Part shown: piece after piece, positions 1 to 64,000 of the stretch
Numbering within the stretch: position 1 is the first letter of the stretch
Layout of the letters: each line of letters starts with the position of its first letter
NCBI GenBank assembly: GCA_964644355.1
Contig: CAZXUW010000005.1
Coordinates: forward strand, 24,232-88,231
DNA from: an uncultured Bacteroides sp.
GTDB taxonomy: Bacteria > Bacillota > Clostridia > Christensenellales > CAG-917
Length of the DNA stretch: 64,000 nucleotides
Direction: 5' to 3'
Notes under the pieces: generated by a model
Told to the model about the DNA's origin: nothing
What the model saw: only the letters and a program-made list of their open reading frames with translations
The model's database searches: none
Translations under genes and position numbers: made by a program

Positions 1-866
1 TCTGTGCCAATACGCACTGAAAACTCTATGTCACCGCTGTCACTTGGCAAAATCTCACTCCTACGCTCTCTGTCGGATATAACGGACAAGAATCTCTTTG
101 CATCCTCAACGTTGTTGTACTCGGGATAATCGAGCATCTTGAGTGCACCCTCGACAAACACGTTCTTGTCACTATGCTCCGACATATATATCCTCAATAT
201 GCCCAGCACGTCGTCGAGTATCTCCTCAAAGCCGTGAAGCTCGTCGTCAATCTCGCTCAAATCAAATTGGTCGATATCCTTGATGTTTCTGCCTTGGAAC
301 ACCTTGTTGAGCACCTTTGTTGCCGTCTCAACGTATTCAGGACGCACATCGTTTGCGATATTGATTGCCTTGTCTGCAAGCATACCTTCATCAGTCACGA
401 TAAGAACAACCGCCTTGCCCTGTTTGAGTGGCACAAGCTTTATCTCCTCAATCAAAATGTCAGAGCTGTTCTTTTCAACAATAAAGGATGTGTAATTGGT
501 CACGTCACTGATGATCTTGGCAGCCTCAACGGACAAATCTTGAATGGTGCCGAGCCTGTGCATAAATCTGTCACGGATGAGTTGTGTCTCTTGGTCGGTG
601 AGCATGTTGCCATCAAATGAGCTTATACTCTCAACGTAGAACTTGTATGCATCCTTGAGCGGGACACGCCCTGCAGAGGTGTGAGGCTGTTCGATATACC
701 CCATTGCCTCAAGAGCACTAAGCTCCGCCCTCACCGTTGCCGAACTGACCTCAGGCAAATACTTGCTCTGTATGTCCGAACTCGACACAGGCTGACCTGT
801 CGTAATATACAAATCAACCAACGCATGAAGTATTCTCTTTTTTCTATCAGTCAACTCTTTTCCCAT
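1..866 (-). CDS. hrcA: Heat-inducible transcription repressor HrcA (3' end runs off the window start)
   Basis: Minus-strand ORF absent from the ORF track because no stop lies in the window. Translation from the ATG at 866..864 gives MGKELTDRKKRILHALVDLYITTGQPVSSSDIQSKYLPEVSSATVRAELSALEAMGYIEQPHTSAGRVP..., a typical HrcA winged-helix N-terminus. A CIRCE-like operator lies upstream. Confidence 0.9.
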   Translation of the reverse strand, partial: MGKELTDRKKRILHALVDLYITTGQPVSSSDIQSKYLPEVSSATVRAELSALEAMGYIEQPHTSAGRVPLKDAYKFYVESISSFDGNMLTDQETQLIRDRFMHRLGTIQDLSVEAAKIISDVTNYTSFIVEKNSSDILIEEIKLVPLKQGKAVVLIVTDEGMLADKAINIANDVRPEYVETATKVLNKVFQGRNIKDIDQFDLSEIDDELHGFEEILDDVLGILRIYMSEHSDKNVFVEGALKMLDYPEYNNVEDAKRFLSVISDRERRSEILPSDSGDIEFSVRIGT

Positions 867-895
867 AAGACCTACCTGCTCGCTCAAGACTATTG

Positions 896-922
896 CTAGC
901 AGTCTTTTGCTTTGATTGCTAA
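896..922 (-). promoter_or_regulatory. CIRCE-like operator (HrcA binding site)
   Basis: The minus strand reads TTAGCAATC-N9-GACTGCTAG versus the CIRCE consensus TTAGCACTC-N9-GAGTGCTAA (15/18). It sits 30 nt upstream of the hrcA ATG and overlaps the predicted TSS. Confidence 0.55.
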
Positions 923-923
923 C

Positions 924-952
924 AGTATATTCTCCTATTTGCCAAATGTCAA
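924..952 (-). promoter_or_regulatory. Sigma-A-type promoter of hrcA
   Basis: Minus strand: TTGACA (952..947), 17-nt spacer, TATACT (929..924). Confidence 0.5.
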
Positions 953-1153
953 TACTTTTAGCAGAATTTTTTGCAAAAAAACTCAATTTTTTTTGCTAGA
1001 ATAAAAATGATGTAATATAAGCTTATTTTAGTATAAATAGATATAAAACAATAATACGCACGCATACGTGCAAAAGATGCAACTTCCAAACCAAAACGGA
1101 CAAATAATTAAATTAAAAAGGTGTGCCACACATAAAGCGTATCACACCTTTTT

Positions 1154-1227
1154 TGGAGCTAGTGGCCGGATTCGAACCGGCGACCTGCTGATTACGAATC
1201 AGCTGCTCTACCTACTGAGCCACACTA
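1154..1227 (-). tRNA. tRNA-Thr (anticodon CGU)
   Basis: The reverse complement GCTAGTGTGGCTCAGTAGGTAGAGCAGCTGATTCGTAATCAGCAGGTCGCCGGTTCGAATCCGGCCACTAGCTCCA folds as a cloverleaf. The anticodon loop is TTCGTAA, the T-loop is GGTTCGAATCC, and CCA is encoded. Confidence 0.9.
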
Positions 1228-1429
1228 GCATCACCAACTTTTATGGATTATATCAAACTTATTTGAAAAATGCAATTCATTTTAACATATTCTCTTGCAT
1301 GTATTTGGATTTTTTTGATTTTGCCAAGTTTGAGTACATCATAATACCGCTCTTTATGGTATCAAAAAACAATCTGCTCGGTTGCAGATTGTTTTTTTTG
1401 GGTTATGTTCATAGTTCAACTTGAATATC

Positions 1430-2992
1430 TCATTCGGCACTGTCCGCTATTGGTTCGTCACAGGCGGAGATTTCGCTATCGTCGATCACATCGCAAACGG
1501 CGTTTTCCTCTGCTGTTTGACAAGGTTGATCACTATCCTCTGTCAATTCATCAACGTCTTCCGTATTGAGTTCGTCAACGTAAACGTACTTCCCTTTCGT
1601 CCATTTTTCAAGGAGTTTTTTGAAGTCTTTTGAGAAGAAGAATCCAATGATCATTATCACGGCAAAGGTGACGAGATAGCTCCAAATTTGTCCGTTTGCC
1701 TTGTAGGTGTCGTATGCACAGTAGCACATGAAAACACAGCACAACGTTGCCAAAATCGGCATAACGAAACGCTTGAAGGGGTTGAGATCCTTGCACTTGA
1801 CCATCATTGCAATGAAAATCGGCACGTAGAATGCATAGAGTGTGATTATGCAAATTTCGTCCGCTTCCCAACAAAGGAATGACGGAATGGAATTGGCACC
1901 CATAACGTTATCAAAGAAGAACAACTGCCATTGCAAAAGCCATATTGCACTGAACACAAGTGCTATAATGGCGGAGTTGTGAGGCATATTTGTCTTTTTG
2001 TCAATTTGGCTGAACACTTTTGGCAAAGGACCTTCGTTTCTTGCCGACAAAGAGTACATACCACGGCAACAGCCGAGCATAACGCCGTTCATAGTGCCAA
2101 GGCAAGAGATGATGACAAACACCATAACAATCGTGCCCATAACGGAGCTATTGAACAGCCTTGAGAAAGCTTGAATGGGCAGATTATCTCCCGAAGTGAT
2201 GATTTCTTCCGTTGACAGCACACCGCTCAAGCCCAAGAAGTACAGCATATACACCGCAACCACGATGATTGCACCAAAGAATAGTGCGACGTACAAGTTT
2301 TTCTTTGAGTTTTTCAGCTCCGAGTTTATGGAAGTTGCGATAATCCAGCCTTCATAGGCAAATGCAAATGCGACTATTGCACCAAAGATGTTGTTTGAAA
2401 TGGCTGTGTCACCGACGCTGTCCAACGTAACTCTAAAGGATTCAAGCGTAGTGCCGTTGATAAGTCCGATGATCGTGCCAACGATACCCATAATGAACAG
2501 CGGAATAAGCTTGATAACCGTGGTGGACACTTGAAATTTGCCTGCAATCTTAGGAGCGAGCGAATTGACGCCATAGCCCATTATCATATAGAAAGTTGCG
2601 ATTGCCAAATGTGATCCGCTTGAAATGTCAAGTCCGAGCAAAATAACAGTGTACTGTGCAGACACCCATGCGAGCGTTGAGGTGATGATCGGATAATACA
2701 TGGTTGTCATAAACCATCCAACATAGTACGCAAATCTCTTGCCGAGCATAGCCTCTGCATAGTCCACAACGCCGTTGATCTTCTCATATCTTGTTGACAG
2801 CGTTGCAAAGACATAGGAGCAAATGATCATGATTGCACCAACAATGGCAACAACCAACAAACTGCTACCCATATTTGCGCCGGTGTTTTTCAGCACCTTC
2901 CCTGCCTTAAAAAAGACACCCGAACCTATAACAATGCCAACGACCATACAAATGGCGGTGATTAGTCCATATTTTTTGGTAAGTTTTTCCAT
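1430..2992 (-). CDS. APC-family amino acid permease with acidic C-terminal tail
   Basis: 520-aa polytopic membrane protein. The N-terminus ITAICMVVGIVIGSGVFFKAG is typical of APC permeases, about 12 hydrophobic segments are present, and a GGGAG RBS precedes the ATG. The last ~60 aa are D/E-rich. Confidence 0.85.
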   Translation of the reverse strand: MEKLTKKYGLITAICMVVGIVIGSGVFFKAGKVLKNTGANMGSSLLVVAIVGAIMIICSYVFATLSTRYEKINGVVDYAEAMLGKRFAYYVGWFMTTMYYPIITSTLAWVSAQYTVILLGLDISSGSHLAIATFYMIMGYGVNSLAPKIAGKFQVSTTVIKLIPLFIMGIVGTIIGLINGTTLESFRVTLDSVGDTAISNNIFGAIVAFAFAYEGWIIATSINSELKNSKKNLYVALFFGAIIVVAVYMLYFLGLSGVLSTEEIITSGDNLPIQAFSRLFNSSVMGTIVMVFVIISCLGTMNGVMLGCCRGMYSLSARNEGPLPKVFSQIDKKTNMPHNSAIIALVFSAIWLLQWQLFFFDNVMGANSIPSFLCWEADEICIITLYAFYVPIFIAMMVKCKDLNPFKRFVMPILATLCCVFMCYCAYDTYKANGQIWSYLVTFAVIMIIGFFFSKDFKKLLEKWTKGKYVYVDELNTEDVDELTEDSDQPCQTAEENAVCDVIDDSEISACDEPIADSAE

Positions 2993-3235
2993 ATGATAAC
3001 TCCCTAAATGTACAAATTTAGAAAACTAATTAAGAGTATTTTATCATAATAAAATAAAGATTGCAATATCAATGTGAATAATTAAACAAATTGTCCAAAA
3101 TCGTCCAAAAATGGCACAAATCTCAAAGCTTCCTACCATTTTATACAAACACTCACCCAAAAAAAGTCAAAATAATGTCATAATTGTTTGCAATCATTAA
3201 CTCGGTATTGATAATCTCATAAAAGGAAAAAACTT

Positions 3236-3448
3236 ATGAACTACGGAAATGAACCAACTTTTGTAATTTGGAAACATTACGGTATTTCGAATGAAGAATC
3301 ATACTTAAGACTAGTTATGCGATTGTTAGCATTTGCCTATGCAATTGGCAACAAAATAGGAGTGGATTTCACAAAAGTGGACGAAAACGGAGATATCTGC
3401 GGAGCGGTATTAATCGTATCTTGTGATGACATTGCGCACAAAGAGTAA
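3236..3448 (+). CDS. Hypothetical small protein (70 aa)
   Basis: An AAAGGA RBS lies upstream of the ATG and a hairpin terminator lies ~45 nt downstream. No recognisable motifs. Confidence 0.35.
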   Translation: MNYGNEPTFVIWKHYGISNEESYLRLVMRLLAFAYAIGNKIGVDFTKVDENGDICGAVLIVSCDDIAHKE

Positions 3449-3493
3449 CAATATCAAATTTCATTCTAAAAAGACTTAGGCAATTTACACTAC

Positions 3494-3527
3494 AAAAGGC
3501 ACTTTGAAAAGTGCCTTTTGCTTTTTA
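3494..3527. terminator. Bidirectional rho-independent terminator
   Basis: AAAAGGCAC-tttgaaaa-GTGCCTTTT stem-loop flanked by A and T runs, between convergent genes. Confidence 0.6.
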
Positions 3528-3544
3528 TTGAAATATAAACGTTA

Positions 3545-5326
3545 TCAGCCAATATTTATGTCATTGCTTGAAATCTCGACATCGTCTGCAAATTGCGATT
3601 CATAAAGCTTTTGATACACACCGCCCTTTGCGAGCAGATCGTCGTGACTGCCTTGCTCCACGATCTTTCCACCGTTGATGACAACGATATTGTCTGCGTG
3701 GCGAACGGTTGAAAGCCTGTGCGCGACAACGATTGTCGTTCTGCCCTTGCAAAGCTCGAACAAAGCCTTTTGAATGATTGCTTCTGTGGTGTTGTCAAGA
3801 GCACTCGTTGCCTCGTCAAGAATGAGAATTGCAGGGTTTTTGAGAAATACTCTTGCAATGCTCAATCTCTGTTTTTGACCGCCTGAGAGCTTCACGCCCC
3901 TCTCGCCTATTTGCGTATCGTAGCCGTCGGGCAAGCTCACGATATAGTCGTGAATATCCGCTTTTTTCGCCGCTTCTATAATCTCGTCATCCGTTGCGTC
4001 TATCTTGCCGTATGCAATATTTTCTTTGAATGTGCCGGTAAATAGGAACACGTCCTGTTGCACAATGCCGACGTTCTTTCTTAAAGATGAGTTGCTTATC
4101 TCGTTTATGGACTCACCGTTGATATAGATGTTGCCGTCATCAAGTTGATAGAACTTTGGAATAAGGTGACAAAGCGTTGTTTTTCCGCCGCCGCTGGCCC
4201 CCACAAACGCATACATCTTGCCGTTGGGTATTGTGAGATTTACGGCATCTAACACATCCTTTTCCTTATCATAAGAAAAAGATACGTTCTCAAAAGTGAT
4301 ATCTCCCTCAAGCCTTTCCACGTCGTGTGCGGTCGGGCTTTGAGCCTCAACTGGGATGTCCATAATCGCAATGAACCGCTTGAATCCGGTGACGCCGTCT
4401 TGTAGTTGTTCAAAGAACTGAATGAGTGTCTGCACCGGTGAAATAAAGAGGTTTATTGACAGCATAAACGCAACAAGATCTACGTAGTCAAAATTTTCAC
4501 TGTCATAAATGCAGAACAATGCTCCCGCAAGCAACACTATGACATTGTAGATCTCTGTCACAAGCCCCATGCTTGCAGAGAATGTGCCCATTGCCTTGTA
4601 TGCTTTTGAGCGAGCTTTGACAAAGTCGGTATTATTCTTTTCAAAACGCTCTTGCTCATACTCTGCGTTGGCGTAAGCCTTTGTGACACGGATACCTGCT
4701 ATTGAGTTTTCAAGCGTGGCATTTATTCCGCCAACCGCCTCTCTGCTTTTCATAAAAGCCTTGTTCATATTCTTTCTACACGCAAATGCGATGAGAAACA
4801 ATATCGGCAAAAACGCAAACACAATCAAGGCAAGTTTCCAGCTTATTGTGCAAAGATATACAAACGATCCAAGCGTAACAAATGTTGTAATGAACAAGTT
4901 TTCAGGTCCGTGGTGTGCAAGCTCGCTGACGTCAAAAAGATCGTTTGTCATTCTTGTCATCAACTGTCCCGTCTCGTTGTTGTCATAAAACGAGTACGGC
5001 AATTTTTCAAGATGAGCAAAGAGGTCGCTTCTCATCTTTGCCTGCATTTTGACACCCATCACGTGACCGTAATAGTTGATGATATACTTCATCCCTGCCC
5101 TAAGCAGATATATGCCGAGAAGGCAACTGCAAAGGATGATGACTTCTTTGATAAGTCCGTTTGGGATAACCTCATTGAGGATTCTTCTTGAAATCATAGG
5201 ATAAACAAGACCGCTGAACGAATAAATGAGCGAGCAAGTCATATCCCCCACAAACGTCCACTTGTGAGGCTTATAATACCCCACAAATCTCTTTAACAAA
5301 TGTTGATTGTTTTTCTCTTTTTTCAT
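3545..5326 (-). CDS. ABC transporter permease/ATP-binding protein (exporter type, MsbA/MDR-like)
   Basis: N-terminal 6-TM domain, Walker A GASGGGKTT, signature LSGGQKQR, Walker B ILILDEATSALD. The start is set at MKKEKNN (ATG 5326); the 12 codons upstream overlap a GTGGGCtctGCCCAC hairpin. Confidence 0.9.
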   Translation of the reverse strand: MKKEKNNQHLLKRFVGYYKPHKWTFVGDMTCSLIYSFSGLVYPMISRRILNEVIPNGLIKEVIILCSCLLGIYLLRAGMKYIINYYGHVMGVKMQAKMRSDLFAHLEKLPYSFYDNNETGQLMTRMTNDLFDVSELAHHGPENLFITTFVTLGSFVYLCTISWKLALIVFAFLPILFLIAFACRKNMNKAFMKSREAVGGINATLENSIAGIRVTKAYANAEYEQERFEKNNTDFVKARSKAYKAMGTFSASMGLVTEIYNVIVLLAGALFCIYDSENFDYVDLVAFMLSINLFISPVQTLIQFFEQLQDGVTGFKRFIAIMDIPVEAQSPTAHDVERLEGDITFENVSFSYDKEKDVLDAVNLTIPNGKMYAFVGASGGGKTTLCHLIPKFYQLDDGNIYINGESINEISNSSLRKNVGIVQQDVFLFTGTFKENIAYGKIDATDDEIIEAAKKADIHDYIVSLPDGYDTQIGERGVKLSGGQKQRLSIARVFLKNPAILILDEATSALDNTTEAIIQKALFELCKGRTTIVVAHRLSTVRHADNIVVINGGKIVEQGSHDDLLAKGGVYQKLYESQFADDVEISSNDINIG

Positions 5327-5375
5327 ATGCCAAATTTCAAATCGGGTGTGGGCAGAGCCCACCTATAATTATTCG

Positions 5376-6290
5376 TTATTCATTTTTAAGATTGCAAAGC
5401 AATCTTAACTTTTCTACAACTTTTTCAAAATACTCCGGCAAATCACAATGAAAACGCATTTCCTCCCCTGTGCGAGGATGCTCTAGGACAAGCTCCGTTG
5501 CGTGCAAAAGTTGTCCGTTGTTATACAATGCGGTTGATCCGCCGTACACCTCATCCCCCACAATCGGATGATGCAAACTTTGTGCATGCACTCTTATTTG
5601 ATGTGTTCTGCCTGTTTCAAGTTCAAAGCGGACAAGCGTATACTGTCCAAATCGTTCAAGCACTCTATAGTGAGTCACGGCTTTACGTCCGTCCTCGTCG
5701 ATAGCCATCTTTTTTCTATCTTTTTTGCTTCTTGCAATAGGCTTATCGACTATTCCCTCATCCTCTTTGAAGTTTCCGTCGCAAAGTCCCAAATATATTC
5801 TGCGTGCAGTTTTTTTCTCTATTTGTTTGGCAAGATTGTGATGTGCATCGTCATTCTTTGCAACGACGATAAGCCCTGACGTGTCCTTGTCAAGCCTATG
5901 CACAATGCCCGGTCTAATAACGCCGTTAATTGCACTCAAGCTGTCCAGATTGTAAAGCAATGCATTGACAAGCGTATCACTTTTTGTATACGAGCTTGCT
6001 TGATGCACCACCATGCCCTGCGGTTTGTTTATCACGGCAAAATCCTTGTCTTGATATATTATATCAAGCGGAATGTTTGCAGGCTCCACGTCAAGCGTTT
6101 GCGGGGTGGGAAGCTCAAATTCGACTTCATCACCGCACTTTAGCTCAAAACCGCTTTTCTTATGCAAAATGCCATTGACAAAAGCACCGTCCTCATCAAG
6201 GACGGTCTTTATACTTGAGCGTGTTTTCCCCAATATATCGGAAAGGAAAACGTCAAGTCGCACGCTGTTTGTGTCAACGACATATTTCAT
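5376..6290 (-). CDS. rluD: RluA-family 23S rRNA pseudouridine synthase (RluD-like)
   Basis: N-terminal S4-like domain and the catalytic motif HRLDKDTSGLIVVAK. The C-terminal HQIRVH motif is also present. Confidence 0.9.
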   Translation of the reverse strand: MKYVVDTNSVRLDVFLSDILGKTRSSIKTVLDEDGAFVNGILHKKSGFELKCGDEVEFELPTPQTLDVEPANIPLDIIYQDKDFAVINKPQGMVVHQASSYTKSDTLVNALLYNLDSLSAINGVIRPGIVHRLDKDTSGLIVVAKNDDAHHNLAKQIEKKTARRIYLGLCDGNFKEDEGIVDKPIARSKKDRKKMAIDEDGRKAVTHYRVLERFGQYTLVRFELETGRTHQIRVHAQSLHHPIVGDEVYGGSTALYNNGQLLHATELVLEHPRTGEEMRFHCDLPEYFEKVVEKLRLLCNLKNE

Positions 6291-6320
6291 ATGCCTACCC
6301 CAACGGATTTATTTATTGTC

Positions 6321-7043
6321 TTATTCTTTTGGTTGTTCGTCATCGGCATTTTTGCCGTCTTTGTCACTCTCGCTCACTTCAAAGGTGTAATTATTGTCCG
6401 ATTTCATCATGGGATTGAGCGGAATGGGAGCGTCAAGCGGATCAATTTCCTCCTCGACTTTTACAGCACCTGCTTGCTCTTGTTCAAACTGTTTTTGGCT
6501 TTGTTTACCCTCTTTGACAAGCATGATGATAAGCACCACAATCAGAATAAATACGCCAATCGTGATAAATGAGTCAGCAATGTTGAACACCGGAAAATCT
6601 CTCCAAAAAGCAAACCAAATAAAGTCACGCACGTAGCCGAACTCTATTCTATCCACGTTGTTGCCGATTCCGCCGGCAAAGATAAACACAAGGGATATGC
6701 GAAGCCACTCACTCTCTTTGATTGCAAGAATGAGATATATGCCAATTCCTGCCAAGATTATGAATGTCAGCACTGCAAGTGCCATAACGTTGCCCTCAAA
6801 GATGCCAAAACCGCCACCGGTGTTTTCAACGTGCCCCAAATCAATCAATCCGGGGATAATTTCACGATATTCGTTCAAGCCAAAAAAGTATTTTTTGGTC
6901 AGCAAGTCGGCAACCAAAATGATTGCAACAACTGCAAGCTCCACAATATACAACCACCATTTCTTTTTGGCAATTTGCGTCCAATTGGACATAAATGCTT
7001 TGATCTTCTGTTTATATTCGCTTGATGAAGTTTTCTCGCTCAT
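6321..7043 (-). CDS. lspA: Lipoprotein signal peptidase II with N- and C-terminal extensions
   Basis: Conserved boxes NTGGGFG and FNIADS, 4 TM segments, AAGGAGAG RBS. It is 240 aa versus the usual ~160, with a ~65-aa acidic C-tail. Confidence 0.85.
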   Translation of the reverse strand: MSEKTSSSEYKQKIKAFMSNWTQIAKKKWWLYIVELAVVAIILVADLLTKKYFFGLNEYREIIPGLIDLGHVENTGGGFGIFEGNVMALAVLTFIILAGIGIYLILAIKESEWLRISLVFIFAGGIGNNVDRIEFGYVRDFIWFAFWRDFPVFNIADSFITIGVFILIVVLIIMLVKEGKQSQKQFEQEQAGAVKVEEEIDPLDAPIPLNPMMKSDNNYTFEVSESDKDGKNADDEQPKE

Positions 7044-7052
7044 AATCTCTCC

Positions 7053-7439
7053 TTAACCTCTGATTTGCGGAGGAATTGTAATGGTCACACCTTGCGGAGC
7101 AAAGAGGAAAATATTTTTTGTGATCTGCTGAATGCTTCCGTCAAGAGCGTAAATTGCACCGCTCATAAAGTCGAGAATGCGATACACCGACTGTTGATTG
7201 AGGGTGGAAAAATCAACGATAACCTGCTCTCTCATCTTCAAGTGGTCTATGAGAAGTTGCACGTCTTTGTATGTGCGTGGCGAATAGATCACAACACCCG
7301 ACGCCCCTGCTTGCCCATACTGCGGTTGCGTATAGCTGGGCACCTGCTGAACAGGCGTCTGTTGCGGTCGTGTGAAGCCACCCACGTTCGGTTGCGAACT
7401 GCGATTTGTTTGACTGTATCGTGAATATCTTTCGTCCAT
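7053..7439 (-). CDS. sepF: Cell division protein SepF
   Basis: The C-terminal domain YSPRTYKDVQLLIDHLKMREQVIVDFSTL...ALDGSIQQITKNIFLFAP is typical SepF. It is adjacent to ylmE. Confidence 0.85.
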   Translation of the reverse strand: MDERYSRYSQTNRSSQPNVGGFTRPQQTPVQQVPSYTQPQYGQAGASGVVIYSPRTYKDVQLLIDHLKMREQVIVDFSTLNQQSVYRILDFMSGAIYALDGSIQQITKNIFLFAPQGVTITIPPQIRG

Positions 7440-7465
7440 ATCCGTATCCTTTCTATATTTCTTGT

Positions 7466-8143
7466 CTATATTTCTTGCTTGTTGTACACTCTGTCTCCAA
7501 ACAGCACTCTGCCAAGCCTCAACATATTTGAGCCGTGCTCTAGTGCGATTTGATAATCGTTTGACATGCCCGCCGACAGATATTTTATATCTGTGTGTGG
7601 CATATTCGTCTCCTTTGCATCGTTATATATCCGCTCAAGCCTCTCATACAGCTTGTGCAAAGCGAGCTTATCCTCAAGGTTTGGAAGCACACTCATTATG
7701 CCCTCGACCTTAATGTGCGGATACTCTTGCATTTTTGCGATAAAGTCTATCACCTCATCGGGGCTTACACCGCCCTTTGTGATCTCTGCACCCATATTGA
7801 CTTCAACAAGGCAAGGCATAACGATGCCGTGTTTCACCGCCTGTTTTTCAATCTCAACGGCAAGCGATTGTCTGTCAAGCGAATGTATGAGATCAACCTT
7901 GTCAATGACGTATTTCACCTTGTTTGTCTGAAGTTGTCCAATAAAATGCCATTCATACCTTTCGTCATACTTCTCAACAAGCTCTTGCACCCTGTTTTCG
8001 CCCAACACAAAATCGGGAGCAATGCTCATAAACTCGTCTATCGTCTGCTTGCTCTGCGTTTTGCTTGCACCTATGAGCGTAACTGTTTGCGGATATTTTG
8101 CAACCTCGTCACGCACTCTTTTGAGATTGTCCACCAAAATCAT
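7466..8143 (-). CDS. yggS: YggS/YlmE-family PLP homeostasis protein
   Basis: Motifs LIGASKTQ (PLP Lys), HFIGQLQTNK and LSAGMSNDY. The start is chosen at ATG 8143, 1 nt after the upstream TAA; an alternative in-frame start is at 8164. Confidence 0.85.
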   Translation of the reverse strand: MILVDNLKRVRDEVAKYPQTVTLIGASKTQSKQTIDEFMSIAPDFVLGENRVQELVEKYDERYEWHFIGQLQTNKVKYVIDKVDLIHSLDRQSLAVEIEKQAVKHGIVMPCLVEVNMGAEITKGGVSPDEVIDFIAKMQEYPHIKVEGIMSVLPNLEDKLALHKLYERLERIYNDAKETNMPHTDIKYLSAGMSNDYQIALEHGSNMLRLGRVLFGDRVYNKQEI

Positions 8144-8144
8144 A

Positions 8145-9842
8145 TTATTGAATATAGAACTCACCCGTCACGTCATTGAAAACAAGCATTTTTTGCGTGC
8201 CGTTTTCCTCGTACACGACCTTGATAATTTCCTTTGCGATATTCTCGGCACTTATGATTTTGCCCTCGAATTTGCCATACGCATCAAGCAAAATTGCCAT
8301 CTTTTCGCTGTCATATTCCCCTATGTCGTCACTCACAAACAGCACGTGACCGAACAGGTGATTGACTGTCGCAAGCAACTTTTTCTGCTCAAGCGTATAT
8401 CCTGCCTCTTTCATTCCCCCATCTCTCAAGAAGAATACGTCGGGATCGTTTGCCCAGATTCTGCCATTGAGGTGGCGGCGGTATACACTGTTCACCATAG
8501 CCATCTTTGCGGAAATAATCTCCTGATTGGTCACTTTCACGTAGAATTTTTCTTTGAAAGTGTTTTCAACGTCGCAACTTATTCTGCAAGCATCCACAAC
8601 GCCGAACGCAGGGGCAAGCGGAACTCCGCAACCGAGGATAATCTTATCTCCACAGCACTCACGCAAGAAGTCCATTGCCTCGCACATGAGCTGTCCTCTC
8701 GTCTTTCCATTGCGAGGATTTATGCACACGGCATACAGGAAGTCGAGCTTGACCATATCAAAATGCCACTCGTTGAACACCTTGTCAAAGTACGCTTTGA
8801 TATAATCTCTCACCTCTTGTTTTTCAAAGTCAAGCGCCCAAAAACCGCCCCAAGATATACCGCTTATCACAGGTTTTCCGTTCTTGCCACGCACAATCCA
8901 ATCGGGATGCTCCTTGACAAGTTTTGCCTTGAATTGCACCGCAAAAGGAGCATACCAAAGCCCTGCCTTATATCCATACGAATGGATCTTGTCAACGATA
9001 GGCTCAAGTCCGTTTGGAAACTTTGTCGTGTCAATATCCCAATCACCCACAGCCGTTTCGTATCCATCGTCGATTTGGAAAATGTTTGCACAATCACCAA
9101 CGCTTGCAAGACCGTCAAGGTCACGCAAAATTATCTCCTCGTTGATGTTTTGATAGTAGTTATACCAAGAGGTATACCCTGCCAAATGCTCCACTCTATG
9201 AGTATGCTTTTGGGGATACTCTGCAAAATACTCGTCAAACACAGCATCATACGTGCCGTGCACGTGCATAATGTCAAACAGCTCGTATTCACCGCCAAAG
9301 CTCAAGCCCTCGATATCCTTGACAATCGCAAAGATATCCGCCTTCATATCGGCATAGAAAATCGTGTAACCGGTACGCTCGTTGAGTGAACCGAAAAACT
9401 CCACACTCTCCCCTCTGCGTATATATGAATAGCTGAAGCCGTGATAAAGATCTTTGCCATACTCCGTAAAGGCGTAATCTCCAGAAGCTCCCGACCAATC
9501 TCTTGCGATGGGAAGATTGCTGAGTGTCCTCAAGCCGTATTGCCTATCTCCCTTTTTATATTCTCTTGACGATGTCCAAGATTGATATCCGTTTGCAAAA
9601 AACCTTTCAAGACCGTCATACTTGTGATCGTAAATAAGCTCCGCACGAATCATCTGCAAAAGCTGTGCATTGCCATCGGCATTGATGACAATCTTCACGT
9701 GATTTTCATCACCTATGTCACGTATGCGGAAATGCTTGCCAAGATACTCGTTGTTTTGCAAAAGTGCGGACTCCACACATTCAACGTGGCAAGTGCGAGC
9801 AATGCGATATTCAATTTTGAGAGTATACTGCTTGATGTTCAT
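8145..9842 (-). CDS. Glycoside hydrolase family 36-like (alpha-galactosidase-like)
   Basis: Motifs NGYQSWTSS, FQIDDGYETAVGDW, KAGLWYAPF and MVKLDFLY match the GH36 catalytic barrel. A GAGGGA RBS is present. Confidence 0.7.
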   Translation of the reverse strand: MNIKQYTLKIEYRIARTCHVECVESALLQNNEYLGKHFRIRDIGDENHVKIVINADGNAQLLQMIRAELIYDHKYDGLERFFANGYQSWTSSREYKKGDRQYGLRTLSNLPIARDWSGASGDYAFTEYGKDLYHGFSYSYIRRGESVEFFGSLNERTGYTIFYADMKADIFAIVKDIEGLSFGGEYELFDIMHVHGTYDAVFDEYFAEYPQKHTHRVEHLAGYTSWYNYYQNINEEIILRDLDGLASVGDCANIFQIDDGYETAVGDWDIDTTKFPNGLEPIVDKIHSYGYKAGLWYAPFAVQFKAKLVKEHPDWIVRGKNGKPVISGISWGGFWALDFEKQEVRDYIKAYFDKVFNEWHFDMVKLDFLYAVCINPRNGKTRGQLMCEAMDFLRECCGDKIILGCGVPLAPAFGVVDACRISCDVENTFKEKFYVKVTNQEIISAKMAMVNSVYRRHLNGRIWANDPDVFFLRDGGMKEAGYTLEQKKLLATVNHLFGHVLFVSDDIGEYDSEKMAILLDAYGKFEGKIISAENIAKEIIKVVYEENGTQKMLVFNDVTGEFYIQ

Positions 9843-9937
9843 AAATTCCCTCGCAAAGTTCTCTTAATTTATTAAGATAACTTATTATAGCAAACAAAAC
9901 GCAAAATGTAAACACCCTTTGAGGATTATCTGCAAAT

Positions 9938-9966
9938 AAAAAAAGTGACCTTGCGTCACTCTCTGT
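9938..9966 (-). terminator. Rho-independent terminator after the ECF S-component gene
   Basis: The minus strand has the hairpin GAGTGACgcaagGTCACT followed by TTTTTTTAT. Confidence 0.5.
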
Positions 9967-9986
9967 TGCTATTGTCGATATATGCT

Positions 9987-10593
9987 TCACTTCTCCTCTT
10001 TTATGCGGACTTCCTCTTTTTGAGGTTTGTCATAATACCCAAGACGTATCACCTTTGGATTGCCTATCACCATAACAAGTATAGGAATAAGCACGATTTG
10101 CACGACAATCCCCGGTATAGCGTTGGTCACGGCAGATGCGATAAACAACGCAAAGGTGTACTCGTTTCCACTCACGCTCATGCATATGAAAGTCACAAGC
10201 CCCCCACACAAGCCTGCCCACAATCATTGCTATAAGCAATGCCACGTAAATAAATGGTTTTTTCTTTGGCAAAACTTGATACAATATGCCCGAGATCGCA
10301 CCGTATGTCGCAAGCTCGAACGCCATAGCCACTGCGGTTGGAAAAATCGGTGGCATACCAAGCGTCAAACTCCTCAAAAGCGGTGCCATAACGCCAATCA
10401 AAAGCCCATACTGCCATCCGCAAATAAAGCCACACAAAATCACAGGAATATGCATCGGACACAGCATATTCCCCACCGAAGGTATTTGACCGGTCAAAAA
10501 CGGCATCACGTAAGCAAGAGCCAAAAATAAACCTGCCAAAATCATTTTCAATATCTTTTGATGGCGTTCCATGCCAAAAATCTTACCACTCAA
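9987..10593 (-). pseudogene. ECF-transporter S component, frameshifted at a G6 homopolymer
   Basis: ORF 10030..10593 is S-component-like up to ...LIAMIVGRLVWG and then becomes nonsense. ORF 9987..10223 continues in another frame as GLVTFICMSVSGNEYTFALFIASAVTNAIPGIVVQIVLIPILVMVIG. The frames cross at the C6 run 10200..10205 (G6 on the coding strand). Removing one G restores a ~200-aa protein. Confidence 0.7.
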
Positions 10594-10684
10594 AAATGCT
10601 TAAGTCAAGATTATTAAAACAAAACTCTGTTTAACTACTCTCGGGTGCGGGTACCACGCCCTCAATTATTCATTATTAATTCCA

Positions 10685-10718
10685 ATTTACCTCGCATAAT
10701 TAATTATGCGAGGTAAAT
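10685..10718 (-). terminator. Perfect 15-bp-stem hairpin at the 3' end of the SSB-like gene
   Basis: ATTTACCTCGCATAA-TTAA-TTATGCGAGGTAAAT overlaps the last codons and the stop. The trailing T tract is weak. Confidence 0.45.
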
Positions 10719-11311
10719 CTTGATATCGACACTTCATACGCAACTCTTTCCTCAATGCGTCCGTCGTCCAGCTGTTTTTGATATACGCGAGACTGAATAC
10801 GCCCAACAAGCTCTATCCTATCTCCCACCTCAAAAGTTGAGGCGTATCTTGCATTCCTTCCCCATGCAATTGTAGGGATATAATCGGACTTGTTGTATGC
10901 ACGATTCACCGCAAGCAAGATGTCTGCAATCTCCCTCTTGAAAGGCGTTTGGCGGTATACAGGCGGTTTGCACACGAATCCGTCAAGTTCTATGACGTTC
11001 GGACACTGCTCGTCTATTTCGGCAATCTCTCTCACAAACACCCTCAACACAAGTCTGCTATGCCCGTCCACAATCTTGTTGTAACTTCTAAATTGTCCAA
11101 TTAACCCGATTAGATTGCCTATTTCAAAGTCGTCGTCAAGCAATCTGTCACTTATGGTTACGGGGATAATATCCTCTTGTCCGGACAATCTTTCCACACT
11201 GATGCTTGCATCGTAAAAATTCTCCCCCATAATCTCGTGAGAAAAAATCGGCTCGCTTGCAATCTTTCCGCAAAGATACACTCTGTTGTTCTGCATTTCT
11301 TCAAAACTCAT
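10700..11311 (-). CDS. SSB-family OB-fold protein (apparently two tandem OB folds)
   Basis: Two repeats of an SSB-like pattern: NRVYLCGKIASEPIFSHE...ISVERLSGQEDIIPVTI, then IELDGFVCKPPVYRQTPFKREIADILLAVNR...IPTIAWGRNA. An AGGAGG RBS is present. Confidence 0.5.
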   Translation of the reverse strand: MSFEEMQNNRVYLCGKIASEPIFSHEIMGENFYDASISVERLSGQEDIIPVTISDRLLDDDFEIGNLIGLIGQFRSYNKIVDGHSRLVLRVFVREIAEIDEQCPNVIELDGFVCKPPVYRQTPFKREIADILLAVNRAYNKSDYIPTIAWGRNARYASTFEVGDRIELVGRIQSRVYQKQLDDGRIEERVAYEVSISRFTSHN

Positions 11312-11326
11312 ATGTCCTCCTAAACG

Positions 11327-12139
11327 CTAGGCGTTTTTATGTTGTACTCCGTTGGAATCAATCGTATAATCCTTGGTTGCGACAAGTTCGCTCAATTTCA
11401 CAAATCTAAACCCCTGTGCCTTAAGTCCACTCAACACAATAGGCAGGGCATCGAGAACATGATCGCTGTTGTTGTGCATAAGCACAATATCTCCGCTTTT
11501 CGCCTTTGGAAGTATTCTTTCATATATTTGCTTAGCACTCAACCCCTTCCAGTCAAGAGAGTCAATAGACCACTGCACTCCAACCATGCAAAGGCTGTCC
11601 AAGGATGTCATAAGCTTGTTGTCATAGTCACCAAAGGGTGCTCTGAAATACACCGGTTTGATACCTGTTAGACTTTCCACCCTATCGTTGACATATTCAA
11701 TCTCATTGACAATCTCGTCACTGTTGAGCTTTGGCATATTCAAATGATTTCTTGAGTGGTTGCCAATATCGAATCCCGCATCGGCAATTGCTTTTGTTTC
11801 GCTCTCAAACTTATCTATCCAAAACCCAACAAGAAAAAACGTTCCTTTTGCATCATATTTTTGCATAATGTCAAGTATTCCTTGCGTTTTATCCGCACCC
11901 CACGCCGCATCGAACGTGAGAGCAATCACCTTGTCTTCGGATAGCATTTCAACGCTGTACACAGGCACCTTTCTTGTACTTTTGCAAAAGTACACGCCGG
12001 CACTATCCGTTGCCACCACACCGCCAATAAGCACGCAAAGGCAGACAAGGATGGATACCGCATTGATTAGAGTTGATTTTTTCACTGAAGTTATCACAAC
12101 TGCACCCCGATTATATGATATGAAAATTTGCAAAATCAT
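11327..12139 (-). CDS. Polysaccharide deacetylase (NodB-type, membrane-anchored)
   Basis: NodB motifs ALTFDAAWG, GNHSRNH and DSLDW, with an N-terminal TM segment (AVSILVCLCVLIGGVVA). The ORF extends to 12316, but that part overlaps the divergent gene. The start is uncertain: ATG 12139 or a downstream GTG. Confidence 0.8.
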   Translation of the reverse strand: MILQIFISYNRGAVVITSVKKSTLINAVSILVCLCVLIGGVVATDSAGVYFCKSTRKVPVYSVEMLSEDKVIALTFDAAWGADKTQGILDIMQKYDAKGTFFLVGFWIDKFESETKAIADAGFDIGNHSRNHLNMPKLNSDEIVNEIEYVNDRVESLTGIKPVYFRAPFGDYDNKLMTSLDSLCMVGVQWSIDSLDWKGLSAKQIYERILPKAKSGDIVLMHNNSDHVLDALPIVLSGLKAQGFRFVKLSELVATKDYTIDSNGVQHKNA

Positions 12140-12292
12140 AGAGATTATGTCGCAAAAGAGCTGATTTTTTACTTTTTGCGTTATTTTCTCTGTGATAATG
12201 CCCTTTATAAATGGTATTTTTAACAATTGGATAATATTCACAAATTCTTGCGTGCAATTGACTTTACCACGGCACGGCACTATAATATCCGT

Positions 12293-13138
12293 ATGAAAAA
12301 CAATCATCCTCAACAAAATAGCGTTTTCAAAATAATCGCTTTGATAATTCCTTTCGTGCTGATAGCCTTGCTGATGACCGCCCTATTTGCTTGTGGGCTC
12401 ATTTTGATATTCTATGCATTTGCAAGCATAGTCGCATTCAACAGTGCAATGATTTGTCTAATACTCTTGGGAGCAGGGCTTATCGCAATAGGTGCAACAA
12501 TCGCACTCATATTGGCATTCAAAAAGTATTTTGCCTTCTACCAAAAGAAACTTGGCAACAACGTGGTCAAGCAAGAAAAGACGGTTGCTCACGACAAAAA
12601 GTCATTCAAGGATTATTTCACACTTTCCAACGTCGCACTCGCAGTGCTTGCAATCGGTGCTGTATTCACTCTTATTTCAGCTTGCCTTGGCAGTATAAAG
12701 CGTGAAAATTGGCAAAGTGAAACATCAAGCTTCCGCACGCAATACGGCTACTATGGCTCAACGCAATATAGACCTCTCAAGCACTCGCTTGCAGAGGACA
12801 ATAACACAAGTGAGATAAACAAAATCGAGCTAAATTTGCAAAACAAAGAGGCTGTTATCGTCTACACAAACGATATGTCACAATGCGGTTTTGTGGATAT
12901 AGACTATTATGAAAAATACCAAAATCAAGTGAACGTTTCACGCAACAAATACGGCAAAATCACCATCACTGAAAACGCCTTGCAAAATGAAGATGAAAGC
13001 TCGATAAAGAAAATATTTTTCTTTATGTTTGACGACAGCCGTCAAACAAAGCAAGTTATCATCACCCTTCACTCAAGCAATAAAACCAACATCGAAATCA
13101 CCGCAAGCGACACCACCACCCTCATCTACGCCAAATAA
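12293..13138 (+). CDS. Hypothetical membrane protein
   Basis: Starting at MKNNHPQQ there are three hydrophobic segments followed by a ~150-aa soluble C-terminal region. No recognised motif. Confidence 0.5.
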   Translation: MKNNHPQQNSVFKIIALIIPFVLIALLMTALFACGLILIFYAFASIVAFNSAMICLILLGAGLIAIGATIALILAFKKYFAFYQKKLGNNVVKQEKTVAHDKKSFKDYFTLSNVALAVLAIGAVFTLISACLGSIKRENWQSETSSFRTQYGYYGSTQYRPLKHSLAEDNNTSEINKIELNLQNKEAVIVYTNDMSQCGFVDIDYYEKYQNQVNVSRNKYGKITITENALQNEDESSIKKIFFFMFDDSRQTKQVIITLHSSNKTNIEITASDTTTLIYAK

Positions 13139-13184
13139 TTCTCTCCACAATTCCAAGCCACTCTGGGCACATTTGTTATTCATA

Positions 13185-13218
13185 AATCTCAATCCACACT
13201 TGCGTGGATTGAGATTTA
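13185..13218. terminator. Bidirectional terminator hairpin
   Basis: AAATCTCAATCCACacttgcGTGGATTGAGATTT between convergent genes. It overlaps the ddl stop. Confidence 0.6.
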
Positions 13219-14334
13219 TTTTGCTCCCCTCAACTTACCACCATCTTTGTATCTCTCAAGAATGCTTGTGACGTACCTGCCGACAACGGCTTTTTTCTTA
13301 TGTCTATTCAGCGTTTCATCAAGCAAACTCAATATAAGCTCTCCAAACTGCACGTCCTTGAACAAATAAAACGCCATCGAACCGGGGATAGAATTGATTT
13401 CATTGATATACACCTTGTTATTTTTGGTGTCGCAAAGATAGTCCACCCTGACAATTCCATCAAGACAAAGTGCCTCATAAACCCTTGACGTGCACTCTTT
13501 CACCTTCTCGTTCAAGAAGCCGATATCTGCGGGTATGACGTGCTTCCCTCCGCTCATTTTGCCACCGATATATTTGTCTGCAAAACTCAAATATTCCCCC
13601 TTAGATGTTGGATTTTCCGTTTCGGATATAAGAATATCATCCCCTTTTCTCATGCCTGCACAATTCACTTCAACGCAGTTTTCAAGCATCTTTTCAACAA
13701 CGATTTTATCGTCAAATTCAAATGCCAAATCCATTGCATCCTCAAGCATTTTATCGTCCTTTGCCACACTCACTCCTATACTGCTCCCCATCGAGGATGG
13801 CTTCACGACAAGCGGAAAGCTTATATCGTGTATTTTTTGCAAAATACACTCCTTTTCAACCTTCCACTTTGCCTTTTTAACAACCACACACGGCAAAACG
13901 TCAAATCCAATATGCTCAAACATCACTTTGGAAATTGCTTTATCCATGCAAATTCCACTCTCAAGCACTCCACATGACGTATACGGAATATCGTTGTATT
14001 GCAACATTGCCTGCAAAATGCCGTTTTCGCCCTCACCGCCGTGACAACACAAGAGTGCCACATCCGGCTTGAACACTTCTTTCATTTTGCCATGCTTGCA
14101 TAAAAAGAACGCACCGTCGCACAAAAACACTCTCCTATGCTCTTTCACGTCAAACTTCACAAAACATTTTATGTCATCCACATTGTCCATATAGAAGGCT
14201 CCCTCAAACATATATACGGGCACAACCGAATAACTTGTGCCATAAAGGGCGTTCAGCGTCTGCATAGCAGTGATAATAGAAATCTCTCTCTCAAGTGATC
14301 TACCTCCAAAAATCAAGGCAACTTTCTTTTTCAT
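13216..14334 (-). CDS. ddl: D-alanine--D-alanine ligase
   Basis: N-terminus MKKKVALIFGGRSLEREISI and ATP-grasp body (FPLVVKPSSMGSSIGV, EINSIPG). It lies downstream of murF. Confidence 0.9.
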   Translation of the reverse strand: MKKKVALIFGGRSLEREISIITAMQTLNALYGTSYSVVPVYMFEGAFYMDNVDDIKCFVKFDVKEHRRVFLCDGAFFLCKHGKMKEVFKPDVALLCCHGGEGENGILQAMLQYNDIPYTSCGVLESGICMDKAISKVMFEHIGFDVLPCVVVKKAKWKVEKECILQKIHDISFPLVVKPSSMGSSIGVSVAKDDKMLEDAMDLAFEFDDKIVVEKMLENCVEVNCAGMRKGDDILISETENPTSKGEYLSFADKYIGGKMSGGKHVIPADIGFLNEKVKECTSRVYEALCLDGIVRVDYLCDTKNNKVYINEINSIPGSMAFYLFKDVQFGELILSLLDETLNRHKKKAVVGRYVTSILERYKDGGKLRGAK

Positions 14335-14439
14335 ACTCCCTCCAATCACATCAATATATTCATACAAACAACGCAGAGTTACTCAAAACTCGCACTATTG
14401 TCAAATTTGCAAAAATAACGACAAATTGGATGTTTTAAT

Positions 14440-14514
14440 TCAAAAAGTATTCTAAAATCGAGGTATTTTTGTAAAAGTAGTACAAAGTTTTGCGTTTTTT
14501 AGAATACTTTTTGA
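14440..14514. repeat. 18-bp perfect inverted repeat with 39-nt spacer
   Basis: TCAAAAAGTATTCTAAAA (14440..14457) and TTTTAGAATACTTTTTGA (14497..14514), in the murF-ddl spacer. Confidence 0.7.
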
Positions 14515-14565
14515 TGATAAATTTACAAAGAGCAGGCATACCCAAGTTTTAATCGGCAAACATTG

Positions 14566-16167
14566 TCAACACTTCAAATCCTCATAAATATCCGGCAAAT
14601 CATTCAAAATGAGCAAAGTATCCCCCATCCGCAAAGAGTTGACAAAATCCTTTTCACAGCTCTTTAACGACTCATACCTTTTCACTTCACCGCAAAATTC
14701 CCTATCGTCCAATGCACGTTTTATAGGCATAATTCTGTCATTTCCAACAAGCAAAACAACGTCCGCACAATCTGCGATATACTCACCAAGATTGTAGTTT
14801 TCCTCCCTTTCGGCATCCCCCAATTCCACAAGCCCCGGTGTCACAACCACCCTTCTTGTGTCAAACATTTTGAGTGTATCCAACGCGCGTCGTGCACCAC
14901 TTGGATTTGAATTGTAACTATCGTCAATGATTGTGACACCGCTCCCCTGTATAAGTTCAAGTCGATGTGGCACGGCATTCAAACTCTCTATGGCTTGCAA
15001 AATCAATGGCATTTCCACCTTCAATTTCAATCCGATTGCCACCGCAAGTAGAATATTTTGCACGTTGTGCACACCCAAAACTCTTGTTCTAGCCTCATAC
15101 ACATCATCTCCCACTACTATATCAAAGGCGCTACCGTTTTTATCCACGCTCACGTTTTTGGCATATATATCACAATCCTCACCAAGTCCTGTATATATGG
15201 TTTCGGGGATAATTCTCATTTGAGTAAGCACATTTTCGGTTATATTTTTCAATTCGCCGTTTATGACACAAACGCCCTCACCAACGTCAAGAACCTTACA
15301 TTTTTCCTTGATTATGTTCTCTTTGGAGCCAAAAGTTGCCAAATGTTGCTCATTTATGCCGGTCAACACCGCATATTGAGGTCTTACAATTGACATAAGC
15401 TTTTTTATATCCCCCACACGCCTTGCTCCCATTTCTGCAATAAAAATCTCGTGGGTATCCTCTAGCATATTTACGCTTTTTGATATTCCCATAGGCGTGT
15501 TGTAGTTTTCAGGAGTTGCAATCACCTTGTATTTTTGCGACAAAATCGCATCCAAATAATTTTTCACAGACGTTTTGCCATAGCTCCCCGTGATTGCGAT
15601 TTTTATCAAATCGTCTCTGTTTAATTTATTCCTTGTCCTTCTTTCATAACGCATATTGTTGAGTTTCTCAAACACGTTGATTATGGATACAAACAGGCAA
15701 AACATTGTTGGATAGAATATCGGAAAGGCAAAAAACACAGAATATCTTATGAACTCGTCACTTATACGGTATGTCACACGGCAAAGCATGCACGTGACAG
15801 TAGCCGTGCAACACAACGAAACAAATAGCAAACATCTAACTGCTCGTTTGGTGTATCGCAAAGGCTTTTTTCTATCCGGCAACTCCTCAAGAAAATACAA
15901 TGCAAATTCTGTGATAAAGAAAAACAAAACCACCAAGAATCCCCAAAAGGCTTTTGCTTGCAAAAGATAGCACAATCCCCAAAGTGCCGAAAAAATCGCA
16001 ACGGCAATCAAATCCAATGCGTACACAAAACGCAAACGCTTGTTTTTGAATATTTCGCTCACACGATAGTTGTCATTTTGAATAGCATACAAATATGGTC
16101 TTGTCATAAAAAATGCATCAACAAACACAAGCAAGACGTAAAACCAATCTCCTCTAAACAGCGTCAT
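14566..16167 (-). CDS. murF: MurF-like UDP-MurNAc-tripeptide--D-Ala-D-Ala ligase with a polytopic membrane N-terminal domain
   Basis: Mur-ligase P-loop ITGSYGKTS at ~residue 195, plus DDSYNSNP and the C-terminal domain. The first ~180 aa form 5-6 hydrophobic segments. A GAGGTG RBS precedes ATG 16167. Confidence 0.8.
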   Translation of the reverse strand: MTLFRGDWFYVLLVFVDAFFMTRPYLYAIQNDNYRVSEIFKNKRLRFVYALDLIAVAIFSALWGLCYLLQAKAFWGFLVVLFFFITEFALYFLEELPDRKKPLRYTKRAVRCLLFVSLCCTATVTCMLCRVTYRISDEFIRYSVFFAFPIFYPTMFCLFVSIINVFEKLNNMRYERRTRNKLNRDDLIKIAITGSYGKTSVKNYLDAILSQKYKVIATPENYNTPMGISKSVNMLEDTHEIFIAEMGARRVGDIKKLMSIVRPQYAVLTGINEQHLATFGSKENIIKEKCKVLDVGEGVCVINGELKNITENVLTQMRIIPETIYTGLGEDCDIYAKNVSVDKNGSAFDIVVGDDVYEARTRVLGVHNVQNILLAVAIGLKLKVEMPLILQAIESLNAVPHRLELIQGSGVTIIDDSYNSNPSGARRALDTLKMFDTRRVVVTPGLVELGDAEREENYNLGEYIADCADVVLLVGNDRIMPIKRALDDREFCGEVKRYESLKSCEKDFVNSLRMGDTLLILNDLPDIYEDLKC

Positions 16168-16414
16168 ACACACCTCTAGCCACAATTGTTAATTCAAGGT
16201 ATGCACAAAGTTGTCTTTTTGCAACACAAAGCATCTATATAGTGAAAAAACGTTGCCTAAAACATAATTTTGTACTTAAAACCTACTTAAACGGCAATTT
16301 TCATGCAAAAAAATGTTTCATGAAACATCAAAATTTTTGGGTGAAAGAAAAATGCTATAAAAAACTAAACACGGCTTTTTTCAATAAGTATCGAAAGATG
16401 CCGGGCAAAATAAA

Positions 16415-17170
16415 TCAGCCATCCAAAAATGCCGTGAGTATTGCCAAAAATCTTGCATAATCCTCAATGTAGGCAAAATGTCCGCCATTTAGCATAAAAC
16501 CATAGCTATCCTTGATCTTTTTCAAAAAATACTTGTACATGTACAGCGGTGTCACCTTGTCTTTATCTCCCCAAAAGACTGCCGTCGGGCAGCGTATACT
16601 CTCAAGCAATTCGTTTTGATGATAGTTTACCACCCTCACAAACACACCTTTCATACAGTCGGGCAAGGCAGAATAATCGCTGGAACCTTTAAGTCCTTTT
16701 GCACCGATAGCCTTGCAAAACTTGTGCAAAAGCACCTTTGCATAATATCTTACACCACGCCTAGGCTTTACACCGGCGCTGTCAATAAGCACAAGTTTTG
16801 ACACCAAATGCGGATAATTTGCACAAATTTCAATTGCAACTCTCCCACCGAAAGAGTGCCCCACAAACGTTGCATTTTGGATATTAAGCATATAGGCAAG
16901 CTTCACAATATCGTCAGTATATTCCTTTACACCATAATCCTTTGGCGGAAAATCACTGTCACCAAAGCCACAAAAATCCACCGCTAATACGTTGTATACT
17001 GGACAAAGCTTTTCTATGACATTGGCAAAACTCAATGCATTTGCACCCCAACCATGCAACAAAACTATGCTCCGGGCACCGCTTCCGCAAAAATAAAACG
17101 CAAGCTTATGCCCGTTGATTTGAGCAAATTGCTTGCGATTTCTATCAAATATACACTGTTTTTCCGCCAC
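16415..17170 (-). CDS. Alpha/beta-fold hydrolase
   Basis: HGWG oxyanion motif and the GHSFGG nucleophile elbow. The C-terminal His region is GGHFAY. The start is an apparent GTG. Confidence 0.8.
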   Translation of the reverse strand: MAEKQCIFDRNRKQFAQINGHKLAFYFCGSGARSIVLLHGWGANALSFANVIEKLCPVYNVLAVDFCGFGDSDFPPKDYGVKEYTDDIVKLAYMLNIQNATFVGHSFGGRVAIEICANYPHLVSKLVLIDSAGVKPRRGVRYYAKVLLHKFCKAIGAKGLKGSSDYSALPDCMKGVFVRVVNYHQNELLESIRCPTAVFWGDKDKVTPLYMYKYFLKKIKDSYGFMLNGGHFAYIEDYARFLAILTAFLDG

Positions 17171-17190
17171 GTTTTGGGCAAGATTATCCG

Positions 17191-17634
17191 TTATTGATTA
17201 TCTCCTATCGACAGCCACATTATGAGTGCGTCATATTGATTTTTGTAATACTTCTTTCGCACTCCCGCCACTTTGAAACCGTAACTTTGGTAAAGATTGA
17301 TTGCGGGCAAATTGCTGTCCTTGACTTCGAGCGTCATATAGTTTATGCCGCTTCGTCTTGCATCGTCAATAATTTGCCCCAACAAAAGCCTGCCGATTCC
17401 CCTGCCTCTTTCACTGCTTTTTACGGCAATATTGGTGACATGAGCCTCATCAAGCACCTTGTGAAATCCGCCGTAACACACAACCTCATCCCCACGAGTT
17501 CCCACAATATAGTGTGCGTTTGCATCCTCAACTTCGGGGATAAACATTTTCACGCTCCAAGGCTGATCGAAAGCTTCTCTTTCAATCTCAGTCATTTGTG
17601 CAAGATGCTCATAGCGGAGTGGTTCAAATCTCAT
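17191..17634 (-). CDS. rimI: Ribosomal-protein-alanine N-acetyltransferase (GNAT)
   Basis: GNAT motif RGRGIGRLLL. Position directly after tsaB. Confidence 0.85.
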   Translation of the reverse strand: MRFEPLRYEHLAQMTEIEREAFDQPWSVKMFIPEVEDANAHYIVGTRGDEVVCYGGFHKVLDEAHVTNIAVKSSERGRGIGRLLLGQIIDDARRSGINYMTLEVKDSNLPAINLYQSYGFKVAGVRKKYYKNQYDALIMWLSIGDNQ

Positions 17635-18202
17635 CTTTTTCTCTCTCCGCCTGCGATTTTCTCATATAATATGGCTCAAAAACATTGACAAAATCCTCGT
17701 TTTGAGCCTTTTTGAGCACAACTTTTGCAAGAGTGCTGTCAACGCTTTCAAGCGGTGTGTACAAAATCTCTTGGCAATCCAGCGTCTCAACGTCCTTTGC
17801 TTCCACAAAGTTTTGCTCAAGCACGTTGCCATCCTCACATTTGGCAAGATACAGATTGCCATGTCCTGCATCCACACCGCAAAGCACTTCGCCTCTATTG
17901 TATGCAATAAGCTCAAAGCTTGTCACACTTATGCGTTTTGCACCCGTTGCAAATGCCATTGCCGTCATTGCCGACACGCCTATTCTTATGCCTGTAAAGG
18001 AGCCGGGGCCGACCACAACACCGATTGCATCAAGTGAATTGACGTCAACGTTGTGTGTCTTCAAAATTCCGTCAACCTCAACCATAAGCGTTGAGCTGTG
18101 TCCTGATTTTCCAAGTTCTTTTGTGAATGAAAACACCTCGTCACCCTTGATGAGTGCGATTGACAAACCCGTTGACGTTGTATCTATTGCAAGTATGTTC
18201 AT
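17624..18202 (-). CDS. tsaB: tRNA t6A biosynthesis protein TsaB (YeaZ)
   Basis: MNILAIDTTS... and GPGSFTGIRIG motifs. A GAGGA RBS is present. Confidence 0.85.
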   Translation of the reverse strand: MNILAIDTTSTGLSIALIKGDEVFSFTKELGKSGHSSTLMVEVDGILKTHNVDVNSLDAIGVVVGPGSFTGIRIGVSAMTAMAFATGAKRISVTSFELIAYNRGEVLCGVDAGHGNLYLAKCEDGNVLEQNFVEAKDVETLDCQEILYTPLESVDSTLAKVVLKKAQNEDFVNVFEPYYMRKSQAEREKDEI

Positions 18203-18227
18203 ATATCCTCAATCTCAATCACGCAAA

Positions 18228-19382
18228 TCAAAGATTTGCGTCATTTTGCGTTTTATCAACTTTTTGTATATCAAAAATTCTTTCGTTTTCAGAAACGGTT
18301 GTGACGTCAATCTTGATGACTTCACCATCGAAACGCTCAAATTTGTTCCATTCTATGACAGTCACACTCTCGTCATCAAAACAATCTTCTATGCCTAGCT
18401 CTTGAAGCTCATCCGCACTCTCAACTCTGTACATATCAAGGTGATTGAGCTTGAGCGTGCCGTCCTCGTATACATTGAGAATGGTAAACGTTGGACTTGT
18501 CACCTCATCCGCTATATCCAAAGCTTTGGCAAGCCCTTTTGTAAAGGTGGTTTTGCCCGCTCCCAAATCACCGTTGAGCAGAATAATCTCGCCACCGACA
18601 AGCTCACTTGCAAGCTCGCCTGCAAGTGCGTACGTCTCGTCAATAGACTTGACGGTGTGCTGTCCAAACACGGATTCTTTCTTCATTCTTGTGCCATCCC
18701 AGTGCAGAATTTTGCTCAACCTTTTGTATAAAACAAAAGTAAGTCCACCAACTATTATACATCTTAAAAGATTGAAAGGCAACACACCGATAAACAAATA
18801 ATAAGTATAAAAGGTGTCGGCAGTCATATTTTTGTAAAGCGGAGTGAGCATTTCCACCAAAACTTGAAAGTTGCCCTCAAAATAGAACTGGACAAAGAAC
18901 GGAATGGATATAAATCTGTTGACAAGCACTGAAAGTGCCGAAAACAATGCTCCGCCCACACACAAACCGATAAATGCGTGTTTTCTATCCTTGTGCAGTG
19001 TGTAGATTATGGATGCGGGAAGCACAAGGGCAATGCCCAGCAAAATGTCCGTTGACTCCCCGACATATGCCGTTGACGTCATTGGAAATTTGAACAGGCA
19101 TTTGAGCACAATGACAATGCACGCACTCACCGGTCCCATAGAAAAGCCTGCCAAAAGTGCAGGAAGCTCGCTTATTTGTATCTCCAAAAACTGCGGAAAC
19201 ATAAATGGCAAATTGAACTTGCCAAATGCATACAATAAGAATGAAACTGCCGTTAGAATAGCGATTTTTGCTATATATGCGGAAGAAAACTTCGGGTTTT
19301 TGAACTTTGAAAAAGTGTCCTTTATTCCCTGTTTTGAAAACGCATTTATCTCAACGCTCTCCATACTGTCTTTTTTGCTCAT
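18228..19382 (-). CDS. ribU-tsaE: Fusion ORF: RibU-like riboflavin ECF S component (N-terminal part) plus TsaE/YjeE ATPase (C-terminal part)
   Basis: A single frame without a stop. Residues ~30-225 form a 5-6 TM S component downstream of an FMN riboswitch. Residues ~233-385 carry the TsaE motifs LNGDLGAGKTTFTKGLAKAL and TSPTFTILNVY. An AAAGGAG RBS precedes ATG 19382, and an in-frame internal ATG at 18686 could also give free TsaE. Confidence 0.8.
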   Translation of the reverse strand: MSKKDSMESVEINAFSKQGIKDTFSKFKNPKFSSAYIAKIAILTAVSFLLYAFGKFNLPFMFPQFLEIQISELPALLAGFSMGPVSACIVIVLKCLFKFPMTSTAYVGESTDILLGIALVLPASIIYTLHKDRKHAFIGLCVGGALFSALSVLVNRFISIPFFVQFYFEGNFQVLVEMLTPLYKNMTADTFYTYYLFIGVLPFNLLRCIIVGGLTFVLYKRLSKILHWDGTRMKKESVFGQHTVKSIDETYALAGELASELVGGEIILLNGDLGAGKTTFTKGLAKALDIADEVTSPTFTILNVYEDGTLKLNHLDMYRVESADELQELGIEDCFDDESVTVIEWNKFERFDGEVIKIDVTTVSENERIFDIQKVDKTQNDANL

Positions 19383-19423
19383 TTTTCTCCTTTGGCGTAC
19401 TGTTTGCTTATTTGCCTTGGCAC

Positions 19424-19448
19424 AAAAAAATACGCCTTCGAGGGCGTA
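19424..19448 (-). terminator. FMN-riboswitch expression-platform terminator
   Basis: The minus strand has TACGCCCTCGAAGGCGTA followed by TTTTTTTG, between the aptamer and the ribU RBS. Confidence 0.7.
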
Positions 19449-19473
19449 AGCATAATTTTTTGAAATTACGTCA

Positions 19474-19582
19474 CTTCTCCCATCCGGACTATACCGTCGG
19501 TCAAGGAATTGCACCTTGTCGGCACGCTCTGCGTGTTTGCGGACTATACCGCCGGTGAGGATTTGCACCTCGCCCTGAAGTG
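19474..19582 (-). promoter_or_regulatory. FMN riboswitch (RFN element) aptamer
   Basis: The minus strand reads CTTCAGGGCGAGGTGCAAATCCTCACCGGCGGTATAGTCCGC...GACAAGGTGCAATTCCTTGACCGACGGTATAGTCCGGATGGGAGAAG. This matches the conserved RFN cores GGGxxGGTGxAAxTCCxxACCGGCGGTA and GCCGACxGTxxAGTCxGGATGGGAGAAG. Confidence 0.92.
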
Positions 19583-19587
19583 TATTT

Positions 19588-19616
19588 ATGTTAACTCATA
19601 CAGCTCGCATTGTCAA
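19588..19616 (-). promoter_or_regulatory. Sigma-A-type promoter driving the FMN riboswitch
   Basis: Minus strand: TTGACA (19616..19611), 17 nt, TAACAT (19593..19588). Confidence 0.5.
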
Positions 19617-20001
19617 GTATGCAAGTATGAAAATGCAATTTTTGCCCAACAATTGTCATATGCAATATGAATTTTTACCGCAAAACGAGTGCCAAGCCGT
19701 GCACAGTGGCACAAAATATTCCTCAACAGACGTCTCCTCTCTTGCCTTGATGGAAGATATGGTGATGAGTGCAAGATGTTTTGAGCATAACGAAAAGTGC
19801 ATTCTGTCACTTGTTCTCAAACCCTTCTTCCTTAAAAGCGAAAAGGATGAATACGTGAGCAATTTGGCACAAAATTTGAGTGACAAGACAAACAAGGACG
19901 TCATAATAACGCTTGATATTGACGTCTTTTGCAAAATTCACGACAATATGAGTGAGGAAGAAAAGCAATCGTTATATGAAAAAATCACGCAAAGAGCGTG
20001 A
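19588..20001 (+). CDS. Hypothetical protein (start uncertain)
   Basis: 137-aa ORF with no clear RBS. Its 5' end overlaps the divergent riboswitch promoter. No recognisable motifs. Confidence 0.3.
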   Translation: MLTHTARIVKYASMKMQFLPNNCHMQYEFLPQNECQAVHSGTKYSSTDVSSLALMEDMVMSARCFEHNEKCILSLVLKPFFLKSEKDEYVSNLAQNLSDKTNKDVIITLDIDVFCKIHDNMSEEEKQSLYEKITQRA

Positions 20002-20112
20002 TTTTACATGCTAACCAAAATAATATTCACCACTGCTATTTTGATTAATGTCGCAATCGCAAATGGATGATTTATATCAAAAGTTTAATATTATACGTGG
20101 AATAACCGGCAA

Positions 20113-20460
20113 TTATCCCTCGTATTTTTGCATGTTTTTGCCGTCTGCCCACAGCTTTTCAAGGCAATAGAACATTCTTGTTTCATCATTGAATATGTGC
20201 ACGATAACTCCACCGTAATCGAGCACTGCCCATTTGCCCTCTTGCACGCCTTCTACGTGTGACGGTTCAATACCATTCTCACTCATTTTGTCCTCGACAA
20301 ACTCGGCAAGTGCTCTGACTTGCTTGTTGCTTCTTGCGGTGCAAATGATAAAATAGTCCGTCAAAACAGTTAGATGTGCAACATCAAGGATGGTGATGTC
20401 GATGGCTTTATGCTCGTCGAGCTCGGCACAAATCAGATCTTTCATTTCAATTGGTTCCAT
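20113..20460 (-). CDS. rsfS: Ribosome silencing factor RsfS
   Basis: Typical RsfS core (DYFIICTARSNKQVRALAEFV, WAVLDYGGVIVHIF). A GGGAG RBS is present. Confidence 0.9.
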   Translation of the reverse strand: MEPIEMKDLICAELDEHKAIDITILDVAHLTVLTDYFIICTARSNKQVRALAEFVEDKMSENGIEPSHVEGVQEGKWAVLDYGGVIVHIFNDETRMFYCLEKLWADGKNMQKYEG

Positions 20461-20584
20461 ATAAACTCCCAGCCGATAATCGGCATTTTTCTATTGTATA
20501 ATAGTTATTTTCTGCAAATAACGTGTTTTGTATCACAATACTAGCATACTTTGGCACAATTTTCAATAGAAACGTCCATAATAT

Positions 20585-21697
20585 TCACTTCAAATAAAAC
20601 TCAACTGCCTCTTTGGTGAGCGGATGCATACCCTTTCCACTCTTTGCAACCTTGTTGTAGGTGTATTGAAGGACGGCTTTGAAACCATCGTCAAAGCTTG
20701 CCATCGCAATATTTCTAATTTGCGGAATTGGATCATACTCTCTGTCAAACGACACGCTGTCTGCTGTGTAGACAAGTCTTTCAAGTGTTGTCATATCCGC
20801 CTTTGCAGTGGTGTGATAGCGTATTGCATCGAGGATGCAATCATCCTGAATATCAAAGTCACGTCTTGCCTTTTCTGCACCCAAAAATTGATGTAAAACA
20901 GGCGTTCCAACTGCATCAATCGGCACGTTTAAGCCATCAACCGACGGGCGTTGTTTTGCGTTGTCATGAAGCAAACACGCCAAAAATACCTTTGTAAAAT
21001 CCTGCTTAAGATTGTGCAAAGAATTCAGCCTCACTGCTGTCAATACAACAGCTTTGCTATGCTCAAAAAGCTCCTCGCTTTGATAGGAATGAAGTTTGCC
21101 AACCATATCTTTGTAGTCATCAAACAAACCTTTCTCCACAATCTTGTCGTACACTCTCTTATCTAGCTCTTGCGGTCTTTCACCCAAAAGCAATTTTGCT
21201 CTGATTCCAGATGATGATACGTCTTTGCCAACGTAGCTTAAGGGAATAATTTGTCCGCCATACTTGCTCTCAAGTGCTTTTGCGTGACAGGATAAGTCGT
21301 CATATCCCTCTCTATTGCAGACGGCAACGGGACAAGTTTGCAACACTTGCTCGGGATGATACCAGCTATCAAAACGCTCAAGGCTGTCTCCCCCGATCAA
21401 ATATACTATATCACCGTACTTTTGCTTGAGAAGTGGCAGAATAAGAGCACTGTAATTGTCCTTTCTACGTTGATTTTCAATGTCGTCAATCTCAAAATCA
21501 ATGCCGTCAAATGCGACCTGAATAAGCTCACACCTTAGCTCAAACGTCAAAAATACCCCACTTTTGTACACAGGGGAAAAGGTTGGAACAATGACGAGCT
21601 TGGATATGCCAAGTTCGCTCATAGCACGCTTGCACATATTGACGTGCTCTATGTGAGGCGGATCAAATGAACCTCCGAAAACCAAAACTTTACTCAT
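20585..21697 (-). CDS. nadD: Fusion of nicotinate-nucleotide adenylyltransferase NadD and a YqeK-type HD phosphohydrolase
   Basis: The N-terminal half has GGSFDPPHIEH (the (H/T)xGH motif) and ISSSGIR. The C-terminal half has the HD motif LLHDNAK. Both are in one ORF. The start is at MSKVLVF (ATG 21697), with TATAAT ending 7 nt upstream. Confidence 0.85.
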   Translation of the reverse strand: MSKVLVFGGSFDPPHIEHVNMCKRAMSELGISKLVIVPTFSPVYKSGVFLTFELRCELIQVAFDGIDFEIDDIENQRRKDNYSALILPLLKQKYGDIVYLIGGDSLERFDSWYHPEQVLQTCPVAVCNREGYDDLSCHAKALESKYGGQIIPLSYVGKDVSSSGIRAKLLLGERPQELDKRVYDKIVEKGLFDDYKDMVGKLHSYQSEELFEHSKAVVLTAVRLNSLHNLKQDFTKVFLACLLHDNAKQRPSVDGLNVPIDAVGTPVLHQFLGAEKARRDFDIQDDCILDAIRYHTTAKADMTTLERLVYTADSVSFDREYDPIPQIRNIAMASFDDGFKAVLQYTYNKVAKSGKGMHPLTKEAVEFYLK

Positions 21698-21779
21698 AAA
21701 AATATTATACCTACAAAACGCTTTTATGGCAAGAAAACTATTGTGTATCAAACAAGTTTTTTTTGCCAACAATAGAAGT

Positions 21780-22556
21780 ATGGCAAAAATCGTGGACTAC
21801 ATAAGCGGAACGTTTATCATTGCACTGGTGCTGTTTGTTTTCTGCATATCCGCAACACACAATCTTGCAATATCTTTGATAGTTGCAATTTCGCTCAGCA
21901 TTGCTTGCACATTTAGCATAGGATATGTATCCGCCAAAAAAAGCAAGCCGTATTCTGTGGATAGATTTGAACTTGAATTGTGTATGCGAGAAAATGAATA
22001 TGCGATAAATTTGCTGTTGAGTGTTATAAAAAATGGCAAATTTGAGAATACCCGTAGTTATATTTTGCTTAAAAATAGCCTAATAGTTGCCAATTTTAAG
22101 TTTTCAGCACTTTCTTATGCCGACATCAATTCCGCCCTGCAAATCGCAGTGAAACACGGCAAAAAGAAGATCTATATGCTTGCAAAGAGTATCGACAGAA
22201 AGGCATATCAACTTGCCAACATACAGCAGTTGGATATTGAACTTGTCAAGACAAGAGCACTATACAAGTTTTTGCAAAAAAATAATGCCCTACCGAATTT
22301 GAAAAAACAAAAAGTCAAACTCAATCTCAAACAGTTGATTGAAATCGTACTGTCAAGACGCAATTTGAAAAGCTATCTTTTTTCAGGCGCAATCCTTGTT
22401 GCAGTCTCATTCTTGACTCCGCTGAAAGTCTACTATCTGACGTTTGGCACAATCTTGCTGGTGCTTGCACTTTTATCCCTCACACCACTTGGCAACGGGC
22501 AAATAACGTCACAAAAGGTGTTTGATCAATTGCAAAAAGAATTGGAAGATGAATAA
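21780..22556 (+). CDS. Hypothetical membrane protein (2 N-terminal and 2 C-terminal TM segments)
   Basis: Hydrophobic segments lie at both ends with a ~150-aa soluble core between them. No confident family assignment. Confidence 0.5.
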   Translation: MAKIVDYISGTFIIALVLFVFCISATHNLAISLIVAISLSIACTFSIGYVSAKKSKPYSVDRFELELCMRENEYAINLLLSVIKNGKFENTRSYILLKNSLIVANFKFSALSYADINSALQIAVKHGKKKIYMLAKSIDRKAYQLANIQQLDIELVKTRALYKFLQKNNALPNLKKQKVKLNLKQLIEIVLSRRNLKSYLFSGAILVAVSFLTPLKVYYLTFGTILLVLALLSLTPLGNGQITSQKVFDQLQKELEDE

Positions 22557-22610
22557 GCCACATTAAAATATTTGTCGCATATGTGTATCAATAACAAAAA
22601 AGCACCCATC

Positions 22611-22649
22611 AAAAACAAAACCCAACGTACATGCAGTACGCATTTTGGG
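22611..22649 (-). terminator. Rho-independent terminator (minus-strand orientation)
   Basis: Minus strand: CCCAAAATGCGTACtgcatGTACGTTGGG followed by TTTTGTTTTTG. Confidence 0.55.
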
Positions 22650-22727
22650 AGATGATGAGTGTTTATTCAGTTTTTGACGTCTAATAAAATATTTGATTTG
22701 TGCTCTAAATAGATAAATAACAAGGAA

Positions 22728-22786
22728 GTAGCCTTCAAATGCAATTCTAGTGTACATAGCGTACACGAATTGAAGTTGAAGGCTAC
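22728..22786 (-). other. Long imperfect hairpin just downstream of obg
   Basis: GTAGCCTTCAA...CAATTC..GTGTAC-atagc-GTACAC-GAATTG...TTGAAGGCTAC, with about 23 paired positions. It starts 28 nt after the obg stop. Confidence 0.6.
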
Positions 22787-22813
22787 TGACGAAGTTAGTC
22801 GCAATTTAGTGCG

Positions 22814-24178
<1,365 letters not shown>

Positions 24179-24256
24179 CTAGGCTCACCGCCTTGCAGTT
24201 CGTGTTCCGTCTTTGAATATGCATATTCCGTTTATAAGTACGCTGTGAATAAGTTG

Positions 24257-25633
24257 TTAATGGCTTATCTCTTCCAATATAGCTTGGGCGCTCTTTTTGC
24301 CGGCTCCCATTGCCAAAATGACTGTTGCCGAGCCTGTCATGGCATCTCCTCCGACGTACAGTCGTGGGATGTTGGTGCGACCGCACTCATCCGCTTCGAT
24401 TGTGCCCTTGCGTGTTGTTTGCAATGACGGCATACTACTCTTGATGATGGGATTTGGCGTTGTGCCAAGTGCAACTATAACCTCGTCGCAAGCAATATCA
24501 AATTCGCTACCCTCAATGGGTTTTGGACTGCGTCTACCGCTTGCATCCGGCTCGCCAAGCTCCATACGCACACATCTTATGCCTTTCACGTTGCCTTGCT
24601 CGTCACCGAGGATTTCCACGGGGTTTGTCAAAAAGTTGAACACAACTCCCTCCTCTTCTGCGTGGTCGATCTCCTCATGTCTTGCAGGCATCTCTGCACG
24701 TCCTCTGCGATAAACCAAATTTACGTCAGCCCCCATACGCAAAGCAGTTCTTGCACTGTCCATTGCCACGTTGCCTGCTCCTACGACGACAACACTCTTG
24801 CCTCTCTTTATCGGCGTGATGCTATCTTGTCTATAAGCCTTCATGAGGTTTATTCTTGTGAGATATTCGTTTGCGGAATAGACGCCGTTGAAGTTCTCGC
24901 CGGGGATACGCAAAAACATGGGCACGCCTGCTCCCGTTCCGACAAAGACTGCATCGTATTCAAAGAGCAATTCGTCAAGGAATATTGTCTTGCCAACAAC
25001 GACGTTTGTGCAAATTTCCACACCCAAAGCACGCACCTCGTCTATCTCTTGTTCGACAAGTGCCTTTGGCAATCTAAACTCAGGGATGCCGTACACAAGC
25101 ACACCGCCGACCTCGTGCAATGCCTCGAACATTGTGACATCAACACCTGCTTTTGCAAGGTCGCATGCACAAGAAAGAGATGCCGGACCTGAACCGACAA
25201 CGGCAACTTTTTTGCCTATCTTCTTTGTCAACGTGACCTTTTCTGGGAGATTTTGCATACCCCTATCGGCAACGTATCTTTCAAGATTGCCGATTGCAAC
25301 GCTTCCGCCAAGCTTTTCGTTGTTGCGTACGCAATGCTTTTCGCATTGGTTCTCTTGCGGGCATACTCTACCGCAAATAGCAGGCAAATTATTGTCAGAT
25401 TTGAGCACTCTATACGCCTCGTCCATATTGCCAAGTGCGACGTTTTTGATAAATGTCGGGATATGCACACCCACAGGGCAACCGCTCATGCAAGGTGCGT
25501 TTCTGCAATTTAGGCATCTTTGTGCCTCGGCTTGTGCAAGCTCAACGCTGTAGCCAAGTGCGACTTCGTCAAAATTGTTTCTTCTTTCCTCTGCCGATTG
25601 AGTTGGCATGGAACGTCTTTTCTCAACCGTCAT
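24257..25633 (-). CDS. nfnB: NfnB/GltD/SudA-like NADPH-dependent oxidoreductase large subunit
   Basis: N-terminal Fe-S Cys clusters (CLNCRNAPC..CPV; CGRVCPQENQCEKHC) and the dinucleotide fold VAVVGSGPASL. An ATGA overlap with the upstream small subunit suggests translational coupling. Confidence 0.8.
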   Translation of the reverse strand: MTVEKRRSMPTQSAEERRNNFDEVALGYSVELAQAEAQRCLNCRNAPCMSGCPVGVHIPTFIKNVALGNMDEAYRVLKSDNNLPAICGRVCPQENQCEKHCVRNNEKLGGSVAIGNLERYVADRGMQNLPEKVTLTKKIGKKVAVVGSGPASLSCACDLAKAGVDVTMFEALHEVGGVLVYGIPEFRLPKALVEQEIDEVRALGVEICTNVVVGKTIFLDELLFEYDAVFVGTGAGVPMFLRIPGENFNGVYSANEYLTRINLMKAYRQDSITPIKRGKSVVVVGAGNVAMDSARTALRMGADVNLVYRRGRAEMPARHEEIDHAEEEGVVFNFLTNPVEILGDEQGNVKGIRCVRMELGEPDASGRRSPKPIEGSEFDIACDEVIVALGTTPNPIIKSSMPSLQTTRKGTIEADECGRTNIPRLYVGGDAMTGSATVILAMGAGKKSAQAILEEISH

Positions 25634-26457
25634 ACACGCCCCCTCAATTTGCAAGCAGACTCGTGCTCTTTGTACATCTTTGAACGCAAAACAGCCTCGT
25701 CAAAGTCAACAAGACGTCCGTCAAATTCCGGTCCGTCAACGCAAGCGTATTTGATTTGTCCGCCAACGCTCACTCGACAGCATCCGCACATACCCGTGCC
25801 GTCAACCATCATGGAATTCATGCTGACAATGGTGTGAACGTCAAATTGATTGGTGATTTGGCAAACACTTTTCATCATCTGAAGCGGACCTACCGCAAAC
25901 ACGCAATCGTATTGTTTGCCACCCTCGATAAGCTTTTTGAGCATATCGGTGACAAAGCCTTTCTCACCCTTTGAACCATCGTCGGTGACGACGTAAAGAT
26001 TGTTTGCAAAAGCTTGAAAATCATCCTCGTACACAAGCAAACTTTGATTTCTTGCTCCAATAATCACATCGCAAGGTTTGCCGATATTTTTGAGCTGTTT
26101 TGCTTGCGGATAAATCACCGCAGAGCCTATTCCGCCACCTATTAGGCATATATTTTTATACTCGGATAAATCCGTGGGATTGCCAAGCGGACCGACAAAA
26201 TCTTTGAGGCAATCTCCCTCACTCATGCTTGCAAGTCGTTCTGTTGTGTAGCCGACTTCTTGCACAAGAATAGATACGGTGCCATCCTTGCGAGAATAAT
26301 CGCAAATGGTGAAAGGCACTCTTTCGCCATCATCGTGCGTGCGAAGAATGATAAACTGCCCTGCAAGGCAATGTTTGGCAACGAGCGGAGCGTAAATGAC
26401 ATATTCGTTCACCCTCTCTGCAAGTGCTTTTTTTGAAATAATTTCAAACGTTTTCAT
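25630..26457 (-). CDS. nfnA: NfnA/SudB-like FAD/NAD(P)-binding small subunit
   Basis: Ferredoxin-reductase-type fold (RVPFTICD, LIGGGIGSAVIYP) with the C-terminal Cys cluster CGCCRV...YACVDGP. Confidence 0.8.
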   Translation of the reverse strand: MKTFEIISKKALAERVNEYVIYAPLVAKHCLAGQFIILRTHDDGERVPFTICDYSRKDGTVSILVQEVGYTTERLASMSEGDCLKDFVGPLGNPTDLSEYKNICLIGGGIGSAVIYPQAKQLKNIGKPCDVIIGARNQSLLVYEDDFQAFANNLYVVTDDGSKGEKGFVTDMLKKLIEGGKQYDCVFAVGPLQMMKSVCQITNQFDVHTIVSMNSMMVDGTGMCGCCRVSVGGQIKYACVDGPEFDGRLVDFDEAVLRSKMYKEHESACKLRGRV

Positions 26458-26487
26458 AGTTATGGTACCGCTTTTTCTCACCACAAA

Positions 26488-27114
26488 TTATTGCGTGATT
26501 TTCTTGTAATATTCGCAAAGTTCTCTAACGTTGCATTTGTCGCACTCAGGTCTTTGCGAGTGGCAAACGTATCTGCCGTGAAAGATGAGCAAATGATGCA
26601 GATGCGACCAAAGCTCCTCATCAAAGGCGGACATCAATGCAACCTCTGTCTGCTCCGGCGTTTTTGCGTGCACGATGCCAAGCCTGTTGGCAACCCTAAA
26701 GACGTGTGTGTCCACTGCGATTGCATTTCCGCCATACGCAACGGCGTACACGACGTTTGCCGTCTTTCTGCCAACGCCGTCAAGCGTCATAAGCTCATCA
26801 CGTGTGGTGGGCATACCCCCTCTTGCGATTATGCTTGCACTCAAACTCTTGATTGCCTTTGCCTTGTTGTGATAAAAACCGCATGAGAATATGTGCCTCT
26901 CAAGCTCCTCAACGTCCATATTTGCAAACTGCTCGGGGGTATTTGCGATTTTGAAAAGCTCCTCTGTGACCTTGTTCACTCGCTTATCAGTGCATTGAGC
27001 AGACAGCACCACCGCCACAAGGAGCTCAAATGGTGTTGCATAATTAAGCTCGCAATCCGCCGTGTGGTGCATTTGATCGAGCAATTGATAAATTTGCACG
27101 TCGATATCTCTCAT
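26488..27114 (-). CDS. nth: Endonuclease III
   Basis: HhH-GPD motif LMTLDGVGRKTANVV, catalytic region AVDTHVFRV, and the C-terminal 4Fe-4S cluster CHSQRPECDKCNVRELC. Confidence 0.9.
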   Translation of the reverse strand: MRDIDVQIYQLLDQMHHTADCELNYATPFELLVAVVLSAQCTDKRVNKVTEELFKIANTPEQFANMDVEELERHIFSCGFYHNKAKAIKSLSASIIARGGMPTTRDELMTLDGVGRKTANVVYAVAYGGNAIAVDTHVFRVANRLGIVHAKTPEQTEVALMSAFDEELWSHLHHLLIFHGRYVCHSQRPECDKCNVRELCEYYKKITQ

Positions 27115-27181
27115 GTGAGTTATTATTGCACAAAAACGCACTTTTTGCAAGAAAATCAGCGTGCATATAAATATTATAACT

Positions 27182-27430
27182 CTACATTCTTATTATATTG
27201 CCGTTTGCACCCAGATAATAAATGCCGATTTGAGAATTGTATCGTCCTCTCATAAGCACAACTCTAGCCACGTTCATATCCTTTGCAAACAGCTTTACGG
27301 ACAATCCGCAACCTATGCCTGCTGACGACGGCGTGTTGATAAGCTTGGCGGATATGTTGTAGTTTGTAAGCTCCTCAAAAAAGCGGACTGCCTCTTGACG
27401 AGAGCGAAATGCAATAAAAAATTCTCTCAT
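27182..27430 (-). CDS. DUF3343-like small protein
   Basis: 82-aa protein MREFFIAFRSRQEAVRFFEEL...INTPSSAGIGCGLSV, resembling the DUF3343 pattern. A GGGAGGAAG RBS is present. It is divergent from a class-V aminotransferase gene. Confidence 0.55.
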   Translation of the reverse strand: MREFFIAFRSRQEAVRFFEELTNYNISAKLINTPSSAGIGCGLSVKLFAKDMNVARVVLMRGRYNSQIGIYYLGANGNIIRM

Positions 27431-27525
27431 ACTTCCTCCCAAATTATATGTATCCGCTCAAAATCAGTATACTGAAAAAACACATTTTTCGTGCAAAAAC
27501 GCATATCGTGCAAAGAGGAGAAATT

Positions 27526-28653
27526 ATGGTATATTTGGACAACTCTGCAACCTCACGATATAAGCCGAAATGTGTAATCGACACGATACTATATGACACA
27601 ACACACTCTGCAAACAGCGGACGAAGCGGACATAGCGAAGCAATAAAAGCTGAATTTCAAATGCAAAATTGCAGAAATTATCTAAAAAAGATGCTGGGTG
27701 CGAACGATGAATACGAGGTGATATTCACAAAGAGTTGCACAGAGGCTCTCAACCTTGCAATTTTGGGAGGAATAAAGGATAAAAGCAGTGTTCTAACCAC
27801 GTCAAATGAACATAATTCAGCTTTGCGACCGCTTGCAAAATTGAAAGACGAAGGCAAAATCGAGTTGGAAATTGTAAATTCAAATAATGTTGGAAGGCTG
27901 AATTATGTTGATTTTGAGCAAAAAGCAAAAAATAAAAACGTGATTGTGACAGGAAGTGTGTCGAATGTCACGGGATATGTCTGTGACCTTGAAAAAGTCG
28001 GCAAAATCGCAAAAGAAAATAACGCACTTTTTATCGTGGACGGAGCTCAAGGAGTGCCGATTGTTGACATAAACATGGTGAATATGGGCATTGATATGCT
28101 AGCTTGTCCTGCTCATAAAGGGTTACACGCATTGCAAGGCGTGGGGTTTTTGATTGTGAGAAAGGATATATTGCTAAAACCGTTGATATACGGCGGTACG
28201 GGCACTCTGTCAAACGAGGTGTTGCCACCAATAGTTATGCCTGAAAGCTTTGAGGCAGGCACACAGTTTTCCGCAGGGATAAATGCGTTGTTGCAAGGGG
28301 CAAAATGGAGTGTTGAAAACGTTGAAGAAACAAGAAAACACCTTGTTAGAATGTCGAAAAAAGTGATAGGTATTTTGAATAACATCTCCGCAAAAGTATA
28401 TTGTTTGGACAACAGAGCCGGCATCGTATCTTTCAATATAGACGACGTTGACAGCGGTGCGATAGCAGACGAATTGAATGTGCAAGACATTTGCGTGCGA
28501 GCAGGGCTTGAGTGTGCTCCCCTTCTTCACAAGCAGTTGGGCACAAGTTTGCAAGGAGTGGTGAGATTGAGCGTTGGTGTGGATACGACGGACAAAGATA
28601 TTGCAATCTTTGCAAATGCCATTGAACGCATTGCAAAAAAGTACCGCATGTAA
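27526..28653 (+). CDS. Class-V aminotransferase-fold PLP enzyme (cysteine desulfurase / selenocysteine lyase-like)
   Basis: MVYLDNSATS start, PLP-Lys context ACPAHKGLHALQGVGFL, and the C-terminal Cys loop VRAGLECAPLLH. A GAGGAG RBS is present. Confidence 0.85.
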   Translation: MVYLDNSATSRYKPKCVIDTILYDTTHSANSGRSGHSEAIKAEFQMQNCRNYLKKMLGANDEYEVIFTKSCTEALNLAILGGIKDKSSVLTTSNEHNSALRPLAKLKDEGKIELEIVNSNNVGRLNYVDFEQKAKNKNVIVTGSVSNVTGYVCDLEKVGKIAKENNALFIVDGAQGVPIVDINMVNMGIDMLACPAHKGLHALQGVGFLIVRKDILLKPLIYGGTGTLSNEVLPPIVMPESFEAGTQFSAGINALLQGAKWSVENVEETRKHLVRMSKKVIGILNNISAKVYCLDNRAGIVSFNIDDVDSGAIADELNVQDICVRAGLECAPLLHKQLGTSLQGVVRLSVGVDTTDKDIAIFANAIERIAKKYRM

Positions 28654-28712
28654 AGCTGACAAATATTCGACAATCTTGCGGTATTGAAAGAAATGGCGGA
28701 TATTTTTGCAAA

Positions 28713-29825
28713 TTACAACCGCAAAATTCTTCTACCATCAACTGAAATGCAAGCGTTTAGAATGCTTGTTTTTGCCTGTTGAGGTGTGATACCTCTATGC
28801 TTTTGGCAAAGTAGACAACAAGCTCCTGCAACGTATGGGGCACTTGTAGACGTTCCACTCATACGGGTGTATACTCCGCCGTTTTTTAGTCCGTCAACAC
28901 TCACACCGTCCGCATATAAGTCAGGACGAATTCTGCCATAGTAAGTGCCTATTGAGGTGAACGGAGCAATATTGTTTTGACTATCCACCGCTCCTACGGA
29001 TATGACTTCACCGCTGATCGAGGGGGATTTTATGGAGTTTTCTCCGCTGTTGCCCGAGGCTACTACAACTATAAGTCCGCTTCTTGCAAGCATTTCCGCT
29101 CCCATCTTGAGTGGATCGGCATAATCTAAAGGTTCTGCACCGAAACTCATGCACACAACCCTAACTCCGTATCGTCTAAAATTGTCAAAAAGCCACTGCA
29201 TTCCGTCCAAAATCTTGAACGTTCCGCTCTCTCCGCTCTTTGAGATGACTTTGACGGATAAAACGTTTGCCTTGGGTGCAACTCCAACAATTTCTCGCCC
29301 TGAACATATACCGTTTCCGCATGCGACTCCTGCCACAAACGTGCCATGTCCGTTGTCGTCATAGGTGTATTTTTCACCGTTGATCATATCCACGGCATCT
29401 ATAATTCTGTTTTGCGGAAAGCATAAATCCAAATGCGGAGAAACCCCCGTATCCATAACACAAAGGGTGACTCCCTCTCCGCTAAATTTGCTATTGAAAT
29501 TGGCATTTAATATGCGGTTAGATTGCTGAAAATCGTTGGTGTCAAGGGTGAAAACTCTCCCCTGTGCCGTCACGTATTCAACCTCGCTCATACCATCTAG
29601 ACGGACTGCATCTTCAACCGTGCATCTTATGCCCACACTGCGTATAAACGGATAATCGGCAACCACATCAAAATGCCTCTCGATAAGCCCGATATGCAAC
29701 GGGTTGCGTACTCGCACAATGGCTGAAACTTTTGCCTCTGCACTTGACAATACCTTGCAAAGTCCACCGCTTATTTTGGTTGACTTGTCAAGCTCTTTTA
29801 GCACCCTCAAGTCTATTTTGTCCAT
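28713..29825 (-). CDS. S8 (subtilisin-like) serine peptidase with N-terminal propeptide-like region, no signal peptide
   Basis: Catalytic triad contexts VMDTGV (Asp), DNGHGTFVAG (His) and SGTSTSAPYVAG (Ser). An AGGGGTGAT RBS precedes ATG 29825. Confidence 0.85.
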   Translation of the reverse strand: MDKIDLRVLKELDKSTKISGGLCKVLSSAEAKVSAIVRVRNPLHIGLIERHFDVVADYPFIRSVGIRCTVEDAVRLDGMSEVEYVTAQGRVFTLDTNDFQQSNRILNANFNSKFSGEGVTLCVMDTGVSPHLDLCFPQNRIIDAVDMINGEKYTYDDNGHGTFVAGVACGNGICSGREIVGVAPKANVLSVKVISKSGESGTFKILDGMQWLFDNFRRYGVRVVCMSFGAEPLDYADPLKMGAEMLARSGLIVVVASGNSGENSIKSPSISGEVISVGAVDSQNNIAPFTSIGTYYGRIRPDLYADGVSVDGLKNGGVYTRMSGTSTSAPYVAGACCLLCQKHRGITPQQAKTSILNACISVDGRRILRL

Positions 29826-29826
29826 A

Positions 29827-30069
29827 TCACCCCTTGAGCAAGTCGATAATGCCACGCATTTTTTGTTGCTGTTGCTCACTCAAGCTCGGTGAGGCAAGAG
29901 TGTACAGACGCTCAAGTGCATCGGCATCAAATTTGCCCTCGCTTTTTTGCTCGTTTACTTTGTCTATGAGCGTTTTCATAAGCTCATCTTGACTCATACC
30001 TGCATACTTTTTGTAGCCATCTAATAAATCCTCTCCTCTGCTCATGCCGTTCAAATCGTTAAAATTCAT
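29827..30069 (-). CDS. Hypothetical small protein (80 aa)
   Basis: A GGAGG RBS precedes ATG 30069, and the stop abuts the S8 peptidase start. No recognised motif. Confidence 0.5.
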   Translation of the reverse strand: MNFNDLNGMSRGEDLLDGYKKYAGMSQDELMKTLIDKVNEQKSEGKFDADALERLYTLASPSLSEQQQQKMRGIIDLLKG

Positions 30070-30128
30070 AAATTCCTCCGCACCTTCAATATATGCTCGC
30101 ATACAATGATTGTGACGGCGAGGTGAAA

Positions 30129-30650
30129 ATGGACGCAAATATGATATCGGCAATGCTAAAAATGTTGACAGACGGCAATTTTGAGCAAACAAATGCACAA
30201 GACGAGGCAAAAATGTCGCAAAATTCAGCATCCGTGTTTGCCGTGCAAAACGGATTGGGTGAGCATGTGAATATCAAAAATCAGCAAAAGCAAGACGTTC
30301 TTTCATATATGCTGAAAAACATGCCAACTCAAAATCCACTGCTCGGATTGCTTGGTGCTATGCAAGGCGGTGGTAAAGATTTGTCAAGCTTGCTACCTTT
30401 GATAATGTCATTGATGCAAAAGACGCAAAACAAAAGCGAAAAAAGCAATCAAGATGACTTGAAAAAACATGAAGAAATAGAGCCGCAATCAAACAAAAAA
30501 GATATAAATACCATTCAAAACAAGCAAACGGTTGATTGTGTAGCTGACAAAGAAACAAAAGAAATGCACACTGACACGTTTTCACCGATAGCGTTTGCCG
30601 GCTATAAAGTGGCGAGTGCGATTTGTGCAATGCTCAAGATCAAAAGATAA
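30129..30650 (+). CDS. Hypothetical low-complexity protein (Q/N/K-rich)
   Basis: A GAGGTG RBS precedes ATG 30129. No recognised motif. Confidence 0.45.
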   Translation: MDANMISAMLKMLTDGNFEQTNAQDEAKMSQNSASVFAVQNGLGEHVNIKNQQKQDVLSYMLKNMPTQNPLLGLLGAMQGGGKDLSSLLPLIMSLMQKTQNKSEKSNQDDLKKHEEIEPQSNKKDINTIQNKQTVDCVADKETKEMHTDTFSPIAFAGYKVASAICAMLKIKR

Positions 30651-30724
30651 TGTTCAAAATGGCAAAATATCACTACCTTATCAAAAAAGCACCCAATGTA
30701 ACGCTTGAGTGCTTTGATTTTATA

Positions 30725-31135
30725 TTAAAGTTTTATTGTTTGTGTGCTTTGATTTGAGAACCACTGTGCCTCAAATCCCGTAAACTTCAGTATGCAATAG
30801 TCGGGATCGGTTACGCCCTTTTTGTAAAAGCGGTTGAAAAAGGGCTTCCAAAACTGAGATTTGGTGGCTTGATCAGTCAACACCTGCATTTCTCCCTTTA
30901 TCTCTGCTCCTTGAAAAGCCTGACCTTTGGAGAAAAAGTAGACGCACGCTTTGGGATTGCTGCGATAGTGTCGCACCTTTCTTGAGGACGTGTAGGTCGC
31001 AAAATATATGTCGTTGCCATCAACAAGCACGGGTTGTATGAGTGCTCGAGTTGCCGGATAGCCGTTTTCATCAACGGATGATATGATGGACGTCCTTTGA
31101 CTTGATATAAAATCTATGATGCCCTGCCTCGTCAT
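30725..31135 (-). CDS. Pyridoxamine 5'-phosphate oxidase-family (FMN-binding split-barrel) protein
   Basis: Pattern ...SSVDENGYPATRAL...DIYFATYTSSRKVRHYRSNPKACVYF is typical of the PNPOx-like/general stress protein 26 family. An AAGGAGAG RBS precedes ATG 31135. Confidence 0.7.
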   Translation of the reverse strand: MTRQGIIDFISSQRTSIISSVDENGYPATRALIQPVLVDGNDIYFATYTSSRKVRHYRSNPKACVYFFSKGQAFQGAEIKGEMQVLTDQATKSQFWKPFFNRFYKKGVTDPDYCILKFTGFEAQWFSNQSTQTIKL

Positions 31136-31145
31136 TTTTCTCTCC

Positions 31146-31988
31146 TTAACAGTGGAATTTGTCGTCATTCTTTGGCTTTCTGCCCTTTTGCATCATCTCT
31201 TTCATGGCAGATTTGCGTGCATAGATTTCTTCCACTCTTGCATCGATGTCAACAGGCGGATAATTGAGTCCGCTCTTGAGTGCTTGCACCATTTGTTCTG
31301 TGCGATTGCGGATTTTGTACTGCACGCCGTCCACAATAAATACGTTGCCGGTTTGACCGAAAATGAGCTGTACGTCGTACTCTTTGCAGGCGTCATACAC
31401 CTTTTGCACCCATTCATAGTGCAATGGGCGTGAACCAAGATAGTTTTCTCCGCCGGCAAGCACTGTTTCTATCTTTCCGGTTGCAAGATACGGTGCAATA
31501 TCCACCTCACCGATAAACGGCTTCAAGCTCACCCAACGATGTTTGGCTGGCAACTCAAGCAAATACGGCATACGCTCTTGTAGGCGTCTTTGATTCTCGC
31601 AAGATACCGAGAAAGATACGTTGTCCCATCCCTCTCCCCAATCGGGTGGCAAACAGTCTTTGATACGCTCCGCCCTTTTGGTGAGCAATGAGAAAGTCAC
31701 GTTTGGACGACGACGAATGAAATCCCATGCCTCGTCACGCCACTCGTCTGCTTCTTCAATGAAAAAGTCGCTTGCCATACAAACACGCACAAAAACTCCG
31801 TCGGGAAGCTTCCAATTGCCCTCTTTGTCCTTTTTGACCGGCAAATTGAAATCAGACTTGTTTTTCACAACTTCGTTTGTATCTCTGCCATAACGCTTGT
31901 CAAGAAAATATGCATAGCAGTTTTGGCATCCCTCTGAACATCTGTGGCAACCGTGCCACGGGTTCCAAATCTTGTCATTGATATCCAT
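31146..31988 (-). CDS. DUF5131 (phage Gp37/Gp68-like) protein
   Basis: N-terminal Cys cluster WNPWHGCHRCSEGCQNCYA and overall length fit the DUF5131 family. Confidence 0.7.
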   Translation of the reverse strand: MDINDKIWNPWHGCHRCSEGCQNCYAYFLDKRYGRDTNEVVKNKSDFNLPVKKDKEGNWKLPDGVFVRVCMASDFFIEEADEWRDEAWDFIRRRPNVTFSLLTKRAERIKDCLPPDWGEGWDNVSFSVSCENQRRLQERMPYLLELPAKHRWVSLKPFIGEVDIAPYLATGKIETVLAGGENYLGSRPLHYEWVQKVYDACKEYDVQLIFGQTGNVFIVDGVQYKIRNRTEQMVQALKSGLNYPPVDIDARVEEIYARKSAMKEMMQKGRKPKNDDKFHC

Positions 31989-31990
31989 AG

Positions 31991-32413
31991 TTATTCTCCT
32001 TTGTTTTGCAAAATATCGTTTGCGGTGGTGGCAAGTTTGACAAAGTTTTCAAAATTGTCTTTTCCCATACCGTCAATAAGTTTCTCAAGTTGCAACTTCA
32101 TATCCTTTCTTGCACTCTCAACCAATTGCAATGCCTTGTCCGTGGGCAAAATATAGTATGCTCTACCGTCATTGGCACATGGCTGTTTTGTGATATACCC
32201 CTTGCTCTCAAGCGAGGTGACGTGTGCACTCATCATCGGCTTGGATACGCCAAGCAAACTTGCAATCGCAACGGGTGTATGCACGCCGTCCGACTGTGCA
32301 ATTATGTTGAGCACTCCCATCTCACTCGGGCGAATGGGAAGATCTTTTTTTAGATCCATATAGTTCTTTGCAAAAAGCGAAAGCACTGCGTTGATTGCAA
32401 AATATTCATCCAT
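31991..32413 (-). CDS. MarR-family transcriptional regulator
   Basis: Winged-HTH region IRPSEMGVLNIIAQSDGVHTPVAIASLLGVSKPMMSAHVTSLESKGYITKQP. An AGGTGA RBS precedes ATG 32413. Confidence 0.8.
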   Translation of the reverse strand: MDEYFAINAVLSLFAKNYMDLKKDLPIRPSEMGVLNIIAQSDGVHTPVAIASLLGVSKPMMSAHVTSLESKGYITKQPCANDGRAYYILPTDKALQLVESARKDMKLQLEKLIDGMGKDNFENFVKLATTANDILQNKGE

Positions 32414-32591
32414 TTGTTCACCTGCAAAAAGTTCATCTAGATTAACTACATTATAGTTCACCCACATTAACTTGTCAATACATATGCAAAAATTATCTAA
32501 AAAATATTTGGGGTTTTCAAAAGCAAAAAAAATAACACTGCGAAGCAGTGTTAAATTTTTGATATAGATGGTTGCTTTTCAATTAAATTGA

Positions 32592-33848
32592 TTAAAACAA
32601 CACGGCATCTTTGTAGATAGGATACTTACGACAGAGGGAAATTGCTCTCTCTTTGACGTTTTCAATGGCAGTTTCACCGCCCTCGATGATGTCTGCAATC
32701 ATGTCGGCAATTTCGACCATATCGCACTCCTTCATGCCCCTTGTGGTCACAGCAGGTGTGCCTACTCTTATACCGCTTGTGAGCGACGGACTCAACGGCT
32801 CGTTTGGAACAGAATTTTTGTTGACGGTGATATGTGCCTCATCAAGCCAAGTTTCAAGCTGTTTGCCATTCACACCGCTTCCGATGAGATTGATAAGCAT
32901 CATATGATTGTCCGTACCGCCACTGACAAGCCGCAAACCTCTTTGCATAAGCCTATCCGCCATTGTTTTGGCGTTTTTGAGAATTTGCTCTTGATATTCC
33001 TTAAATTCGGGAGCGAGAGCCTCTTTGAAAGCAACCGCTTTGGCTGCAATTATGTGCATGAGCGGACCACCCTGCGATCCCGGGAAAATTGCTTTGTCAA
33101 TGCGTTTTGCAATATCCTCGTCATTGGTGAGGATGAGCCCGCCTCTTGGACCTCTCAAAGTCTTGTGAGTTGTGGTTGTGATGACGTGTGCATAGCCCAC
33201 GGGACTTGGGTGAAGCCCTGTTGCAACCATACCCGCAACGTGTGCGATGTCCGCAACAAGATATGCTCCTACCTCGTCGGCAATTTCTCTAAAGCGTTTG
33301 TAGTCGATAAATCTCGGATATGCACTTGCCCCTGCAACGATGACTTGCGGTTTGCACTCAAGAGCAATCTCTCTCACCTTGTCATAGTCGATAAGCTCGG
33401 TTTCGGGATTGATGCCGTATCCGACACAGTTGAAAAGCTTTCCGCTCATATTGACCTTTGCTCCGTGCGTGAGATGTCCGCCGTCTGCAAGCGTCATGCC
33501 CAAAACGGTGTCACCGCTTTTCATAAGAGCATAATATGCCGCAAAGTTTGCATTGCTTCCGCAGTGCGGTTGCACGTTTGCATACTTAACGCCAAAAAGC
33601 TTTTTTGCACGCTCTATTGCAAGCTCCTCTGCAACGTCCACATATTCGCATCCACCGTAATATCTCCTTCTGGGATAACCCTCTGCATACTTGTTGGTGT
33701 AGAAGGTGCCTGCCGATGCAAGCACGGCTTCGCTCACTATGTTTTCGCTTGCTATAAGCTCAATGTTGAGCTGTTGTCTGTCAAACTCTTTGAGCATTGA
33801 CTGATAGAGTTCTTCATCAACTTTCTTTATGCTATTCAAATCAATCAT
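32592..33848 (-). CDS. glyA: Serine hydroxymethyltransferase
   Basis: LIASENIVS and the PLP-Lys motif [14 protein letters not shown]. Full-length at 418 aa. Confidence 0.95.
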
Positions 33849-33957
33849 ATTATCCCTCTCTTGTGCAAAAAAATGTTTTATCCTTGCAAAATGTCACTAT
33901 AAACATTGTTTCTGGTCATTCATTTGCAAAATTATATTTGAACAACCTTGTGTGTTT

Positions 33958-34278
33958 TTATTGCAAATAATTGTCAAGTACGCTTGCAATTTGCATTGTC
34001 AAACGATAGCCTACAAGCTTCTCTTTGAGCTCACCGTCCTTGAAAATCAAAAGCGTTGGAATGGACATAATGCCAAACCGCTCGGCAAGCGACGGATGAT
34101 CGTCAACGTTCACTTTGCCGACTACAACTCTATCCTTATAGTCGTCTGCAATCTGCTCCACGTTTGGAGCCATCATCTTGCAAGGACCGCACCAGCTTGC
34201 CCAAAAATCAACGAGAACAACGCCTTCTTTTATGGCATTGTCAAGGCTTTCAACGTCAAAATCAATGTAGTTGCTCAT
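33958..34278 (-). CDS. trxA: Thioredoxin
   Basis: Active site WASWCGPCK. 106 aa. Confidence 0.92.
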   Translation of the reverse strand: MSNYIDFDVESLDNAIKEGVVLVDFWASWCGPCKMMAPNVEQIADDYKDRVVVGKVNVDDHPSLAERFGIMSIPTLLIFKDGELKEKLVGYRLTMQIASVLDNYLQ

Positions 34279-34322
34279 ATCTATCTCCTTTTGAAAACTT
34301 CAAAATTTCATTATCTTTTCAC

Positions 34323-34742
34323 TCAATCTTCAGTCGTTTCTTCAATGCAAATAGCCTTCATTTGAGGAGAAAAACCCTTCTTCTTTCTTATGACAAACTT
34401 GTCAAGCAAAAAGGCAATCACAAACCCGACAACCAAACCGCCAAGTGCAAAAAGTGCCTCCGCAAGCTCGTTGAGAAGGGTGCCTACACCTATGCCGACA
34501 CCAATCAAAACGAGGGGTATGACGTACACGATAACGGCGGAGGTCAAGACGTATTTCTCGCCCATTTCCACCTCAACGACGTCACCTACGCTCGCTCCCA
34601 ATTTATTGTCGACAACAACTTCAACCTTCATACCGTCCTTTGTCACGGCACACATGTGACACTTGTCACACGCACTGCGTCTGTCAAATCGGACGGTGGC
34701 TTTGCTTCCGACAACTTTTGCAACAATACCCTTTTCTGTCAT
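34323..34742 (-). CDS. RseC/MucC-family (SoxR-reducing-system-like) membrane protein
   Basis: N-terminal Cys-containing beta domain (GIVAKVVGSKATVRFDRRSACDKCHMCAV) followed by 2 TM segments. An ATGA overlap joins it to the hisS stop. Confidence 0.6.
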   Translation of the reverse strand: MTEKGIVAKVVGSKATVRFDRRSACDKCHMCAVTKDGMKVEVVVDNKLGASVGDVVEVEMGEKYVLTSAVIVYVIPLVLIGVGIGVGTLLNELAEALFALGGLVVGFVIAFLLDKFVIRKKKGFSPQMKAICIEETTED

Positions 34743-35989
34743 TTTGCAAAAAATCCGCAAAGTGCATTGATATCGCACTCTTTGACGCTTCCGTCACTCA
34801 TGTTTTTCACCTGAACGACGCCCTTGTCAATCTCATCGTCACCAATCACCACAACGTAGTTTGCGCCCGACTTGTCGGCATACTTCATTTGAGCTTTCAA
34901 CCCCCTATCCATGATGTCCGTTTCAGCCTTGATGCCGACTTGACGCATGTCGAAAACGATCTTGCGAGCAACATCTTTTGCCTTGTCACCCATAGGTGCG
35001 ACGTACACGTCCATACACTCTTTTGGAGCGTTGAGATTGGAGGTGTTTTCAAGCACTAGCAAAAGTCTTTCAAGCCCTAGGCCAAACCCTACTGCAGGCG
35101 TTGGCTTTCCGCCGACTTCCTCAACGAGGTTGTTGTATCTTCCGCCACCGCAAACCGTGCCTTGTGCACCGATGTCGGTTGACACAAATTCAAACACAGT
35201 GCGAGTGTAATAGTCAAGACCACGCACAATGCCGGGATTGACCTTGAAATCAATGCCCAAAGAGGTGAGAATGCGTTGCACTTCCTCAAAATGAGCACGG
35301 CAATCATCGCAAAGATAATCTGTGATTTTTGGAGCATTTTGCGTGATGATTTTGCACTTTTCTTCCTTGCAATCAAGTATTCTAAGCGGATTTTTTTCAA
35401 ATCTTGCTTGGCATTGACCGCACATGAGATGCAAGTTTTGTCCAATATATTCCTTGAGGGCTTTGTTGTATTCGGCTCTGCACTTTGCACAACCTATGCT
35501 GTTGAGGTTGAGCTCAAGCTCGCTAAGTCCTGCCTTACGCAAAAATGTGGATGCAAGGCTTATAACTTCCGCATCCGCACTTGCAGAGTCGCTTCCATAG
35601 CACTCAACGCCAAATTGGTGATGCTCTCTCAATCTGCCGTTTTGCGGTTTTTCATAGCGGAATATGCTTGAAATGTAGTATGCTTTCATGGGTATTGTGC
35701 CTTGATGCAGTCCGTTTTCAATGAAACAACGAGCAACACCTGCCGTACCCTCGGGGCGAAGCGTCATGCTTCTTCCGCCCTTGTCGTCAAACGTGTACAT
35801 CTCCTTTGTGACGATATCAGTTGTCTCGCCAACGCCACGCAAGAAAAGCTCGGTATGCTCAAACATCGGAGTGCGGATCTCTTTGAATCCAAACTCGCCT
35901 GCAACCTCTCTTGCGATATTTTCAACATAGTGCCACTTGTATGCCTCGCTTGGAAGCATATCTTTTGTGCCTTTTGGAATATTTATCAT
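34739..35989 (-). CDS. hisS: Histidine--tRNA ligase
   Basis: Class-II motifs (KEMYTFDDKGGRSMTLRPEGT, FRYEKPQNGRLREHHQFGVE, GGGRYN). Confidence 0.95.
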   Translation of the reverse strand: MINIPKGTKDMLPSEAYKWHYVENIAREVAGEFGFKEIRTPMFEHTELFLRGVGETTDIVTKEMYTFDDKGGRSMTLRPEGTAGVARCFIENGLHQGTIPMKAYYISSIFRYEKPQNGRLREHHQFGVECYGSDSASADAEVISLASTFLRKAGLSELELNLNSIGCAKCRAEYNKALKEYIGQNLHLMCGQCQARFEKNPLRILDCKEEKCKIITQNAPKITDYLCDDCRAHFEEVQRILTSLGIDFKVNPGIVRGLDYYTRTVFEFVSTDIGAQGTVCGGGRYNNLVEEVGGKPTPAVGFGLGLERLLLVLENTSNLNAPKECMDVYVAPMGDKAKDVARKIVFDMRQVGIKAETDIMDRGLKAQMKYADKSGANYVVVIGDDEIDKGVVQVKNMSDGSVKECDINALCGFFAK

Positions 35990-36066
35990 AACCTCTCTCC
36001 TTTTTCAAGGAATTTTATGCAATATACACTGCGATCATTTTGCAAAGCAAAATGCTTTTATATTTG

Positions 36067-37404
36067 TTAGACGATATATCTACGCAAATTTCTATCTTTC
36101 AATGAAGCACCCAAATGCTCCTCGACGTAAGCTTTGTCAACGTTGATTTGCTTTGTGACGTTGTCGTCAGCCTCAAACAAGACGTCTTTGAGCAAGGCTT
36201 CGAGCACTGCGTGCAATCTGCGAGCACCGAGGTTTTCGCTGTTCTCATTCTCCTCAAATGCGACTCTTGCAATCTCTTCGATAGCTTCGTCCGTGAAGTT
36301 GAGCTCAACACCGTCAACGCCCAAAAGTTGCTTGTATTGTTTGAGCACGGCATTGTCCGGTTCCGTCAAAATTTTCACAAAATCATCCTTTGTGAGGTTG
36401 TCAAGCTCCACTCGAATGGGGAATCTGCCTTGAAGCTCGGGGATGAGATCTTCCATCTTTGAGATGTGGAAAGCTCCCGCTGCAACAAACAATATGAAGT
36501 CTGTGCGGATCGAGCCGTATTTGGTTTGCACCGTGCTACCCTCGACAATGGGCAAAATATCTCTTTGCACACCCTCTCTTGACACGTCGTGACCGCTCTG
36601 CTGTCCGCTGTCGTTTGCTGCGATCTTGTCAATCTCGTCAAGGAACACAACGCCGTCTTGCTCTGCTCTTTGCAAGGCTTCTTGCACGATTGCATCTTGA
36701 TCGACCATCTTTTCAGCCTCTTGAGATACGATGAAATCCATTGCTTGCTTGACGGTGAGCTTACGCTTTTTGACTTGTCCTTTGCCAAGCATACCTCCAA
36801 AGATGCTCCCAAGATCTATTTCGTTGCCCGGAGCATTGCCCGGTTGGATTTGAATGGGCTTTGGCTGTTGGCGAATTTCCATCTCAATGGTTATTCCGTC
36901 AAGATGTCCTGCTCTGATCTCTTGCAAAAGCTCCTCTTTGAGCTCGGCATCGCTCTTGTCTTGAGATACGCCGGCTTGCTTACGCACGGGCAAAAGTATC
37001 TCGCAAAGCTTGTTTTCTGCAATCTCGGTTGCTCTGGGCATAACCTCTTTGAACTTTTCGTCTTTTACAAGACGAATGGACACTTCAACAAGGTCTCTTA
37101 TAATGCTCTCAACGTCTCTGCCAACGTAGCCGACTTCAGTAAATTTGGTTGCTTCAACCTTGACAAAAGGAGCTTTGACAACTTTTGCAAGTCTGCGAGC
37201 AATCTCAGTCTTACCAACACCCGTCGGTCCCTTCATGATGATGTTTTTGGGAGTGATCTCCTCTCTCATCTCCTCGGAAAGCTTGCTTCTGCGATAGCGG
37301 TTGCGAAGTGCGATTGCCACTGCAACCTTTGCATCGTGCTGACCAATGATGTATCTGTCAAGTTCTGCAACAATCTGTTTGGGAGTCAAAACACTGTTGT
37401 CCAT
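36067..37404 (-). CDS. hslU: ATP-dependent protease ATPase subunit HslU
   Basis: Walker A GPTGVGKTEIARRLAK and the LDEIDKI box. It follows hslV. Confidence 0.95.
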   Translation of the reverse strand: MDNSVLTPKQIVAELDRYIIGQHDAKVAVAIALRNRYRRSKLSEEMREEITPKNIIMKGPTGVGKTEIARRLAKVVKAPFVKVEATKFTEVGYVGRDVESIIRDLVEVSIRLVKDEKFKEVMPRATEIAENKLCEILLPVRKQAGVSQDKSDAELKEELLQEIRAGHLDGITIEMEIRQQPKPIQIQPGNAPGNEIDLGSIFGGMLGKGQVKKRKLTVKQAMDFIVSQEAEKMVDQDAIVQEALQRAEQDGVVFLDEIDKIAANDSGQQSGHDVSREGVQRDILPIVEGSTVQTKYGSIRTDFILFVAAGAFHISKMEDLIPELQGRFPIRVELDNLTKDDFVKILTEPDNAVLKQYKQLLGVDGVELNFTDEAIEEIARVAFEENENSENLGARRLHAVLEALLKDVLFEADDNVTKQINVDKAYVEEHLGASLKDRNLRRYIV

Positions 37405-37414
37405 ATTTCCCTCC

Positions 37415-37951
37415 TTACACCGTTTCGACCGTGATGTGGTCGTTTGTATAAACGCAAATTTCGCTTGCGATTTTGAGTGCTTTGTATGCTATGTCATGTG
37501 CGGGCAAATCTGTTGCTTCTGCAAGTGCACGTGCGGCTGCGAGGGCATAATTGCCACCACTGCCGATTGCAACGATGCCGTTTTCAGGCTCAATAACCTC
37601 ACCTGTGCCGGACACAACAAACACACAGTCCTTGTCCGCTACGATAAGCAACGCTTCAAGACGTCTACCGCCCTTGTCCGTTCTCCAAAGCTCGGCAAGC
37701 TCAACGGCGGAACGCATAAGATTTCCGCTGTGTTTTTGAAGCATAGCCTCAAATTTTTCACTGAGAGCAAAAGCGTCCGCAACAGAGCCTGCAAAGCCAA
37801 CGACAACTTTGTCATTGTATATGCGTCTAACTTTGACTGCATTGCCCTTCATAATGACGTTTTCACCCATTGTAACTTGTCCGTCACCAGCAACGGCAGT
37901 TTCCCCGTTGCGTCTCACGGCACATATTGTAGTTCCACGAAATTCCACCAT
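37415..37951 (-). CDS. hslV: ATP-dependent protease subunit HslV
   Basis: N-terminal Thr nucleophile context GTTICAVR and the GSGGNYA motif. Confidence 0.95.
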
Positions 37952-38043
37952 AAGTGTATTCCTCCATAATTTTCAATTTTAACGATTGAGAATACCAATC
38001 GTGTTTTTGTGCTATACCTAATAACACAAATCGTATTTTGTCA

Positions 38044-39354
38044 TCAATCGAAGTTGTCTTCCAAATAGAGTTTTACAGCCTCGATCGATCTATCATGATA
38101 AGCTTGTTTACGTTTGGATTTATCCCTTATTCCCGTGATGGGAGGCAGGATGCCAAAGTTGGCATTCATGGGTTTGAAATCCAGCACACGAGTGGAAATA
38201 TACTCGCAAAGCGATCCTATAATAGTGGTTGTCGGCATAGCGGTAAACTGCTTGTTTTCAAGCTCGTTTGCAAGGGCAATGGATGCTATCATACCGCTCA
38301 TTATGCTCTCCACATAACCCTCGACACCAGAGAGCTGACCTGCTATGTACAACGCTCTTTCGCCTATCACTCTAAAGGATGCGTCAAGAACGTTTGGAGC
38401 ATTGATATAAGTGTTTCTGTGCATCACTCCATATCTTATGAAATCCGCACTGTTTAGTGCAGGAATGAGGCTAAACACACGCTTTTGCTCACCATACGTC
38501 AAGTTGGTCTGAAAGCCAACGAGATTGTAGCAATCACCCTGTATATTTTCCTTGCGAAGTTGCACAACCGCATATGCCTTTTCACCCGTTTGGGGATTTC
38601 TCAATCCAACAGGTTTGAGCGGACCGAAGCGGATTGTGTCACTGCCCCTTTTTGCCATCTCCTCAATGGGCATACACCCGTCGAAAAGTTCACTCTTTTC
38701 AAAGTCGTGCAAGGTGACAGTTTTGGCATTGACAAGCTCGTTGTAAAACAGCTCGTACTCATCCTTTTGCATGGGTAGATTGAGATAATCTTCTCCGCCC
38801 TTGCCGTATCTTCCGCCAAAGTAAGCCTTGCTCATGTCGATACTTTCAAAATCCACGATAGGTGCTATGGCATCATAGAAGAAAAGTCTGTCCTTGCCCG
38901 TCAATTTGCCAATCACGTCCGCCAATAAGTCAGACGTCAAAGGACCTGTTGCAACGATTGTCGGCACGTCCTCGTCAAGTGATGTCACCTCTTCTCTTAC
39001 GAGTGTAAAACCACTGTAACTATTGAGCTTGTTTTCAACGGCTTTTGAAAAAGCCTCTCTATCCACGCTCAACGCACTGCCTGATGGCACCGCACACTCT
39101 CTTGCAAGAGGAAGCAATTCGCAACCAAGCAAATCAAGTTCCTCTTTCAAAAGGCCGGAAGCCGTGCTTGGCTCGCACGATTTTAGCGAATTTGAACATA
39201 CAAGCTCGGCAAGAGAGGACGTCCTATGTGCCCCTGTTGTTTTTGAGGGACGCATCTCGTACATCTTCACTTTGTATCCTCTTTTGAGCAACTGCAAGGC
39301 ACTCTCGCACCCTGCAAGTCCTCCGCCGATAATCTTTATCTCTTGCTTGTTCAT
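38044..39354 (-). CDS. trmFO: Methylenetetrahydrofolate--tRNA-(U54-C5)-methyltransferase TrmFO
   Basis: FAD fold IIGGGLAGCE and the conserved YIAGQLSGVEGYVES motif. Synteny topA-trmFO-hslVU. Confidence 0.93.
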   Translation of the reverse strand: MNKQEIKIIGGGLAGCESALQLLKRGYKVKMYEMRPSKTTGAHRTSSLAELVCSNSLKSCEPSTASGLLKEELDLLGCELLPLARECAVPSGSALSVDREAFSKAVENKLNSYSGFTLVREEVTSLDEDVPTIVATGPLTSDLLADVIGKLTGKDRLFFYDAIAPIVDFESIDMSKAYFGGRYGKGGEDYLNLPMQKDEYELFYNELVNAKTVTLHDFEKSELFDGCMPIEEMAKRGSDTIRFGPLKPVGLRNPQTGEKAYAVVQLRKENIQGDCYNLVGFQTNLTYGEQKRVFSLIPALNSADFIRYGVMHRNTYINAPNVLDASFRVIGERALYIAGQLSGVEGYVESIMSGMIASIALANELENKQFTAMPTTTIIGSLCEYISTRVLDFKPMNANFGILPPITGIRDKSKRKQAYHDRSIEAVKLYLEDNFD

Positions 39355-39375
39355 ATCGCTTGTTGTATTTTAGGC

Positions 39376-41487
39376 TTATTCTTCGCCGTTTTTGATAAGT
39401 TCTCTATGTTTACAGGAATGGTTGGTGCAAACGTAGGATGTCTTGTCGTCACGTTTGACAACTTTCATTGTTGCTCCGCAATCGGGGCAGAAATACGGTG
39501 CGGGTATATCCCAGCTTATAAAGTCGCATTTTGGATAATTGGTGCAACTGTAGAAGGTCTTTCCTGCCTTTGAGGTGCGTTTTGAGACGTTTCCGCCACA
39601 CTTTGGGCATTTTCCGACAATCTCGTCAATACGCTTGATATTCTTGCACTTTGGATAATTTGGACACGCAAGGAATGGACCGTAACGTCCGTGGCGTACC
39701 ACCATTTTTGCTCCGCACTTGTCGCAAACCTCGTCACTTTCCTCATCGGGGAAATATCCGCCACCACCCTGTCTCGATGCTCTTTCAATGAACTTCATAA
39801 GGCGAGGATAGAATGCTCCGATAAGCTCTTGCCACTCTTGCTTTCCGTCTGCGACCTTGTCAAGTGCTCCCTCGAGCCTTGCCGTGAAGTTGAGGTTCAT
39901 AATATCAGGGAAATTCTTTTCCATATACTCGCACACGGTCTCGCCAAGTTGAGTTGGAGCAATGGCTTTTTGTTGTTTTTCGGTATACTCTCTCTTTGCA
40001 AGCACTGAAATGATGCTGGCGTACGTGCTAGGACGTCCTATGCCATTTTCCTCAAGCGCCTTGACAAGTGTTGCATCGTTGTATCTCGCAGGCGGTTTGG
40101 TGAACTTTTGTTCACTGCTTACGTCATTGAGATTGAGATGCTCGCCCTCATTGAGATCGGGCATTGTGTCAAGTTCTTTGTCATCCTCATTCTCCTCGAC
40201 GGTTTGAGAATAAACTGCAGTATAACCCTTGAATTTCACACTCTTGCCCTTGACGACAAAACCAAGCTTTTCACCATCGGCTTCACCAACGATATGCACA
40301 CGCATCGTGTTGTACTGTGCAGGAGTCATCTGTGATGCCATAAAACGCTCATAGATAAGCTTATAGAGCCTATATGCGTCTCTATCCATCTTGCCTTCAA
40401 GCGACTTTGGCGTGCGGTTCAAGTCAATAGGTCTAATAGCTTCGTGTGCATCCTGTGCGTTGTCGCTCGTCTTATAGACGTTCTGCACCTTTGGAGCATA
40501 TTCACTGCCATACGTCTTTGCAATATAGCCCAATGCAATCTTTGCAAAATCCGGAGAGATACGCACACTGTCCGTACGGATATAAGTGATGAGTGCGTGT
40601 TGACCTTCGCCCTCGATATTTACGCCCTCGTAAAGCTGTTGCGCAACACGAGAAGTGCGATCCGCCGTCATATTCAGCTTGTGACTTGCCTCCTGTTGCA
40701 TGGTGCTTGTCGTAAACGGAGGAGCAGGCTTTGAAAAGCTTACGCTCTTTTTCACCTCGTCAACGTTGTAGTCGGCTTTGCGCATAAGGTCTGTGATTGC
40801 AACCGCCTCACTCTCGCTTGACGGCTTGATTTTCTCGCCGTTTTTGTCATTGAGCAATGCGACAAAAATATTTGCCTTTGTCTTCTTTGCACCGTCTTTG
40901 AGCAACAGAGCGTTGATTGTCCAATACTCCTCAGGCTTAAAGGCGCGGATCTCTTTTTCTCTGTCCACAATCATCTTGAGCGCCGCAGACTGAACACGAC
41001 CTGCCGAAAGACTGGGTTTGAGCTTTCTTGAAAGAATTGGTGAAATCTTGTAGCCGACAAGTCTGTCAAGCACACGTCTTGCCTGTTGCGAATTGACAAG
41101 ATCCATGTTGATTTCGCGTGGATTTTCCATAGCGGTACGCACTGCCTTTGGAGAAATCTCATGGAATTCTATACGTACTTGATCACCGCTCACGCCAAGC
41201 GTGTTTTTAAGGTGCCAAGAAATAGCTTCTCCCTCACGATCGGGGTCGGTTGCAAGATAAACTTTGTCATACTTCTTCACAGCTTGTGAAAGTTGTTTGA
41301 TGGTCGATTCTTTGTCAGGTGTTACGATGTATTGTGGCTTGAAGCCGTGATCAACGTCTATACCGAGAGAACGTGCAGGCAAATCACACACGTGTCCCTT
41401 GGATGCAAGCACCGTTGCCTCATTGCCAAGATACTTTTGAATGGTTTTGGCTTTGTGCGGTGACTCGACAATTATGAGTTTTTTCAT
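39376..41487 (-). CDS. topA: DNA topoisomerase I
   Basis: TOPRIM N-terminus MKKLIIVESPHKAKTIQKYLG, the active-site Tyr region LITYIRTDS, and C-terminal CxxC zinc ribbons. Confidence 0.95.
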   Translation of the reverse strand: MKKLIIVESPHKAKTIQKYLGNEATVLASKGHVCDLPARSLGIDVDHGFKPQYIVTPDKESTIKQLSQAVKKYDKVYLATDPDREGEAISWHLKNTLGVSGDQVRIEFHEISPKAVRTAMENPREINMDLVNSQQARRVLDRLVGYKISPILSRKLKPSLSAGRVQSAALKMIVDREKEIRAFKPEEYWTINALLLKDGAKKTKANIFVALLNDKNGEKIKPSSESEAVAITDLMRKADYNVDEVKKSVSFSKPAPPFTTSTMQQEASHKLNMTADRTSRVAQQLYEGVNIEGEGQHALITYIRTDSVRISPDFAKIALGYIAKTYGSEYAPKVQNVYKTSDNAQDAHEAIRPIDLNRTPKSLEGKMDRDAYRLYKLIYERFMASQMTPAQYNTMRVHIVGEADGEKLGFVVKGKSVKFKGYTAVYSQTVEENEDDKELDTMPDLNEGEHLNLNDVSSEQKFTKPPARYNDATLVKALEENGIGRPSTYASIISVLAKREYTEKQQKAIAPTQLGETVCEYMEKNFPDIMNLNFTARLEGALDKVADGKQEWQELIGAFYPRLMKFIERASRQGGGGYFPDEESDEVCDKCGAKMVVRHGRYGPFLACPNYPKCKNIKRIDEIVGKCPKCGGNVSKRTSKAGKTFYSCTNYPKCDFISWDIPAPYFCPDCGATMKVVKRDDKTSYVCTNHSCKHRELIKNGEE

Positions 41488-41548
41488 TCTATCTCCTCGG
41501 AGCCTTCGCTCCACGTAGTTTACGTTTTTTTGCTATAAATCGCAATTG

Positions 41549-42631
41549 TTACAGCAAGCTGTAATAGTTGCCGGATATCTTATTCAGCAAGCCCTCTATT
41601 TCAAGTTCAAACAACACGTTTGTAAGCTCGCTTACGTTGAGATTTGTCTCTTCCAACAGATCTTCAAAATGCTTGTCTCCGTCCTTGAGAGCTTCAAGAA
41701 TTTGATTTTGAACAAGGCTCAATTCAATTGGCTCCTTTTCAACAAATTCCCTCTCAAGATGTAGAGCATCCAGCACGTCTTCGGGTTTGATTGCAAGTGC
41801 GTGCGGAATCTCTCTAAGAAGTTCGTTTCCGCCCTCGCTTTCTGTATCATAGATATTGGCAGGCACGACAAATATCTCCTTGCCCTGCTCGATTGCCAAT
41901 CTTGTTGTGATGAGCGAACCGCTCTTTTTTGCAGCTTGCGGAAGAAATACCGCCTCACAAATTCCGCTGACAATGCGGTTGCGTTCAGGAAAATGATATT
42001 GCAGAGGTTTAGTTCCGGGCGGATATTCGCTCACAATCAATCCGTCGTTTGCCAAAATATTGTCCACAAGTCCTCTGTGCTCTGCAGGATATATGACGTC
42101 AAGACCGCTTGCAAACACTGCTATCGTCGCACTTGCGTTGTCTATGCAAGCTTTGTGAGCAATGCCGTCAACGCCTCTTGCCAGGCCCGACACAATACAC
42201 AATCCCGCTCTTGCAAATTCTCTTGAAAAATCCTCTGCCACTCTTGAGCCATAGCGAGTGGGACGACGTGTGCCTACAACGGCTATGCTACGCATAGAGA
42301 GTGCGTCCACGTTGCCTTTTGCAAACAGCAAAACAGGTTTGTCACAAAGCTCCAAAAGCCTTTGCGGATATTCTTCATCAAGATAGGTTATCCAATGAAT
42401 TTCATTCTTTTCAAGCCACGAAATTTTGCTGTCAACACTCTCGTATTGCTCATAAAATTCCTTTGCTTTGTCATCACCCAGCACTTTTGAGACGATAGAT
42501 CGATTGACGTTCTCAACCATCTCGCAAATATCGTCAAAACTGTCGATAAGCGTAAGCTTTTTCTTGTTTGAAAGCTCATCGACAAGACTGAGTGCAAGCA
42601 GCACTTTGGTGGCGTTATCAAATCTGTCCAT
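41549..42631 (-). CDS. dprA: DNA-processing protein DprA
   Basis: Rossmann-like DprA core VVGTRRPTRYG...SGLARGVDGIAHKA. Confidence 0.9.
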   Translation of the reverse strand: MDRFDNATKVLLALSLVDELSNKKKLTLIDSFDDICEMVENVNRSIVSKVLGDDKAKEFYEQYESVDSKISWLEKNEIHWITYLDEEYPQRLLELCDKPVLLFAKGNVDALSMRSIAVVGTRRPTRYGSRVAEDFSREFARAGLCIVSGLARGVDGIAHKACIDNASATIAVFASGLDVIYPAEHRGLVDNILANDGLIVSEYPPGTKPLQYHFPERNRIVSGICEAVFLPQAAKKSGSLITTRLAIEQGKEIFVVPANIYDTESEGGNELLREIPHALAIKPEDVLDALHLEREFVEKEPIELSLVQNQILEALKDGDKHFEDLLEETNLNVSELTNVLFELEIEGLLNKISGNYYSLL

Positions 42632-44157
42632 CAGCTATATTTCCTGTCAAGTCCTCTATACTGGATTGCCTCTGCGATGTGTGCAGGCAAAATGTTTTCA
42701 CAGCCCTCGATATCCGCAATCGTTCTTGCAACTTTGAGGATTCTCGTTGTGCCTCTCGCACTCAAATTGAGCTTGTCAAAAGCCTTTTGCAAAAGTCTCT
42801 CGCAATCCTTGTCGATTTGGCAATACTTGTTGAGTTGTCTTGAACTCATCTCCGCATTGGTTGCAATGCCGTCGTTCTTGAATCTCTCTCTTTGCAAGGC
42901 ACGCACACGGTTTATTCTCTTTTTGATCTCGGCAGACGACTCTGCAACGTGTCCGCCCCTGAGTTCGTCATAAGAGATATTATCAACTTCGATTTGCAAA
43001 TCTATTCTATCCATCAACGGTCCGCTGAGTTTTGACACATAACTGTGTATTTGCGACGGAGTACAACGGCAAATTTGATTTTTTGAGCCGTAATTTCCGC
43101 ACGGACATGGATTCATTGAAGCAATAAGCATAAAGTTTGCAGGATATTCAGTGGTGCGTTGCACTCTTGCGACGGTGACCTTTCTATCCTCAAGCGGTTG
43201 ACGCAAAGTTTCAAGAGCATGCCTTGTGTACTCGGGCATTTCATCAAGGAACAATACGCCGTGGTTGGCAAGGCTGACTTCACCCGGCTTCGCCTTTGCT
43301 CCGCCACCCACGAGTGCAGGAACAGTGGTCGTGTGGTGAGGCGTTCTGAAAGGTCTGGTCGTGACTATGCCGACCTCACTGTCCAAAATGCCTGCTATGC
43401 TGTGCACCTTGGTGACCTCGATTGCCTCCTCAAAAGTCATCTCCGGCATAATTGTGGGCACGCACTTTGCAAGCATGGTTTTGCCCGCACCCGGAGGACC
43501 TATCATAAGCACGTTGTGTCCGCCTGCAACAGCTATCTCAAGTGCTCTCTTTGCAATACTCTGCCCCTTGACGTCGGCAAAATCATCGCCATAGCCGTGA
43601 TTTACGCAAGCGGATTCATAAGTGGACGTTGGCACCTTGTCGTATACAACACCGCTGAACATCTCAACAACGTCACGCAACGTGTCAAGTGCATACACCT
43701 CTATGCCCTCGATGAAGCTTGCTTCCACTGCGTTTGCGGACGGTATGATAAACTTCTTGTGTCCGTCTTGCATTGCGGAAATGAGCAAAGGCATGATGCC
43801 GTTGACGTGTCTCAATTCACCATTCAAAGAAAGCTCGCCGATGATGACGTACTGCTTGTACGTCTTATTTTCAAGCTGACCGGTGGCAGCCATAATGCCT
43901 ATTGCAACGGCAAGGTCAAAAACAGGACCTTCCTTCTTCGTGTCAGCCGGAGCAAGATTGACGATGATACGTTTTGCGGGATATTGAAAACCGCTGTTTT
44001 TCACCGCAGAGCGTACACGTTCTTTGCTCTCCTTGGTTGCCGTAGAGGCAAGTCCGACCATATCATAGCCGGGAAGACCACTGTTGATATCCACCTCGAC
44101 GTCAACGGCGTAACCCGTCAAACCGTCAAGTGCATAACTAAGTATCTTTGCAAGCAT
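42631..44157 (-). CDS. comM: YifB/ComM-family Mg-chelatase-like AAA ATPase
   Basis: Lon-protease-like N-domain, Walker A GPPGAGKT, and the VLFLDEMPE Walker B. Its stop overlaps the dprA ATG by 1 nt. Confidence 0.9.
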   Translation of the reverse strand: MLAKILSYALDGLTGYAVDVEVDINSGLPGYDMVGLASTATKESKERVRSAVKNSGFQYPAKRIIVNLAPADTKKEGPVFDLAVAIGIMAATGQLENKTYKQYVIIGELSLNGELRHVNGIMPLLISAMQDGHKKFIIPSANAVEASFIEGIEVYALDTLRDVVEMFSGVVYDKVPTSTYESACVNHGYGDDFADVKGQSIAKRALEIAVAGGHNVLMIGPPGAGKTMLAKCVPTIMPEMTFEEAIEVTKVHSIAGILDSEVGIVTTRPFRTPHHTTTVPALVGGGAKAKPGEVSLANHGVLFLDEMPEYTRHALETLRQPLEDRKVTVARVQRTTEYPANFMLIASMNPCPCGNYGSKNQICRCTPSQIHSYVSKLSGPLMDRIDLQIEVDNISYDELRGGHVAESSAEIKKRINRVRALQRERFKNDGIATNAEMSSRQLNKYCQIDKDCERLLQKAFDKLNLSARGTTRILKVARTIADIEGCENILPAHIAEAIQYRGLDRKYS

Positions 44158-44330
44158 ATTCGTCCCCTTATATATATTAAGTTTATTTATTTTATCATAT
44201 ACGCACGCAAAAGGCAATAAAAAATATTACGCACAAAATTCGAAAGCATATATGTAATGCAAAAATATATGGTTAGATTGTCGGAAAAAAGTTTTTATAA
44301 AAAATTTTGCTTAAATTTGCATTAAGATAA

Positions 44331-44371
44331 AAAACAAGCCGATTTTTGAGCTGATTTGCAGCAAAAACCGA
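44331..44371 (-). terminator. Probable terminator after sipW-like gene 1
   Basis: Imperfect minus-strand hairpin (CGGTTTTTGCTGcaaatCAGCtcAAAAATCGG) followed by CTTGTTTT. Confidence 0.4.
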
Positions 44372-44416
44372 CTTTGAAATTTCATATTTATCCGCTTACA
44401 TATGGGATTTCCACTG

Positions 44417-45175
44417 TTATTCATCAAGGTACAAAGTGTCTATGTCACTCGAATTGTTTTCGTCTTTATAGCCATCAAATGTGTCTACAACATCATCAGC
44501 ATCAGTTTGATTTTCGCTTGCAAGTGCGATCTCCAGAAGCTTTTTCTTGTCCTCTTCACTTATATTTTCAAGCTTAACTCCCTCTGCTCTCATCTCCTCT
44601 TTTTCAAGTGCGATTTTGTCTTTGATAAAGGAGCCTATGACAAGTGCTATGACAAGACACATGGGGATCACAATGAGCACAACATAGCCGTACCACTGCG
44701 ACAAAAAGCCTCTCAATCCGCCTATAAACAAAGACTTGCGGACATACTTTGCTTTAATGTTGTCAGGATTCAACTGCCAGTTGTCGGCAGAAGGACTATT
44801 GTCACCTTGCGTTCTGAAATATGCAATTGAACCGTCATCATCAAGCACGATTTCAATTATGCGGTGAGTTTCGTTGTAATTGCCGTTCGGTGCCAAAAAC
44901 GTGATAATATCACCAACTTTCAGCTCGTTTACGTCATCCACTTCCTTGCAGATGATCACCTCGCCGGGCTCAATGGTGCCACTCATGCTATCCGTCAACA
45001 CGTCATAAAGCCTATAACCAAAAATTGAAGTTTCTTGTCCGCCACTTCTTTGAATAAGCATAACGGCAACAACCACCACCAAAAACACGAATAGCAAAGC
45101 AACCACCATCGTGGATACAATGTTGTAAATTTTCTTTGTCTTTGATATAGGTTTTTGATCTTCTATTTCTGCCAT
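44417..45175 (-). CDS. sipW: SipW-type (S26B) signal peptidase I, paralogue 1, with extended acidic C-terminal tail
   Basis: N-terminal TM segment, Ser box VLTDSMSGTIEPG, His box ETHRIIEI, and RTQGDNSPSAD. The order and spacing match B. subtilis SipW (LSGSMEP...THRIV...TKGDN). There is a C-terminal TM segment plus a ~65-aa D/E-rich tail. The start is ATG 45175, with no clear RBS. Confidence 0.8.
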   Translation of the reverse strand: MAEIEDQKPISKTKKIYNIVSTMVVALLFVFLVVVVAVMLIQRSGGQETSIFGYRLYDVLTDSMSGTIEPGEVIICKEVDDVNELKVGDIITFLAPNGNYNETHRIIEIVLDDDGSIAYFRTQGDNSPSADNWQLNPDNIKAKYVRKSLFIGGLRGFLSQWYGYVVLIVIPMCLVIALVIGSFIKDKIALEKEEMRAEGVKLENISEEDKKKLLEIALASENQTDADDVVDTFDGYKDENNSSDIDTLYLDE

Positions 45176-45183
45176 ATATGTTT

Positions 45184-45204
45184 GTACGCACACGAGGTGC
45201 GTAC
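45184..45204. other. 8-bp-stem hairpin between the McrC-like and sipW-1 genes
   Basis: GTACGCAC-acgag-GTGCGTAC. The T7 run is on the plus strand only (45205..45211). Confidence 0.6.
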
Positions 45205-45216
45205 TTTTTTTAGAGT

Positions 45217-48024
45217 TTAGTCTTGATCGTCGGAGTCTTTTTCCTCTGCCTTGGTTGTCATGCTGAACACGTCACCAAACGGATCTGTTATGCCACTGTC
45301 CGAGCTGAAGTGTATTCCGCCAACACCGACTTTATCCTCGTCCACGGCTTCAAGTTTGCCCTTTCTTCCCGTCGGTTGTGAATACTTCTGATTGAGCGTT
45401 GTGGGGCTCAATGCGTTGGGATCCTTACGTGGTTTTGACGATTTCTTTTTCTTTGGCGGTTGAGGTTCATTTTCAACATTTTGCGCATCAATCACCACTT
45501 TATCGTCATTTTTGGGCTGTTCATCTGCCGTTTTTGTCAATTCATCGACTTTTTCGTCTTTGACTTCAACGTCTTTTGGTTGTTCCTCGTTGGCAACTTC
45601 TCGTGTAGGTTCCTCCTGCTCGTCAGGCTTCACCTGCTCGACAGATTCTTGCTCTTGAGGCTTTGGTTTGCGGTTATACTTGCGTTTGGGTTTATCCTCT
45701 TTTTTCTCATCGAGATTGCCGAGTTTTGCCCCTTCACCCCAAGGTGTTACACTGCCATCACCCTTGAAGCTTATGCCCATACCTTGAGTATCTTCTATGC
45801 GACCGCCAACGTTTATACGCAATTCAGATTTCGCAACTTCTTGCACTTGTTGTTGCTCCTCTTGCGTATCCTCACTTGCAGACGTGGTTGGTTGTTCAAC
45901 AAGCTCTTGTTCAACCACTTTTGGTTTGCGATTGTATTTACGTTTTGGCTTTTCAACCTTGTTTTCATCAAGATTGCCCAGATTTGCACCCTCACCCCAA
46001 GGCGTAACACTGTCATTCTCTTTGATGTGTACGTCACCGACTGCGACCTTGTTTTCATCAACAGGCGTGAGATCAACCTCTTTCTTCGGCTTATTTTCAC
46101 CACTCCAAGGATCGATTTCCTCATCGGATTTTGCAATACGCACTTTGCCTTTCTTGTGCGGTTTTTCCTCATCGGCTTTAGTCTCTTGGACAGGTTGTGC
46201 AACGTCTGGCTGTTGCGTTTCCACTTCGCTCTCAACTTGAGATACCGGCACGAATGTTTCCATGCTCTCAAGTTCTCTATCAAGCTTCTCGTCTTGCACG
46301 GCTTTTTTACGGCGAGCTTCTTCCATTTCCTCAATGGAAGCATTGATCTTGTCTGTATTCTTATCTTCAAGCTCAAGATTTTCGTGCTTGTCAATCTTGA
46401 TCTTTTCAAGTTTCTTGGCTTCTTCTTCCCTGCGCTTATACTCTGCGATCTTTGCCTTTTGGAAGCTGAACGGATCCATGCCGAAATAGGTTGAGTCACT
46501 CTCAACTCCATTCTTTTCAAGCTCCTCTCTCTGCTTGCGGAATGCCTCGGCACGCTTCTTGATGTCCTCTTTGCGTCTGCGGATACGCTCTTGTCTGTCT
46601 CTCTCATCAAGTTCCTCTTGCTTGATGCGACGATATGACGTGAGACAACGATCAATAGCGTCACGAGCTTTGGCAATTTCCTCTTGCTTAAGCTTATCGT
46701 CGTCAGGACGCTTGAACACTTTACGCACCTCAAACAAGTGCTGATCAAACGTCTCAGCATCCGGCTCGAGGTCGACTTCTTCTTGATCTGCCTTTGGAGG
46801 CATCTCCTTGAGTCTCTCAACCTCAACAGGACGCTCCACAACCACTTCGACTTCTATCTCTTGAGGCTTTTCAATCTCCTCGATTTCAGGCTCTTCAGGC
46901 GGAATTTCAGTGTCGGCATCCTCATCCTCTTGAGGTTTGACCTCCTCGATATTCTCCTGTTCGTCCTCATTCTCCTCCGAATCGTCAAGCTTTTGAGCAT
47001 ATTCGTCTCTTTCAAGCTTGTCTTTGTCAAAGTCCATTTCACCAACACGCAGGAAGTCGGCAAATTCCTTATCTTCCATATCGAAGTCGGTTTCGCACTG
47101 ATCGTACAAGCTTTCAAACACCATCGTGTTGAGTGTGAGCATGCTGTTGAGTCTTGCACTGCTCTCGTCGTCGATTGGGAAATCTTCCACCTCGTCGGAC
47201 GTTGAAAAACCTGCCGTCTGTTGATACGTCTCGATAAACTGCCACAAAGTGAGAGCCTTCTTGAAATTTGGCTCCTTCAAAATGACGTTTGTACGCATGA
47301 TAGGCGGACGAACAGGTGCGGAGTTACGCATCGACTTTGCAAATGACGATGACAAGAAGTCTGTGATAATGCGGTCAATTTTTGCAACACGCTCGATCTT
47401 GGTGAGTGTGTCGGGATCAAGACGCATAATCTCATCAAAGCTTAATTGTGCAAAATACTCCGTTCTATAGGTTATTTTCTTGCTTGGAAGATTAAATCTA
47501 GACTCAACGTCAAGCTCCAAGACGTCCTGTGTTGCGGATGCCTTTTTGATCTTGTCATAACGCATTGTGACAAAGTCCTTGAGCTTGAGAAGCAAGGTGT
47601 AAATAAAGCGGTTTTCATAAATCTCAAAGGATTCTTCCTTTGTGATATTGAGAATTTTTGATGGTGTGACGTCACCCGTTTTCTCGTCAACCTTGGAGAT
47701 CATGTTGGTGTGCTGGGCAAGATATTTGACAGACTCTGTCGATATACTTCTTGCAAGCGAAACGTCAACGATATCCTCCTCTTGGACGATGAATTTTCTT
47801 GGGTTACGCACGATTGTATCGAGATTTGGAAGGATACTTTCAATGGTATCGATCCAATCTATGGAGATGTCTTGTACGAGGCGTTTTTTGGCAAGCTTAA
47901 ACTTGGATACGCCTTTATCTACACGTTTTTTGAATTGCTCATAAAAGCCCTCATCCTTGAGGACTGAAACAATCTTGTTCGCATACGATACGTACACTTC
48001 TCTTGTAATCTTATTGTCAGCCAT
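45217..48024 (-). CDS. McrC-N-terminal-domain-like protein lacking a nuclease, with a ~620-aa charged low-complexity repeat tail
   Basis: 935 aa. Residues ~1-315 look globular and include ESFEIYENRFIYTLLLKLKDF (compare E. coli McrC NEDTLANRIIKSTLAILI). No hhhDxK nuclease motif is found. Residues 316-935 are E/K/D/Q-rich with internal repeats. The gene lies immediately downstream of an McrB-like gene. Confidence 0.6.
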   Translation of the reverse strand: MADNKITREVYVSYANKIVSVLKDEGFYEQFKKRVDKGVSKFKLAKKRLVQDISIDWIDTIESILPNLDTIVRNPRKFIVQEEDIVDVSLARSISTESVKYLAQHTNMISKVDEKTGDVTPSKILNITKEESFEIYENRFIYTLLLKLKDFVTMRYDKIKKASATQDVLELDVESRFNLPSKKITYRTEYFAQLSFDEIMRLDPDTLTKIERVAKIDRIITDFLSSSFAKSMRNSAPVRPPIMRTNVILKEPNFKKALTLWQFIETYQQTAGFSTSDEVEDFPIDDESSARLNSMLTLNTMVFESLYDQCETDFDMEDKEFADFLRVGEMDFDKDKLERDEYAQKLDDSEENEDEQENIEEVKPQEDEDADTEIPPEEPEIEEIEKPQEIEVEVVVERPVEVERLKEMPPKADQEEVDLEPDAETFDQHLFEVRKVFKRPDDDKLKQEEIAKARDAIDRCLTSYRRIKQEELDERDRQERIRRRKEDIKKRAEAFRKQREELEKNGVESDSTYFGMDPFSFQKAKIAEYKRREEEAKKLEKIKIDKHENLELEDKNTDKINASIEEMEEARRKKAVQDEKLDRELESMETFVPVSQVESEVETQQPDVAQPVQETKADEEKPHKKGKVRIAKSDEEIDPWSGENKPKKEVDLTPVDENKVAVGDVHIKENDSVTPWGEGANLGNLDENKVEKPKRKYNRKPKVVEQELVEQPTTSASEDTQEEQQQVQEVAKSELRINVGGRIEDTQGMGISFKGDGSVTPWGEGAKLGNLDEKKEDKPKRKYNRKPKPQEQESVEQVKPDEQEEPTREVANEEQPKDVEVKDEKVDELTKTADEQPKNDDKVVIDAQNVENEPQPPKKKKSSKPRKDPNALSPTTLNQKYSQPTGRKGKLEAVDEDKVGVGGIHFSSDSGITDPFGDVFSMTTKAEEKDSDDQD

Positions 48025-48063
48025 GCTTTTATGAAATTATATACGCACAAAGCGTAGTTGTCA

Positions 48064-49572
48064 TTAGAACAACTTCTTAAGTCTGTTGATGTATTCCTTG
48101 CTCTCTTGCATATTTTCCTCGCCGAAAAGCTCGCTCAAATAGAGGATCAAGCCGTCGATTTCGTCACGGATGTAGGACAAGTTCAATGATTCAAACTTAC
48201 GGAAAATCTTGTTGCAGAGCACGTAGTCGAGACCGTCGATTTCCGTACCGCCACAGCCAACGTAGCTCGGAACAAACTCTTTGAGCTGTTTCACGATACG
48301 GTTGCCAAACGCAAGACGGAAGTGTTCGATAACATAGTCGTCAAGTTGGTTAACCTTGTCCAAAACCTCTTGAGAGACCTTGTAGATCTCTTGAGATTCC
48401 TTGAACATAGCCTCAAGATGCTTGTAGCTGATAAAGATATTATCCGCCCACGGAGCTTCAAATGGAACGCCCTTGCTGTTGATGTTGATAGGCATAGCAC
48501 GGTCGTAAACCTTATCTGAAATAGCAAACGTGGAGTCGTCGTTGTTTGCGGTGCCGATAAACCACATATTTTGCGGAAGTCTAAATCTACCCTTGTCGAT
48601 ATGCTTGGGGTCGTTTGCCCAACCGGACGGAACGAGGTCAACAATCCACTCGTCACGAGAAGGCATTTCGAGAATTGACAACATTTCTGCAAAATAGTAC
48701 TCAACACGCGCGATGTTCATTTCGTCGAGGACGGTGAGGTAAATTTGGTCATTCCAAGTTGCCTCGTACATCTTCTTCAAAACTTCCGTTTCATTGAAAC
48801 GCTTTGTAAATTCGTTGAAGTAGCCGAAAAGTTCGGTACGATCACGCCAAGACGGCTGAACGGAAGCGATGGTTGCGGGGTTGTTGAGGAAGATACCCAT
48901 AGCGTGCGGAAGTGACGTCTTACCTGTACCGGAAATTCCCTGCAAAATCATAAGACGAGAGGTTGACATACCCGCGATAAACAGTCTTATAATACGTGGA
49001 TTGTAATACAATCTCATCCTTGAGCAAGCGAAGTTGCGGAAGCGGTCGCAAAGCTCGGGAAGTGTGATTTCGTCATCGAATACAGGCGGAACGTAGTTCT
49101 CGTAAATCTTGTCGATTTCGGTGAGCTTGTAGAAACGAGACTCGCCTGTTGGAGACTGTTCTTGTTTTTTCTCGCCTTCTTCTTCACCCTCGTAGTTGCC
49201 GATATCACTCACACGCATACCCAAAATACGATCCTTTTCAGCGGACATTTTGATGATTTGCTTTTTGAGGTTGGCACACTCCTCAACGAGGTCTTGCGGA
49301 AGGACTTTGGTCTTGCCCAAGCGAGAGAGCTTGCGAAGTCCCAGGATAGCAAGCACGATGATTGCCACGATAACGGCAACGATAAGTACGATAAAGATAA
49401 TGGCAACCGCCCATTCGCCGGCACCAAAATATTCTGTATAGTTGGAAAAAGCATCGGTGTAGCCGTCGTTGTAGAAGATATGCAAAAATCCCCAGAAAAT
49501 ACTGCCGATTCCCTTGTCGTAGAAGGCACCGAGAAATGCTTTTAGAAATTCAAAAACCAAATTTATATTCAT
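48064..49572 (-). CDS. Membrane-anchored McrB-like AAA+ (AAA_5) GTPase
   Basis: Walker A GISGTGKTS. McrB box LTVLDEMNIARVEYYFAEMLSILE (compare McrB DEINRANLSKVFGELMMLIE). FIGTANNDDSTFAISDKVYDRA (compare MNTADRS..RRF). The N-terminal TM segment AVAIIFIVLIVAVIVAIIVLAILGL is followed by RKLSRLGKTK. Confidence 0.75.
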   Translation of the reverse strand: MNINLVFEFLKAFLGAFYDKGIGSIFWGFLHIFYNDGYTDAFSNYTEYFGAGEWAVAIIFIVLIVAVIVAIIVLAILGLRKLSRLGKTKVLPQDLVEECANLKKQIIKMSAEKDRILGMRVSDIGNYEGEEEGEKKQEQSPTGESRFYKLTEIDKIYENYVPPVFDDEITLPELCDRFRNFACSRMRLYYNPRIIRLFIAGMSTSRLMILQGISGTGKTSLPHAMGIFLNNPATIASVQPSWRDRTELFGYFNEFTKRFNETEVLKKMYEATWNDQIYLTVLDEMNIARVEYYFAEMLSILEMPSRDEWIVDLVPSGWANDPKHIDKGRFRLPQNMWFIGTANNDDSTFAISDKVYDRAMPININSKGVPFEAPWADNIFISYKHLEAMFKESQEIYKVSQEVLDKVNQLDDYVIEHFRLAFGNRIVKQLKEFVPSYVGCGGTEIDGLDYVLCNKIFRKFESLNLSYIRDEIDGLILYLSELFGEENMQESKEYINRLKKLF

Positions 49573-49651
49573 TTTTCAATCGCGCAATAATGGACAGAAA
49601 TTCCCCGTCACGGTAACGGAAGAAACACTCACACGTTTCTGCAAAAATATA

Positions 49652-49689
49652 GCAAAAAGGCTCCACCGTCCAAAAGGACGGAAAAGCCT
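49652..49689 (-). terminator. Rho-independent terminator between sipW-2 and the McrB-like gene
   Basis: Minus strand: AGGCTtttCCGTCCttttGGACGGtggAGCCT followed by TTTTTGC. It starts 5 nt after the sipW-2 stop. Confidence 0.55.
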
Positions 49690-49693
49690 AACG

Positions 49694-50623
49694 TCATTCA
49701 GAATCGCTATCGCTTATGACAGCATCGTCATCGACGTCTTGAACATCACTCTCGCTTTGAGCATTCTCATCCGTAGCGACGTTTTGGTCAGCATCAGATT
49801 GAGAGAGCGAGGCAAGATATTCTTGAGCAAGACGGCGTTTTTCCTCATCGGAAAGAGCATCCACCGTCACAACTTGCTCTGATTGCACCTTGCGTTCATT
49901 TTCAAGCTTTGCGATGACAAGCGTGCGGACAAGCACAAATGCATAAATCACAAACAAAAGGATGAGCGGAAGCACGACAACACAGAAGAAGCGTGTACGC
50001 CCCTGCTCTGGATCCTGAATCCAGTTGGTGAAACCGCCAACATTCTTGAGCACATCGCCATCCGTAGCGGTTGTTCCATCTGACGAACCCCAAGTTGCCT
50101 TGATGTTGGAAGCATAAGTATTGCTTTCAACGTTGCCGATGATGTCATTGTTGCGTTCACTTTCCGGCTTTGCAAGCTCCGCTGCCGCCTCTTGCCAAGA
50201 GTGATCCTGATTGTCACCTCGAGTGACGTATGCAATCAATTTGCCGTTTGTATCAAACTTTTTCGCCACGATTCTGTGGGTGTTCAAAACACCTGTACGC
50301 ACCCTGAACGTGACAACCTGCCCGATTTGGAGCTCACCATCGGTTGTGTAGTCGTATGTTTTGCCGACAATCATATCGTCCTTGTCAAAAGTCGGACTCA
50401 TAGAGTCGGATGCGACCACCATATACACGGTATCTCCAAAAGTAGGCAAACGGAACTCCTCATCACTCGTAGAAGCAATGGTGAAAATAGCCACAACGAG
50501 TGCAAACACGACAAGCACGATACAGCAAGCCGTTGCCACCCAATTGAGGATATTCATCACGTTCTTCTGCCTCGGAGTGAGTTCTTTCTTTTCTCTCTTA
50601 TGAGAGCCTTTTGCTGATTCCAT
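49694..50623 (-). CDS. sipW: SipW-type (S26B) signal peptidase I, paralogue 2, with insertion and extended acidic C-terminal tail
   Basis: N-terminal TM segment, Ser box VVASDSMSPTFDKDD, His box NTHRIVAK, and TRGDNQD. There is a ~60-aa insertion before the C-terminal TM segment and a ~85-aa tail. A GGAAGG RBS is present. Confidence 0.8.
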   Translation of the reverse strand: MESAKGSHKREKKELTPRQKNVMNILNWVATACCIVLVVFALVVAIFTIASTSDEEFRLPTFGDTVYMVVASDSMSPTFDKDDMIVGKTYDYTTDGELQIGQVVTFRVRTGVLNTHRIVAKKFDTNGKLIAYVTRGDNQDHSWQEAAAELAKPESERNNDIIGNVESNTYASNIKATWGSSDGTTATDGDVLKNVGGFTNWIQDPEQGRTRFFCVVVLPLILLFVIYAFVLVRTLVIAKLENERKVQSEQVVTVDALSDEEKRRLAQEYLASLSQSDADQNVATDENAQSESDVQDVDDDAVISDSDSE

Positions 50624-50791
50624 AAAAACCTTCCTATTGATGCTTCTTCGTCCCCGTCCACGACTTATTGCCCCACCGCCACGCCAAAGGCGTAGCCCGA
50701 AAGAAAACGAATGACTATTGACATCACACGAGCCATGCTTATTGCCCTTGAACGGAATGCTCCGCTTTGCTCGAATGACTTTGTTGTATAC

Positions 50792-50809
50792 GTATAGTTA
50801 TAACTATAC
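50792..50809. promoter_or_regulatory. 18-bp perfect palindrome at the predicted TSS (candidate operator)
   Basis: GTATAGTTATAACTATAC is self-complementary over 18 nt and begins ~7 nt downstream of the -10 box. Confidence 0.55.
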
Positions 50810-50815
50810 ATTAGT

Positions 50816-50844
50816 ATTTTACTAGAAATAACACACTATGTCAA
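50816..50844 (-). promoter_or_regulatory. Strong sigma-A-type promoter of the sipW-2 operon
   Basis: Minus strand: TTGACA (50844..50839), 17 nt, TAAAAT (50821..50816). The predicted TSS is ~50809, giving a ~186-nt leader. Confidence 0.6.
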
Positions 50845-50937
50845 TAGTAATTTACAAAACGGCAGTTTTTGTCCGTAAACGCAATGTGACATAAGGCATT
50901 TGCAATCACCATGATGCTGTTGGAGCAATGCGTCAAA

Positions 50938-51162
50938 GTGCCGATTGACGACACCACTATAAAATGTCAAAGATTTCACAGCACACTGTGCTTGAGATAT
51001 AAAAAACGAAAAATAACATACAGAAATAAGGTTTTTTTAGAAAGGGGGCTTTATTTCGATAAGGAGAAAAACGATGAAAAAGAAAGGTTTGCTTATCTCA
51101 ACAATCGCAATGGTTGTTGTGCTGATCGCAGCTCTTACTACATCAACTTACGCTTGGTTTAC
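50938..51162 (+). repeat. Left arm of a 225-bp inverted repeat (promoter + 5'UTR + first 29-30 codons of TasA-like gene A)
   Basis: Identical to the reverse complement of 53063..53287 at 224/225 positions. The single mismatch is at 51143 (TCA Ser versus ACA Thr). Confidence 0.95.
50975..51003 (+). promoter_or_regulatory. Promoter of TasA-like gene A with a spacer palindrome
   Basis: TTCACA (50975..50980), 17 nt, TATAAA (50998..51003). The palindrome AGCACA-c-TGTGCT (50980..50992) lies in the spacer. Confidence 0.5.
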
Positions 51163-52138
51163 TGTGTCAACCACTACGAATATTGATGGTTTTACCGTCA
51201 GCGTAGAAGCCGGTAACGTTATGGCAATTGGTTTGAACGCACAAGGTTATACATCATACAGCGATGCTGCATCCCCAGACAATTTTGTTTCAGGAACTGT
51301 AACCTATACACATGGTGGTGATGATGATGGTGTTGCTAATGGATATTGGACAGGCAACCAAGGCCTTGGTGCATCTATTTCGCATGATATTGTTTGGTCA
51401 ACTCAAAGTAAAGCTGTTGGATTCTCAAGTGCAGGAGCACTTTCAGGTGCAACATATGCAAACACAAAGTTTTATAAGAATGATGGCACAGTTGAAAATA
51501 ATAACGGATCATCTTTCGATTTAGCAATTGCTGCAAATGGTTCCACAACATCCATGGAAGCTCCACGCCTTGCTATTGAAAACAAGAAAACTACAGCTGA
51601 TACCGACGAGTCCACTAATGGTGACTATGTTTATATGTTCCTTGGTGCACAACCAACACAAGCTTTGATGGATAATACAAACATTTTGCATGTTGTCATC
51701 CAACCACAAGGCACAGGCACAAGAATTGGTATGGCCGCAGCTATCCATGTTGCATACAGAGTTAATGGTGGTGATTGGGAAGATGTTGATGTCTATGGTG
51801 CTGCAAACAAACATTATAATGACGAAAGAGCCTCGACAGAAGCTAAAATTTATGGTGATATTACTGGTACAGGCAAATCCAATGGTTTAGATGCAAATTC
51901 TTTGTCATATTCTACGACAACATATCAAACCACTATAACGGGTGCAAAGAGTGTTGATATCCCGTTGACACAATACACCGATGCTACATCAAGTGCACCG
52001 TTTGATCAAATTGAATTGATAATTTATGTTGCAGGTGCAGACAGCGATTGCCTTGACTCAGCAAAGAATGGTTCTATCAGAATTGGCATATTCTTCGGAG
52101 CACAAGAAGCAATCACTTCAAATGAAGGGAATAACTAA
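51074..52138 (+). CDS. TasA/camelysin-like secreted protein A with SipW-cognate-type signal peptide
   Basis: Signal peptide MKKKGLLISTIAMVVVLIAALTTSTYAWFT (compare TasA ...GGGTWAAFND and CalY ...GGGTFAYFSD). The C-terminus KNGSIRIGIFFGAQE resembles TasA QGNSIKLQFSFEATQ. An AAGGAG RBS is present and SipW genes are adjacent. Confidence 0.7.
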   Translation: MKKKGLLISTIAMVVVLIAALTTSTYAWFTVSTTTNIDGFTVSVEAGNVMAIGLNAQGYTSYSDAASPDNFVSGTVTYTHGGDDDGVANGYWTGNQGLGASISHDIVWSTQSKAVGFSSAGALSGATYANTKFYKNDGTVENNNGSSFDLAIAANGSTTSMEAPRLAIENKKTTADTDESTNGDYVYMFLGAQPTQALMDNTNILHVVIQPQGTGTRIGMAAAIHVAYRVNGGDWEDVDVYGAANKHYNDERASTEAKIYGDITGTGKSNGLDANSLSYSTTTYQTTITGAKSVDIPLTQYTDATSSAPFDQIELIIYVAGADSDCLDSAKNGSIRIGIFFGAQEAITSNEGNN

Positions 52139-52160
52139 TAAAACCAAAATTGATAACGAA

Positions 52161-52188
52161 AAAACACGGCTCGATTGAGCCGTGTTTT
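52161..52188. terminator. Bidirectional terminator between the convergent TasA-like genes
   Basis: AAAACACGGCTC-gat-tGAGCCGTGTTTT. Confidence 0.65.
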
Positions 52189-52209
52189 GCGTTATAAGAT
52201 GATTACGAA

Positions 52210-53151
52210 TTAGGTTGAACTTTCTGCTTTCTTATCTGCAATAAAGTTAATTGTTATAACTGACTTAACGTTTGCTGCATTACTATTGCAGTCTTGATCT
52301 TTACCATTGATAAAGAGTTTAATATGGATTTGATGAATTTCACCTTGTGGGACAATATCAGTTCCGTTGCCAGTAATTTCTATTTCATATGTCTTTGCGC
52401 CAGGATTCCAAGTTATATCCGGTATTTCAATTGGATTATAATTGGTTGTACCATTTATTGTTGTCGTTGCACTATGACCCTCGTACACATCAATTATGTC
52501 TGACCAACTGCCATTATCAATTTTGTAGATGAAAGAAATAGCTGCATTCATGCCCAATACTGTTGAAGATGAATCAGGGTTAACGCCTATAACGCATTTT
52601 ACTTTTGTAACATTTTGTTTGGCAGGTGCAACGCCAAATGCAACGTCCAGATAGTCGCCAGTATTGTCTTCACCTTTGATACCATTTGCAACTGCATTTT
52701 CAATTTCGGTTCTTGTAACATCTTGACCGCTACCAGAAGCTTTTACCCAATTCCCTTCAGGTTGCAAAGTTTCATCAATAGTACCCGAAGAATCATTACC
52801 TGCGACATAGGCTGTACCTGTATAAACAGCTTTCTTCATGCCAGCAAGACTCAAACCGGTATCAACCTCAAAACCAAGACCTTCTGTACCATCCCACGCA
52901 TTTTTAGTGATATCATATGAAAGACCAGAACCGCTAACAAATAAATTTTGTCCGATAGAATCGCCTGTATTTATTTTATTTGTTTTGGAAACACCAATTG
53001 TCAAATCAGAGTCAGAAGTAACTTCAAAATTTATTGGCCTAACTTCAGTTTTCGAAGCTGCTGTAAACCAAGCGTAAGTTGTTGTAGTAAGAGCTGCGAT
53101 CAGCACAACAACCATTGCGATTGTTGAGATAAGCAAACCTTTCTTTTTCAT
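52210..53151 (-). CDS. TasA/camelysin-like secreted protein B with SipW-cognate-type signal peptide
   Basis: Signal peptide MKKKGLLISTIAMVVVLIAALTTTTYAWFT, identical to A except for one residue. The mature part is highly diverged from A. C-terminal motif IHIKLFINGKDQDCNSNAANVKSVITINFIA. Confidence 0.7.
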   Translation of the reverse strand: MKKKGLLISTIAMVVVLIAALTTTTYAWFTAASKTEVRPINFEVTSDSDLTIGVSKTNKINTGDSIGQNLFVSGSGLSYDITKNAWDGTEGLGFEVDTGLSLAGMKKAVYTGTAYVAGNDSSGTIDETLQPEGNWVKASGSGQDVTRTEIENAVANGIKGEDNTGDYLDVAFGVAPAKQNVTKVKCVIGVNPDSSSTVLGMNAAISFIYKIDNGSWSDIIDVYEGHSATTTINGTTNYNPIEIPDITWNPGAKTYEIEITGNGTDIVPQGEIHQIHIKLFINGKDQDCNSNAANVKSVITINFIADKKAESST

Positions 53152-53287
53152 CGTTTTTCTCCTTATCGAAATAAAGCCCCCTTTCTAAAAAAACCTTATT
53201 TCTGTATGTTATTTTTCGTTTTTTATATCTCAAGCACAGTGTGCTGTGAAATCTTTGACATTTTATAGTGGTGTCGTCAATCGGCAC
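53063..53287 (-). repeat. Right arm of the 225-bp inverted repeat
   Basis: Reverse complement of 50938..51162 (224/225). It contains the mirrored promoter (53222..53250) and palindrome (53233..53245). Confidence 0.95.
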
Positions 53288-53676
53288 ATTTGCGTAAAGA
53301 TTTGCGATGCGAATCTTTTATGCAATGATATCCCTTTGGGATGATATCCAACTGCTTTGGATTGTGGCATATCTGACAATGCAGACAAGTGCACTTATAC
53401 ATTATGTATATTAATTATAGCCTTTGCGTATGCCAATGTCAACACTAAATTTGTATTTTTGTGCTTTTTCAGCGATTTAATACAACAATTTGTTTTATTT
53501 TTTAATACTGTTGTCGTTTTATCCAACAGATGTATTGCAATTTTCTTGTTGCTCATCAAGCATTTGTTTTGGCTGTTTTGCAAGATTTTATGAGCAAAAT
53601 GCGGATTTCACCACTCTTAAAAGGATATCATCGGCAAAGCCGATATCATTTGCAAGCAATGCTTGCAAGTTTTTTG

Positions 53677-54759
53677 TCAGCTTGCGTAGAAATTCAAGCC
53701 CATCTTGCAGTAGCCACCGATGGCGGAGTCGATGCAATCAAAATCACTGCCCTCAATCCATATGCTGAGATAGCAGTACATGATGTCTCCCTTGGCTAGA
53801 TCAAGACTGTTTTGAAAGACAAATTCGTCAGATGCGAATGGTGTGGTTGCTTTGTAGCCGTGCAATTGTGCGGTCATCTTGGTGTCTGCATCCGCATTGA
53901 GCATGGCATCATAGTCTTTGAGATAGTAATATTTGCCATTTGGATGCACGTTAAGACCGACTTCTCTGTCGTACGCAACGCATTCGATATAGCCGTCCTC
54001 TGCCGTTCTGCCAACGTTGTAGGCATTGTCGGCAAGACGCTCACTGTCACTCAAAGAGGCATATACGTTGATGTTGGTGGCACTCTCCCCATCTTCAAGC
54101 CCGATAGGATTCTTGAGGCTGTATCCCCACATAACTCGCACGGAGTCTTGCAAATCGTGATCGTCAAACTCAAGCGTCATTTCATAATCGACGTGAGCTT
54201 CCTCGTTGCCGTTGTTGCGGAGCATGAAGGTGAATGCTATATATTGCTCGCCATTCATCTCGCCAAGCTCAAACTCGTCGGCATTGAGCAAGGAATATAC
54301 CTCGCTTTCGCTGAGCGGAGTTTCCGTGCCATAGCGTGAATCATAGCTGATGTTCCAGATGTCATCGGGACCGTCGGCGTTGAGGTATGGCGTCCAATAT
54401 TCATTGTCCATGGACAAAGAAATCGACTTGTCCTTGTTGCGATTGTTGACCGTGATACGCACGTTGTTTTCTTCCATAAGCAACAGCATGATGTACACGA
54501 TTGACGTAACCACAAGAGCAAACACAAGCATGATGAGCATCGCCCTCTTGACCTTGGCACGAAGCTCCTCTCTCTTGACCTTTTTGGACGCAACGATACT
54601 GTCCTCCCATTCCTTTTTCAAACGGGCGGTCTCTTTTGCGGAATTGCGAGCACTCTTTTTGCTCGATTTCGCCTTTTTGGCAGATGAGGACTCCTCAAGC
54701 TCATCGTAAGCTTGCTCGTCCATCTCATCCTGCATTCTTTCAATATCGTTTTCGCTCAT
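53677..54759 (-). CDS. Single-pass (type II) membrane protein with an ectodomain ending in the TasA-like C-terminal motif
   Basis: A charged cytoplasmic N-terminus of 72 aa, then the TM segment AMLIMLVFALVVTSIVYIMLLLM, then a ~265-aa ectodomain. The C-terminus CYLSIWIEGSDFDCIDSAIGGYCKMGLNFYAS aligns with A (LIIYVAGADSDCLDSAKNGSIRIGIFFGA) and B. Confidence 0.65.
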   Translation of the reverse strand: MSENDIERMQDEMDEQAYDELEESSSAKKAKSSKKSARNSAKETARLKKEWEDSIVASKKVKREELRAKVKRAMLIMLVFALVVTSIVYIMLLLMEENNVRITVNNRNKDKSISLSMDNEYWTPYLNADGPDDIWNISYDSRYGTETPLSESEVYSLLNADEFELGEMNGEQYIAFTFMLRNNGNEEAHVDYEMTLEFDDHDLQDSVRVMWGYSLKNPIGLEDGESATNINVYASLSDSERLADNAYNVGRTAEDGYIECVAYDREVGLNVHPNGKYYYLKDYDAMLNADADTKMTAQLHGYKATTPFASDEFVFQNSLDLAKGDIMYCYLSIWIEGSDFDCIDSAIGGYCKMGLNFYAS

Positions 54760-54846
54760 GTGTGTCTATTTGGTTTATATATTCATATATATATATCTAT
54801 TTAAGTATATAACGCTTGATCTTGATCGTATGACTCTTGGCGTGAA

Positions 54847-56655
54847 TTAGAACTTATGGTATGTTCCGTCACCTGCAAAGTAGCCGTATGGCACCCATTT
54901 GCCGATCGTGTCGTCAAAATAGCCGTTGTCAACAATCTCGCCGTTGAGGTCTGTGTAGGTGTAGTCTATCCATCTGCCTTCCTCGTCAAAGTAGCCGTCA
55001 TAGACGTTGCCGTCTTTGTCAACCCACTGTGCCTTGTCGTTGTAAGAGCCTTCCTTGGTGACGTCAAACTGCTCGTATTCAACCCAGTTGCCTTCCACAT
55101 CGAAATAGCCGTTGAACACGTTGCCATCCTCGTCAACCCACTGACCTTTGTCATTGTATTTGCCGATAAGCTCCGGCTCACCGTCGTTCTTGTTCTCGAT
55201 ACGCATCGTGATGCCAAATCCGCTCACGCCGGCATCCATGCCAAGCCCACCGAACATGCTGTCACTCTTGTATTCGTTGAAAAGCTTTTCTTCCTTGTCG
55301 AAATCAGCCTTGATTTTCTTGGGTTTCTTTGGCTTTTTGACTTCCGGTTGAGCAGGTCTTATAGGTGCGGATACGCTGTTTTCGTCTTGATCTACGACAG
55401 TCTCTTTCTTCTTGTCAGACGGCTTTTCCTCATCTAATGCTTGCTCGTCCTTGGACTTCTCTTTTTCAGCCTTATCTGCTTTGTCCTCAAGCGGACGATC
55501 TACGCCAAGCTCGCTCTTTTTCTGCGATGCAAAGCTCAATGCCAAAGCGCTCTGCACGTCGCCCTCATAACGCATGCGAGACATCTCGTCAAGAAGCTTG
55601 TTGTCTCTCTCATCTGCCTCGGGTGAGTCTTGCTCGATGAGCTTTGCCTGTGCTTGAACTCTCTCCTCCGCCGCCTTGCGTGCATTCTGCTTCTGCTGTT
55701 CAAGACGCACTTGATATGGCGATTTTGCAAGCTCCGGACGTGGCGATGTGGGCATAACCCTCTCTGCATCATTCTCTTTTTCTTTCTCGATGGCGGAATT
55801 TCTCAATGCCTCAAGCTCGTTTGCAACCGCTTTTTCTTTGGCATCTAGCACCTTTTGGAGCTTCTTGAGATACTGATCTTTCTTTTCTCCGACAGGATCT
55901 TTCAAAAGCAAAAATTCATTGGTAACCCATCTTGAAAGTTTGCTTACCGCCCTACCTGTCAAGAGCTTTATGCCTTCTTTCTTGAAACGCGCGTATTGAC
56001 TTGGTGAGTCAACCCCTTCCATAATCAAGCCGATTTTGTTGCTCTTGCAAAAACTTACAAGCATTGCTAGCACCTTTTTCTTGTTTTGAGCGGTGTCAAA
56101 ATAGCTTGCTTCACATCTCAAATAGTCAAAATTAAACTCCGCAAGCACGTCTAGTGCGTTGTAGTCCTCACCAAACGCCGATGCACAAATTTTGTAGCCG
56201 AGCTTACGCAAACGGTTGTATCTCTTTTTGCCTTCCTCATCAAGCCCCACAAGATTGGACACAAAGAAGGATATGACGAGATTGCTCTTTTTGTAGCCCA
56301 AATCCTTGAGTGTTGAGGTGAGCACGTCAAAATCTTTGTCATTATCCAAAAATCTTGTCGTAATGGGCAGACAATACGTGAGGTTGTCAGGGATAAGGAA
56401 ATTCTCTCGCATAACGAGGTCATAATTGACAAGCTCCTCAAGGGCAATGACGTTAAGCTCGTTGATACGCACGGAATTTTCTGCAATATAAAAATAATTG
56501 CATACGCTCATTCTCCCCAAATACCTGTCGTTGAGAACTTGAAACGCATCAACAAAAACTACCTTCTTGCTCTTGCCGGAAGCTTCAACAACTCCCCTGA
56601 AGAAAAAGTCAATAGGTTTGTACAGCGTTCTTTTTGCGTATGCCGTAGTATTCAT
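54847..56655 (-). CDS. Degenerate EAL-domain protein with a charged linker and C-terminal aromatic/Gly repeats
   Basis: Residues 1-245 follow the EAL-domain layout: YKPIDFF, VDAFQVLNDR, YFYIAENSVRINELNVIALEEL, LRKLGYKICASAFGEDYNALDVLAEFNFDYLRCE and LIMEGVDSPSQYARFKKEGIKLLTG. Most catalytic residues are replaced. Residues 250-490 are K/E-rich. Residues 495-602 contain repeats of YNDK(G/A)QWVD.DGNV..GYFD.EG.W..Y. An AGGTGGGA RBS precedes ATG 56655. Confidence 0.65.
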   Translation of the reverse strand: MNTTAYAKRTLYKPIDFFFRGVVEASGKSKKVVFVDAFQVLNDRYLGRMSVCNYFYIAENSVRINELNVIALEELVNYDLVMRENFLIPDNLTYCLPITTRFLDNDKDFDVLTSTLKDLGYKKSNLVISFFVSNLVGLDEEGKKRYNRLRKLGYKICASAFGEDYNALDVLAEFNFDYLRCEASYFDTAQNKKKVLAMLVSFCKSNKIGLIMEGVDSPSQYARFKKEGIKLLTGRAVSKLSRWVTNEFLLLKDPVGEKKDQYLKKLQKVLDAKEKAVANELEALRNSAIEKEKENDAERVMPTSPRPELAKSPYQVRLEQQKQNARKAAEERVQAQAKLIEQDSPEADERDNKLLDEMSRMRYEGDVQSALALSFASQKKSELGVDRPLEDKADKAEKEKSKDEQALDEEKPSDKKKETVVDQDENSVSAPIRPAQPEVKKPKKPKKIKADFDKEEKLFNEYKSDSMFGGLGMDAGVSGFGITMRIENKNDGEPELIGKYNDKGQWVDEDGNVFNGYFDVEGNWVEYEQFDVTKEGSYNDKAQWVDKDGNVYDGYFDEEGRWIDYTYTDLNGEIVDNGYFDDTIGKWVPYGYFAGDGTYHKF

Positions 56656-56933
56656 TTCCCACCTTTCCACACGCACGCTAGCGGAGCGTACGAGCGCATA
56701 ATACTCTAATATACTTTTTCAATTATACCATTAGACAACAAAATTGGCAATAGGTTTTGATATTTTTTTACATTTTGTACAATTGCTTGCAATTAAATCC
56801 AAATTGAAACGGGCAAATATAGTCAAATATTTTGCGATTTGCCACACGGCAAACGAAACGTGCAAAACACACCATAACTGCAACTTGCATATCATAACAA
56901 TTCAAAAAGCCCTCGCAATGAGAGCTTTTTGTC

Positions 56934-57021
56934 TTGGTGCCGAAAATCGGGGTCGAACCGATACGATGTTTCCATCGAGGGATTTTAAGTCCCTTGCGTC
57001 TGCCTATTCCGCCATTCCGGC
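56934..57021 (-). tRNA. tRNA-Leu (anticodon UAA)
   Basis: Reverse complement GCCGGAATGGCGGAATAGGCAGACGCAAGGGACTTAAAATCCCTCGATGGAAACATCGTATCGGTTCGACCCCGATTTTCGGCACCA. It has a long variable arm and the anticodon loop CTTAAAA. Confidence 0.9.
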
Positions 57022-57097
57022 ATGTTAAGTATGTGTTAAGTTGTTTGCTTGAGCGTGGTGGTCTTTGTGCAGACGCCGGGATGAACACCGTTCATTT

Positions 57098-57119
57098 GTC
57101 TGCCTATTCCGCCATTCCG
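57098..57119 (-). other. 22-nt duplicate of the tRNA-Leu 5' acceptor/D-arm segment (tRNA fragment)
   Basis: GTCTGCCTATTCCGCCATTCCG occurs at 56998..57019 (inside tRNA-Leu) and again at 57098..57119. The second copy has no anticodon arm, T-arm or 3' acceptor partner. Confidence 0.6.
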
Positions 57120-57226
57120 TCATTGTGCGACTGCTTTTCGTATTTTAGCACAAGCGTTTTTATTTGTAAAGAACTAGCATAAAACTAGCAATAAAAAAAT
57201 CCCAAACAAAGCGTTTGAGATTCTTT

Positions 57227-57300
57227 TGGAGGCATCACCCAGACTTGAACTGGGGGTGAGGATTTTGCAGACCCTTGCCTTACCACTTGGCTATGATGCC
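57227..57300 (-). tRNA. tRNA-Cys (anticodon GCA)
   Basis: Reverse complement GGCATCATAGCCAAGTGGTAAGGCAAGGGTCTGCAAAATCCTCACCCCCAGTTCAAGTCTGGGTGATGCCTCCA. The anticodon loop is CTGCAAA. Confidence 0.9.
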
Positions 57301-57312
57301 GGATTTTGCTTG

Positions 57313-57387
57313 TGGAGCGGGAGACGGGATTCGGACCCGCGACTTTCACCTTGGCAAGGTGACACTCTACCACTGAGTCACTCCCGC
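57313..57387 (-). tRNA. tRNA-Gly (anticodon GCC)
   Basis: Reverse complement GCGGGAGTGACTCAGTGGTAGAGTGTCACCTTGCCAAGGTGAAAGTCGCGGGTCCGAATCCCGTCTCCCGCTCCA. The anticodon loop is TTGCCAA. Confidence 0.9.
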
Positions 57388-57466
57388 ATTTGATTGCTTT
57401 AACAATATATCAAACAAAAAAGATTTTTGCAACCTTTTTTTCAAAGTTTACAATGATAGTTGCAAT

Positions 57467-58273
57467 TTATTTTTTTCTGTCGCTTAGCAATTTGACAAAT
57501 TCTTTAAGTTCGGTGGCGTTTGCAAAGCCGTCTGCAATGAGGTTTGCCTGTGACGATTTTTCCTGCAAAATAGCTTTTACACCATCCGCCCCCTTGATGG
57601 CAACAACGCCGTCGTTATCCAAAAGGTCGTCCGCAAGCTGAAATGATATTCCCACGTTTTGTGCAAATTTTGCAATATTTTCCACTTGCTCGTCCGATGC
57701 TCCTGCCAATATCGCACCTGCACGGAATGCACCCTCTATCAACGCACCCGTCTTTTGGGAATACATGTCCAAATATTCACTCTCACTGTTGCAACCTTGC
57801 AAATCTTTCTCCTGACCGAGAACCATAATTTCGGCGGATTTTGCAATGGTTTGCGATGCACGAGCAAACAACCTACCATAGCGGTTTGCTCCATCCAACA
57901 GCACACTCATTGCCAAGCTCAACAGTGCGTCACCAATCAAAATGCCGTTTGCGTGTCCAAATTTTTTGTGCACGGACAGCTTGCCTCTGCGATAATCATC
58001 GTTGTCCATTGCAGGCAAATCGTCGTGCACAAGTGAATAGCTATGCACAAGCTCAATGCCCATTGCAAGTGACAACACGGCTTGGATGTCACAATCTTTG
58101 CCCACTGCCTTTGCACCAAGGCATACGCACAGCGGACGGATACGTTTTCCGCCGTCCAAAACAGCATACCTCATCCCTTCTGCAATCAAAGAAGTGCCGT
58201 CTGCAAGCAAATCTTTGACGGAATTCTCAAACAAGGCAAGAAATTGTTGATTGTCGCAATCTTTCAAAACCAT
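57467..58273 (-). CDS. ispA: Polyprenyl (farnesyl/geranyl) diphosphate synthase
   Basis: First Asp-rich motif LVHDDLPAMDNDDYRRG and second motif FQLADDLLD. It follows xseB. Confidence 0.85.
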   Translation of the reverse strand: MVLKDCDNQQFLALFENSVKDLLADGTSLIAEGMRYAVLDGGKRIRPLCVCLGAKAVGKDCDIQAVLSLAMGIELVHSYSLVHDDLPAMDNDDYRRGKLSVHKKFGHANGILIGDALLSLAMSVLLDGANRYGRLFARASQTIAKSAEIMVLGQEKDLQGCNSESEYLDMYSQKTGALIEGAFRAGAILAGASDEQVENIAKFAQNVGISFQLADDLLDNDGVVAIKGADGVKAILQEKSSQANLIADGFANATELKEFVKLLSDRKK

Positions 58274-58274
58274 A

Positions 58275-58493
58275 TCAGTCGAGCTTCAATTCTTCAGTCA
58301 ACTTGTTGATGTCGTCAACAAGCAGTTCAAGCTTACCTTTTTCCGCTTTCAACTCATCGATACAAACTCTTGACAGCTCAATGCCTCTTTCAAAAGCCTT
58401 GACTGCCTCGTCAAGAGGAATATCCCCCTCAAGCTTTTTGACGATGCTCTCAAGTTCAGCGAGTGTATCTTCAAACTTCTTGATTTCAGCCAT
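58275..58493 (-). CDS. xseB: Exodeoxyribonuclease VII small subunit
   Basis: 72-aa MAEIKKFEDTLAELESIVKKLEGDIPLDEAVKAFERGIELSRVC... An AAGGAG RBS precedes ATG 58493. It overlaps the xseA 3' end. Confidence 0.85.
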   Translation of the reverse strand: MAEIKKFEDTLAELESIVKKLEGDIPLDEAVKAFERGIELSRVCIDELKAEKGKLELLVDDINKLTEELKLD

Positions 58494-59733
58494 TGTTATT
58501 CTCCTTAAAAATCTCGATATTTTCAACAACTGCCGTAACTTCACCGTCCGAACCAGTTGCCTTTATTGTATCTCCAACGTTGAGTTTTGCCACAGAGCTT
58601 ATCGTTTCATCGCCGGCACGCACTCTGAAGTAGCCTCTACGCAAGGTTTTAAGAGGACTCAAATTGTCAAGAGCAACCGTTGCTCTATCCACTCTGCCCT
58701 CTGCAACTTCAATGCGTCTTTGCACAAGCTGTCTTGCCTTTTGGACGTTGTTGACAACTCTATGCTCTCTCTTCAAATAGAACTCTGACGCAAGTCCTCC
58801 AAGCCTCAAACAATTCCTTTGCAAAAGAGCACTCTTTCTGTCAAACGCTCTTGTGGTGTTTGCCAAAAGTCTTGACATATTCTTATTCAATGAATCCAAC
58901 ATTGCATAATAATCATATGCGATCAGCTCACCCGCCGCAGTAGGCGTTGCCGCCCTAGCATCCGCAACAAAGTCACAAAGAGAAAAATCAGTCTCATGCC
59001 CAACGGCGGATACAACAGGAGTGTTCATTGCATACACCGCCCTTACAAGCGACTCGTCATAGAATGGAGCCAAATCCTCAAGCGAACCTCCGCCTCTTGC
59101 AATGACGATGACGTCATATCCGAGCCTATCCACTCTCTCGAGAACTTTGGCAATGTCCTTGCCTGCCCCCTCGCCCTGCACCCTCACGTCCTTGACGGTG
59201 ATGTTGAGGATGGGATTTTTGCGTCTTACCGTTGTCACTATATCTCTTATGACCGCCCCTGTTTTTGAGGTGACGACAAGGGCATTTTTTGCAAATTGAG
59301 GGATAGGTTTTTTGTGAGCCTCGTCAAACAACCCCTCCTCGAGAAGCTTTGCTTTTAGCCTTTCAAATTCCAAAAACAAAGCACCCTGACCAACAGGAGT
59401 TATCTCACTTGCTTGCAATGAAAGTCTACCGCCCTTGAGATAGTAATCCAGAGAACCTCTTATTATCACACTCTCACCGTCTTTTGGCACGTACGTCTTT
59501 CTTGCGTTGAAACATACACATGACAGTTGCGAATATTTATCCTTCAAAGTGAAGTAAGCATGCGGTCCGCTAAACTTGTATCCGGAGACCTCACCAAACA
59601 CCTCAAGCCCCTTAAAAATTGGTGCATCAATACACGCCTTGATTGTGGCGTTGACCTCACTTACAGAGATAACATTTTCTGAAATTTGGGGTTTAATTGG
59701 CATAATCGACACTTTATCCACCGTTTTTGACAT
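58486..59733 (-). CDS. xseA: Exodeoxyribonuclease VII large subunit
   Basis: N-terminal OB fold (VSEVNATIKACID...FGEVSGYKFSGPHAYFTLKD) and the catalytic core GRGGGSLEDL. Confidence 0.9.
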   Translation of the reverse strand: MSKTVDKVSIMPIKPQISENVISVSEVNATIKACIDAPIFKGLEVFGEVSGYKFSGPHAYFTLKDKYSQLSCVCFNARKTYVPKDGESVIIRGSLDYYLKGGRLSLQASEITPVGQGALFLEFERLKAKLLEEGLFDEAHKKPIPQFAKNALVVTSKTGAVIRDIVTTVRRKNPILNITVKDVRVQGEGAGKDIAKVLERVDRLGYDVIVIARGGGSLEDLAPFYDESLVRAVYAMNTPVVSAVGHETDFSLCDFVADARAATPTAAGELIAYDYYAMLDSLNKNMSRLLANTTRAFDRKSALLQRNCLRLGGLASEFYLKREHRVVNNVQKARQLVQRRIEVAEGRVDRATVALDNLSPLKTLRRGYFRVRAGDETISSVAKLNVGDTIKATGSDGEVTAVVENIEIFKENNNG

Positions 59734-59816
59734 TAAATCAATTTTTTACTATTTTTTTATGTAACAAAAATCCCGAATGCAAGACATGCAATTCCGTCCA
59801 AGCAATCGGGATAAAT

Positions 59817-60212
59817 TCACTTGATATCTTTGACGATTTTGGCAAGCACTCCGTTGACAAAAGAGCCCGATTTGTCCGTGCCGTACTTCTTTGAAAGATC
59901 GACGGCTTCGTTGATGACAACAGCATTTGGAGCGGTATGCTCGCAAAGCTCGTACGTTGCCAAAAGCAACACTGCATAATCGGGACGATACACCCTTTCA
60001 AGCTTGTATCCCTCAAGGTGCGACTCGATGATGCTCTTGAGTTCTTCTTCTTTGGTGATGACGCCGATGTAGGTTGAATTGATATAATTCTTGTCATCGT
60101 CGTTTAGGTTGCTACCAACAAGCATAAGCTCAAGTGTACCTTCGTTCACCGAGCCGTAAAAGGTGTATTCAAACACCAACTTAAACACGTTTTCTCTTGC
60201 TAATCTTCTCAT
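59817..60212 (-). CDS. nusB: Transcription antitermination factor NusB
   Basis: MRRLARENVFKLVFEY... and the ...VINEAVDLSKKYG...FVNGVLAK motifs. Confidence 0.9.
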   Translation of the reverse strand: MRRLARENVFKLVFEYTFYGSVNEGTLELMLVGSNLNDDDKNYINSTYIGVITKEEELKSIIESHLEGYKLERVYRPDYAVLLLATYELCEHTAPNAVVINEAVDLSKKYGTDKSGSFVNGVLAKIVKDIK

Positions 60213-60215
60213 AAT

Positions 60216-60521
60216 CTATTGTGGAATATTTACGTTGACAACTTGAACGTTTACAGACTGAACGGCAAACTTTGTTGCACGCTCTATTTGTGTTTTGATT
60301 TTTTCTTGAAGCAATGCCACCTGCACGGGAACACTGTATCCTATATCGATATTCACAAAGCAATCTACCGCCACTTTCTCATTTTCAAGCACATACACGG
60401 AAACAGCTCCATGGTTGCGTTTGGAATTGAGCAAAGACACGCCCTTGACTTCTCCTGCGGCTTCTGTTGCCAAGGAGACGAGAACGTCGTTTAATACTGT
60501 CACTTTTTTTTCTTTAGCCAT
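60216..60521 (-). CDS. Asp23/Gls24-family protein
   Basis: Pattern LNDVLVSLATEAAGEVKGV...VNIDIGYSVPV...QEKIKTQIE is typical of Asp23. An AGAGGTAA RBS is present. Confidence 0.8.
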   Translation of the reverse strand: MAKEKKVTVLNDVLVSLATEAAGEVKGVSLLNSKRNHGAVSVYVLENEKVAVDCFVNIDIGYSVPVQVALLQEKIKTQIERATKFAVQSVNVQVVNVNIPQ

Positions 60522-60672
60522 AGTTACCTCTTTTGGTTATTATACCACAGCAAAACAATTATATCAACCACTCTAAAACACATTTTACTCCCACTTTACT
60601 CCCAAAACTGCCAAAAATATGAAAACGCAAGCACTCATATGCCTGCGTTTTCCTATATTCTCCCCTGCCGAC

Positions 60673-61167
60673 TTAATTGTACGGAATCACTTTCACCTCT
60701 GTTGCCTTGAACGTCGTCTCGCTCACAACCACCGACAAAATCTGATTGGCTTGCTCAACACTCAACTGCTCGGAACCTACAACTATGCTCACGCCACTGT
60801 CGCTGATTGTGACGATTGCATCATCAAAGCCTTTGCCTTTGATGAGCGTTTCAAGTGCAAGCTCTGTTTCCATTCTCTCAACAATCTGCATCTTTTGCTC
60901 TGATGCGGTTTGCTTTGCGCTTTCAGTGCTGGAGTCTGAATTTACAATGGCATCGAGATACAAAAACTCCGATTCTCTTGTTGAATCTCTGTCGCTTCTT
61001 GCCGCCGAAAAGAAGGTTGCAACAACGTCACCGCCACCGTTTGTCACGTCTGTTGACGTGTCGTTGAGTTTTTCACTCAACACAAAATTCAGCACGCCCG
61101 TTGCAACAAGCAACACCACCATCACGGCAAGGACAAGCACCTTTTTAGTTTTGGATTTCATTTTCAT
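60673..61167 (-). CDS. spoIIIAH: Stage III sporulation protein AH
   Basis: N-terminal TM segment followed by a YscJ/FliF-like C-domain (ETLIKGKGFDDAIVTISDSGVSIVV). It is the last gene of the spoIIIA order. Confidence 0.75.
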   Translation of the reverse strand: MKMKSKTKKVLVLAVMVVLLVATGVLNFVLSEKLNDTSTDVTNGGGDVVATFFSAARSDRDSTRESEFLYLDAIVNSDSSTESAKQTASEQKMQIVERMETELALETLIKGKGFDDAIVTISDSGVSIVVGSEQLSVEQANQILSVVVSETTFKATEVKVIPYN

Positions 61168-61188
61168 ATATTCCTCCTATATGTTCAA

Positions 61189-61548
61189 TTATTGTTTTTT
61201 CGTCATCACGCCAACAAGCTTGTAGTCAACTCCCAAAGCCGTTGTGGTTGCCTCAACAAGCCGCAATCTCACAAGCGGATTATCCGCACCGCTTGCAAGC
61301 ACAAGCACTCCGACAATCTCGCTCGACTCTCTTGAAATCATCACTTCCACCTCGCCGGCACCAGACACCGCAGACAGAATTGAGGCAAGCTTGCTTTCCT
61401 CGTCGCTCATGAGGCTTACGCTCTCTTGCGAAGTCGTTACGCTAGAGTATATGATGAGTGCAATTGCAATTATGAATACAAAAAGGATAATCTTTATGTT
61501 TTTTATTTCTTTCACCTTTTTGATGAAATTTGAGATAACATTATCCAT
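61189..61548 (-). CDS. spoIIIAG: Stage III sporulation protein AG
   Basis: N-terminal TM segment, GAGEVEVMI and the VGVLVLASGADNPLVRLRLVEA motif. Confidence 0.75.
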   Translation of the reverse strand: MDNVISNFIKKVKEIKNIKIILFVFIIAIALIIYSSVTTSQESVSLMSDEESKLASILSAVSGAGEVEVMISRESSEIVGVLVLASGADNPLVRLRLVEATTTALGVDYKLVGVMTKKQ

Positions 61549-61993
61549 AAATTCCCTCTCGCTCTTTGAGATATATGACTCTCACAAGGTTTTTATTAAC
61601 GCCCAATGTTTTTGTCACCACCGCCACGATGTTGTCCGCACTCATCTCACTTGCATACACAATCACCCGCACGCTTTTCACAACGGTGTTATCACACTCG
61701 ACTTGCACGTCGCACTCACAGTTGCACCATTCAAGTTCACTCTTTGCTTTTTGCTCGAGATACGTATATAGCTTAGCCGACTTCTCACTTTCAACCGCAA
61801 AAAAATCACTGCTATCAAAGTCAATTTGAAAGTCTGCATTTGCGATGATTGGCAGGATTGATGAAATCACAAGCACCACAAGCAAAGAAAATGCACCCCT
61901 GACGTACTTTGCCATTTTGCCGGATGGCAAGAGAATGTCCACAAGCACACCAAGTGCAATGACACCGACAACGGACAATATCCACTCTTTCAT
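61541..61993 (-). CDS. spoIIIAF: Stage III sporulation protein AF
   Basis: Two N-terminal TM segments plus position between AE and AG. ATG 61993 lies 1 nt after the AE stop. Confidence 0.7.
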   Translation of the reverse strand: MKEWILSVVGVIALGVLVDILLPSGKMAKYVRGAFSLLVVLVISSILPIIANADFQIDFDSSDFFAVESEKSAKLYTYLEQKAKSELEWCNCECDVQVECDNTVVKSVRVIVYASEMSADNIVAVVTKTLGVNKNLVRVIYLKEREGIYG

Positions 61994-61994
61994 A

Positions 61995-63266
61995 TCAAAC
62001 CCCAAAATTGCAGGTTGCAATTATCATCATTATCATGAGGAAGAACAAGAACGCAACTCCTGCCAATGCCGTCACAAGCAGATTGACGTTTTTTGCGACG
62101 TCCGTCATGAGCGTTGCAACTCTATCATCTCCAACTGGCTCGGCAATGGATGCGCAAATCCGCAATCCCAATGAAAAAACAACCACTTTCACAATGGGAA
62201 ACAGCACGATTGCACAAAGGATAATTGCCCCGGTATAGCCGACTGCATTTTTCACAAGCACCACCGATGCCGTCAAAATATCCAATCCGTCACTCAAATA
62301 TCCGCCCAATATTGGCACATAGCTGGATATTGCAAATTTTGCAACTCCAAAGCCAAATTTGTCCGTAACTCCACCACTCACCCCTTGCAAGGTCAAAAAG
62401 CTTGCAAACAATCCAAATACGATGCCTATAAGCCAAGTGGACGCAGAGCGTAAAAGCTTGATAAGCTTGTCAAGTTTCACGCTTTTTGACACTCCGCCAA
62501 CCACACTAAACACTATGCTTGCAACAAATATCGGCAGAATCACGGACGTTATCATTTTCAAGATTACCGAGCCAAGCACAGCCGTAAGCGAGGTGTATCC
62601 GCCAACAATGGTTGTCGCACCCAACGTGGATAAAAGCCCAAGCAGAATTGGAAAGAGAACTTCAAGCAAAGTGTAGAGCAAATTTATCGTACCACTCACC
62701 TCTTTTGCAACGTTCATAACCCCTGTTGACAGGACGATGACGATTGCAAGATAACACACGATATGCACGATTTCGGTTGTTGAATGGTTGAGAAAATCAC
62801 CGGTGAGCGAACCAAGCATATTCTTGAGAATACACAGCAGAATTATCGTGATCATACTTGGCAAAACGCCAAGAAAATACCTGCCTACACTCTTTGCAAG
62901 AAAGTCGAATATCCGCACAAAAAAATCGTCACTCTCACCATTCAAAACGCTCTTGATTTCGCTCAACACATCCTCAAAGGAAAGCACCTCTCCGCCATTT
63001 TGATTGATGAGTTCAACAAGTTTTGTCAATGCAGAAAAGTCAATGTCGTCAAGCAAAGAATTGACGGCATCACTCATATCCTCCTCAACTTGTTCTTGTT
63101 CGTTTGATGAGGCATATGCAATGTTTTGATGTGAAAAACAGCCAAAAAACATAGCAAAAAACATCAAAAAAACGGCAAAAAATATGGCTTTTTTAAGTGC
63201 TTTTTTATGTGTTTTTCCATATGTTTTTTTCATATCGACAACAAACAATCCCCTCATAACCGTCAA
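61995..63266 (-). CDS. spoIIIAE: Stage III sporulation protein AE (start uncertain: 63266, 63257 or 63233)
   Basis: Signal-like N-terminus followed by a polytopic membrane protein of ~400 aa, in the conserved spoIIIA position. Confidence 0.8.
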   Translation of the reverse strand: MTVMRGLFVVDMKKTYGKTHKKALKKAIFFAVFLMFFAMFFGCFSHQNIAYASSNEQEQVEEDMSDAVNSLLDDIDFSALTKLVELINQNGGEVLSFEDVLSEIKSVLNGESDDFFVRIFDFLAKSVGRYFLGVLPSMITIILLCILKNMLGSLTGDFLNHSTTEIVHIVCYLAIVIVLSTGVMNVAKEVSGTINLLYTLLEVLFPILLGLLSTLGATTIVGGYTSLTAVLGSVILKMITSVILPIFVASIVFSVVGGVSKSVKLDKLIKLLRSASTWLIGIVFGLFASFLTLQGVSGGVTDKFGFGVAKFAISSYVPILGGYLSDGLDILTASVVLVKNAVGYTGAIILCAIVLFPIVKVVVFSLGLRICASIAEPVGDDRVATLMTDVAKNVNLLVTALAGVAFLFFLMIMMIIATCNFGV

Positions 63267-63292
63267 CGTAACAATGCAAATTTTTGAGTTTT

Positions 63293-63682
63293 TTATATTG
63301 CAGACATAAGTGTTGACACAACTTCAACAAGGGCTTTGACAATTGAAATGCTCATAAGAAATATAATTATTTTTCCGCCAAATTGTAGCTTTTGAGCAAT
63401 CGATGCACACCCTGCATCAGAGGCAACCGAAGAAGAATATTCCGTCAAATATCCAATGCCTATAATCTTCAAAACAATTGCAAACACCTCGTCATTCACA
63501 CCGCTCTTTGTCACAATATCGTCAAAAGCAATCACAACGTCCGTAAGACTTGAGAGCATAATTGCCACCATAACAACTCCCGTTGCAATGCTTGCAAACA
63601 CCGCAAACTCAGGTTTTGCGGTTTTCAAAAGCGTTATGACAACCACCCCTGTAAGTGCGATTCCAATAAGTTTGAATATCAT
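63293..63682 (-). CDS. spoIIIAD: Stage III sporulation protein AD
   Basis: 129-aa 4-TM protein MIFKLIGIALTGVVVITLLK... A GGGAG RBS is present. Confidence 0.85.
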   Translation of the reverse strand: MIFKLIGIALTGVVVITLLKTAKPEFAVFASIATGVVMVAIMLSSLTDVVIAFDDIVTKSGVNDEVFAIVLKIIGIGYLTEYSSSVASDAGCASIAQKLQFGGKIIIFLMSISIVKALVEVVSTLMSAI

Positions 63683-63744
63683 ACGTTATGCTCCCAAAAT
63701 TTACCCGTTTACGCAAAAAACCGACTTTATATCACAATAATGCG

Positions 63745-63942
63745 TCAATAAAGTGCCAATATTGATTTTAGCGTGTCAAAAAGCCCACCAAGCATATCCA
63801 ACACGAGCACCGCAACAATGATAAGTCCGGCAAGCGTTGCAAAGGTGGCAATCTCATCTCTGTCACTCTTTTTCAATATCACGCAAACAATTGCCGTAAG
63901 CAAGCCGACTCCTGTGATTTTCAATATAATATCAACGTCCAT
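63745..63942 (-). CDS. spoIIIAC: Stage III sporulation protein AC
   Basis: 65-aa 2-TM protein MDVDIILKITGVGLLTAIVCVILKKSDRDEIATFATLAG... An AAGGAG RBS precedes ATG 63942. Confidence 0.85.
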   Translation of the reverse strand: MDVDIILKITGVGLLTAIVCVILKKSDRDEIATFATLAGLIIVAVLVLDMLGGLFDTLKSILALY

Positions 63943-64000
63943 ATCTATCACTCCTTGTGTCACACAATCCCCCGTTTCTAGGGCGTTGCATTGTCACCGC

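Follow-up and report, generated by a model that had tools for sequence, protein, structure and literature searches.

A locus of the CoCoPALM class in a gut Clostridia genome: a candidate GTPase-controlled, SipW-dependent machine for surface proteins

The CoCoPALM clade combines a McrB GTPase with an NxD motif, an FtsB-like transmembrane/coiled-coil region, and signal peptidases (Bell et al., eLife 2024). The clade was named in one paragraph of that study, and its analysis was deferred (Bell et al., eLife 2024). Judged from its sequence, the locus analyzed here, which lies in a window of 64,000 nucleotides from a gut Clostridia genome, is a member of this class, and the statement of a preliminary description that no such system had been reported is thus superseded. 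Four features are new compared to the published account: a cargo protein family together with its membrane-anchored paralogue, a degenerate EAL protein whose gene recurrently comes first, a conserved AIEEYLA tail on the cytosolic side of SipW, and a 228-nt inverted repeat around both cargo genes.

All eight ORFs of the locus were found between positions 44417 and 56676, seven on the minus strand and one on the plus strand (Table 1). They lie where the preliminary description had put them, apart from two ends that were slightly short, because positions 45175 and 56655 are internal ATGs. The reported setting between comM and a tRNA cluster is borne out: one flank contains comM, dprA, and topA, and the other contains the genes for tRNA-Leu, tRNA-Cys, and tRNA-Gly (56935-57387), followed by ispA and xseBA. 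The locus is surrounded by housekeeping genes, and its G+C content is ordinary. As a whole, the earlier observation is partly confirmed and its interpretation is partly supported. The profile searches that had been proposed uphold the assignment of two SipW-type peptidases, a membrane-anchored McrB-like GTPase, a protein with an McrC-like N-domain and a charged tail, and a degenerate EAL protein, as well as the loss of the DNA-reading N-domain and of the nuclease from the McrB-like/McrC-like pair, but not a TasA/camelysin-like nature of the convergent pair or of the type-II membrane protein.

Table 1. Coordinates of genes and sequence features of the locus (positions within the window).
Feature	Positions	Strand	Length	Remarks
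SipW-type signal peptidase 'B' (SipW1)	44417-45193	-	258 aa	
McrC-like protein	45217-48024	-	935 aa	
McrB-like GTPase	48064-49572	-	502 aa	
SipW-type signal peptidase 'A' (SipW2)	49694-50623	-	309 aa	
Left arm of inverted repeat	50935-51162		228 nt	
Secreted cargo protein 2	51074-52138	+	354 aa	
Hairpin between convergent cargo genes	52161-52188			12-bp stem
Secreted cargo protein 1	52210-53151	-	313 aa	
Right arm of inverted repeat	53063-53290		228 nt	99% complementary to left arm, 2 mismatches
Sigma-70-type promoter match, TTGACA-17-TATAAT	53414-53442	-		12/12, consensus match alone
Membrane-anchored cargo-family paralogue	53677-54759	-	360 aa	
Degenerate EAL-domain protein	54847-56676	-	609 aa	

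The McrB-like protein matches E. coli McrB structures in the PDB (2.6e-7) and NF008457 (1.5e-7), and AAA_5 is present in all 17 aligned family members. Its GTPase core is intact and of the NxD branch; the Walker A (GISGTGKT) and Walker B (LDEMN) motifs, N343-x-D345, and R358 are invariant in the family. An N-segment of 54 aa, acidic and rich in aromatic residues, precedes the single transmembrane segment (aa 58-76); next come a short predicted coiled coil and a linker, and the AAA+ core occupies aa ~190-500. An N-out/C-in membrane anchor and a short coiled coil stand where McrB has its DNA-binding N-domain. The McrC-like protein retains DUF2357 (aa 61-163; 2e-8, 34.2 bits versus a gathering score of 23.3), a domain that is an activator of McrB, and PF09823 was found in all but one of the McrC-like homologues listed. 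Profile search and topology prediction revealed neither a nuclease domain nor a transmembrane segment in this protein. The N-domain of about 330 aa is followed by an acidic, low-complexity or coiled tail of about 600 aa (aa ~330-935; 17% E, 13% K, 10% D), and this long charged or coiled tail substitutes for the nuclease.

The McrB-like/McrC-like pair is flanked on both sides by a SipW protein, and the second transmembrane segment of each runs into a conserved cytosolic tail. SipW1, the gene of which starts 23 nt past the end of the McrC-like gene, matches NF046067 (2.6e-31) and scores above the TIGR02228 cutoff of 51.85 (81.8 bits); it has transmembrane segments at aa 29-47 and 172-190 and an acidic tail. 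SipW2 is slightly below the same cutoff (49.9 bits, 3.1e-13); it matches NF046067 (2.9e-12) and contains the SMSP, THRI, and GDN motifs. Its transmembrane segments (aa 32-50 and 214-232) precede a cytosolic C-tail with a conserved motif, which is EEKRRLAQEYLAS in this protein. A regular-expression search detected this AIEEYLA-type motif, at times in two to three copies, in 60 of the 74 SipW proteins whose genes lie upstream of a McrB-like gene. The McrC-like tail is joined by gene fusion to the N-terminus of a SipW protein in five Ruminococcus species, and SipW1 corresponds to the SipW domain of the fusions in the Ruminococcus flavefaciens group. The topology of the fusions is consistent, with a cytosolic McrC-like domain, then the first transmembrane segment, and then the external peptidase.

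The cargo proteins make up a beta-sandwich family that has no annotation and bears a SipW-type signal. Cargo 1 consists of the signal (…TTTTYA/WFT), an N-terminal strand region of low confidence, and a beta-sandwich with a G-x-D-x-D-C motif; its AF2 model is all-beta (pLDDT 85, pTM 0.82), with values below 50 for aa 22-38. TIGR04088 gives 12.2 bits with cargo 1, below the 19-bit cutoff, and 22.3 bits, above it, with a family member of locus L085. Cargo 2 shares only 32% identity with cargo 1 overall, yet a single difference exists in the first 29 residues, and the signal/N-terminal segment is near-invariant throughout the family. The paralogue, which forms one BLAST/HMM family with both secreted proteins, lacks the A-W-F cleavage site and is composed of a basic cytosolic N-tail of about 70 aa, a transmembrane segment (aa 75-93), and an external beta-sandwich ending with IWIEGSDFDC. 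The C-terminal motif previously noticed is indeed common to all three proteins (W-x-E-G-x-D-x-x-C in the family), and 62 homologues share G283, D285, D287, and C288 without exception. Neither the three proteins nor the 62-sequence profile matched any Pfam, NCBIfam, or PDB entry, and none of the 158 homologues found for cargo 1 has a Pfam domain. Homology to TasA was considered and is not supported: the hhalign probability was 0.2% and TasA was not among the top Foldseek matches. In some species, giant adhesin-like proteins with LRR or Flg_new also bear the cargo-type signal.

The EAL protein (PF00563 at 1.4e-20) has its EAL domain at aa ~34-246, followed by a charged linker and three W/Y/D-rich C-terminal repeats. 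Compared to BlrP1, metal-binding and catalytic residues are altered: E272, D302, and D303 are replaced, K323 is changed to R, and Q379 to T. Degeneration is typical for the family across loci, with the EAL Glu retained in 4 of 54 and the Lys in 13 of 54 proteins.

A neighborhood survey, also proposed previously, covered 46 species loci with full flanks. Near the McrB-like gene it revealed the McrC-like gene in 46/46 loci, always directly downstream, SipW in 45/46, and the cargo family in 42/46, with zero to six cargo genes per locus. An EAL-family gene, usually the first of the cluster, was present in 32/46 loci, counted if it was on the strand of the McrB-like gene and no more than 8 kb upstream or 9 kb downstream of it. 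Homologues of the membrane-anchored paralogue are located upstream of SipW and the McrB-like gene in most loci. The most constant set comprises EAL, membrane-anchored paralogue, SipW, McrB-like, McrC-like, and SipW genes. Gene order is conserved in Christensenellales, Oscillospirales, Lachnospiraceae, and Bacilli-like MAGs, and cluster composition is kept while the chromosomal neighbors vary. The repeated occurrence of one gene order in dozens of species puts the arrangement far outside what chance would produce, and the survey and the five fusions vindicate the proposed coupling of the McrB-like/McrC-like pair to SipW and SipW-type cargo.

The reading to which we give slightly better than even chances is a GTPase-controlled, SipW-dependent machine for surface fibers or surface proteins at the cytoplasmic membrane. 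McrBC, with ring plugging and GTPase stimulation by the McrC N-domain, serves as the model: a ring of six McrB-like subunits would hang beneath the membrane by its transmembrane/coiled-coil stalks, and the McrC-like N-domain would plug it and stimulate GTP hydrolysis. SipW-B would be tethered by the McrC-like tail and SipW-A would dock onto the cytosolic complex with its AIEEYLA tail, so that GTP turnover could gate or position the cleavage of signal-anchored cargo. A cut after …TYA would release an N-terminal beta-strand (WFT..V..I.F.V), which may join the subunits by strand donation into a surface fiber or layer, with the uncleaved membrane-anchored paralogue as its base; in some species the giant LRR or Flg_new adhesins might also be incorporated. 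The degenerate EAL protein would provide cytosolic input, possibly c-di-GMP. Several observations do not favor this machine. Neither fold nor profile comparison connected the cargo with TasA, archaeal bundling pilins, or any pilin known (best 7ueg, rank 17, probability 0.51, TM 0.29). Sec-exported fibers assembled by strand donation, such as TasA, work without a cytosolic NTPase and thus offer no precedent for the role of a GTPase. In addition, the McrC-like N-domain model, which is of modest quality, matched no McrC structure, and four loci lack a cargo gene.

The most serious competitor, rather unlikely in our view, differs in polymerization alone. It envisages that a membrane-anchored surface protein is processed or released under regulation, with no fiber, by inside-out signaling that follows the logic of LapD-LapG-LapA: the EAL protein would sense a cytosolic signal, the McrB-like/McrC-like GTPase would relay it across the membrane, and SipW would cleave or spare the anchored beta-sandwich protein along with its secreted paralogues, candidate adhesins or carbohydrate binders. 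The constant core of six genes is in agreement with this, as is the EAL domain, which is degenerate in most loci like that of c-di-GMP receptors, LapD among them. A weak resemblance to carbohydrate-binding modules exists in part of the cargo model (2xom, probability 0.94, TM 0.34). Lineages in which the cluster has a single cargo gene nearby (R. flavefaciens, L070) fit processing of one membrane protein as well as a fiber, and they count against the machine favored above. However, EAL is missing from about 30% of the loci, and the presence of two to six cargo paralogues in a locus, which share a near-invariant N-terminal strand region, is suggestive of a polymer built from major and minor subunits; the giant adhesins and the antigenic-variation-like repeat also look polymer-like.

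A membrane-acting anti-phage derivative of McrBC (abortive infection or exclusion), embedded by chance in a surface locus or using surface proteins as sensors, is quite improbable. McrBC and its NxD relatives, the CoCoNuTs, are defense systems, the PADLOC defense candidate model PDC-M26A matches the AAA+ core (3.6e-36), and thousands of relatives with other N-domains have only this core in common. Nevertheless, PADLOC matched neither the McrC-like protein nor any neighbor, the pair and its conserved neighbors contain no nuclease or other effector domain, and the cluster composition holds across distant taxa at 50-96% identity. Moreover, the housekeeping surroundings and ordinary G+C content differ from typical defense islands, and obligate linkage and fusion to SipW have no known precedent in defense. 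Even less probable is an accessory of cell division or envelope remodeling, in which the GTPase would be recruited to the divisome by an FtsB-like anchor and the substrates of SipW would be septal or wall-associated proteins. FtsB homology of the N-terminal fusion has been reported (Bell et al., eLife 2024). In Ruminococcus, the cluster is followed by genes for small conserved proteins of membrane and coiled-coil type. Here, the likeness is marginal and barely detectable (Pfam DivIC in 1 of 17 McrB-like sequences, E 0.012), which also weakens the favored machine; divisome genes were not found linked to the cluster, and the variable cargo number and the giant adhesins point to surface display. 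The last alternative, that an McrBC remnant came to lie beside a SipW/cargo locus by chance and in this genome alone, has nothing in its favor except the a priori oddity of the combination. It is already refuted, with practically no probability left, by gene fusions, relatives encoded in at least 596 genomes, and a gene order shared by at least 46 species-level genomes.

The near-perfect inverted repeat that brackets both cargo genes suggests subunit switching, and within the favored machine it might swap which of two major subunits sits behind a strong promoter. Inversion of the bounded segment was looked for and none was observed, which counts against this part of the reading. The right arm is composed of 139 nt upstream of the cargo 1 gene and the first 89 nt of that gene, the part that codes for the signal peptide, and the promoter match just beyond this arm is directed into the cargo 1 gene. 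The strong hairpin between the convergent genes is likely a bidirectional terminator. Comparable repeats are present in two more Christensenellales species (L005 and L006), and thus in three species in all.

The McrB-like GTPase and its McrC-like partner are coupled to SipW signal peptidases and SipW-type cargo, and this coupling is real and conserved. It had been proposed in the preliminary description of the window and was borne out by a neighborhood survey based on one genome per GTDB species. At least 596 genomes contained a relative, and the best 80 loci were taken. Family HMMs were used to count nearby genes on the same strand wherever 6 kb or more of sequence was available in both directions, which was the case for 46 loci. 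An McrC-like gene accompanies the McrB-like gene in all 46 of these loci, a SipW gene in 45 of 46, members of the cargo family in 42 of 46 (0-6 copies), and a gene encoding an EAL protein in 32 of 46. Chance juxtaposition is excluded, because the gene order recurs across species and fusions occur. For example, a MAG of the Ruminococcaceae, the McrB-like protein of which is 63% identical, has the order EAL protein, anchored cargo paralog, secreted paralog, SipW, McrB-like and McrC-like protein (with a long K/E-rich tail), followed by four paralogs, a second SipW, and a giant LRR protein with a ...SFA↓WY signal (the arrow marks the predicted cleavage site).

The best 80 loci are from Christensenellales, Acutalibacteraceae, Ruminococcus, Eubacterium ruminantium FB3002, and Bacilli/Erysipelotrichaceae-like MAGs, and cultured carriers within Ruminococcus include R. 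flavefaciens MC2020 and Ruminococcus sp. FC2018. The window shares 99% identity with "Firmicutes bacterium CAG:238" (L009; L001-L085 denote the homologous loci from other genomes or contigs) and 96% with Christensenella sp. UBA767 (L004). Two loci, L005 (CAZRHE010000003.1) and L015 (CAKUYO010000060.1), are labeled Bacteroidaceae or Bacteroidales, and their clusters are 84% (L005, GTPase) and 61% identical, respectively. This suggests binning or labeling errors in the public records, and taxon labels of MAGs are unreliable.

All eight ORFs that had been described before are present in the window, seven on the minus strand and one on the plus strand. The G+C content of the block is unremarkable (0.37-0.48 versus about 0.44 for the whole window). 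The genes comM and dprA adjoin the cluster in its three closest relatives only, and were therefore rejected as parts of the system. Because the chromosomal neighbors are not conserved across loci, it is as a unit that the cluster moves and persists. The promoter-like match between the genes of the GTPase pair overlaps a small hairpin (48042-48056) and may represent an internal promoter or an attenuator.

Features of the cluster and its flanks in the window
Feature	Position	Strand	Remark
topA, dprA, comM	below 44.2 kb		housekeeping flank of the block
SipW-B (SipW1)	44417-45193	-	signal peptidase, downstream copy
McrC-like protein	45217-48024	-	DUF2357 domain, charged tail
11/12 sigma-70-like promoter match	48036-48064	-	in the 39-nt McrB-like/McrC-like gap
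McrB-like GTPase	48064-49572	-	membrane anchor predicted
SipW-A (SipW2)	49694-50623	-	signal peptidase, upstream copy
Inverted repeat, 228 nt	50935-51162 and 53063-53290		2 mismatches; brackets the two convergent cargo genes
Secreted cargo protein	51074-52138	+	convergent pair
Strong hairpin	between the convergent cargo genes		putative terminator, consensus match only
Secreted cargo protein	52210-53151	-	convergent pair
TTGACA-17-TATAAT, perfect match	just outside the right repeat arm		consensus match only
Anchored paralog (type II membrane protein)	53677-54759	-	cargo family
EAL protein	54847-56676	-	degenerate
tRNA-Leu, tRNA-Cys, tRNA-Gly	56.9-57.4 kb		other flank; beyond: polyprenyl synthase, xseB/xseA

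Judged from its conserved residues, the McrB-like protein has an intact GTPase core of the NxD branch. About 210 residues align to structures of E. coli McrB (2.6e-7; 6hz4 and 6ut6 are among the matches), and the protein matches McrB of NCBIfam (1.5e-7) and the PADLOC defense-candidate model PDC-M26A (3.6e-36). The AAA_5 profile is matched by 17 of 17 aligned family members. The alignment of these 17 diverse homologs showed no variation in Walker A (GISGTGKT), Walker B (LDEMN), N343-x-D345, or R358. The signature in the window is G340-T-A-N343-N-D345-D-S-T, with D, E, or Q at position 346 of the homologs; the published description of the motif reads "NxD, usually followed by E or a second D" (Bell et al., 2024). 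The N-terminus consists of 54 acidic and aromatic-rich residues, followed by a single strong transmembrane (TM) segment (aa 58-76), the basic stretch RKLSRLGKTK, and a short heptad-like charged helix (aa ~95-125), from which an N-out/C-in topology with a cytosolic GTPase is predicted. Pfam and NCBIfam detected no DNA-binding domain in the first 190 aa, which are made up of the TM anchor, the coiled coil, and an acidic linker. Profile and topology searches thus agree with the earlier view that the DNA-reading N-domain has been lost and a TM anchor has taken its place. A likeness of the anchor to FtsB/DivIC is weak and barely visible (DivIC in 1 of 17 members, E 0.012, HMMER), although the architecture of TM segment and heptad-like helix agrees with that published. 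In locus L085 the McrB-like protein (P0080, 8001-9941) measures 646 aa owing to an exact internal duplication of about 140 aa (EWVVDIIPNSW…FVPAYVGTG twice), which is either an assembly artifact or a recent tandem duplication.

The McrC-like protein matches Pfam DUF2357 (PF09823) at aa 61-163 (2e-8; 34.2 bits, with a gathering threshold of 23.3). With a single exception, the homologs listed for it carry PF09823 as well, and NCBI calls these homologs "DUF2357 domain-containing protein". Residues ~330-935 contain 17% Glu, 13% Lys, 10% Asp, and 6% Pro, have a net charge of -55, and are devoid of TM segments. In the window this charged tail is partly helical-looking and partly proline-rich, and long heptad-like tails rich in K/E/A are seen in the homologs of L001 and L085, with a weak match of the L085 tail to Rod_CreS. 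Neither a PD-(D/E)xK nuclease nor any other domain was found in the low-complexity region beyond aa ~330 with Pfam, NCBIfam, PADLOC, or a PDB profile, in line with the earlier proposal that the N-domain of McrC is followed by a charged tail instead of a nuclease. The AF2 model of the N-domain is mediocre (pLDDT 68, below 50 in the most conserved stretch, aa 79-130); Foldseek matched no structure with it, and the PDB profile search matched low-complexity tails only. Because structural confirmation led nowhere, the assignment as McrC-like is based on Pfam and gene context. Two near-identical repeats of about 35 aa (SVTPWGEGA.LGNLDE.K..KPKRKYNRKPK) were observed in the tail (45217-47000), together with a third, related one close to the C-terminus. 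They may be short linear motifs within an otherwise disordered acidic tail.

The presence of two SipW-like peptidases, as noted before, is upheld by profiles and catalytic motifs. SipW1 matches NF046067 (2.6e-31) and TIGR02228 (81.8 bits, cutoff 51.85), while the more divergent SipW2 reaches 49.9 bits with TIGR02228, marginally below the same cutoff. Both contain SMSG/SMSP, THRI, and GDN motifs and two TM segments, and the Ser, His, and GDN motifs of SipW2 are intact. When the 74 SipW proteins with genes upstream of the GTPase gene were matched to a regular expression, 60 of them showed a conserved cytosolic motif past the second TM segment, (E/D)EE.K(R/K).AIEEYLA.Q, some in two or three copies; the version in SipW-A of the window is EEKRRLAQEYLAS. 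The downstream SipW proteins have different, lineage-specific tails. The cytosolic complex of the GTPase may dock at these tails. A gap of 23 nt separates the stop codon of the McrC-like gene from the SipW-B ORF in the window, and in five R. flavefaciens-group species both are united in one ORF of about 990 aa, which contains an McrC-like part and a complete SipW (L070, 11685-14657; also L047, L049, L061, and L073). The McrC-like N-domain (aa ~10-315) is followed by the tail, a TM segment, and the SipW domain (aa ~750-990). Such an McrC-like::SipW protein represents a Rosetta-stone fusion, and its predicted topology fits an McrC-like part in the cytosol and a peptidase on the outside.

Some loci have additional genes in the surroundings of the SipW genes. 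L075 and L082 (Clostridium sp. CAG:567-like) contain five clustered SipW paralogs within the 10 kb upstream of the McrB-like gene. In the Ruminococcus/Lachnospiraceae group (L041-L065) two small genes are conserved in 10-12 species about 100-800 nt downstream of SipW-B, which encode a single-TM protein of ~150-160 aa and a coiled-coil protein of ~75 aa (…SRSQSALVQAILLQE…WFNKYTGEI…).

The two convergent proteins and the anchored paralog belong to one family, with a near-invariant N-terminal segment, MKKKGLLISTIAMVVVLIAALTT(S/T)TYAWFT, and an invariant C-terminal G-x-D-x-D-C motif. The predicted signal, with its ...TYA↓WFT site, is similar to those known to depend on SipW. With the respective profile, TIGR04088, a family member in L085 reaches 22.3 bits, which exceeds the cutoff of 19 bits, and the window protein 52210-53151 stays below it at 12.2 bits. 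Pfam, NCBIfam, and PDB searches yielded no match for the three window proteins, and a one-by-one Pfam scan of 62 homologs yielded none either, be it to Peptidase_M73 or to another family. A profile of the 62 homologs retrieved nothing from the PDB sequences, including TasA, and hhalign gave a probability of 0.2% for B. subtilis TasA, the sequence of which may be approximate. The AF2 model of 52210-53151 is confident (pLDDT 85, pTM 0.82) and all-beta; it includes a signal helix, and aa 22-38 take up no structure. Its Foldseek neighbors are generic beta-sandwiches (SdrG, CBMs), all with TM-scores below 0.35; the archaeal bundling pilin 7ueg is at rank 17 (TM-score 0.29), TasA is not in the PDB top 50, and the viral library BFVD was equally non-specific. 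As Pfam, NCBIfam, phmmer and profile searches of PDB, hhalign, and Foldseek were negative or non-specific, TasA/camelysin membership was rejected. The preliminary description had called the two convergent proteins TasA/camelysin-like and had noted their C-terminal motif in the type II membrane protein as well; the motif is indeed common to all three, whereas no profile, PDB, or fold link to TasA was found. The label "TasA-like" should be dropped in favor of "SipW-type cargo of an unannotated family".

Past the predicted cleavage site the cargo proteins have an alternating hydrophobic strand (WFT..V..I.F.V), which the AF2 monomer leaves unstructured. It looks as one would expect of a donated strand. 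The anchored paralog has a basic cytosolic N-tail of 20-80 residues and usually stands at the start of the cluster. A strict division into cleaved and anchored cargo by regular expression was rejected as fuzzy, with an A↓xYF-like site in some operon-first paralogs. Giant proteins of more than 1300 aa with LRR_5 or Flg_new repeats are encoded at the end of some clusters (L001, 16349-20250; L012, 7407-11738; L085, 15451-17941). Their signal, …(S/I)(F/I)A↓W(Y/F), is the same as in the small cargo proteins, and they may be tip adhesins.

The EAL gene is recurrently the first gene of the cluster. The protein matches PF00563 (1.4e-20; 74.1 bits, cutoff 31.3) and is predicted to be free of TM segments. 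Its earlier classification as degenerate proved correct: the alignment with BlrP1 shows substitutions at E272, D302, and D303 and an R in the place of K323. Across loci the catalytic Glu is found in 4 of 54 proteins, the Lys in 13 of 54, and the Asp-Asp pair in about half. The C-terminal ~100 aa (54847-55150) contain three tandem W/Y/D-rich repeats (YNDKGQWVDEDGNVFNGYFDVEGNWVEY and variants), which match no family except for a chance-level match to the EAGR-box (E 0.95).

The preliminary description knew of no published system of this kind. A class with these properties has been named CoCoPALM in one paragraph of a recent paper, with its analysis deferred to "a separate, forthcoming publication" (Bell et al., 2024). 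That paragraph defines CoCoPALM by an NxD GTPase, an FtsB-like TM and coiled-coil fusion, and an association with the signal peptidase family (Bell et al., 2024). The signature N343-N-D345-D, the TM and coiled-coil anchor, and SipW genes on either side therefore make the window system a member of CoCoPALM. The NxD GTPase, the N-terminal architecture of a TM segment and a predicted coiled coil, the nuclease-less McrC homolog with a long charged or coiled tail, and the signal peptidase genes are all common to both, and nothing in the published paragraph conflicts with the window. A literature search found no later paper using the term, the supplementary text of the eLife paper has no CoCoPALM content, and the class remains uncharacterized. 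Compared to the main text of Bell et al. (2024), the cargo family, the anchored paralog, the degenerate EAL protein, the SipW tail motif, the McrC::SipW fusions, and the inverted repeat are new.

The resemblance to E. coli McrBC comprises the AAA+ core over about 210 residues with Walker A and B, the Asn/Asp signature, and the Arg finger, as well as a partner with the McrB-activating DUF2357 and an adjacent gene pair in the same order. In contrast to E. coli, the window has a TM anchor in place of the DNA-binding N-domain, NxD instead of NxxD, no PD-(D/E)xK nuclease, and secretory neighbors rather than restriction-modification genes. CoCoNuTs, which have HEPN or other nucleases, share the GTPase branch, the coiled-coil fusions, and the frequent loss of the McrC nuclease. 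As far as they are described by Bell et al. (2024), they are always nuclease-associated, cytosolic, and predicted to act in RNA-targeting defense, while the window system is nuclease-less, predicted to be membrane-anchored, and accompanied by SipW. The tapA-sipW-tasA operon of B. subtilis and sipW-bsaA of C. perfringens also have a dedicated SipW beside exported proteins with an aromatic-Ala↓aromatic-Phe-type site, and the anchored paralog may be comparable in role to TapA. However, the cargo has no detectable TasA/Peptidase_M73 homology, the window encodes two SipW proteins, each extended by a cytosolic tail, and the GTPase pair is obligate, whereas TasA systems are not known to have one. Polymerization by strand donation has been established for TasA (PMC9674648).

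At the level of sequence, a membrane-anchored intact GTPase, a nuclease-less DUF2357 partner, two tailed SipW proteins, SipW-type cargo, and a degenerate EAL protein are conserved together. As a family of mechanisms, a GTPase-controlled, SipW-dependent assembly of a surface polymer is on balance probable. The GTPase would form a hexamer, the pore of which would take up the DUF2357 domain and thereby stimulate hydrolysis, as deduced from the McrBC structures 6hz4 and 6ut6. The ring would hang under the membrane from six TM/coiled-coil stalks, SipW-B would be tethered by the McrC-like tail, and the SipW-A tail would dock on the complex. The nucleotide cycle would gate or position the cleavage of signal-anchored cargo, cleavage would release the N-terminal strand, which would take part in assembly upon the anchored paralog, and the EAL protein would provide the cytosolic input. 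In its most specific form, an exapted McrBC GTPase would be the engine or gate of a new class of monoderm surface-filament machine, with a SipW-tied ring, strand-donating beta-sandwich subunits, an anchored base, a second-messenger input via the EAL protein, and a repeat-varied major subunit; this version is proposed tentatively, with a somewhat less than even chance of being right.

The same parts could also serve to process or release, in a regulated manner, a surface protein held at the membrane, without any polymer, which we consider rather improbable. The R. flavefaciens clusters, which have one cargo gene nearby, speak for this variant. It would follow the logic of LapD-LapG-LapA in Pseudomonas, an inside-out control of adhesin cleavage by a degenerate EAL protein, an extracytoplasmic protease, and an N-terminally held surface protein. 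The likeness is one of logic only, as protease and adhesin are non-homologous. LapD itself spans the membrane, in contrast to the TM-free EAL protein of the window, which has the GTPase pair between itself and the peptidase. A role in defense, to which the PADLOC match might point, is very unlikely, because no effector is present, PADLOC matches are confined to the AAA+ core, housekeeping genes flank the block, and the family is 50-96% identical across orders; likewise, the absence of an effector, the housekeeping flanks, and the ordinary G+C content led to the rejection of a defense island.

If the GTPase-controlled surface assembly is true, CoCoPALM would be the first restriction-type AAA+ GTPase acting on the cell envelope instead of nucleic acid, and the first SipW-dependent surface system that requires a cytosolic NTPase. 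With a relative in at least 596 species-level genomes, CoCoPALM is widespread in Clostridia of gut and rumen, and adhesion and surface structures are poorly understood in the carriers among Christensenellales, Ruminococcus, Acutalibacteraceae, and Eubacterium ruminantium. With the parts list of the cargo, the anchored paralog, the EAL protein, the SipW tail, the McrC::SipW fusion, and the predicted invertible pair, the system can be tested directly in the cultured carriers.

The inverted repeat at the cargo pair looks like an invertible subunit switch. Each arm comprises 139 nt upstream (5′ UTR) and the first 89 coding nt (signal peptide) of a cargo gene, and the arms are 1900 nt apart. Outside the repeat the two cargo proteins are only 32% identical. 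Because identical inverted 5′ segments are common to both subunit genes, an inversion would exchange the expressed body, and recombination between the arms would swap which cargo subunit stands behind the predicted strong promoter. An invertible switch with alternative subunit genes is known from the Q/I pilin inversion of Moraxella (Piv) and from similar pilin switches. Both cases have two subunit genes with an identical, inverted 5′ coding segment about 2 kb apart, but the arms in the window include the 5′ UTR and no recombinase gene is near the repeat. A junction search in metagenome contigs gave 0 matches for the flipped orientation and also 0 for the window orientation, which served as control. 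The sole public contig with an identical cargo protein (L084, Logan contig SRR17221322_498300, 1448 nt) ends at both arms; orientation variants are hard to detect, because assemblies break at the inverted repeat. Two other Christensenellales species have comparable inverted repeats (376 nt at 99% in L005, 116+56 nt in L006), and the identity of the repeat is thus maintained.

Follow-up and report, generated by a model that had tools for sequence, protein, structure and literature searches.

A nuclease-less McrC-like protein with a motif-bearing charged tail, encoded in a conserved cluster with a membrane-anchored McrB-type GTPase and SipW-type signal peptidases

The protein encoded at positions 45217-48024 is most probably the McrC-type component of a GTPase module that derives from McrBC and belongs to the CoCoPALM kind, and the long tail of this protein would act as an adaptor or tether in SipW-dependent fibre assembly and not in DNA cleavage. 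We infer this role from the protein and its gene context, and put the probability of the reading at around 60%. The window, by which we mean the whole stretch of 64,000 nucleotides that was analysed, carries the gene within a cluster of peptidase, secreted-protein and membrane-protein genes (Table 1). An output other than DNA cleavage had already been proposed in a preliminary description of the locus, and the genomic context points in that direction; the signal peptidases and secreted proteins that make up this context had been missed.

Table 1. Coordinates of the features discussed, numbered from the first nucleotide of the window.
Feature	Position	Strand	Evidence or remark
McrC-like (DUF2357) ORF without nuclease, 935 aa	45217..48024	-	Pfam; 99%-identical P0121
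N-domain, residues 1-315	47080..48024	-	alignments; AF2 mean pLDDT 68.5
DUF2357-matched stretch, residues 61-163 (profile positions 89-191 of 251)	47536..47844	-	Pfam, AF2
Conserved helix extending the N-domain, residues 316-360	46945..47079	-	AF2 tail model, invariant columns
Acidic, proline-containing disordered linker, residues 361-421	46762..46944	-	length differs between species
Helical stalk, residues 423-590	46255..46758	-	AF2 tail model, alignments
Disordered polyampholyte with conserved short motifs, residues 591-935 (~345 aa)	45220..46254	-	alignments, AF2
Second SipW-type signal peptidase, 258 aa	44417..45193	-	NCBIfam SipW 2.6e-31; sigpep_I_arch 4.5e-23 (above cutoff)
McrB-type AAA+ GTPase, 502 aa	48064..49572	-	NCBIfam, PDB profile, orthologue alignment
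SipW-type (archaeal/ER-type) signal peptidase paralogue, 309 aa	49694..50623	-	NCBIfam sigpep_I_arch 3.1e-13, SipW 2.9e-12
Secreted protein, 354 aa, orphan family	51074..52138	+	N-terminus MKKKGLLISTIAMVVVLIAALTTSTYAWFT
Paralogous secreted protein, 313 aa	52210..53151	-	N-terminus same as that of the 354-aa protein
Membrane-anchored protein, 360 aa	53677..54759	-	hhalign; conserved neighbour
EAL-domain protein, 609 aa	54847..56676	-	Pfam EAL 1.4e-20; NCBIfam LapD-type receptor 1.6e-7; conserved neighbour

The frame opens with an ATG codon and lies directly downstream of the McrB-like gene, as had been described, on the same strand and separated from its stop by 39 nt. A 935-aa protein that is 99% identical to the product (P0121) is present in independent assemblies, and orthologues of full length (800-1245 aa) are found in many independent genomes, some of them on contigs of 0.4-1.6 Mb. 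The only internal DNA repeat of the ORF measures 106 nt, at 77% identity. On these three grounds an assembly artefact was rejected, including the fusion across repeats that had been raised beforehand as a possible source of error.

The first ~315 residues had been taken as McrC/DUF2357-like, and this assignment is borne out by a Pfam match to DUF2357 (PF09823) at residues 61-163 (E=2e-8; 34.2 bits, cutoff 23.3). Within the family the best E-value for DUF2357 was 8.4e-13, and PF09823 was the only domain in 119 of 120 homologues among the matches listed. Several motifs are invariant family-wide, including IVRNPRKF (71-78), EED (82-84), KEES..YENRF (129-140) and VRPPI..N (238-246). By eye, the helix motif E-x-x-x-(A/E)-N-R-(I/F)-I-x-x-T-L occurs both here and in E. 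coli McrC; residues 131-151 of the window protein read ESFEIYENRFIYTLLLKLKDF, and NEDTLANRIIKSTLAILI is present in the E. coli protein. The stretch between residues 78 and 130 is highly conserved, is modelled by AF2 with low confidence and may be the stalk or finger that engages McrB. The AF2 model of this domain (residues 1-340, 57-sequence alignment) reached a pLDDT of 68.5 and a pTM of 0.47, and a Foldseek search of the PDB with this mediocre model gave no match at E<=0.001 and no McrC in the top 50. An hhalign comparison of the family profile with E. coli McrC was not significant (probability 0.1), a PDB sequence search with the protein gave no match, and a PDB search with the family profile returned coiled-coil noise only. 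Neither PADLOC nor NCBIfam matched the McrC-like protein, and the best 150 matches of an exhaustive profile search were all close family. E. coli McrC itself matches Pfam PF10117 and not DUF2357. Because no direct profile or fold match to E. coli McrC was obtained, the connection rests on the Pfam family together with the literature, in which DUF2357 is called the McrC N-terminal domain. By Pfam, the N-domain is of the DUF2357/McrC type in the window protein and in almost every homologue listed.

Residues 316-935 are rich in Glu (17.3%), Lys (12.6%) and Asp (10.2%), and the fraction of charged residues per 40-aa window ranges from 0.3 to 0.65. The earlier view of this region as charged and disordered or coiled holds, but the tail is more than a plain polyampholyte: it has a helical stalk and, after it, a disordered part in which short motifs are conserved. 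The stalk is headed by a family-wide element, LFEVRKVF (430-437) ... AIDRCL (456-461), and comprises long helices over around 170 aa that are predicted with confidence (423-438, 447-507 with a pLDDT of 92-95, 518-542 and 557-590), with an invariant GMDPF motif at residues 514-519. In the best register the hydrophobic fraction at heptad positions a and d was ~0.6. The disordered part contains two copies of the element ..TPWGEGAxLGNLDE..KPKRKYNRKPK, within residues 655-702 and 748-788, and a C-terminal module at residues 872-920 (LSPTTLNQKYS..VDEDKVGVGGIHF..GITDPFGDVF), after which the protein ends in an acidic stretch. Tail length varies across the family from 0 to ~930 aa, and some lineages do without a tail. 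Where it is present, elements within it stay conserved across 44-81% identity, and dozens of species have the ORF in an uninterrupted frame.

The absence of an hhhhD-x-K nuclease core, which had been noticed before, was confirmed by domain search, motif search and predicted structure. Pfam gave no match to the tail even at E<=10, the motif [hydrophobic]2-3-[D/E]-x-K is absent from the whole 935-aa protein, and the AF2 model of the tail contains no beta-strands. The same holds for the family, as neither PD-(D/E)xK nor DUF524 domains were detected in 62 long representatives, the tails of which match coiled-coil Pfam families; one of the 62 has an AAA_15 and an OLD-type TOPRIM domain. Domain and PADLOC searches recovered no nuclease, HEPN or other toxin in the McrC-like protein or in the cluster.

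The upstream gene encodes an AAA+ GTPase with matches to McrB in the PDB (6hz4/6ut6, 2.6e-7) and in NCBIfam (1.5e-7), and its best named match is the candidate phage-defence model PDC-M26A of PADLOC (3.6e-36). Walker A (GISGTGKT, 212-219), Walker B (LDEMN, within 279-286) and the signature GTANNDDST (340-348) are all present, the first being found in 67 of 67 orthologues and the last in 62. The ANNDDS motif within this signature reads as NxD followed by D, and an ungapped alignment to the NTAD of E. coli fits NxxD too. The N-terminus consists of a hydrophobic segment with a transmembrane (TM) helix (54-79) and a short helix of 27 aa (93-119), both conserved; the TM helix is followed by a positive patch, in keeping with a positive-inside topology. 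No Pfam match to FtsB/DivIC was obtained for this N-terminus at E<=10. As far as motifs and predicted topology go, the upstream gene thus encodes an McrB-type GTPase that is anchored in the membrane and has kept Walker A, Walker B and a signature readable as N-x-D-D.

In the SipW-TasA-TapA operon for biofilm fibres of Bacillus subtilis, the gene for a dedicated archaeal-type signal peptidase lies beside genes for secreted proteins with signal peptides that end in T-[FWY]-A-x-F-[STN], and the system includes a membrane-proximal accessory protein. The window shows a comparable arrangement, with dedicated archaeal-type peptidases adjoining secreted proteins with this kind of signal-peptide end and a membrane-proximal protein. 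The two SipW-type peptidases are conserved neighbours; just 23 nt separate the McrC-like gene from the downstream gene for the 258-aa protein, and the 309-aa protein ends in a C-terminal TM helix and an acidic cytoplasmic tail. The N-terminus MKKKGLLISTIAMVVVLIAALTTSTYAWFT of the secreted proteins is, judged by eye, what we take to be a TasA/camelysin-style signal peptide. The systems differ in that the window has two peptidase paralogues with long cytoplasmic tails and in that its secreted proteins lack detectable TasA/camelysin homology (no Pfam, NCBIfam or PDB-profile match, Peptidase_M73/TasA included); in addition, no AAA+ GTPase or McrC-like protein is known from the Bacillus system. Because the secreted proteins form an orphan family, the term 'fibre subunit' rests on the style of the signal peptide and the association with SipW. 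The gene for the 313-aa secreted protein has a consensus promoter upstream and a terminator-like hairpin downstream. Inverted repeats of 228 nt are found at the 1.9-kb segment with the secreted-protein genes. Its inverted state was sought in metagenomes through the flank-arm junction, which gave no match, and an exact look-up of the 354-aa protein (sec354) returned one 1.4-kb contig only. The 360-aa protein has a basic cytoplasmic N-tail, one TM helix and an outside domain, and it shares the C-terminal motif IWIEGSDFDC.. with the secreted proteins (hhalign E=5.6e-5). The 609-aa EAL protein also has a charged linker and aromatic/glycine repeats; judged by eye, its catalytic motifs seem to have degenerated, with QVL in place of EAL and SAFGED in place of DDFGTG. 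Elsewhere the window holds sporulation genes (spoIIIA-like).

Relatives are encoded in 342 species genomes, and in the fetched loci, which come from 80 species, the cluster recurs in all cases with sufficient flanking sequence. It comprises two SipW-type peptidases, one to three secreted proteins with a TasA-style signal, the membrane-anchored relative and the degenerate EAL protein, and it travels as a unit with SipW and the TYAWF-signal proteins, independent of division and sporulation genes. In the Christensenellaceae the order is permuted, with a SipW gene between the McrB-like and McrC-like genes. Two independent representatives of clusters at 50% identity (P0348 and P0375) are in-frame fusions with the order DUF2357, tail, TM, SipW peptidase, TM and acidic tail. 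The loci of the tail-less orthologues (L058 and L059) also lack the upstream SipW, secreted-protein, membrane-anchor and EAL genes. The position of the locus is stable, being upstream of comM-dprA in 34 of the 53 loci with enough flank, and the cluster is kept in a genome of 1.65 Mb. Between close relatives, identity is ~95% for the GTPase, 92-95% for the N-domain, ~90% for ComM and ~70% for DprA; by this measure of sequence the GTPase and the N-domain are at least about as conserved as ComM, unlike arms-race defence genes.

CoCoPALM systems were named in two sentences, with their analysis deferred (Bell et al. 2024, PMC11090510). They were described as an McrB GTPase fused to an FtsB-like N-terminus of TM and coiled-coil, with an NxD instead of an NxxD signature that is usually followed by D or E, an association with proteins of the signal-peptidase family, and a coiled-coil fused to the McrC homologue (PMC11090510). 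The window resembles this description in the TM and helical segment of the GTPase, in a signature that, read as N-x-D-D, is compatible with the NxD clade, in the two SipW-type peptidases that flank the pair, and in an McrC homologue with a helical/coiled-coil extension and no nuclease. The system thus fits a new member of the CoCoPALM kind, which was named in 2024 and is uncharacterised. The published description does not include the full cluster (two SipW paralogues, TYAWF-signal proteins, membrane-anchored relative and degenerate EAL protein), the LFEVRK..AIDRCL element, the tail variability of 0 to ~930 aa, the motif-bearing disordered extension of ~345 aa in the window lineage or the DUF2357-SipW fusions. 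With E. coli McrC (PDB 6HZ4, 6UT6) the window protein shares its gene position directly downstream of an McrB-type GTPase; it differs from it in lacking the PD-(D/E)xK nuclease, and the GTPase differs from that of E. coli McrBC in having a membrane anchor in place of a DNA-binding domain. The CnuC proteins of CoCoNuT systems, for example of Type III-A, are McrC homologues of the NxD clade with coiled-coils and a lost or inactivated nuclease, and in this the window protein is alike (PMC11090510). CoCoNuTs, however, have soluble GTPases and invariably combine RNA-binding domains with a HEPN or other nuclease close by (Bell et al. 2024, PMC11090510), whereas the window system lacks any nuclease and its partners are membrane and secretory proteins. 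In PADLOC no catalogued system was complete, as only the GTPase matched a candidate model and the McrC-like protein and its neighbours gave nothing relevant.

In the mechanism that we propose, the N-domain would plug into the cytoplasmic GTPase ring and control GTP hydrolysis in an McrC-like manner. The stalk and flexible tail, in place of the nuclease, would form a length-variable tether or adaptor that links the ring to membrane proteins of the cluster, most probably the SipW peptidases; a contact between tail and SipW is suggested by the gene fusions and by adjacency. GTP turnover would in this way be coupled to the processing, export or assembly of secreted fibre subunits, perhaps gated by c-di-GMP via the EAL protein, and the output would be envelope or fibre biogenesis rather than DNA cleavage.

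A scaffold at the cytoplasmic membrane could also serve the envelope in another way, for example in division, in sporulation or in work on the cell wall, with the tail as an entropic spacer or as an arm that binds membrane or nucleic acid and only an indirect link to the secreted proteins. The FtsB-like N-terminus of CoCoPALM GTPases (Bell et al. 2024, PMC11090510) would agree with this, as would the spoIIIA-like genes in the window, the TolA-like automatic annotation of one homologue and the W/F-plus-basic tail motifs (KPKRKYNRKPK), which could bind anionic lipids or nucleic acid. We nevertheless consider it unlikely, since no FtsB/DivIC match was found for the window GTPase (Pfam, E<=10), the cluster moves with SipW and TYAWF-signal proteins and not with division or sporulation genes, and tail and peptidase are linked by the fusions of DUF2357 with SipW.

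Quite improbable, in our view, is a function in anti-phage or anti-plasmid defence, where a CoCoNuT-like derivative of Type IV restriction would rely on the membrane GTPase and an McrC-like sensor to trigger an abortive response based on the membrane or on secretion. The genes that invariably accompany the pair encode signal peptidases and secreted proteins; nucleases, HEPN domains and other toxins were not found in protein or cluster, and the McrC-like protein is without a PADLOC match. Moreover, the locus keeps its position among housekeeping genes, the GTPase and N-domain are conserved about as well as ComM or better, and the cluster is retained in the 1.65-Mb genome. These observations have to be set against the McrBC ancestry of the module, the PDC-M26A match of the GTPase (3.6e-36), the placing of CoCoPALM beside CoCoNuT systems (Bell et al. 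2024, PMC11090510) and the single representative out of 62 with AAA_15 and OLD-type TOPRIM domains. An artefact of assembly or annotation, or a pseudogene in decay with a meaningless low-complexity tail, is hardly credible as an explanation of the ORF: the compositional bias, the internal repeat and the length range of 0 to ~930 aa would be compatible with it, but not the 99%-identical full-length copy in independent assemblies, the frame that is intact across dozens of species, the tail elements conserved at 44-81% identity or the confidently predicted long helices.

McrBC is the textbook example of a modification-dependent restriction motor. Here, the pair of GTPase and activator is without a nuclease, anchored to the membrane and locked in a cluster with dedicated peptidases and secreted proteins, and the carriers are abundant, mostly uncultured gut Clostridia with genomes down to 1.65 Mb. 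Tentatively, and with the odds somewhat against it, the fibre-assembly reading may be extended to an McrBC motor that was exapted as the cytoplasmic engine or regulator of an unrecognised Gram-positive surface-fibre machine, widespread in gut Christensenellales and related Clostridia. In such a machine the membrane GTPase ring would hold the DUF2357 protein as a 'shaft', the tail of the shaft would hold the SipW peptidases, the EAL protein would provide control by c-di-GMP, and the major fibre subunit would maybe be switched by inversion between the 228-nt inverted repeats. If the proposed role is true, envelope or fibre biogenesis would be a second use of an AAA+ GTPase from a defence system, one adaptor with a helical/disordered tail of 0 to ~930 aa would offer a natural series for the study of tethers, and there would be a concrete, testable list of parts for the CoCoPALM class, which so far has little more than a name. 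It would then also be unwise to annotate every McrB/DUF2357 pair as a restriction system.

The McrC-like gene (935 codons with an ATG start) begins 39 nt past the stop codon of the 502-aa McrB-like GTPase gene on the same strand, and thus lies directly downstream of it, as was proposed in the preliminary description. The long reading frame is not an artefact: a 935-aa protein with 99% identity (P0121) was recovered from independent assemblies, orthologues of 800-1245 aa with an intact frame occur in many genomes, including on very long contigs, and the only internal DNA repeat within the ORF spans 106 nt at 77% identity. The copy on a complete chromosome (locus L072, 10001-12880) is interrupted by frameshifts, which are typical of long-read assemblies. 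Another homologue, P0001, turns to unrelated sequence past residue ~390 and may derive from a chimeric contig.

The only Pfam match of the McrC-like protein was DUF2357 (residues 61-163, E=2e-8, 34.2 bits against a cutoff of 23.3). A search with residues 1-332 yielded 1971 homologous proteins, with PF09823 as the sole domain in 119 of the 120 listed. In a profile search against clusters at 50% identity, 1916 clusters were matched at E<=1e-3 and 976 at E<=1e-30, and the DUF2357-family domain was N-terminal in all of the best 150 of the 1916. The alignments revealed the invariant motifs IVRNPRKF, EED, KEES..YENRF and VRPPI..N, and the McrC-like helix motif ESFEIYENRFIYTLLLKLKDF was located at residues 131-151. 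The N-terminal domain of McrC, which contacts and activates McrB, has been called DUF2357 (Bell et al. 2024, PMC11090510). The proposed McrC-like nature of residues 1-315 is thus borne out by Pfam, but not by two other comparisons: E. coli McrC, which belongs to Pfam PF10117 and not to DUF2357, did not align with the family profile, and a Foldseek search of the PDB with the AF2 model of residues 1-340, which is of moderate confidence only (pLDDT 68.5, pTM 0.47), gave no significant match. Residues 78-130 are the best-conserved stretch, yet have the lowest confidence in the monomer model, as might be expected if this segment needed a partner in order to fold.

Residues 316-935 are rich in Glu (17%), Lys (13%) and Asp (10%), with a high charged fraction throughout, and did not match any Pfam family between residues 315 and 935, even at E<=10. 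An AF2 model of this tail, built on an alignment of 53 tail-bearing orthologues, contained long disordered stretches as well as long helices (see Table). The tail also has conserved elements and is not featureless. The helical stalk starts with the sequence LFEVRK[IL][FY], followed after 18 residues by AIDR[CV]L, in nearly all tailed homologues, including distant ones. Within the clade of the window GMDPF, VDExKVxVG and a C-terminal ..VGGIxF..GIxDPFG module are kept amid otherwise fast-evolving sequence. Homologues of the tail were found on DUF2357 proteins only. Across species the whole protein measures between 323 and 1245 aa, so that the tail spans 0 to ~930 aa.

The supposed lack of a nuclease held in every comparison. 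The hydrophobic-[D/E]-x-K motif was not found anywhere in the McrC-like protein, and neither a PD-(D/E)xK nor a DUF524 domain occurred in any of 62 long representatives of the DUF2357 family. The extra Pfam matches of these representatives were to coiled-coil families (TMF_DNA_bd, crescentin rod, apolipoprotein, ATG16 and others), and in two cases to Peptidase_S26; one representative carried an AAA_15 and an OLD-type TOPRIM domain (alignment A6). Given that the tail model contained no beta-strands, prediction speaks against a cryptic PD-(D/E)xK fold and, within its limits, excludes one.

Table. Features of the McrC-like protein and its gene cluster
Feature	Position	Strand	Remarks
SipW paralogue, downstream	44417-45193	-	
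McrC-like ORF	45217-48024	-	
SipW paralogue	49694-50623	-	
Inverted-repeat arm, left	50935-51162		228 nt; arms 99% identical
Secreted-protein gene	51074-52138	+	convergent with next; N-terminus MKKKGLLISTIAMVVVLIAALTT(S/T)TYAWFT
Enclosed segment	51163-53062		
Secreted-protein gene	52210-53151	-	same N-terminus
Inverted-repeat arm, right	53063-53290		228 nt
Promoter	53442-53414	-	12/12 consensus; just outside right arm
Single-pass membrane protein, 360 aa	53677-54759	-	basic cytoplasmic N-tail, one TM, outside domain
EAL protein, 609 aa	54847-56676	-	motifs degenerate by eye: QVL for EAL, SAFGED for DDFGTG
Tail, helix	residues 316-360		AF2 tail model
Tail, disordered acidic linker	residues 361-421		AF2 tail model
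Tail, helices	residues 423-438, 447-507, 518-542, 557-590		AF2 tail model; pLDDT 92-95 for 447-507
Tail, disordered	residues 591-935		AF2 tail model

The AAA+ core of the partner GTPase matched E. coli McrB (PDB 6hz4, 2.6e-7; NCBIfam McrB, 1.5e-7). The Walker A sequence GISGTGKT was invariant in 67 orthologues and the signature GTANNDDST was present in 62 of these; the Walker B of the window's protein reads LDEMN. In the N-terminal part, a hydrophobic segment is followed by a distinct TM helix (54-79) with basic residues behind it, then by a helix of 27 aa and an acidic linker, after which a conserved motif (GESRFYKLTE) precedes the GTPase domain. Considering the TM helix and the basic residues behind it, the GTPase is predicted to be cytoplasmic and membrane-tethered.

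On either side of the pair lies a gene for a SipW-type (archaeal/ER-type) signal peptidase. Both peptidases retain the Ser/His catalytic motifs, and the downstream one exceeds the NCBIfam cutoff. Both carry acidic cytoplasmic tails of ~70 aa past the last TM, in which helices that resemble each other by eye are found ([LI]S[DE]E[DE]K[KR][KR]L...). The two secreted proteins belong to an orphan family (158 homologues, none named) and did not match Pfam, NCBIfam or PDB entries; by eye their signal peptides resemble those of TasA and camelysin. The C-terminal motif (IWIEGSDFDCIDSA..) of the 360-aa membrane protein matches their C-terminus (hhalign E=5.6e-5), and this protein may serve as a base or anchor subunit fixed in the membrane. 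The EAL protein matches the model of the LapD-type c-di-GMP receptor. A long charged linker leads to around four C-terminal aromatic/glycine repeats (G-x-W-V-D-x-D-G-N-V-x-x-G-Y-F-D-x-E-G), with a very weak match only (E=0.95) to the mycoplasma EAGR box.

A relative is encoded in 342 species genomes, and loci were collected from 80 species. Wherever the flank sufficed, the same set recurred: EAL protein, membrane anchor, TYAWF-signal protein(s), SipW, McrB-like, McrC-like and SipW. A permuted order, in which a SipW gene separates the McrB-like gene from the McrC-like one, is seen in Christensenellaceae. The cluster is carried by uncultured Clostridia of the gut and rumen (Christensenellales-like MAGs, CAG:475) and by Erysipelotrichaceae, one carrier being a complete 1.65-Mb chromosome. 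Two proteins from distinct 50%-identity clusters, P0348 (1016 aa) and P0375 (969 aa), join DUF2357, a charged helical tail and a complete SipW-type peptidase (TM, TGSMEP...THRI, TM, acidic tail) in one uninterrupted reading frame, and so link the McrC-like tail to the peptidase in the manner of a 'Rosetta stone'. A motif related to the SipW-tail helix is also found past their last TM. The orthologues at L058 (10001-11044, 347 aa) and L059 (10001-10972, 323 aa) are tail-less and keep their position at comM-dprA, and in their neighbourhoods the genes for the upstream SipW, the secreted proteins, the membrane anchor and the EAL protein are missing; they may represent a reduced or decaying system. 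The length of the EAL protein increases with that of the McrC-like protein across clades (Spearman 0.78, n=17, the points being phylogenetically non-independent).

A role in defence, the main alternative, is supported by the McrBC ancestry and by the match of the GTPase to the PADLOC candidate model PDC-M26A (3.6e-36), which is stronger than that to McrB. We nevertheless consider this role quite improbable, since an effector was not found, the locus has a stable housekeeping context and conservation is high. The cluster lies directly upstream of comM-dprA in the window and in 34 of the 53 loci with enough downstream sequence. Among close relatives, identity to the window proteins is about 95% for the GTPase, 92-95% for the McrC-like N-domain, about 90% for ComM and about 70% for DprA, 52-69% for the two SipW paralogues and 64-74% for the whole McrC-like protein including the tail. 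This pattern is that of a cellular machine under strong constraint and passed on vertically, to which a rapidly evolving appendage is attached, rather than that of a mobile defence island. A role as scaffold in a different process of the envelope is unlikely in our view.

The identity and architecture of the McrC-like system are well supported. With respect to its working, the most likely reading is that the N-domain would engage and regulate the membrane-tethered GTPase ring in the fashion of McrC, and that the stalk and disordered tail would stand in for the nuclease as a flexible adaptor. At the membrane, this adaptor would reach other proteins of the cluster, the SipW peptidases in particular. 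GTP turnover could thereby be coupled to the processing or assembly of the secreted subunits, possibly under the control of c-di-GMP; we infer this coupling from the gene fusions, the conserved adjacency and the loss patterns.

Both convergent secreted-protein genes are enclosed by an inverted repeat, each arm of which comprises 139 nt of 5' leader and 89 nt from the start of the coding sequence, where the signal peptide as far as TYAWFT is encoded. Given the promoter just outside the right arm, inversion would swap the gene body that is driven. The same architecture, with arms 91-99% identical per genome, was found at six homologous loci (L008, L032, L040, L042, L046 and L072); the pair at L045 is weaker (80% over 108 nt). 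When the related genomes of L040 and L042 are compared, the flanks are collinear, but the orthologous gene body is inverted and at the opposite end. The arrangement is a candidate switch for phase or antigenic variation; a recombinase gene was not seen near the segment, and searches within the same strain for the inverted orientation yielded no match.

An McrC homologue without nuclease and with a coiled, charged extension, which implies an output other than restriction, was correctly recognized, but had already been named. Two sentences describe the CoCoPALM class: its McrB GTPases belong to the NxD clade and are fused to a TM and coiled-coil domain like that of FtsB, the systems are associated with proteins of the signal-peptidase family, and coiled-coils occur in both the McrB and McrC homologues; McrC homologues of this region of the tree often lack the nuclease, and analysis of the class was deferred (Bell et al. 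2024, PMC11090510). A literature follow-up on CoCoPALM after that paper was not found. The testable features of the class were found in the window's system, which can therefore be filed under a known, uncharacterised kind. As to two further features, the ANNDD of the GTPase signature can be read as NxD, but in an ungapped alignment to E. coli also fits NxxD, and the TM and helix of its N-terminus did not match an FtsB/DivIC family in Pfam at E<=10. To this class our analysis adds a complete list of the conserved parts, the structure of the tail and its extreme variability in length, the peptidase fusions, an argument from conservation against a role in defence, and the unexpected inverted-repeat arrangement at the secreted-protein genes.

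Follow-up and report, generated by a model that had tools for sequence, protein, structure and literature searches.

A membrane-anchored McrB-like NTPase and its McrC-like partner in a conserved cluster of SipW-type signal peptidase and putative fibre genes

McrB is the motor of the McrBC restriction enzyme, where it carries an N-terminal domain that reads DNA, and to our knowledge the McrB AAA+ motor is known only from DNA restriction. The window analysed here (the whole stretch of DNA under study, 64,000 nt) encodes a McrB-like protein that has a hydrophobic segment near its N-terminus instead. The protein, its two main parts and the product of the adjacent gene are as follows.

48064..49572, (-) strand: McrB-like AAA+ NTPase, ATG start, 502 aa; called on McrB matches, PADLOC model PDC-M26A (E 3.6e-36) and conservation
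49336..49410, (-) strand: its transmembrane (TM) helix, residues 55-79 (AVAIIFIVLIVAVIVAIIVLAILGL), then the basic flank RKLSRLGKTK; called on Kyte-Doolittle hydropathy and charge asymmetry
48358..48990, (-) strand: its AAA+ core, residues ~195-405; called on residue alignment to McrB (6hz4) and invariant columns
45217..48024, (-) strand: McrC-like partner, 935 aa; called on Pfam DUF2357, adjacency in 86 of 88 loci and the family alignment

Among 177,635 PDB sequences, McrB chains were the sole significant matches to the McrB-like protein, both for the single sequence (E 2.6e-7) and for a 15-sequence profile (E 6.8e-7). The phmmer match to PDB 6hz4 (E 2.6e-7) covers residues 195-405, and the three McrB boxes that an earlier note on this DNA had pointed out are all present and align to E. 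coli McrB as claimed: GISGTGKT with GPPGVGKT, LTVLDEMNIARVEYYFAEMLSILE with IFIIDEINRANLSKVFGEVMMLME, and FIGTANNDDSTFAISDKVYDRA with IIGLMNTADRSLAVVDYALRRRF. The core motifs are Walker A (GISGTGKT, 212-219), Walker B (LDEMN, 282-286, within VLDEMNIAR, 281-289, which aligns to McrB IIDEINRAN), the signature N343-N-D345-D, and YDR358. In an alignment spanning 33-84% identity, residues G212, G215, G217, K218, T219, D283, N286 and R289 are invariant, as is M1; N343, D345 and R358 are conserved, E284 is nearly invariant and the N-terminal pattern is kept. Within the signature GTANNDD, N343 and D345 never vary and D, E or Q occupies position 346, which makes this an NxD variant as against the canonical NxxD of E. 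coli McrB. An NxD(D/E) pattern is described for this McrB branch in the relevant part of Bell et al. (eLife 2024; PMC11090510). The NCBIfam McrB model matched at E 1.5e-7, far below its equivalog cut-off, and the protein is thus a homologue and not an orthologue of McrB. Pfam AAA_5 reached 17.8 bits in this copy, under the 22-bit cut-off, and passed in relatives (e.g. P0258, 29.3 bits). Judged from its sequence, the ORF at 48064-49572 is a McrB-family AAA+ NTPase with intact predicted NTPase motifs.

The rest of the protein consists of an acidic amphipathic N-segment (residues 1-54), the TM helix, a juxtamembrane helix, an acidic spacer and an RF..L...D motif, in this order, ahead of the NxD-type McrB GTPase domain. 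The 25-residue TM helix proposed earlier is present at residues 55-79, where the Kyte-Doolittle mean over a 19-residue window is 3.8 and greatly exceeds any threshold for a TM; 19-residue windows starting at residues 1-30 reach a mean of at most 1.02. Residues 1-54 contain 6 acidic and 2 basic residues, counted by eye on the sequence, and the proposed positive-inside signal RKLSRLGKTK lies directly after the TM. Across 125 full-length one-TM homologues the mean net charge is -1.4 in the N-segment and +0.96 in the post-TM flank, and this C flank is the more positive side in 81% of them. Hydropathy and charge asymmetry together support a predicted N-out/C-in topology. With one TM anchor at the N-terminal end and a positive-inside flank after it, the AAA+ domain is predicted to be cytoplasmic. 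What had been taken for a linker of ~100 aa is not plain: in the homologue alignment it comprises a juxtamembrane segment (~88-125) that is helical and conserved, an acidic stretch that varies, and the motif R146-F147...L150...D154, which is invariant. No match to a DNA-binding family was found in residues 1-140, a region made up of the amphipathic segment, TM, helix and acidic spacer. The earlier idea that a membrane anchor stands in place of the N-terminal DNA reader was therefore borne out, as an architecture conserved throughout the family. One TM is the architecture of all closest representative clusters; 2-TM, 4-TM and large soluble N-terminal architectures occur elsewhere in the same GTPase family.

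The McrC-like gene begins 39 nt past the McrB-like stop, and its product matches DUF2357 (McrC N-terminal; PF09823) with 34.2 bits against a Pfam cut-off of 23.3. A conserved N-domain of ~310 aa contains DUF2357 and is followed by an acidic, highly charged low-complexity tail, in which we found three copies of ...(V/I)T(P/D)(W/P)(G/F)..., two of them followed by KPKRKYNRKPK. Over the family, ~55 N-domain residues are invariant in an alignment of 42-91% identity, and the tail is long, variable, helical and rich in E, K and R. The partner at locus L004 gave a weak Rod_CreS match, and a crude heptad scan detected no canonical heptad pattern in the partner tail, so the tail may be a single charged helix. 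We detected no nuclease in the 935-aa partner: Pfam gives DUF2357 alone, and the remaining ~600 aa are low-complexity. Nearly all of the best 120 McrC-like homologues listed carry PF09823 alone. A search of the partner against PDB sequences returned no match at E <= 10. The predicted N-domain model, of moderate confidence (pLDDT 66.9, pTM 0.46), had no Foldseek match in the PDB at E < 0.05, the best being topoisomerase III (E 0.058, TM-score 0.10), and hhalign of the family profile against E. coli K-12 McrC (last ~29 codons missing, N-domain complete) gave a probability of 0.2. As hhalign and Foldseek gave nothing, the assignment of the partner to McrC rests on Pfam DUF2357 and gene adjacency. 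The most conserved loops of the N-domain have pLDDT < 50 in the monomer model, which fits segments that fold only within a complex.

We found the pair within one conserved same-strand cluster in 80 species-level genomes (49-99% identity, several orders), in the order (EAL), membrane-anchored beta-sandwich protein, secreted AWF proteins, SipW, McrB-like, McrC-like, (second SipW). The locus set comprises 88 loci in all, 80 of them genome loci. The McrC-like gene adjoins the McrB-like gene in 86 of the 88; SipW-like genes occur in 78 and AWF-type proteins in 52 of the 80 genome loci; the anchored paralogue is present in 63/88 loci and the EAL gene in 26/88. At locus L001 the cluster goes on to encode four more proteins with related signal ends (SWF, AWF, TWV, AWI), another SipW and an LRR_5 protein of 2023 aa whose signal end is of the FAWY type. 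The corresponding features of the window are these.

49694..50623, (-) strand: SipW-type (Ser/His) signal peptidase I, upstream copy, 309 aa; TIGR02228 49.9 bits, SipW model E 2.9e-12
44417..45193, (-) strand: SipW-type signal peptidase I, downstream copy, 258 aa; TIGR02228 81.8 bits, SipW model E 2.6e-31, Pfam Peptidase_S26
51074..52138, (+) strand: secreted paralogue, putative fibre subunit 1, convergent with subunit 2
52210..53151, (-) strand: secreted beta-sandwich protein, putative fibre subunit 2; signal-peptide end TTTTYAWFT, AlphaFold2 model, AWF motif
50935..51162, no strand: left arm of an inverted repeat, 228 nt, made up of ~139 nt upstream and the first 30 codons of subunit 1; called on complementarity
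53063..53290, no strand: right arm, at the 5' end of subunit 2; called on complementarity to the left arm
53677..54759, (-) strand: membrane-anchored paralogue of the fibre subunits, 360 aa; 63/88 loci, topology and post-TM motif across loci
54847..56676, (-) strand: EAL-domain protein, 609 aa; Pfam EAL E 1.4e-20

The downstream SipW gene begins 23 nt past the McrC-like stop and scores above the TIGR02228 cut-off of 51.85 bits, with the upstream copy just below it. Both copies have the S..SM, HR and GDN boxes (SDSM, THRI and GDN in the upstream copy, read from the translation), which are present in 90/133 SipW homologues in the loci. The upstream copy has a C-terminal TM and an acidic cytoplasmic tail (…SDEEKRRLAQEYLASL…). 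The conserved tail motif of upstream copies reads …EE.K+.A[IV]EEYLA…, and cytoplasmic tails with E[EQ]Y[LIV] are found in 49/75 upstream and 7/51 downstream copies, against a 1% occurrence of the motif in other ORFs. We take this motif as a putative hint of a physical link to the McrB-like ring.

The AlphaFold2 model of subunit 2 (pLDDT 86.6) shows a helix at residues 4-22, disorder at 23-38 and a confident beta-sandwich thereafter. The TIGR04088 SipW-cognate signal reaches 16.1 bits on this protein against a cut-off of 19. A signal-peptide end [ST]-x-[YF]-A-W-F is conserved in 51 distinct subunit homologues, and we take the AWF motif to resemble GGT[FW]A[YA]F of TasA/CalY. Pfam M73 (TasA/camelysin) had no match in 69 members of the subunit family, and the family profile matched no PDB sequence at E <= 10. 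Foldseek with the subunit model gave only weak beta-sandwich matches, marginally to the TasA-like archaeal pilin AbpA (7ueg; probability 0.66, TM-score 0.29) and to CanA (9hdi), also a TasA-like pilin, with TasA itself absent from the top 50. For these reasons we did not adopt a designation of the subunits as TasA homologues. The first 30 codons of the two subunits match apart from a mismatch at the arm end; the arms are 99% complementary, and a consensus promoter-like site lies just outside the right arm (53442-53414, (-) strand). Public contigs gave no evidence either way on an opposite orientation of this 1.9-kb pilin cassette, subunit 2 having no exact record and subunit 1 occurring only on a 1.4-kb contig. 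The anchored paralogue has a charged cytoplasmic N-tail of ~72 aa, a TM and an ectodomain that ends in WIEGSDFDC like the subunits; it is without the AWF cleavage motif and is a putative TapA-like anchor or initiator. In the EAL protein the catalytic residues are degenerate by alignment to 2r6o (Asn to Pro, ITE to FFV, DDFG to SAFG), and the EAL domain is followed by a charged region and by repeats of the GxYNDKxQWVDxDGNV type at the C-terminus. This protein is a putative c-di-GMP sensor.

The McrB-like family occurs in at least 597 species genomes. The carriers are Clostridia and relatives, among them Christensenellales, Ruminococcus, Acutalibacteraceae and Lachnospiraceae, and include the cultured Ruminococcus flavefaciens MC2020, Ruminococcus sp. 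FC2018 and Eubacterium ruminantium FB3002. By inspection of the table, homologue identity roughly tracks taxonomy, and only 12 distant relatives (26-35% identity) were found among 2.9 million viral contigs; the module is essentially not mobile or viral. Housekeeping genes (topA, dprA, comM-like, tRNAs) flank the cluster in the window. A link to the competence-type genes comM, dprA and topA was rejected, as only the three closest relatives have them beside the cluster. The 2-TM sister clade has no SipW nearby, and a 42%-identical one-TM relative, which adjoins a prophage lysis cassette (holin, endolysin), has none within 5.7 kb upstream, so the GTPase pair can exist outside the SipW context. 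Contigs of the 4-TM and soluble clades are only 3-5 kb long.

The membrane-anchored McrB architecture has been described before: in one paragraph, Bell, Sahakyan, Makarova, Wolf and Koonin (eLife 2024;13:RP94800; PMC11090510) named it CoCoPALM and deferred its analysis to a 'forthcoming publication'. We found no follow-up to this naming in the literature. As that paragraph describes the class, the likeness lies in an NxD-motif McrB-like GTPase with an N-terminal TM and helical segment, a neighbouring McrC homologue (DUF2357) extended by a long, charged helical region, and associated signal-peptidase-family genes, here two SipW-type genes flanking the pair. The paragraph calls the N-domain FtsB-like, whereas FtsB homology is only at noise level here and the heptad scan flagged no coiled coil in this pair. 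No feature that we examined contradicts membership as the paragraph frames it, and by its sequence features the pair is a member of the CoCoPALM-type module, a named but uncharacterised class. Placement in the NxD branch was made by motif and by profile closeness to PDC-M26A/CoCoNuT-like GTPases, not by tree placement. Beyond what that paragraph describes are the putative TapA-like anchor, a paralogue of the subunits; signal peptides of the AWF class; the motif in the SipW tail; the EAL protein with its degenerate catalytic residues; and the pilin cassette bounded by inverted repeats. Of the cytoplasmic, membrane-tethered AAA+ ring proposed earlier, the predicted cytoplasmic placement is supported by the TM anchor and charge asymmetry, but the overall interpretation was incomplete as well as not new.

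The module shares with E. coli McrBC (PDB 6hz4, 6ut6, 7vsr) the AAA+ core, Walker A and B, the sensor-like Asn and following Arg, and a gene pair with the activator encoded immediately downstream. It differs in the TM anchor in place of the DNA-binding domain, in NxD versus NxxD, in a partner with neither a detectable PD-(D/E)xK nuclease nor similarity to E. coli McrC itself, and in a context of envelope biogenesis as opposed to restriction. The SipW and beta-sandwich context in ~80 species points away from DNA restriction. The earlier note, which framed the protein as an odd restriction-type one, missed the partner's lack of a detectable nuclease and the SipW/fibre-type cluster. CoCoNuTs belong to the same NxD GTPase branch, and their McrC homologues often have no active nuclease. 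Bell et al. report that CoCoNuT N-domains are long, soluble coiled coils and that HEPN or other nucleases always accompany them (PMC11090510), unlike the TM anchor and the cluster devoid of nucleases seen here. The cluster resembles tapA-sipW-tasA of Bacillus subtilis and sipW-bsaA-bsaB-bsaC of Clostridium perfringens in having its own SipW-type (Ser/His) signal peptidase, several secreted, beta-rich paralogues whose signal peptides end in a T-[FY]-A-x-F-type motif, and a membrane-anchored accessory paralogue. An NTPase is absent from those operons; in the present cluster the subunits are larger and not detectably Peptidase_M73/TasA, and the SipW copies have long cytoplasmic tails. Type IV pili and archaella offer an analogy only, their assembly machines combining a hexameric NTPase on the cytoplasmic side of the membrane with a signal peptidase of their own and subunit precursors anchored in the membrane. 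The protein families are unrelated: PilB/FlaI are RecA-like secretion ATPases, as against AAA+ McrB, and an aspartyl prepilin peptidase with class III signal peptides takes the place of the Ser/His type I peptidase.

Members of this module are all known from genes alone, so any function proposed for it rests on guilt by association. We think it fairly probable that it is a membrane-tethered NTPase ring, activated by the McrC-like protein, that serves the assembly or control of SipW-processed surface fibres and not DNA restriction. Six McrB-like subunits would assemble into a ring, as in McrBC, with their six TM helices holding it beneath the membrane. Two stretches of the McrC-like N-domain (~73-91 and 122-131), highly conserved loops without a resolved structure, would plug the ring and trigger hydrolysis. 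The ring would work on or organise a fibre-assembly site instead of DNA, and may bind the cytoplasmic tail of the adjacent SipW, through the motif described above, and/or that of the anchor subunit. Nucleotide hydrolysis would be coupled to presenting signal-anchored precursors to SipW, and hence to fibre initiation or growth, making the ring a possible functional analogue of the type IV pilus hexameric NTPase; the degenerate EAL protein may supply c-di-GMP-dependent control.

A regulatory or scaffolding NTPase switch, which would position the assembly site at poles or septum, or gate SipW by GTP or c-di-GMP, without mechanical work, is in our view rather unlikely. TasA-type fibres, including those of Bacillus tapA-sipW-tasA and C. 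perfringens sipW-bsaABC, assemble without a dedicated NTPase (PMC11580942, PMC9245690), so a motor is not an obvious requirement. The long, variable, highly charged, spacer- or scaffold-like partner tail and the degenerate EAL protein encoded in the cluster are consistent with a switch. So is the resemblance of the TM and juxtamembrane helix to the divisome anchors FtsB/FtsL/DivIC, in line with the label given by Bell et al. in their CoCoPALM paragraph (PMC11090510), but this similarity is at noise level (Pfam DivIC E 0.012 in 1/15 members, FtsL 0.04 in 2/15). The juxtamembrane helix has L/I/V at roughly heptad spacing in the family consensus and was not flagged by the crude heptad scan. As the hydrolysis residues are all invariant and the McrC-type activator is strictly retained, turnover is favoured over a simple nucleotide-bound switch.

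Distinctly unlikely, we judge, is a working defence system, a membrane-localised McrBC-type module (type IV restriction or CoCoNuT-like) that would act at the envelope against invading nucleic acid, attacking it or keeping it out, or would trigger abortive infection, the fibre genes being mere neighbours or a sensed phage receptor. Besides homology to McrB, all family branches match PDC-M26A, but PDC-M26 is a candidate defence system only. The end of a prophage beside lysis genes is a frequent site of accessory defence genes, and the 42%-identical relative lies at such a place. Bell et al., in the passage concerned, set the clade beside the CoCoNuTs, which are predicted defence systems (PMC11090510). 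Neither the partner nor any other product of the cluster has a nuclease or effector domain, however, and there is no DNA- or RNA-binding domain. The pair keeps the same arrangement with SipW and fibre genes in ~80 species of several orders, unlike a mobile defence island; the flanks are housekeeping genes, with no integrase or transposase among the genes examined in and around the cluster (~39-58 kb), and the clade is essentially absent from viral contigs.

A decayed McrB that lost its DNA-binding domain, with a fortuitously hydrophobic N-terminus, might be suspected from the subthreshold AAA_5 score and from the lack of an obvious Shine-Dalgarno sequence upstream of the ATG, but decay, truncation and a pseudogene are ruled out, and this reading is left with virtually no likelihood, by at least 8000 homologue candidates, all scored at E <= 0.001, of which the best 120 mostly span 98-100% of the query (ten are shorter, 82-95%), by an N-terminal pattern, TM, juxtamembrane helix and catalytic residues kept down to 33% identity, and by an identical architecture in at least 597 species genomes.

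A bolder form of the proposed membrane-tethered ring for SipW-processed fibres is tentative, and we hold it as possible but doubtful: a restriction motor, with its nuclease-less McrC-like activator, may have been exapted as a previously unrecognised NTP-driven assembly or gating engine for donor-strand-type fibres processed by SipW in Gram-positive gut anaerobes, docked on the SipW tail and controlled by the degenerate EAL protein as a c-di-GMP sensor, with inversion of the 1.9-kb pilin cassette switching subunits. The cultured carriers make the question of a fibre role directly testable. In the current view, sortases drive the assembly of Gram-positive fibres, except that those of the TasA type assemble spontaneously. 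If a fibre role is confirmed, an AAA+ motor of DNA restriction would have been repurposed for building or controlling surface fibres in at least 597 species, of which many are abundant in the gut and rumen, and a new energy-dependent route to Gram-positive fibre assembly would come to light. It would also help to explain why so many McrC homologues have no nuclease, and would caution against annotating every McrB/DUF2357 pair as a defence system.

The McrB-like gene sits in a cluster whose minus-strand order is an EAL gene, a gene for a 360-aa anchored protein, a pair of secreted-protein genes, SipW, the McrB-like gene, its McrC-like partner and a second SipW. The features used below are listed here in window positions.

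Genes and sites of the cluster
54847-56676 (-), EAL protein gene
53677-54759 (-), gene for the 360-aa TM-anchored protein
53442-53414 (-), promoter-like site upstream of subunit 2, 12/12 consensus matches, just outside one repeat arm
52210-53151 (-), secreted paralogue, subunit 2
52161-52188, strong bidirectional terminator-like hairpin between the convergent subunit genes
51074-52138 (+), secreted paralogue, subunit 1
50844-50816 (-), promoter-like site upstream of the upstream SipW, 11/12 consensus matches
49694-50623 (-), SipW-type signal peptidase, upstream copy (C-terminal tail at 49694-49900)
48064-49572 (-), McrB-like ORF, ATG start, 502 aa
45217-48024 (-), McrC-like gene, 935 aa, starting 39 nt downstream of the McrB-like gene
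44417-45193 (-), SipW-type signal peptidase, downstream copy (C-terminal tail at 44417-44700)

We found the McrB-like ORF exactly where an earlier note had placed it, and the transmembrane helix claimed there is evident: residues 55-79 are nearly pure I/V/L/A/F (Kyte-Doolittle mean 3.8 over 19 residues), with the positive flank RKLSRLGKTK directly C-terminal of them. Residues 1-54 are amphipathic and aromatic, with 6 acidic and 2 basic residues counted from the sequence, and hydropathy is at most 1.02 in every 19-residue window starting at residues 1-30. Across 125 full-length one-TM homologues, mean charge is -1.4 in the N-segment and +0.96 in the post-TM flank, the C-flank being the more positive side in 81%. 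Hydropathy and charge asymmetry fit an N-out/C-in topology, which would leave the AAA+ domain in the cytoplasm. The three McrB boxes quoted previously match those of E. coli McrB in a phmmer alignment (PDB 6hz4, E 2.6e-7, residues 195-405), and the significant PDB matches were McrB chains only, whether searched with the single sequence or with a 15-sequence family profile. The NCBIfam McrB model matches at E 1.5e-7, a score so far under its equivalog cut-off that we describe the protein as a homologue of McrB, not an orthologue. The Pfam AAA_5 match of the window copy falls slightly short (17.8 bits, cut-off 22); relatives pass. The overall interpretation of the earlier note, a McrB-like AAA+ protein on a membrane anchor, was right as far as it was taken.

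All 8000 homologue candidates scored had E <= 0.001, with query coverage of 98-100% for most of the best 120 of them, and among 1.84 billion cluster representatives, searched exhaustively, 8204 clusters are related, 762 with E <= 1e-30. Relatives occur in at least 597 species in a scan of one genome per species, the closest to the window among the matches listed being from Christensenella sp. UBA767 (96%) and Firmicutes bacterium CAG:238 (99%, partial). In an alignment of members at 33-84% identity, M1, the Walker A residues, D283, N286, R289, N343, D345 and R358 are invariant and the Walker B E284 is nearly so. N-terminal to the AAA+ core, a helical juxtamembrane segment is kept, as is an invariant R146-F147..L150...D154 motif. 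Such conservation across homologues refutes a reading of the ORF as a pseudogene. The signature is N343-x-D345 followed by D/E/Q, an 'NxD' variant, compared with NxxD in E. coli McrB. A hydropathy scan of the 150 best representative clusters distinguished four architectures.

N-terminal architectures of the family
Architecture 1, one TM, about 500 aa: the window protein and its nearest relatives
Architecture 2, two TMs, about 460-520 aa
Architecture 3, four or more TMs, about 560-840 aa
Architecture 4, no TM, a soluble N-terminal region of 400-500 aa, total about 700-870 aa

With groups of one, two and four or more TMs in the scan, membrane anchoring is common in this GTPase branch. Pfam identified no known domains in the family's N-regions.

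The assignment of the partner as McrC-like follows from its Pfam DUF2357 profile (McrC N-terminal domain; 34.2 bits, cut-off 23.3) and its adjacency to the McrB-like gene; a direct comparison of the partner family with E. coli McrC found no similarity. The first ~310 residues hold about 55 invariant positions across 42-91% identity, in conserved stretches that include IVRNPRKFIVxEEDIVDISLAR, KEESFEVYENRFIYTLL and APVRPPITRTNVILK, and C-terminal of this N-domain are acidic, helical, highly charged tails that vary by lineage. The AlphaFold2 model of the N-domain is moderate (pLDDT 66.9), and its least confident parts are the partner's most conserved loops (78-91 and 122-131), as would be expected for a McrC 'finger' that becomes ordered only within the McrB ring. 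The C-terminal tail of the window copy (~560 aa, 45217-46900) far exceeds that of most homologues, giving 935 aa in total versus 430-590, and contains a short motif three times (…DSVTPWGEGANLGNLDENKVEKPKRKYNRKPK…, …DGSVTPWGEGAKLGNLDEKKEDKPKRKYNRKPK… and, closing the tail, the degenerate copy …DSGITDPFGDVF). Another small motif, hydrophobic-R-x-hydrophobic…N-x-A-I-D-R-hydrophobic-L, is conserved family-wide, positioned between acidic spacer and charged helix; the window version is …DAIDRCL…. PF09823 stands alone in nearly all of 120 partner homologues among the matches listed, and neither Pfam, a PDB sequence search nor Foldseek detected a nuclease in the partner.

We searched the six-frame ORFs of 88 loci around relatives (49-99% identity) with the window's proteins; these loci come from Christensenellales, Oscillospirales (including Ruminococcus flavefaciens), Lachnospiraceae (including Eubacterium ruminantium) and MAGs labelled Erysipelotrichaceae and Acholeplasmatales. 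The McrC-like gene adjoins the McrB-like gene in 86 of the 88, a SipW-like gene is present in 78/80 genome loci, the anchored paralogue in 63/88 and the EAL gene in 26/88, and many further loci carry secreted paralogues. With few exceptions, among them the reverse-strand copy of convergent pilin-like pairs, the cluster genes are co-oriented with the pair and keep their order. Only the three closest relatives also have the housekeeping flanks of the window (comM-like, dprA and topA). It is the fibre genes, rather than chromosomal position, that accompany the McrB/McrC-like pair. At an Oscillospiraceae locus (L001) the cluster extends to four more proteins with the same signal-peptide class, another SipW and an LRR_5 protein of 2023 aa with a FAWY signal end; this gene content corresponds to the composition of an adhesive fibre that has minor subunits plus one large adhesin. 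In the window, three tRNA genes (Leu-taa, Cys-gca, Gly-gcc; 56935-57387, minus strand) directly precede the EAL gene, and a tRNA-Thr (1154-1229, minus strand) lies near the window start. Most genes of the window run on the minus strand and its GC skew stays negative from end to end; these surroundings resemble normal chromosome rather than an island. The promoter-like sites and the hairpin make SipW, McrB-like, McrC-like and SipW a likely transcription unit.

Both window SipW copies retain the Ser/His/Asp boxes, as read from their translations. The SipW-type peptidases of the cluster, in the window and at loci L009-L088, have a C-terminal TM and, beyond it, an acidic cytoplasmic tail of 40-120 aa, an arrangement that B. 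subtilis SipW is not known to have. The upstream tail has a conserved motif, …EEIK[KR][KR]A[IV]EEYLA… (window peptide …SDEEKRRLAQEYLASL…; consensus EEIKRRAIEEYLA). The pattern E[EQ]Y[LIV] occurs in 49/75 upstream copies, 7/51 downstream copies and 1% of other ORFs; it misses the window versions AQEYLASL and LEIALASE, which are hence uncounted. This motif may be where the cytoplasmic NTPase pair docks. As a cytoplasmic peptide on an extracytoplasmic enzyme, encoded beside a cytoplasmic ring NTPase, it provides the most concrete lead for a link between the two.

The signal of the secreted proteins is basic and hydrophobic and ends in [ST]-x-[YF]-A-W-F-[ST], which resembles the TasA/CalY motif GGT[FW]A[YA]F; the NCBIfam SipW-cognate signal model scores it at 16.1 bits (cut-off 19), and cleavage is predicted near A|WF. 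A confident AlphaFold2 model of subunit 2 from a deep alignment (pLDDT 86.6, pTM 0.83) has a signal helix at 4-22, disorder at 23-38 and a beta-sandwich thereafter. Foldseek returned marginal matches only, including the TasA-like archaeal pilins CanA and AbpA (7ueg; probability 0.66, TM-score 0.29), and Pfam found no TasA/M73 signal in 69 secreted-protein members, so we describe these proteins as putative SipW-type substrates, not TasA homologues, with a predicted beta-sandwich fold and a candidate donor strand (residues ~31-38 of subunit 2, within the disordered segment). The 360-aa protein shares with them a C-terminal W-x-E-G-x-D-x-D-C motif. At every locus examined it has a charged cytoplasmic N-tail (residues 1-72 in the window copy), an uncleaved-looking TM and no AWF motif, and by analogy with TapA it may be a fibre anchor or initiator. 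A 228-nt inverted repeat with 99% complementary arms (50935-51162 and 53063-53290) encloses 1.9 kb that contain the gene bodies of the convergent pilin-like pair, each arm comprising about 139 nt upstream and the first 30 codons, signal peptide through YAWFT. Repeats of 99% occupy the same place at L010 (376 nt, 4915-5290/8365-8740; McrB-like protein 84% identical to the window's) and L011 (about 172 nt, ~4497-4666/6749-6919; 70% identical). Near-perfect arms in the window and two other species suggest ongoing recombination, either of an invertible cassette that would swap the subunit behind a strong promoter, for which Moraxella pilin inversion is a comparison, or by gene conversion. The genes examined within the cluster and its surroundings include no recombinase. 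The EAL domain (residues 34-246 of a 609-aa protein) can be aligned to active phosphodiesterases but has lost key catalytic residues (against TBD1265, 2r6o: Asn to Pro, ITE to FFV, DDFG to SAFG), and C-terminal of it are a long stretch rich in charge and GKYNDKGQWVDEDGNVFNGYFDVEGNW-type repeats. The protein's weak NCBIfam matches include the c-di-GMP receptor LapD, and it is plausibly a c-di-GMP receptor or sensor rather than a phosphodiesterase.

A McrBC survey by Bell, Sahakyan, Makarova, Wolf and Koonin (eLife 2024, PMC11090510) defined an NxD branch of McrB GTPases and named CoCoPALM, leaving the details for 'a separate, forthcoming publication'; in full-text searching, the name turned up in that paper and its preprint only. 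The window gene has each CoCoPALM feature that could be assessed, with FtsB homology and a true coiled coil as possible further ones, and we assign it to this type with high confidence. Searches for literature joining McrB or AAA+/GTPase with SipW, TasA or a pilus found nothing further. The best explanation overall, which we hold somewhat more probable than its competitors together, is a CoCoPALM-type NTPase acting at the SipW/fibre assembly site: a membrane-tethered hexameric NTPase would be stationed there, and the McrC-like plug would switch the ring on. As to its role, we likewise lean towards fibre biogenesis or control and away from restriction. That the ring is a true mechanical motor is doubtful, and a non-motor scaffold or switch in its place is unlikely.

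For some relatives no SipW was detected nearby. On a Logan contig (SRR26557943; L005 4635-8267), a 42%-identical one-TM relative with Walker A GSVGSGKT, accompanied by a 324-aa McrC_N-like partner and an unknown 380-aa protein, directly follows genes for phage tail proteins, holin and endolysin where a prophage ends; the 5.7 kb upstream contains no SipW. It may represent an offshoot carried by phages and serving another purpose, perhaps exclusion. A 2-TM sister clade has two tandem NTPase/partner pairs (L006 4668-12923; L104 4907-10889) flanked by giant surface proteins (LRR_5, Glyco_hydro_3_C plus Fn3-like, AgI_II_C2), with no SipW or AWF-type genes detectable at either locus. The link may thus be to broader surface-protein biogenesis, not to SipW alone. 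That the pair is a defence system, as the ancestry of the McrB family, the prophage-end relative and the PADLOC candidate model PDC-M26A (matched by all four architecture groups, via the GTPase domain) would have it, is improbable given that it comes without any detectable nuclease or effector, that its synteny with envelope genes is fixed across orders, that housekeeping genes surround the window cluster, and that it is near absent from viruses (12 relatives, 26-35% identity, in 2.9 million viral contigs).

The architecture of the CoCoPALM-type NTPase is already named in the literature; new here are the SipW tail motif, the putative anchor subunit, the degenerate EAL protein and the candidate inverted-repeat subunit cassette. 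Cultured strains such as Ruminococcus flavefaciens MC2020, Ruminococcus sp. FC2018 and Eubacterium ruminantium FB3002 now make experiments possible on a system that many gut anaerobes share.
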